From positions 1 to 15,717 of the forward strand of contig JBMGUZ010000064.1 in the NCBI GenBank assembly GCA_051530055.1: a DNA stretch of 15,717 bases, given 5' to 3'. Every line of letters starts with the position of its first letter. Position 1 is the first letter of the stretch. A program made the position numbers and the translations under genes. This document shows positions 1 through 15,717 of the stretch, in pieces. The stretch is from Neoechinorhynchus agilis (Eukaryota > Animalia > Acanthocephala). The notes under the pieces were generated by a model. It was not told the DNA's origin and made no database searches. It saw only the letters and a list, made by a program, of their open reading frames with translations.

Positions 1-931
1 GTATTCGATCTCTTTTTGATATTTAATAAAAATCGTTAATGTTTCTTGTTCTTTAAAGGCAGAAAGTGAGAATTATGGGCTCGGAAATCCCGAGATAAAA
101 AGTGGAATTCAAAGACAATTGATATTTTGCCCAAAAACGTTTACAAAAAGGATTTTTCAACTTTAACGAAGAAACTTCAAGTTTGTATTCGATCTCTTTT
201 TGATATTTAATAAAAATCGTTAATGTTTCTTGTTCTTTAAAGGCAGAAAGTGAGAATTATGGACTCGGAAATCCCGAGATAAAAAGTGGAATTCAAAGAC
301 AATTGATATTTTGCCCAAAAACGTTTACAAAAAGGATTTTTCAGCTTTAACGAAGAAACTTCAAGTTTGTATTCGATGTCGTTTTGATATTTAATAAAAA
401 TCGTTAATGGTTATTGTTCTCTAAAGGCAGAAAGTGAGAATTATGGGCTCGGAAATCCCGAGATAAAAAGTGGAATTCAAAGACAATTGATATTTTGCCC
501 AAAAACGTTTACAAAAAGGATTTTTCAGCTTTAACGAAGAAACTTCAAGTTTGTATTCGATGTCGTTTTGATATTTAATAAAAATCGTTAATGGTTATTG
601 TTCTCTAAAGGCAGAAAGTGAGAATTATGGACTCGGAAATCCCGAGATAAAAAGTGGAATCGATTAATTCGGCTACATTTGAGTCGGCAATTCAAAGACA
701 ATTGATATTTTGCCAAGAAACGTTTACAAAAAGGATTTTTCAGCTTTAACGAAGAAACTTCAAGTTTGTATTCGATCTCGTTTCGATATTTAATAAAAAT
801 CGTTAATGGTTCTTGTTCTCTAAAGGCAGAAAGTGAGAATTATGGACTCGGAAATCCCGAGATAAAAAGTGGAATTCAAAGACAATTGATATTTTGCCAA
901 AAAACGTTTACAAAAAGGATTTTTCAACTTT
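1..931. repeat. Tandem satellite array, 184-bp unit, ~5 copies, truncated by window start
   Basis: GTATTCGAT unit starts at 1, 185, 369, 553, 768 (period 184; the fourth unit carries a 31-nt insertion). Units are near-identical. Similarity stops at ~931. Confidence 0.97.
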
Positions 932-1596
932 ACCATAAGAACATTGGACTGGTATTCTCAATACAGAACTCGAGTCTTAGTGTGTCTTTGAGAAACCAAT
1001 GCAGCCCAGCCATTAGTCGTCTCTCCGGGTGTCCATCATTAGTTGGCGACCTCACAGGCATCCCGAATTGAGGTCTATACAAAGCGATATTATTTATGTG
1101 GCTTTCTAAAAGCTCAGAGATGCCTTCTCCTCATTCTTATTGGACATCTGTCATAAACATATATAAATGAAGACGACGGACATCCGGTTTAAAAAACTGG
1201 AATGATTACATTCATCATTACTGAGTTTCTATTTTTAAGTACTCGCATTATTCAAATTAAAAAAAGATCCGACTAAAGTAACATTGATTTCTCAACCGAT
1301 TCGGTCTCTCTCAGTTGTCTAAACGGTTCAAAGCATTCGTGTTCGTTGATTTCGGTGACAACGCCGATTTTTTTTCGTGTGAAAATAGTTCGAAAAGACA
1401 CAATATTCGATCATCTTTGGGTTTTAGAATCGGTGTAAAGCATTTGGAGTCAAATGAAATCCTTGAGGAATGATAGAGTAAGAACTGTTTTGATGTTTTT
1501 GTATGGCAGAAAAAGGCACAAGATTACAATTCAATTTTCAGACAACAATTAAAAATGTTGATATGTGAGGAGGTACCGGGTGGAAGAGGGCGTTTA

Positions 1597-1730
1597 AATT
1601 ATTTTTTCGATTAAAGACGTTCGTCGAACCTCGTCGGGTTCATTTTCAATTTGTTTTTTAGCGTCTATTACTAACAAACTGAGTTGATGAACCCGACGAG
1701 TTTCGACGAACGTCTTTAATCGAAATAATT
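1597..1730. mobile_element. Foldback / MITE-like inverted repeat
   Basis: 1605-1643 (TTTCGATTAAAGACGTTCGTCGAACCTCGTCGGGTTCAT) is the reverse complement of 1687-1725 with one mismatch. Outer AATTA/TAATT also pair. Spacer 43 nt. The inverted repeat is seen directly; the MITE identity is inferred. Confidence 0.7.
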
Positions 1731-2938
1731 CCAAACAACAATTATTTTAATGGTCCTAGATTATGACAACCACAAGTCCAATTTAGAAGCAACAATCGAA
1801 TATCTTTCAAAATGTGTTTCGGGGACAAACGTCCCATACACATCTTAAGGACGGGGACCTACTCTGGATATCTGGTGGCAGAAAGGTGCTTGGGGGAAAT
1901 ACCAAAAACAGTGTCGGATTCATAAAGGTTTCCCGTATTGTGTGAGATGGATAACTCTATGCTCAAGGTTTCGCTTCGGTTTTCATTGGGAAGGCTACGA
2001 AAAAAGAGATGTTCCCTAAAGGAAATCAGCATCTGGGGATGCTGGCGACCATATTCAAAAATCAATACCTATATTCGCATCAAGACTAACATAAGTCGCT
2101 ATTTAGTAGACCAAAGTCGTCAAGACAGACTAGTTGGTGACCCCTTAGAACGCCGCTTTGTCAAGGTATTTCGTCCTTGAGTTTCATAACTTCCTTGGAC
2201 GCTTTCGCTGGATCTCCTTGGAGAATACTGTCAACGACGATAACGCCCGTTTGAAGCATTTACAATGAGGAAAACCGTCAGCATAGCGCCGCGCTTTCCA
2301 TCAAGCCTACGAGGTGTTTAGTATCTCACTTGTGATGACTACTTAAATATATCAAAAAGTGTTTTTCAAGTCGATAGTTTAGCTAAGATGTGGGCAGTTT
2401 GACCGGCGGGTCAGTGTAGACATGTAGATTTTTAGATTAAGAATTAGGAAATAAACATCGAACATGAGAACTTCAAACTAAATGAATTGTAGAAAAGCGC
2501 TCGATTTATAAAACCCAATAAATGCCTCGTGAGAAAACTATGAAGTCTTAAAACTTACCCAAAGGAGACTGTACAATCGACGATTCCAGCAGTCTTATCT
2601 AGAAAGATTCAAAGTGGCATTTTTTGAATATCTTTAAAGATTATTTATCTATGAAATCGAATGAACACGATGGTAAAAATAGTCGGCATCAGCTACGATA
2701 ATCGGAATACCAGTTCGTATCTTAGAAGATAGCCGATATGAAGATTATAGCCGACGAAACTTAATGAATAAAATAAGGGAATTTAAAAGTCGTTCTCTCA
2801 AAAGAGAAATCGGCTCTTTTGGTAAAGTTCACGATGTATGGCAGCAGCTGACTAAAAGAAATCTCAGTTTCAAATCTTTTTGCGAAACGAAGAGCAAACT
2901 CGATTTATACACTGGTTCAATTGGTGACAAACCATGAA

Positions 2939-3114
2939 TGTGGAAGTGGGGAAAAATTATATATCTAGAAATCACTTCTAATCGCGCTGGACTTCTTTAG
3001 TCAATTATTGTTTGTAAGTTTTTAAATATTCGAGTTCGTGAGCAATAATTGACTGAAGAAGTACAGCGCGATTGGAAGTGATTTTTAGATATATAATGTT
3101 TCCCCACTTCCACA
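2939..3114. mobile_element. Foldback / MITE-like element, 72-bp arms, GAA direct repeats flanking
   Basis: 2939-3010 vs 3043-3114 are inverted with 5 mismatches and a 32-nt spacer. Termini TGT...ACA. GAA lies immediately on both sides (2936-2938, 3115-3117), consistent with a 3-bp target-site duplication. Confidence 0.8.
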
Positions 3115-3511
3115 GAATCAATAATAAGATGCAAATTTTCCGCTCGTTTATATAAAGACAATTCCGGATCTCATGGGACCTTTTTTGCTTTAGGAACAAT
3201 ATTTACGATAAGTCATATCGAGAGAAAATCCATATCGGGATTGTAAATTTTGATTTGTGGTGAATATACTCGCCCGGTAAAAAATCATTTTATTGTTCGC
3301 GAAATAATCATTGCTTGTAAGTTTATTGCAATATTGATTATTTCGTCAAAAGAGTTTTTCTCTTAGAGTAAGTTGAATTTTTTGGTAGGCCAAAACTGGA
3401 CATTCGATAATTTTTTGGTAACATTCAAAAAAAATTTTTTGGATCGATCAAATCTTAAGTTCTAAAGTCTCAGTTGAAAACGTTTGGAAATCTAAAATAA
3501 GTGAACCGAAT

Positions 3512-6500
3512 ACGGCCACATTAAAATGCTTAGTTTTTAAAGATAGTGTTTATATTGCCGAACATTTACCATCCTGATAGGCGGAATAAAAATTAAAGGA
3601 ATTTTTGGGTTAAATCTGAATGTTTTCGGCACAATGTTCTCCGGAAACAATTGGATTTAACCAAAAAATTCTTTAATTTTTATTCCACCACAAATCAAAA
3701 TATGAAAATAATTCAATGTTCAAACATTTAAAAGCATATAAAATAATTCATAAAAAAATACTTGAAGAAGATTCTCTAAAATGAAACGGCCAGGTTCAAA
3801 GTCTTAGTTTTTAACGATAGTGTTTTATTGCGCTTTATAAAAGAAACGGTAAAAGTGTGACTGAGAAGTCTCTTCTCAACATTCGTTTTATGGCGGAATA
3901 AAAATTAAAGGAATTTTTGGGTTAAATCTGAATGTTTTCGGCACAATGTTCTCCGGAAACAATTGGATTTAACCAAAAAATTCTTTAATTTTTATTCCAC
4001 CACAAATCAAAATATGAAAATAATTCAATGTTCAAGCATTTAAAATCATGCAAAATAATTCATAAAAAATACTTGAAGAAGATTCTCTAAAATGAAACGG
4101 CCAGGTTCAAAGTCTTAGTTTTTAACGATAGTGTTTTATTGCGCTTTATAAAAGAAACGGTAAAAGCGTGACTGAAAAGTCCCTTCTCAACATTCGTTTT
4201 ATGGCGGAATAAAAATTAAAGGAATTTTTGGGTTAAATCCGAATGTTTTCGGCACAATGTTCTCCGGAAACAATTGGATTTAACCAAAAAAAATCTTTAA
4301 TTTTTATTCCACCACAAATCAAAATATGAAAATAATTCAATGTTCAAACATTTAAAAGCATATAAAATAATTCATAAAAAAATACTTGAAGAAGGTTCTC
4401 TAAAATGAAACGGCCAGGTTCAAATGCTTAGTTTTTAACGATAGTTTTTTATTGCGCTTTATAAAAGAAACGGTAAAAGTGTGACTGAGAAGTCTCTTCT
4501 CAACATTCGTTTTATGGCGGAATAAAAATTAAAGGAATTTTTGGGTTAAATCTGAATGTTTTCGGCACAATGTTCTCCGGAAACAATTGGATTTAACCAA
4601 AAAATTCTTTAATTTTTATTCCACCACAAATCAAAATATGAAAATAATTCAATGTTCAAGCATTTAAAATCATGCAAAATAATTCATAAAAAATACTTGA
4701 AGAAGATTCTCTAAAATGAAACGGCCAGGTTCAAAGTCTTAGTTTTTAACGATAGTTTTTTATTGCGCTTTATAAAAGAAACGGTAAAAGTGTGACTGAG
4801 AAGTCCCTTCTCAACATTCGTTTTATGGCGGAATAAAAATTAAAGGAATTTTTGGGTTAAATCTGAATGTTTTCGGCACAATGTTCTCCGAAAACAATTG
4901 GATTTTACCAAAAAATTCTTTAATTTTTATTCCACCACAAATCAAAATATGAAAATAATTCAATGTTCAAACATTTAAAATCATATAAAATAATTCATAA
5001 AAAAATGCTTGAGAAGATTCTCTAAAATGAAACGGCCAGGTTCAAATGCTTAGTTTTTAACGATAGTGTTTTATTGCGCTTTATAAAAGAAACGGTAAAA
5101 GTGTGACTGAAAAGTCTCTTCTCAACATTCGTTTTATGGCGGAATAAAAATTAAAGGAATTTTTGGGTTAAATCTGAATGTTTTCGGCACAATGTTCTCC
5201 GGAAACAATTGGATTTAACCAAAAAAAATTTTTAATTTTTATTCCACCACAAATCAAAATATGAAAATAATTCAATGTTCAAACATTTAAAATCATATAA
5301 AATAATTCATAAAAAAATACTTGAAGAAGATTCTCTAAAATGAAACGGCCAGGTTCAAATGCTTAGTTTTTAACGATAGTGTTTTATTGCGCTTTATAAA
5401 AGAAACGGTAAAAGTCTGACTGAGAAGTCTCTTCTCAACATTCGTTTTATGGCGGAATAAAAATTAAAGGAATTTTTGGGTTAAATCCGAATGTTTTCGG
5501 CACAATGTTCTCCGGAAACAATCGGATTTAACAAAAAAAAATTCTTTAATTTTATTCCACCACAAATCAAAATATGAAAATTATTCAATGTTCAAACATT
5601 TAAAAGCATATAAAATAATTCATAAAAAAATACTTGAAGAAGATTCTCTAAAATGAAACGGCCAGGTTCAAATGCTTAGTTTTTAACGATAGTTTTTTAT
5701 TGCGCTTTATAAAAGAAACGGTAAAAGTGTGACTGAGAAGTCCCTTCTCAACATTCGTTTTATGGCAGAATAAAAATTAAAGGAATTTTTGGGTTAAATC
5801 CGAATGTTTTCCGCACGATGTTCTCCGAAAACAATTGGATTTTACCAAAAAATTCTTTAATTTTATTCCACCACAAATCAAAATATGAAAATAATTCAAT
5901 GTTCAAACATTTAAAATCATATAAAATAATTCATAAAAAATGCTTGAAGAAGATTCTCTAAATGAAACGGCCAGGTTCAAATGCTTAGTTTTTAACGATA
6001 GTGTTTTATTGCGCTTTATAAAAGAAACGGTAAAAGTGTGACTGAAAAGTCTCTTCTCAACATTCGTTTTATGGCGGAATAAAAATTAAAGGAATTTTTG
6101 GGTTAAATCCGAATGTTTTCGGCACGATGTTCTCCGGAAACAATTGGATTTTACCAAAAAATTCTTTAATTTTATTCCACCACAAATCAAAATATGAAAA
6201 TAATTCAATGTTCAAGCATTTAAAATCATGCAAAATAATTATAAAAAATACTTGAAGAAGTTCTCTAAAATGAAACGGCCAGGTTCAAATGCTTAGTTTT
6301 TAACGATAGTTTTTATTGCGCTTTATAAAAGAAACGGTAAAAGTTTGACTGAGAAGTCTCTTCTCAACATTCGTTTTATGGCGGAATAAAAATTAAAGGA
6401 ATTTTTGGGTTAAATCTGAATGTTTTCGGCACGATGTTCTCCGGAAACAATTGGATTTAACCAAAAAAAATCTTTAATTTTTATTCCAATACAAATCAAA

Positions 6501-7774
6501 ATATGAAAATAATTCAATGTTCAAGCATTTAAAATCATGTAAAATAATTCATAAAAAATACTTGAAGAAGGTTCTCTAAAATGAAACGGCCAGGTTCAAA
6601 TGCTTAGTTTTTAACGATAGTTTTTTATTGCGCTTTATAAAAGAAACGGTAAAAGTTTGACTGAGAAGTCTCTTCTCAACATTCGTTTTATGGCGGAATA
6701 AAAATTAAAGGAATTTTTGGGTTAAATCCGAATGTTTTCCGCACGATGTTCTCCGAAAACAATTGGATTTTACCAAAAAATTCTTTAATTTTTATTCCAC
6801 CACAAATCAAAATATGAAAATAATTCAATGTTCAAACATTTAAAATCATATAAAATAATTCATAAAAAAATGCTTGAAGAAGATTCTCTAAAATGAAACG
6901 GCCAGGTTCAAATGCTTAGTTTTTAACGATAGTTTTTTATTGCGCTTTATAAAAGAAACGGTAAAAGTGTGACTGAAAAGTCTCTTCTCAACATTCGTTT
7001 TATGGCGGAATAAAAATTAAAGGAATTTTTGGGTTAAATCTGAATGTTTTCGGCACAATGTTCTCCGGAAACAATTGGATTTAACCAAAAAAAATTTTTA
7101 ATTTTTATTCCACCACAAATCAAAATATGAAAATAATTCAATGTTCAAACATTTAAAATCATATAAAATAATTCATAAAAAATACTTGAAGAAGGTTCTC
7201 TAAAATGAAACGGCCAGGTTCAAATGCTTAGTTTTTAACGATAGTTTTTTATTGCGCTTTATAAAAGAAACGGTAAAAGTGTGACTGAGAAGTCTCTTCT
7301 CAACATTCGTTTTATGGCGGAATAAAAATTAAAGGAATTTTTGGGTTAAATCTGAATGTTTTCGGCACAATGTTCTCCGAAAACAATTGGATTTTACCAA
7401 AAAATTCTTTAATTTTTATTCCACCAGAAATCAAAATATGAAAATAATTCAATGTTCAAACATTTAAAATCATATAAAATAATTCATAAAAAATACTTGA
7501 AGAAGGTTCTCTAAAATGAAACGGCCAGGTTCAAATGCTTAGTTTTTAACGATAGTTTTTTATTGCGCTTTATAAAAGAAACGGTAAAAGTTTGACTGAG
7601 AAGTCTCTTCTCAACATTCGTTTTATGGCGGAATAAAAATTAAAGGAATTTTTGGGTTAAATCTGAATGTTTTCGGCACAATGTTCTCCGGAAACAATTG
7701 GATTTAACCAAAAAATTCCTAATCATGCAAAATAATTCATAAAAAATGCTTGAAGAAGATTCTCTAGAATGAAA
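3512..7774. repeat. Tandem satellite array, ~312-bp unit, 13 full copies plus a partial; each unit contains a ~110-nt inverted repeat
   Basis: GCGGAATAAAA anchors at 3581, 3893, 4204, 4517, 4828, 5139, 5452, 5765, 6074, 6381, 6693, 7005, 7317, 7628 (periods 307-313, differing mainly in homopolymer length). A diverged lead-in lies at ~3512-3558. The last unit is internally deleted and ends at ~7774. Confidence 0.98.
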
Positions 7775-8489
7775 ATGATAAAAAGACGTAAAGTTGCTTC
7801 ACATCGGAGAATCAAAAGTGTATAAAATGCAATTTTTGAAGCAATCTAAGAAAATCTATGTAACCCTAAGAGTCCAGATACTCCATGCTCGCGTTTCTGG
7901 ACACCATAGAACCAATCAAAAATCAGCTAAATTCATTAATGGCAATCGATCGTACCAATGAATTCGACTGCGAACAAATGTCGAAAACACGTTTTATAGG
8001 ACTTTGTGAGAACCGTAGAAATCGATCTGTTCAAAAACGAATATCGTGTTGTAGACTTATTCCTTTGAGACTAGGAGTTATGTGTTTTGAGGTAAACATT
8101 AAAATAAGCTTTTCTTCAAGAAAGCGCGCTTAGTGTATATGCGTTGCTCCGTCATTGAACGTTTATAAGAAACTGATACGAGCATGAACATTGTTGAGTG
8201 GGTAAGGCTCCATCTTTTAACGATTTCGTGAGATTTGGGGTCGGTCCTTGAAGTCGAATGAGCGATTATGGACACCACTGGCGGCAGCAACGAATTGGGT
8301 CATTTTACTATTAAATAAAAAATCTATTTGTAAAAATACCTGAAAAAATTTCGCAGTATCAGCGGAAATTTCTTTGAGTTAAAACATTTTAAAATGAGAC
8401 CAAAAGCGGACCCATCTATCGCCGATAATTTACTTATATATCCCGGGCGATTGGCAGGGAATGGTGTTTCCACGGACAATGCGAAGGAG

Positions 8490-10944
8490 AAAGATTTTCT
8501 TTATCCTTACCATTCGGGCCAAGTGTCCACCGAAAAAACTTTTAAAGTAGTATTTCAAACTACTTTCATAAACGAAATGACGATGTTGGAGAGGTTGAAG
8601 GTTTACGAACTGGGAATTCTATTCCTTAAGCGATATTTCCGAAACAGTATTATTCCCTTGTTTACAAGGAATCGTAAAAATTGAGGATTACTTCGTTTTC
8701 AATGTCTCAAAAGCAATTTAAGAGAATTGAGGGATAGTTTAGATCGATAATTTCAGAGCTTTAGAGTTGTTCAAAACAAGCGGGACAAACTTTCCACACT
8801 TCGATGTCGCTAATTTAACACACACTTCATAACTCCACTTGCCTTTAGCTCGAAAATAAAGATTTTCTTTATCCTTACCATTCGGGCCAAGTGTCCACCG
8901 AAAAAACTTTTAAAGTAGTATTTTAAACTACTTTCATAAACGAAATGACGATGTTGGAGAGGTTGAAGGTTTACGAACTGGGAATTCTATTCCTTAAGCG
9001 ATATTTCCGAAACAGTATTATTCCCTTGTTTACAAGGAATCGTAAAAAATTGAGGATTACTTCGTTTTCAATGTCTCAAAAGCAATTTAAGAGAATTGAG
9101 GGATAGTTTAGATCGATAATTGCAGAGCTTTAGAACTTTTTAAAACAAGCGGGACAAACTTTCCACACTTCGATGTCGCTAATTTAACACACATTTGTTT
9201 GGTGTTTTTTTTGGGTACCAAAAAACTTTTAAAGTAGTATTTCAAACTACTTTTATAAACGAAATGACGATGTTGGAGAGGTTGAAGGTTTACGAACTGG
9301 GAATTCTATTCCTTAAGCGATGTCTCCGAAACAGCATTATTCCCTTGTTTACAAGGAATCGTAAAAACTGAGGATTACTTCGTTTTCAATGTCTCAAAAG
9401 CCATTTAAGAGAATTGAGGGATAGTTTAGATCGATAATTGCAGAGCTTTAGAACTTTTTAAAACAAGCGGGACAAACTTTCCACACTTCGATGTCGCTAA
9501 TTTAACACACACTTCATAACTCCACTTGCCTTTAGCTCGAAAATAAAGATTTTCTTTATCCTTACCATTCGGGCCAAGTGTCCACCGAAAAAACTTTTAA
9601 AGTAGTATTTCAAACTACTTTTATAAACGAAATGACGATGTTGGAGAGGTTGAAGGTTTACGAACTGGGAATTCTATTCCTTAAGCGATGTCTCCGAAAC
9701 AGCATTATTCCCTTGTTTACAAGGAACCGTAAAAACTTGAGGATTACTTCGTTTTCAATGTCTCAAAAGCCATTTAAGAGAATTGAGGGATAGTTTAGAT
9801 CGATAATTGCAGAGCTTTAGAACTTTTTAAAACAAGCGGGACAAACTTTCCACACTTCGATGTGGCCAATTTAACACACAACCAAAAAACTTTTAAAGTA
9901 GTATTTCAAACTACTTTTATAAACGAAATGACGATGTTGGAGAGGTTGAAGGTTTACGAACGGGAATTCTATTCCTTAAGCGATGTCTCCGAAACAGCAT
10001 TATTCCCTTGTTTACAAGGAATCGTAAAAAATTGATTACTTCGTTTTCAATGTCTCAAAAGCAATTTAAGAGAATTGAGGGATAGTTTAGATCGATAATT
10101 GCAGAGCTTTAGAACTTTTTAAAACAAGCGGGACGAACATTCCACACTTCGATGTCGCTAATTTAACACACAACCAAAAAACTTTTAAAGTAGTATTTCA
10201 AACTACTTTCATAGACGAAATACCAATGTTGGAGAGGTTGAAGGTTTACGAACTGGGAATTCTATTCCTTAAGCGATGTCTCCGAAACAGCATTATTCCC
10301 TTGTTTACAAGGAATCGTAAAAAATTGAGGATTACTTCGTTTTCAATGTCTCAAAAGCCATTTAAGAGAATTGAGGGATAGTTTAGATCGATAATTGCAG
10401 AGCTTTAGAACTTTTTAAAACAAGCGAGACGAACATTCCACACTTCGATGTCGCTAATTTAACACACAACCAAAAAACTTTTAAAGTAGTATTTTAAACT
10501 ACTTTCATAGACGAAATGACGATGTTGGAGAGGTTGAAGGTTTACGAACTGGGAATTCTATTCCTTAAGCGATGTCTCCGAAACAGCATTATTCCCTTGT
10601 TTACAAGGAATCGTAAAAAATTGAGGATTACTTCGTTTTCAATGTCTCAAAAGCCATTTAAGAGAATTGAGGGATAGTTTAGATCGATAATTGCAGAGCT
10701 TTAGAACTTTTTAAAACAAGCGGGACAAACTTTCCACACTTCGATGTGGCCAATTTAACACACAACCAAAAAACTTTTAAAGTAGTATTTCAAACTACTT
10801 TTATAAACGAAATGACGATGTTGGAGAGGTTGAAGGTTTACGAACTGGGAATTCTATTCCTTAAGCGATATCTCCGAAACAGCATTATTCCCTTGTTTAC
10901 AAGGAATCGTAAAAAATTGAGGATTACTTCGTTTTCAATGTCTC
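8490..10944. repeat. Tandem satellite array with long (368 bp) and short (296 bp) unit variants, ~8 copies of the core
   Basis: The C of AAAAACTTTTAAAGTAG falls at 8539, 8907, 9226, 9594, 9890, 10182, 10478, 10774, giving periods 368, 319, 368, 296, 292, 296, 296. Confidence 0.97.
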
Positions 10945-12695
10945 GATTTTGTTAATTTAAAGAGGAGGTACAAACAGAAGGAAAATGTCAGACAATTCTT
11001 TGCACCTTCTCCTCCGCCATTGTATATATATGTGAGCATCGTCAGTTTGCATTGCTGACAGTTCACCTCATTTTCCAACACAATGAAGACTGAAGATGCT
11101 CACACATTCTGAGAAACCCAACCTAGTGGAATCTGTCGCTCGTCGTCAACTATGCATTTCTGGCATACCTTTCTTTTTTATTAGCTCAAGCCACTCGAAA
11201 TTTCATTCTTTACTCACATCTCGATCGACACTCATTTCGTGTGGTTCTAAAAGTGTTATTGATCGACCGTCGCCATACATGATAGGCAAATTTGAGCTTC
11301 CTGGCTGTCAGTGAGTACATGGCGTCATTCAACAACGTCTTTGTTGAGACGAAAAACCCACAAAATCAATAAAAGAAAGTTTGCTCGTGGATAAGAGAAC
11401 CCTGAAATTATACCAGGTCTATGGACTATTAAAGATAAAAAGCACTGTAACAGTGGACATCAAATATATCTTTAAAGTTGACTTTATAAGTTGGGCAAAA
11501 CGTTTCTAGTGAGATTGATGCTTTAAAGCGAACTCGGACAACTTTTTCAAAACAAATTCTTTATCAAAGGGCATTCACGGATCTCAGGCGAAGAATTACA
11601 AGTTGTTTTCCCCAAAATGGTACATTACATATCAAAGACATAATCTTGCTGTGCCATAAGACGTGCCAAATAATTCTCGTGTATTCATTCTGTGATAAAT
11701 AGGAAATGATAAGTGCTACTGCAAAGGAAATTAGAATGAGTTGACTTCTTTTTAGTGGTTCATTACGCAAAAATATCTTAATTATAAACTTCTTTTGACT
11801 AATTTTCCTAGAGTCGACGGACCAATGCATTTCGTTTACACTTTTTGATTTTAATAACTAATATTCTGCCCAATTTTTTAGTCAAATCGTCTCAATAGAA
11901 ACCTTCTGAATTGTGGTAAAGTGACAAAATGTGTTTTTGTTTGGTTGCAATGATATCTCTAGACACCATAGAGATTTGCAATTTCGACTGCGATTTTGTT
12001 TAGTACCTTTTGTATATAAGAAGATCCACTCTGTTATAATGTGAGAAACCTGACTACTACCGAGAGTATCGTTTATGCAGAATCACAGCGGGGTAACCGT
12101 TTTTTCATGCTAATTTGTGTTCGAATTAGATTCGAAACTAACGTTCACTCAGACATTAAATTCATAGACTCTTAAATTTGTTTAATTTTTCTTAAATCGA
12201 CAACGACCGGTAAACACTCATTTCTCCAATGAACGGCGATTTTGAATTTCAGTCCGTAAATTGGGATCCTCATTTAAAAACCTAAGAAAGACGATGTTCA
12301 ATTTGGTACGCTGAGTTCAATTTCAGGCACAAATTAACGATTTAAAATTATTAAGCATATTTTAACGACTATTTCTTGAAACAACAATAATGAAATATTT
12401 CTCAATGTTCCTCTTCGTCTCATAATTTCGAACTTCGATCCCGTGACCCGCGTAGCTTGTAAGCACGTAAAAAAAGAGATCTGTTCACCTTATCAAAATG
12501 GCAGAAAAGACAACCACCGTTGTTCCATATCTCACACTTCAATGCGTCTTGCGTGTGCTATCAACGTTGCATCTCGGTCTTTTATACGTTCTTAGCAATA
12601 AAGAACACATCGCCAAAAAAATCGATTGAACAAAGTTGCGCATTAATGTCATGGAATAAAAATAAATACGATTTATGAACAAAAAAATTGGAGCG

Positions 12696-12700
12696 AAAAA
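12696..12700 (-). terminator. Pol III terminator (T5) downstream of tRNA-Arg
   Basis: TTTTT on the minus strand 9 nt after the tRNA discriminator base. Confidence 0.75.
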
Positions 12701-12709
12701 GAAGTGCCG

Positions 12710-12782
12710 CGTCCATGGCAGGACTTGAACCTGCAATCTCCGGCTCCGGAGGCCGGCGCCTTAACCATTAGGCCACATGGAC
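12710..12782 (-). tRNA. tRNA-Arg(CCG): tRNA-Arg, anticodon CCG, intronless, CCA not encoded
   Basis: Minus strand folds as a full cloverleaf: acceptor GTCCATG/CATGGAC, D-stem GCCT/AGGC, anticodon stem CCGGC/GCCGG with loop CTCCGGA, T-stem GCAGG/CCTGC with loop TTCAAGT. 73 nt. Confidence 0.96.
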
Positions 12783-12880
12783 CCATGCAACGACAATTTC
12801 TATAATTTCTAAATATATATTTACGATTTAAAAATGAGAACTCGCTTTCTTATTGTGTTCAATCAGTTCATCATGTCCCA

Positions 12881-12996
12881 GAATTTTTTTTGAAAACTGG
12901 CCAGCCAGTAACTTTTATTAAGTATCAATGTGTGGCCTTTTATCACACGGCTGATAATTTTCCTTTTGGTACACAGCCCACCGATCTGGTTTAGGG
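12881..12996. mobile_element. Single-arm (truncated) copy of the MITE-like family at 13264-13443
   Basis: GAAAACTGGCCAGCC...TTTTATTAAGTATCAATGTGTGGCCTTTTATCACAC.GCTGATAATTTT matches 13264-13356 directly. CACAGCCCACCGATCTGGTT matches the reverse complement of 13366-13385. Confidence 0.75.
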
Positions 12997-13023
12997 AAGC
13001 GCATAAAATCACTCAATACCCTG

Positions 13024-13028
13024 AAAAA
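13024..13028 (-). terminator. Putative Pol III terminator (T5) of the tRNA-like unit
   Basis: First run of >=4 T on the minus strand downstream of position 13214. Confidence 0.45.
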
Positions 13029-13152
13029 TACGGTTATGAGTTTGTACATCTTCGTCCGGATCATCGATACCTCTCGATGAGGCTGGACTCATCAGTGAGT
13101 TTCCTCCCTTCAACGAGGTATTTCGTCCCCATTGTTCGTCATTGGTGGCAAC

Positions 13153-13163
13153 GGATTCGAACC
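13153..13163 (-). promoter_or_regulatory. Pol III type-2 B-box
   Basis: GGTTCGAATCC, a perfect consensus, falling at linear positions 52-62 when 13214 is taken as position 1. Confidence 0.7.
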
Positions 13164-13196
13164 AGTTGAACATTAACTGGGATCAAGGGCATTAGT

Positions 13197-13207
13197 CCAC
13201 TTGACCA
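13197..13207 (-). promoter_or_regulatory. Pol III type-2 A-box
   Basis: TGGTCAAGTGG (10/11 match to TGGCNNAGTGG) at positions 8-18, 33 nt upstream of the B-box, which is tRNA spacing. Confidence 0.6.
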
Positions 13208-13290
13208 CCTCGACACAACTGCAGAATGTCAAATTCTGCGAGTTTTTTTAATTTCAGGCCATTGAATTTTTGAAGACTGGCCAGCCGATA

Positions 13291-13443
13291 AATTTTATTA
13301 AGTATCAATGTGTGGCCTTTTATCACATGACTGATAATTTTTCCTTGGGCACACAGATTTCTCTGAACCAAATCGGTGGGCTGTGTGCCCGAAAAATTAT
13401 CAGCTGTGTGATAAAAGGCCACACATTCATACTTAATAAAATT
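13291..13443. mobile_element. Foldback / MITE-like element, ~65-bp arms
   Basis: 13291-13356 vs 13381-13443 are inverted (4 mismatches plus a 3-nt indel) around a 24-nt spacer. A second partial copy lies at 12881-12996. Confidence 0.8.
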
Positions 13444-13793
13444 AAAATATTCTTTAATTTAATGCTCAAACTGTGCTATTAATAATTATAAAAATTATCG
13501 CGAAATTCACTTTCCGTAATTGAACTTTTTTTTAAAATGCGTTAAGGTAGAAAATTCGAACTCCGCAGTCTTAAAAGTAACTCAAATTGAAAACTATATA
13601 ACGGTAAAACTGAATAATTTACGAAATGTTTAATCTACGTTGCGATAAGATATTCCTAAAACGAAAATTTCAAATCTTTAGAGATTTATCTTAAAAGTTT
13701 GCGCTTGGTGCGTCCATAAAAGTAATTCATTTCACCTCGTGCTTTAAACATTACAATCGAAATCAACAATATCGAGGACATCAGATAAGCTTT

Positions 13794-14002
13794 CATTGTC
13801 AAATTGATATTTGGCACAACTAAAGATTTATAGATTAATTTAATTTTCGGTCTGAGCGTGGGCCTTCTTCAGATATTGCTTGTACGTTTTTAAATATGTG
13901 AAAAACTTACAAGCAATATCTGAAGAAGGCCCACGTCCAGGCCGAAAATTAATTAAATTAATCTATAATTCTTTAGTTGCGTCAAATATCAATTTAACAA
14001 TG
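13794..14002. mobile_element. Foldback / MITE-like element, ~91/95-bp arms
   Basis: 13794-13884 vs 13908-14002 are inverted, with a few substitutions and one 4-nt indel. The inner 26 bp (CGTGGGCCTTCTTCAGATATTGCTTGTA region) pair perfectly. GTTTTT/AAAAAC extend the stem around a 9-nt loop. Confidence 0.8.
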
Positions 14003-14610
14003 TCAAATATGTATTCAAAGCTTTCATTGTTGTAGGCTTTATGAAAATTCAGTCTAATCAAAATTGGCCACATAAAAAGTAATTGATTCACGATCGCCAA
14101 ATTACAATAAGGCTAAAATAAAAACAGCTTTCTCTTGCTGATATCCAGTTTATCCGATTGATGCCACTTTGTCTGTTGAATTAAAAAATGGATAGAGATT
14201 TAAAAATAGGAAAGTAAACGGCATGATCATTTTGCATTGAAATCTACGCAGCTGAATAACACAAACCAATCGATGGATTAATGATTATTTTGTCTTATTC
14301 TAGGTGCATTGAATTTCTTTTTTCGTAAAAGATTATATTCTGGGTGTAATGATTTTCCAGAATATTTCGACAGAGGTTGTGGTTATGTAAATTATTAGTT
14401 TTATTTGTGATTGGTGACCATTCTTCGTTCGAATTAAATAAAAAAATTATATCGTTCAACTAAAACTCATTTCAAAACTAGAAGACAGCCTTGGAATTTC
14501 CACGAGATGTTTGCTCGTCAGCCCCAACACACAACCGAACAAAAAACATTAAATATCAGTACATATATTTGGCAAATATTAGGCATTTTTTAAACAAATA
14601 ATTGCGCAGT

Positions 14611-15054
14611 CTAAGCCGGTGTACCCGTGGTTGCTGCAGCTGCAGCAAGTGCAGCTCCAATGCCTGATCCGTCGGTAGCCAATGAAATCCTATACTGTAT
14701 GTTCTTCTCCAAAAGCAAGTTACAATAATACTCAACATGATGTTTGAACTTGGGATGGTATCGATACAGACTCCCATCGATTCCAATAGTCGGTGACCTT
14801 CTCGCCATTTTGAACAATACTGCCGACAACGCACCGGCCAATAGTTTTGCCGCTCGCTGAGTCACTAAACGGCATACATAATGAACAATGGCACAATCGT
14901 CCACAGTAGCGTTTGCATAACCAATTCGATTCAGAATATTTCTTGTCTTTTTAAACGTCAATCCCCTATCGGTCTCAATATCGGACACATATTGGGTGTA
15001 AAATGCGTCTCTATTGTAAAGCAACGATTGTCCCGAGGAGTATTCTGTGATGGT
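14611..15054 (-). CDS. HK: Hexokinase, C-terminal segment
   Basis: Minus-strand translation gives ...LLYNRDAFYTQYVSDIETD...CRLVTQRAAKL...TIGIDGSLYRYHPKF...ATDGSGIGAALAAA..., the hexokinase C-terminal DGSLY and DGSG motifs, ending at TAG 14613-14611. The 5' boundary is uncertain (15054 or 15042). The ORF track labels this '+', but it is minus. Confidence 0.93.
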   Translation of the reverse strand, partial: TITEYSSGQSLLYNRDAFYTQYVSDIETDRGLTFKKTRNILNRIGYANATVDDCAIVHYVCRLVTQRAAKLLAGALSAVLFKMARRSPTIGIDGSLYRYHPKFKHHVEYYCNLLLEKNIQYRISLATDGSGIGAALAAAAATTGTPA

Positions 15055-15093
15055 CTACAAAAGCACAGAACCCATTGAGACCATCACAAATTA
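15043..15093 (-). other. 51-nt interruption of hexokinase CDS: TA-flanked inverted repeat containing two in-frame stops (non-canonical intron or micro-transposon insertion)
   Basis: Plus strand reads TA|TTCTGTGATGGTCT-21 nt-AGACCATCACAAAT|TA. The arms match 12/14 (11 contiguous). In-frame TAA at 15093-15091 and TAG at 15057-15055. Confidence 0.65.
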
Positions 15094-15717
15094 AGGCCGA
15101 TTTTCAAGTCCATTTTTCGGAAACAATAGATTATTCTCGACTAAATCGACTAGAATAATTCGGACGATTTCACCCAAGTACATGCCGGAAATCATCTTCT
15201 CGAATTTTTGAAATCCCGGATTGATAGATGCCTCGTCTACTTCACGATCGTAAACCGTAGTAAATCTTTCAAGATTGTAGTTCTTGTCTGAGTCTCCGTA
15301 AGCTCCCCATTCACAGTTAATGATCATATACTTGTCTGGAGGACCGATCGTAGATTCTACTTTCTTTATATTGACAATCTTTTCCAAATAGCACGCATTT
15401 GTACCAGTTCCAACGATCATCCCCATGGCACAGTCCGGGTACATGTACGAAGTGGCTATCAATGTACCGACAGTATCGTTCACTAATGCAATCACCTCTA
15501 AATTGATTTCTCGTTCATCGATAGAATTTTGAAGGAATTCAACCACGTCTTCACCTACGACGTCCGGACAGTCGAATCCTTTCGTCCAACCTATCAAATA
15601 ACCTTGTTGTAAAGACTCTTGTTGGCATGGAAAAGAAAATGTGAATCCAATCTGCATGCGAACACTGTTGTCCAAATCGTGCTCCTCGTGAAAAGACTTA
15701 ATCTTGTCAGCAATAAA
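15094..15717 (-). CDS. HK: Hexokinase, middle segment (5' end lies beyond the window)
   Basis: The frame is open to the window edge (FIADKIKSFHEEHDLDNSVRMQ...). Motifs GFTFSFP, WTKGF, VNDTVGT, GTGTNACY, NCEWGAYG and FEKMISGMYLGEIVR are diagnostic of the eukaryotic hexokinase family. It is in the same frame as the C-terminal segment. Confidence 0.96.

Follow-up and report, generated by a model that had tools for sequence, protein, structure and literature searches.

A tRNA-derived Pol III-type unit of 191 nt, starting with GTCGAGG, lies on the minus strand (13214→13024) of the Neoechinorhynchus agilis window, by which we mean the whole 15,717-nt stretch of DNA analyzed here. We tentatively read it as a solitary tRNA-derived SINE-type element and give this reading somewhat less than an even chance. 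As such, the unit would consist of a head that lacks a tRNA fold and keeps an intact type-2 Pol III promoter, a GC-rich body of ~86 nt with no relation to tRNA, and an AT-rich tail of 27 nt that closes with T5. It is an unclassified and fairly ordinary instance of a well-known kind.

The tRNA-like head measures 78 nt (13137–13214, minus strand). Its A box, TGGTCAAGTGG, spans unit positions 8–18 (window 13207–13197) and matches the consensus TRGCNNAGTGG at 10 of 11 positions, and its B box, GGTTCGAATCC, at unit positions 52–62 (window 13163–13153), is an exact consensus match (11/11). The two boxes are 33 nt apart and both stand in exact standard tRNA numbering, just where a first-pass annotation of the window had located them in a minus-strand unit with the same first seven bases. 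A scan that tolerated at most one mismatch per box and a spacing of 25–64 nt recovered A+B pairs in the window only in the unit and in a true tRNA-Arg gene, and in 2 of 300 composition-preserving shuffles. The unit's box pair exceeds chance and, because a pair this good is so rare among shuffled windows, the tRNA ancestry of the head is real. The head comes from a tRNA, with the tRNA-type internal promoter kept.

By hand count, the head has kept 21 of its 22 box positions and 11 of the 12 near-invariant tRNA positions, whereas pairing in its four stems is close to random. This combination of kept boxes and random stems matches, by analogy, the pattern of SINE heads and of tRNA-type Pol III units. 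In the tRNA register, acceptor positions 1–7 and 66–72 form one pair out of seven, in keeping with the first-pass description of an unpaired acceptor; in a shifted register, GUCG(1–4)/UGAC(74–77) and GGUGG(6–10)/CCACC(67–71) build a 9-bp closing stem around the 78-nt head. Forcing the head into a cloverleaf gives +13 kcal/mol, compared with −24.3 kcal/mol for its free, rod-like fold, and a cloverleaf is predicted to be energetically impossible. ARAGORN makes no tRNA call on the unit, its only call in the window being the tRNA-Arg, and the Rfam tRNA model (RF00005) has no match to the unit at the gathering score or at E ≤ 10 (651-nt and 101-nt inputs). These results agree with the earlier judgment that the unit is not a functional tRNA and has retained its promoter boxes.

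The unit differs from its surroundings in base composition. Its GC content of 47.1%, initially estimated at ~48% in what was rightly called an AT-rich setting, compares with 33.9% for the window and with 31.6% and 39.6% for the 500-nt flanks, an enrichment that is genuine and modest. Head and body form a single block of 47–53% GC from ~13230 to 13051. Within it, the body (13051–13136, minus strand; ~86 nt, about 47–53% GC) is compositionally continuous with the head, and its GC content is attained by 3% of background non-coding 108-nt windows. Because the GC block runs on beyond the head and falls in the top 3% of the background, the body is not ordinary flank. Two 7-mers of the body (GGACGAA and AAACTCA) are present in two copies each, at a distance of ~71 nt; an internal duplication was rejected, since such 7-mers are estimated to be at chance level and no longer repeats were found.

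After the body comes the AT-rich tail (13024–13050, minus strand; 27 nt), which ends in the T5 (13028–13024) already recognized in the first reading. This T5 is the unit's sole run of four or more T residues; downstream of the A and B boxes, no Pol III-type terminator comes before it. The remark that the unit has no internal T4 is correct but describes nothing specific to it: read from the sequence, the T4-free stretch on the unit's strand extends over ~365 nt from about 13393, reaching ~180 nt upstream of the unit and running across a neighboring foldback repeat. Directly upstream of the head lies a 52-nt AT-rich spacer (13215–13266, minus strand), which contains an A/T run (about −40 to −29) and an 8-bp hairpin (13220–13240). 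Read on the plus strand (13220–13250), the 8-bp hairpin is followed by a T7, which would halt antisense Pol III read-through at the 5′ edge of the unit.

A structured body, as proposed in the first-pass annotation, did not emerge from the folding analysis. The unit has an MFE of −53.4 kcal/mol, compared with −49.1 ± 4.2 kcal/mol for shuffles (z = −1.03), and 27 of 200 shuffles reach an equal or lower MFE; the antisense strand reaches z = −1.65. By these predictions, the body is not detectably structured and the fold of the unit is not unusual. The companion statement that the body is none of 7SL, 7SK, U6, Y or vault RNA holds: Rfam families for these RNAs, for RNase P/MRP and for snoRNAs gave no match at gathering thresholds or at a cut-off of E ≤ 10, which was also applied to short inputs down to 101 and 166 nt. 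The best body matches are noise (sR52, E = 2.8; SNORD116, E = 8.4 and 14 bits against a gathering score of 35). A C/D-box snoRNA was rejected: UGAUGA is present, but the SNORD116 alignment runs past the T5 and includes neither a D box nor a terminal stem. Of the signature first assigned to the unit, that of a tRNA-derived SINE or Pol III ncRNA, the tRNA-derived head and the Pol III promoter remain and the structured body does not.

Two foldback repeats bracket the unit in the same orientation. The full copy, H1 (13267–13444, minus strand), has arms of ~72 nt and a 22-nt tail and ends 52 nt upstream of the head, and the half copy, H2 (12887–12999, minus strand), has its loop flipped, is 87–89% identical to H1 and ends 104 nt upstream of the tRNA-Arg. 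No further copies of this ~180-nt foldback were found in ~30 kb of the chromosome, and in Rfam it attracts only sub-threshold, miRNA-precursor-like matches (e.g., MIR841 with 44 bits against a gathering score of 200). Because the spacers and the tRNA or tRNA-like parts are far more diverged than the foldbacks, H1 and H2 do not belong to a segmental duplication with the tRNA-like sequences. Their placement hints at a mobile element that may target Pol III-transcribed loci (n = 2); if it does, the unit is, or was, bound by TFIIIC/TFIIIB. A separate foldback at 2939–3114 has 72-nt arms of 93% complementarity with 32 nt between them, and shows no sequence relationship to the H repeat.

The unit sits among other repeats in a gene-poor interval, and the DNA between the hexokinase gene and the left end of the window consists mostly of tandem repeats. 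The satellite at 3441–7787 has a 311-nt unit in 14 copies, in which alternating copies are 96–99% identical and the other subtype is 80–84% identical to them; it is a two-monomer higher-order repeat. Further satellite arrays have units of 184/215 nt (1–1059) and 296/369 nt (8533–11067). On the other side, the window holds the two C-terminal exons of hexokinase, separated by a short intron (14611–15717, minus strand). The hexokinase stop and the unit downstream of it are ~1.4 kb apart, and hexokinase, unit and tRNA-Arg are all on the minus strand. The hexokinase gene model belongs to a 19.4-Mb chromosome (GCA_051530055.1), and the public gene models divide hexokinase between products of 389 aa and 150 aa. 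Upstream of hexokinase, the chromosome carries a synaphin-like ORF and a gene for glutathione synthetase. The closest named relative of the enzyme is that of Pomphorhynchus laevis (58% identity), followed by those of rotifers (about 50%), and the Schistosoma mansoni hexokinase 1BDG is no closer to it than vertebrate enzymes are. This places the window, which is eukaryotic nuclear DNA, in a syndermatan genome, most likely that of an acanthocephalan, and led us to reject Schistosoma as its source.

No second copy of the unit was found in ~30 kb of the same chromosome (the window and two further stretches, with 3.6 kb contributed by one chromosome-walking step), and the P. laevis hexokinase locus yielded no relative. 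A 20-mer from the unit retrieved just two unrelated, GC-rich bacterial contigs from the JGI metagenomes, and scans of viral contigs came back empty. As a proxy for ORFs called on repeats, the antisense 85-aa frame was compared with protein collections, where it has no relatives. The sense 57-aa frame produced a single phmmer match, which we rejected as a false positive: one 25-bit match recurs identically ten times, and the DNA shows no similarity. The matching sequence is an 826-aa 'protein' read through a GC-rich short tandem repeat (GCA_050626445.1, VSKV01007993.1, 3001–5481; E = 1.9e-16), and an E value that arises from summing ten identical 25-bit matches calls for caution with repeat-derived ORFs in protein searches.

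Signs of insertion were sought at the borders of the unit. There is no target-site duplication beyond chance: the longest direct match between the flanks is 8 nt, is equalled in 20% of shuffles, and is explained because the two foldback copies are homologous. The AT-rich tail is neither poly(A) or A-rich nor a simple repeat. A MITE-like 14-nt inverted repeat around the unit (13252–13265/13013–13026, 12 of 14 positions) was rejected as being at about the chance level by our estimate and having no target-site duplication.

A bona fide tRNA-Arg(CCG) gene (12709–12782, minus strand; ARAGORN and Rfam, 73.6 bits) lies 241 nt downstream of the unit on the same strand, as good as identical to the 240 nt first reported, and has a T5 terminator a few bases beyond its own end. 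The unit could thus be a decayed tandem duplicate of a tRNA gene, a pseudogene whose downstream 115 nt are ordinary flank that lacks T4 by chance, which we regard as somewhat unlikely. The position next to a same-strand tRNA-Arg fits such an origin, as do the acceptor ends (GTCGAGG...CAATGACG in the unit and GTCCATG...CATGGACG in the tRNA-Arg), which by hand reading agree at 10 of 14 positions plus the discriminator. P. laevis has tandem tRNA clusters with pseudogenes (PMC7310846), no second copy, target-site duplication or structure was detected for the unit in the searches above, and its T4-free stretch is not specific. The head as a whole, however, is only ~57% identical to the tRNA-Arg (hand count), and its global alignment to the tRNA-Arg scores 30, compared with 35–43 for generic Tyr, Ser and Leu tRNAs. 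No homology was detected between the flanks of the unit and those of the tRNA-Arg, and with the alignment no better than to generic tRNAs a duplicate of the adjoining gene was rejected. The B box of the tRNA-Arg, GGTTCAAGTCC, differs at two positions from the exact-consensus B box of the unit; this difference, together with a head that is no closer to the tRNA-Arg, argues against a simple local duplicate. Nor should neutral decay that randomized four stems have spared the boxes at 21 of 22 positions, and near-intact boxes and invariant positions next to randomly pairing stems are not what a tRNA duplicate would show after uniform neutral decay. The continuous GC block, which extends 86 nt past the tRNA-like part, argues against a pseudogene plus random flank. 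A 380-nt tandem duplication of foldback and tRNA together was rejected as well, since identity drops from 87–89% between the foldbacks to only ~57% between head and tRNA, with unrelated spacers.

A single-copy, lineage-specific Pol III ncRNA gene, in which the tRNA-like module acts as the promoter for a downstream RNA of ~115 nt and perhaps also as an RNase P/Z processing handle, is in our view unlikely. In its favor, the boxes are intact and in register beyond chance, a T5 closes the compositional block, the interior is T4-free and the −30 region AT-rich, and the 9-bp closing stem brackets the head; a foldback repeat stands just upstream of both the unit and the tRNA-Arg, as if an element had targeted two active loci. 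Against it, the fold does not stand out in stability from those of shuffles (z = −1.0), Rfam gives no family match at E ≤ 10, and nothing comparable occurs near the P. laevis hexokinase gene. A stronger version, in which an active, acanthocephalan-specific Pol III gene uses the module as promoter or handle for the ~115-nt RNA and the foldback is a mobile element that targets Pol III loci, strikes us as quite improbable. Should the unit be single-copy and expressed, it would be a case of an unrelated small RNA under the control of a tRNA-type promoter module, in a parasite lineage that has received little study. The last alternative concerns a ribozyme. The body carries both halves, 5′ and 3′, of a hammerhead core (13051–13095, minus strand; CUGAUGA-GUCC-(27 nt)-GGAC-GAAG), in which CUGAUGAGUCC...GGACGAA resembles the Schistosoma hammerhead and the GUCC/GGAC helix II is the same as in the Schistosoma Sm-alpha ribozyme. 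This string sits downstream of a tRNA-like Pol III head, and in Sm-alpha, too, a type I hammerhead is joined to a head derived from a tRNA (PMC2770079, PMC4918200), so that the unit might be a decayed SINE or retrozyme with a hammerhead and a tRNA promoter, the acanthocephalan counterpart of Sm-alpha/Sj-alpha. We consider this very improbable. The conserved A15.1 is replaced by G, and helix I, helix III and the NUH cleavage site are absent in the type I, II, III, dimeric and split topologies, all inspected by hand. The hammerhead families (RF00163, RF00008, RF02275-7) have no match at E ≤ 10 even with a 166-nt input, 12% of shuffled windows contain the relaxed core, which is also found, by chance, at 11090, and the unit is not tandemly repeated. 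With G15.1, the missing helices and cleavage site, no Rfam match and a chance-level core, a hammerhead ribozyme is ruled out.

The solitary tRNA-derived SINE-type element is the interpretation that we carry forward. Counting for it are the boxes, in tRNA register and beyond chance; the conserved promoter and invariant positions combined with random stems and the absence of a tRNA call by ARAGORN or Rfam; the single GC block that gives way to an AT-rich tail; a total length and a head/body/tail layout that are typical of tRNA-derived SINEs; and the location among other repeats in a gene-poor interval. Counting against the SINE-type element are the lack of a second copy in ~30 kb, the P. laevis locus and the metagenome, viral and protein collections; the lack of a target-site duplication beyond chance, with a tail that is neither A-rich nor a simple repeat; the built-in T5, which is unusual for a SINE; the scarcity of SINEs in P. 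laevis and rotifers, where they make up 0.38% and about 0% of the genome, respectively (PMC7310846); and the same-strand closeness to a real tRNA gene, which also fits a local origin. Because SINEs are scarce in Syndermata, the family of the unit would be low-copy or old. Confusion of tRNA-derived SINEs with tRNA pseudogenes is well documented, for example for Sm-alpha in Schistosoma (PMC2770079).

As a SINE-type element, the unit would be recognized by TFIIIC through box B and box A, and TFIIIB would be placed on the AT-rich −30 region, at the A/T run of about −40 to −29. Pol III would start a few bases upstream of 13214 and stop at the T5, giving a transcript of ~190–200 nt. This transcript would have no stable conserved fold and would most likely be a by-product or a former template for retroposition, not a working RNA, and nothing points to a function that depends on its structure. 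If the unit belongs to a SINE family, it would be among the few tRNA-derived SINEs described in Syndermata, a group reported to be almost SINE-free, and it could be useful in acanthocephalans as a marker of phylogeny or insertion. For annotation, tRNA scanners will miss the unit, and the labels tRNA, ribozyme and structured ncRNA are not warranted.

Several known systems share parts of this architecture. tRNA-like leader or promoter modules occur in yeast RPR1 and snR52, in plant tRNA-snoRNA dicistrons and in the tRNA-miRNA transcripts (TMERs) of MHV68. Like them, the unit runs from an A/B-box module through a downstream RNA region to a T-run; it differs in that its downstream part fits no RNA family and has no significant fold. 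The tRNA pseudogenes of P. laevis clusters (PMC7310846) are similar to the unit in two respects, the loss of the cloverleaf and the position beside a functional, same-strand tRNA gene; in the unit, however, the boxes are selectively intact, the B box is unlike that of the neighbor and the GC block extends well past tRNA length. With Sm-alpha/Sj-alpha the unit shares a parasitic worm host and a Pol III head of tRNA type, with CUGAUGA...GAA and a GUCC/GGAC helix II in the region that follows. Copies of Sm-alpha are called as tRNA-Gln or pseudogenes by tRNAscan-SE, blastn gives about 38,500 hammerhead-motif candidates in S. mansoni, and hammerhead repeats are often tandem (PMC2770079; PMC4918200). 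In contrast, the unit is called by neither tRNA nor hammerhead models, is solitary and not tandem in the window, and has no helices I and III, cleavage site or A15.1. Compared with tRNA-derived SINEs in general, it is single in the ~30 kb searched, ends in its own T5 and has neither a target-site duplication nor an A-rich or simple-repeat tail, but it resembles them in its head with A and B boxes in register and degenerate stems, its unrelated body, its AT-rich 3′ end, its length of ~190 nt and its setting among repeats.
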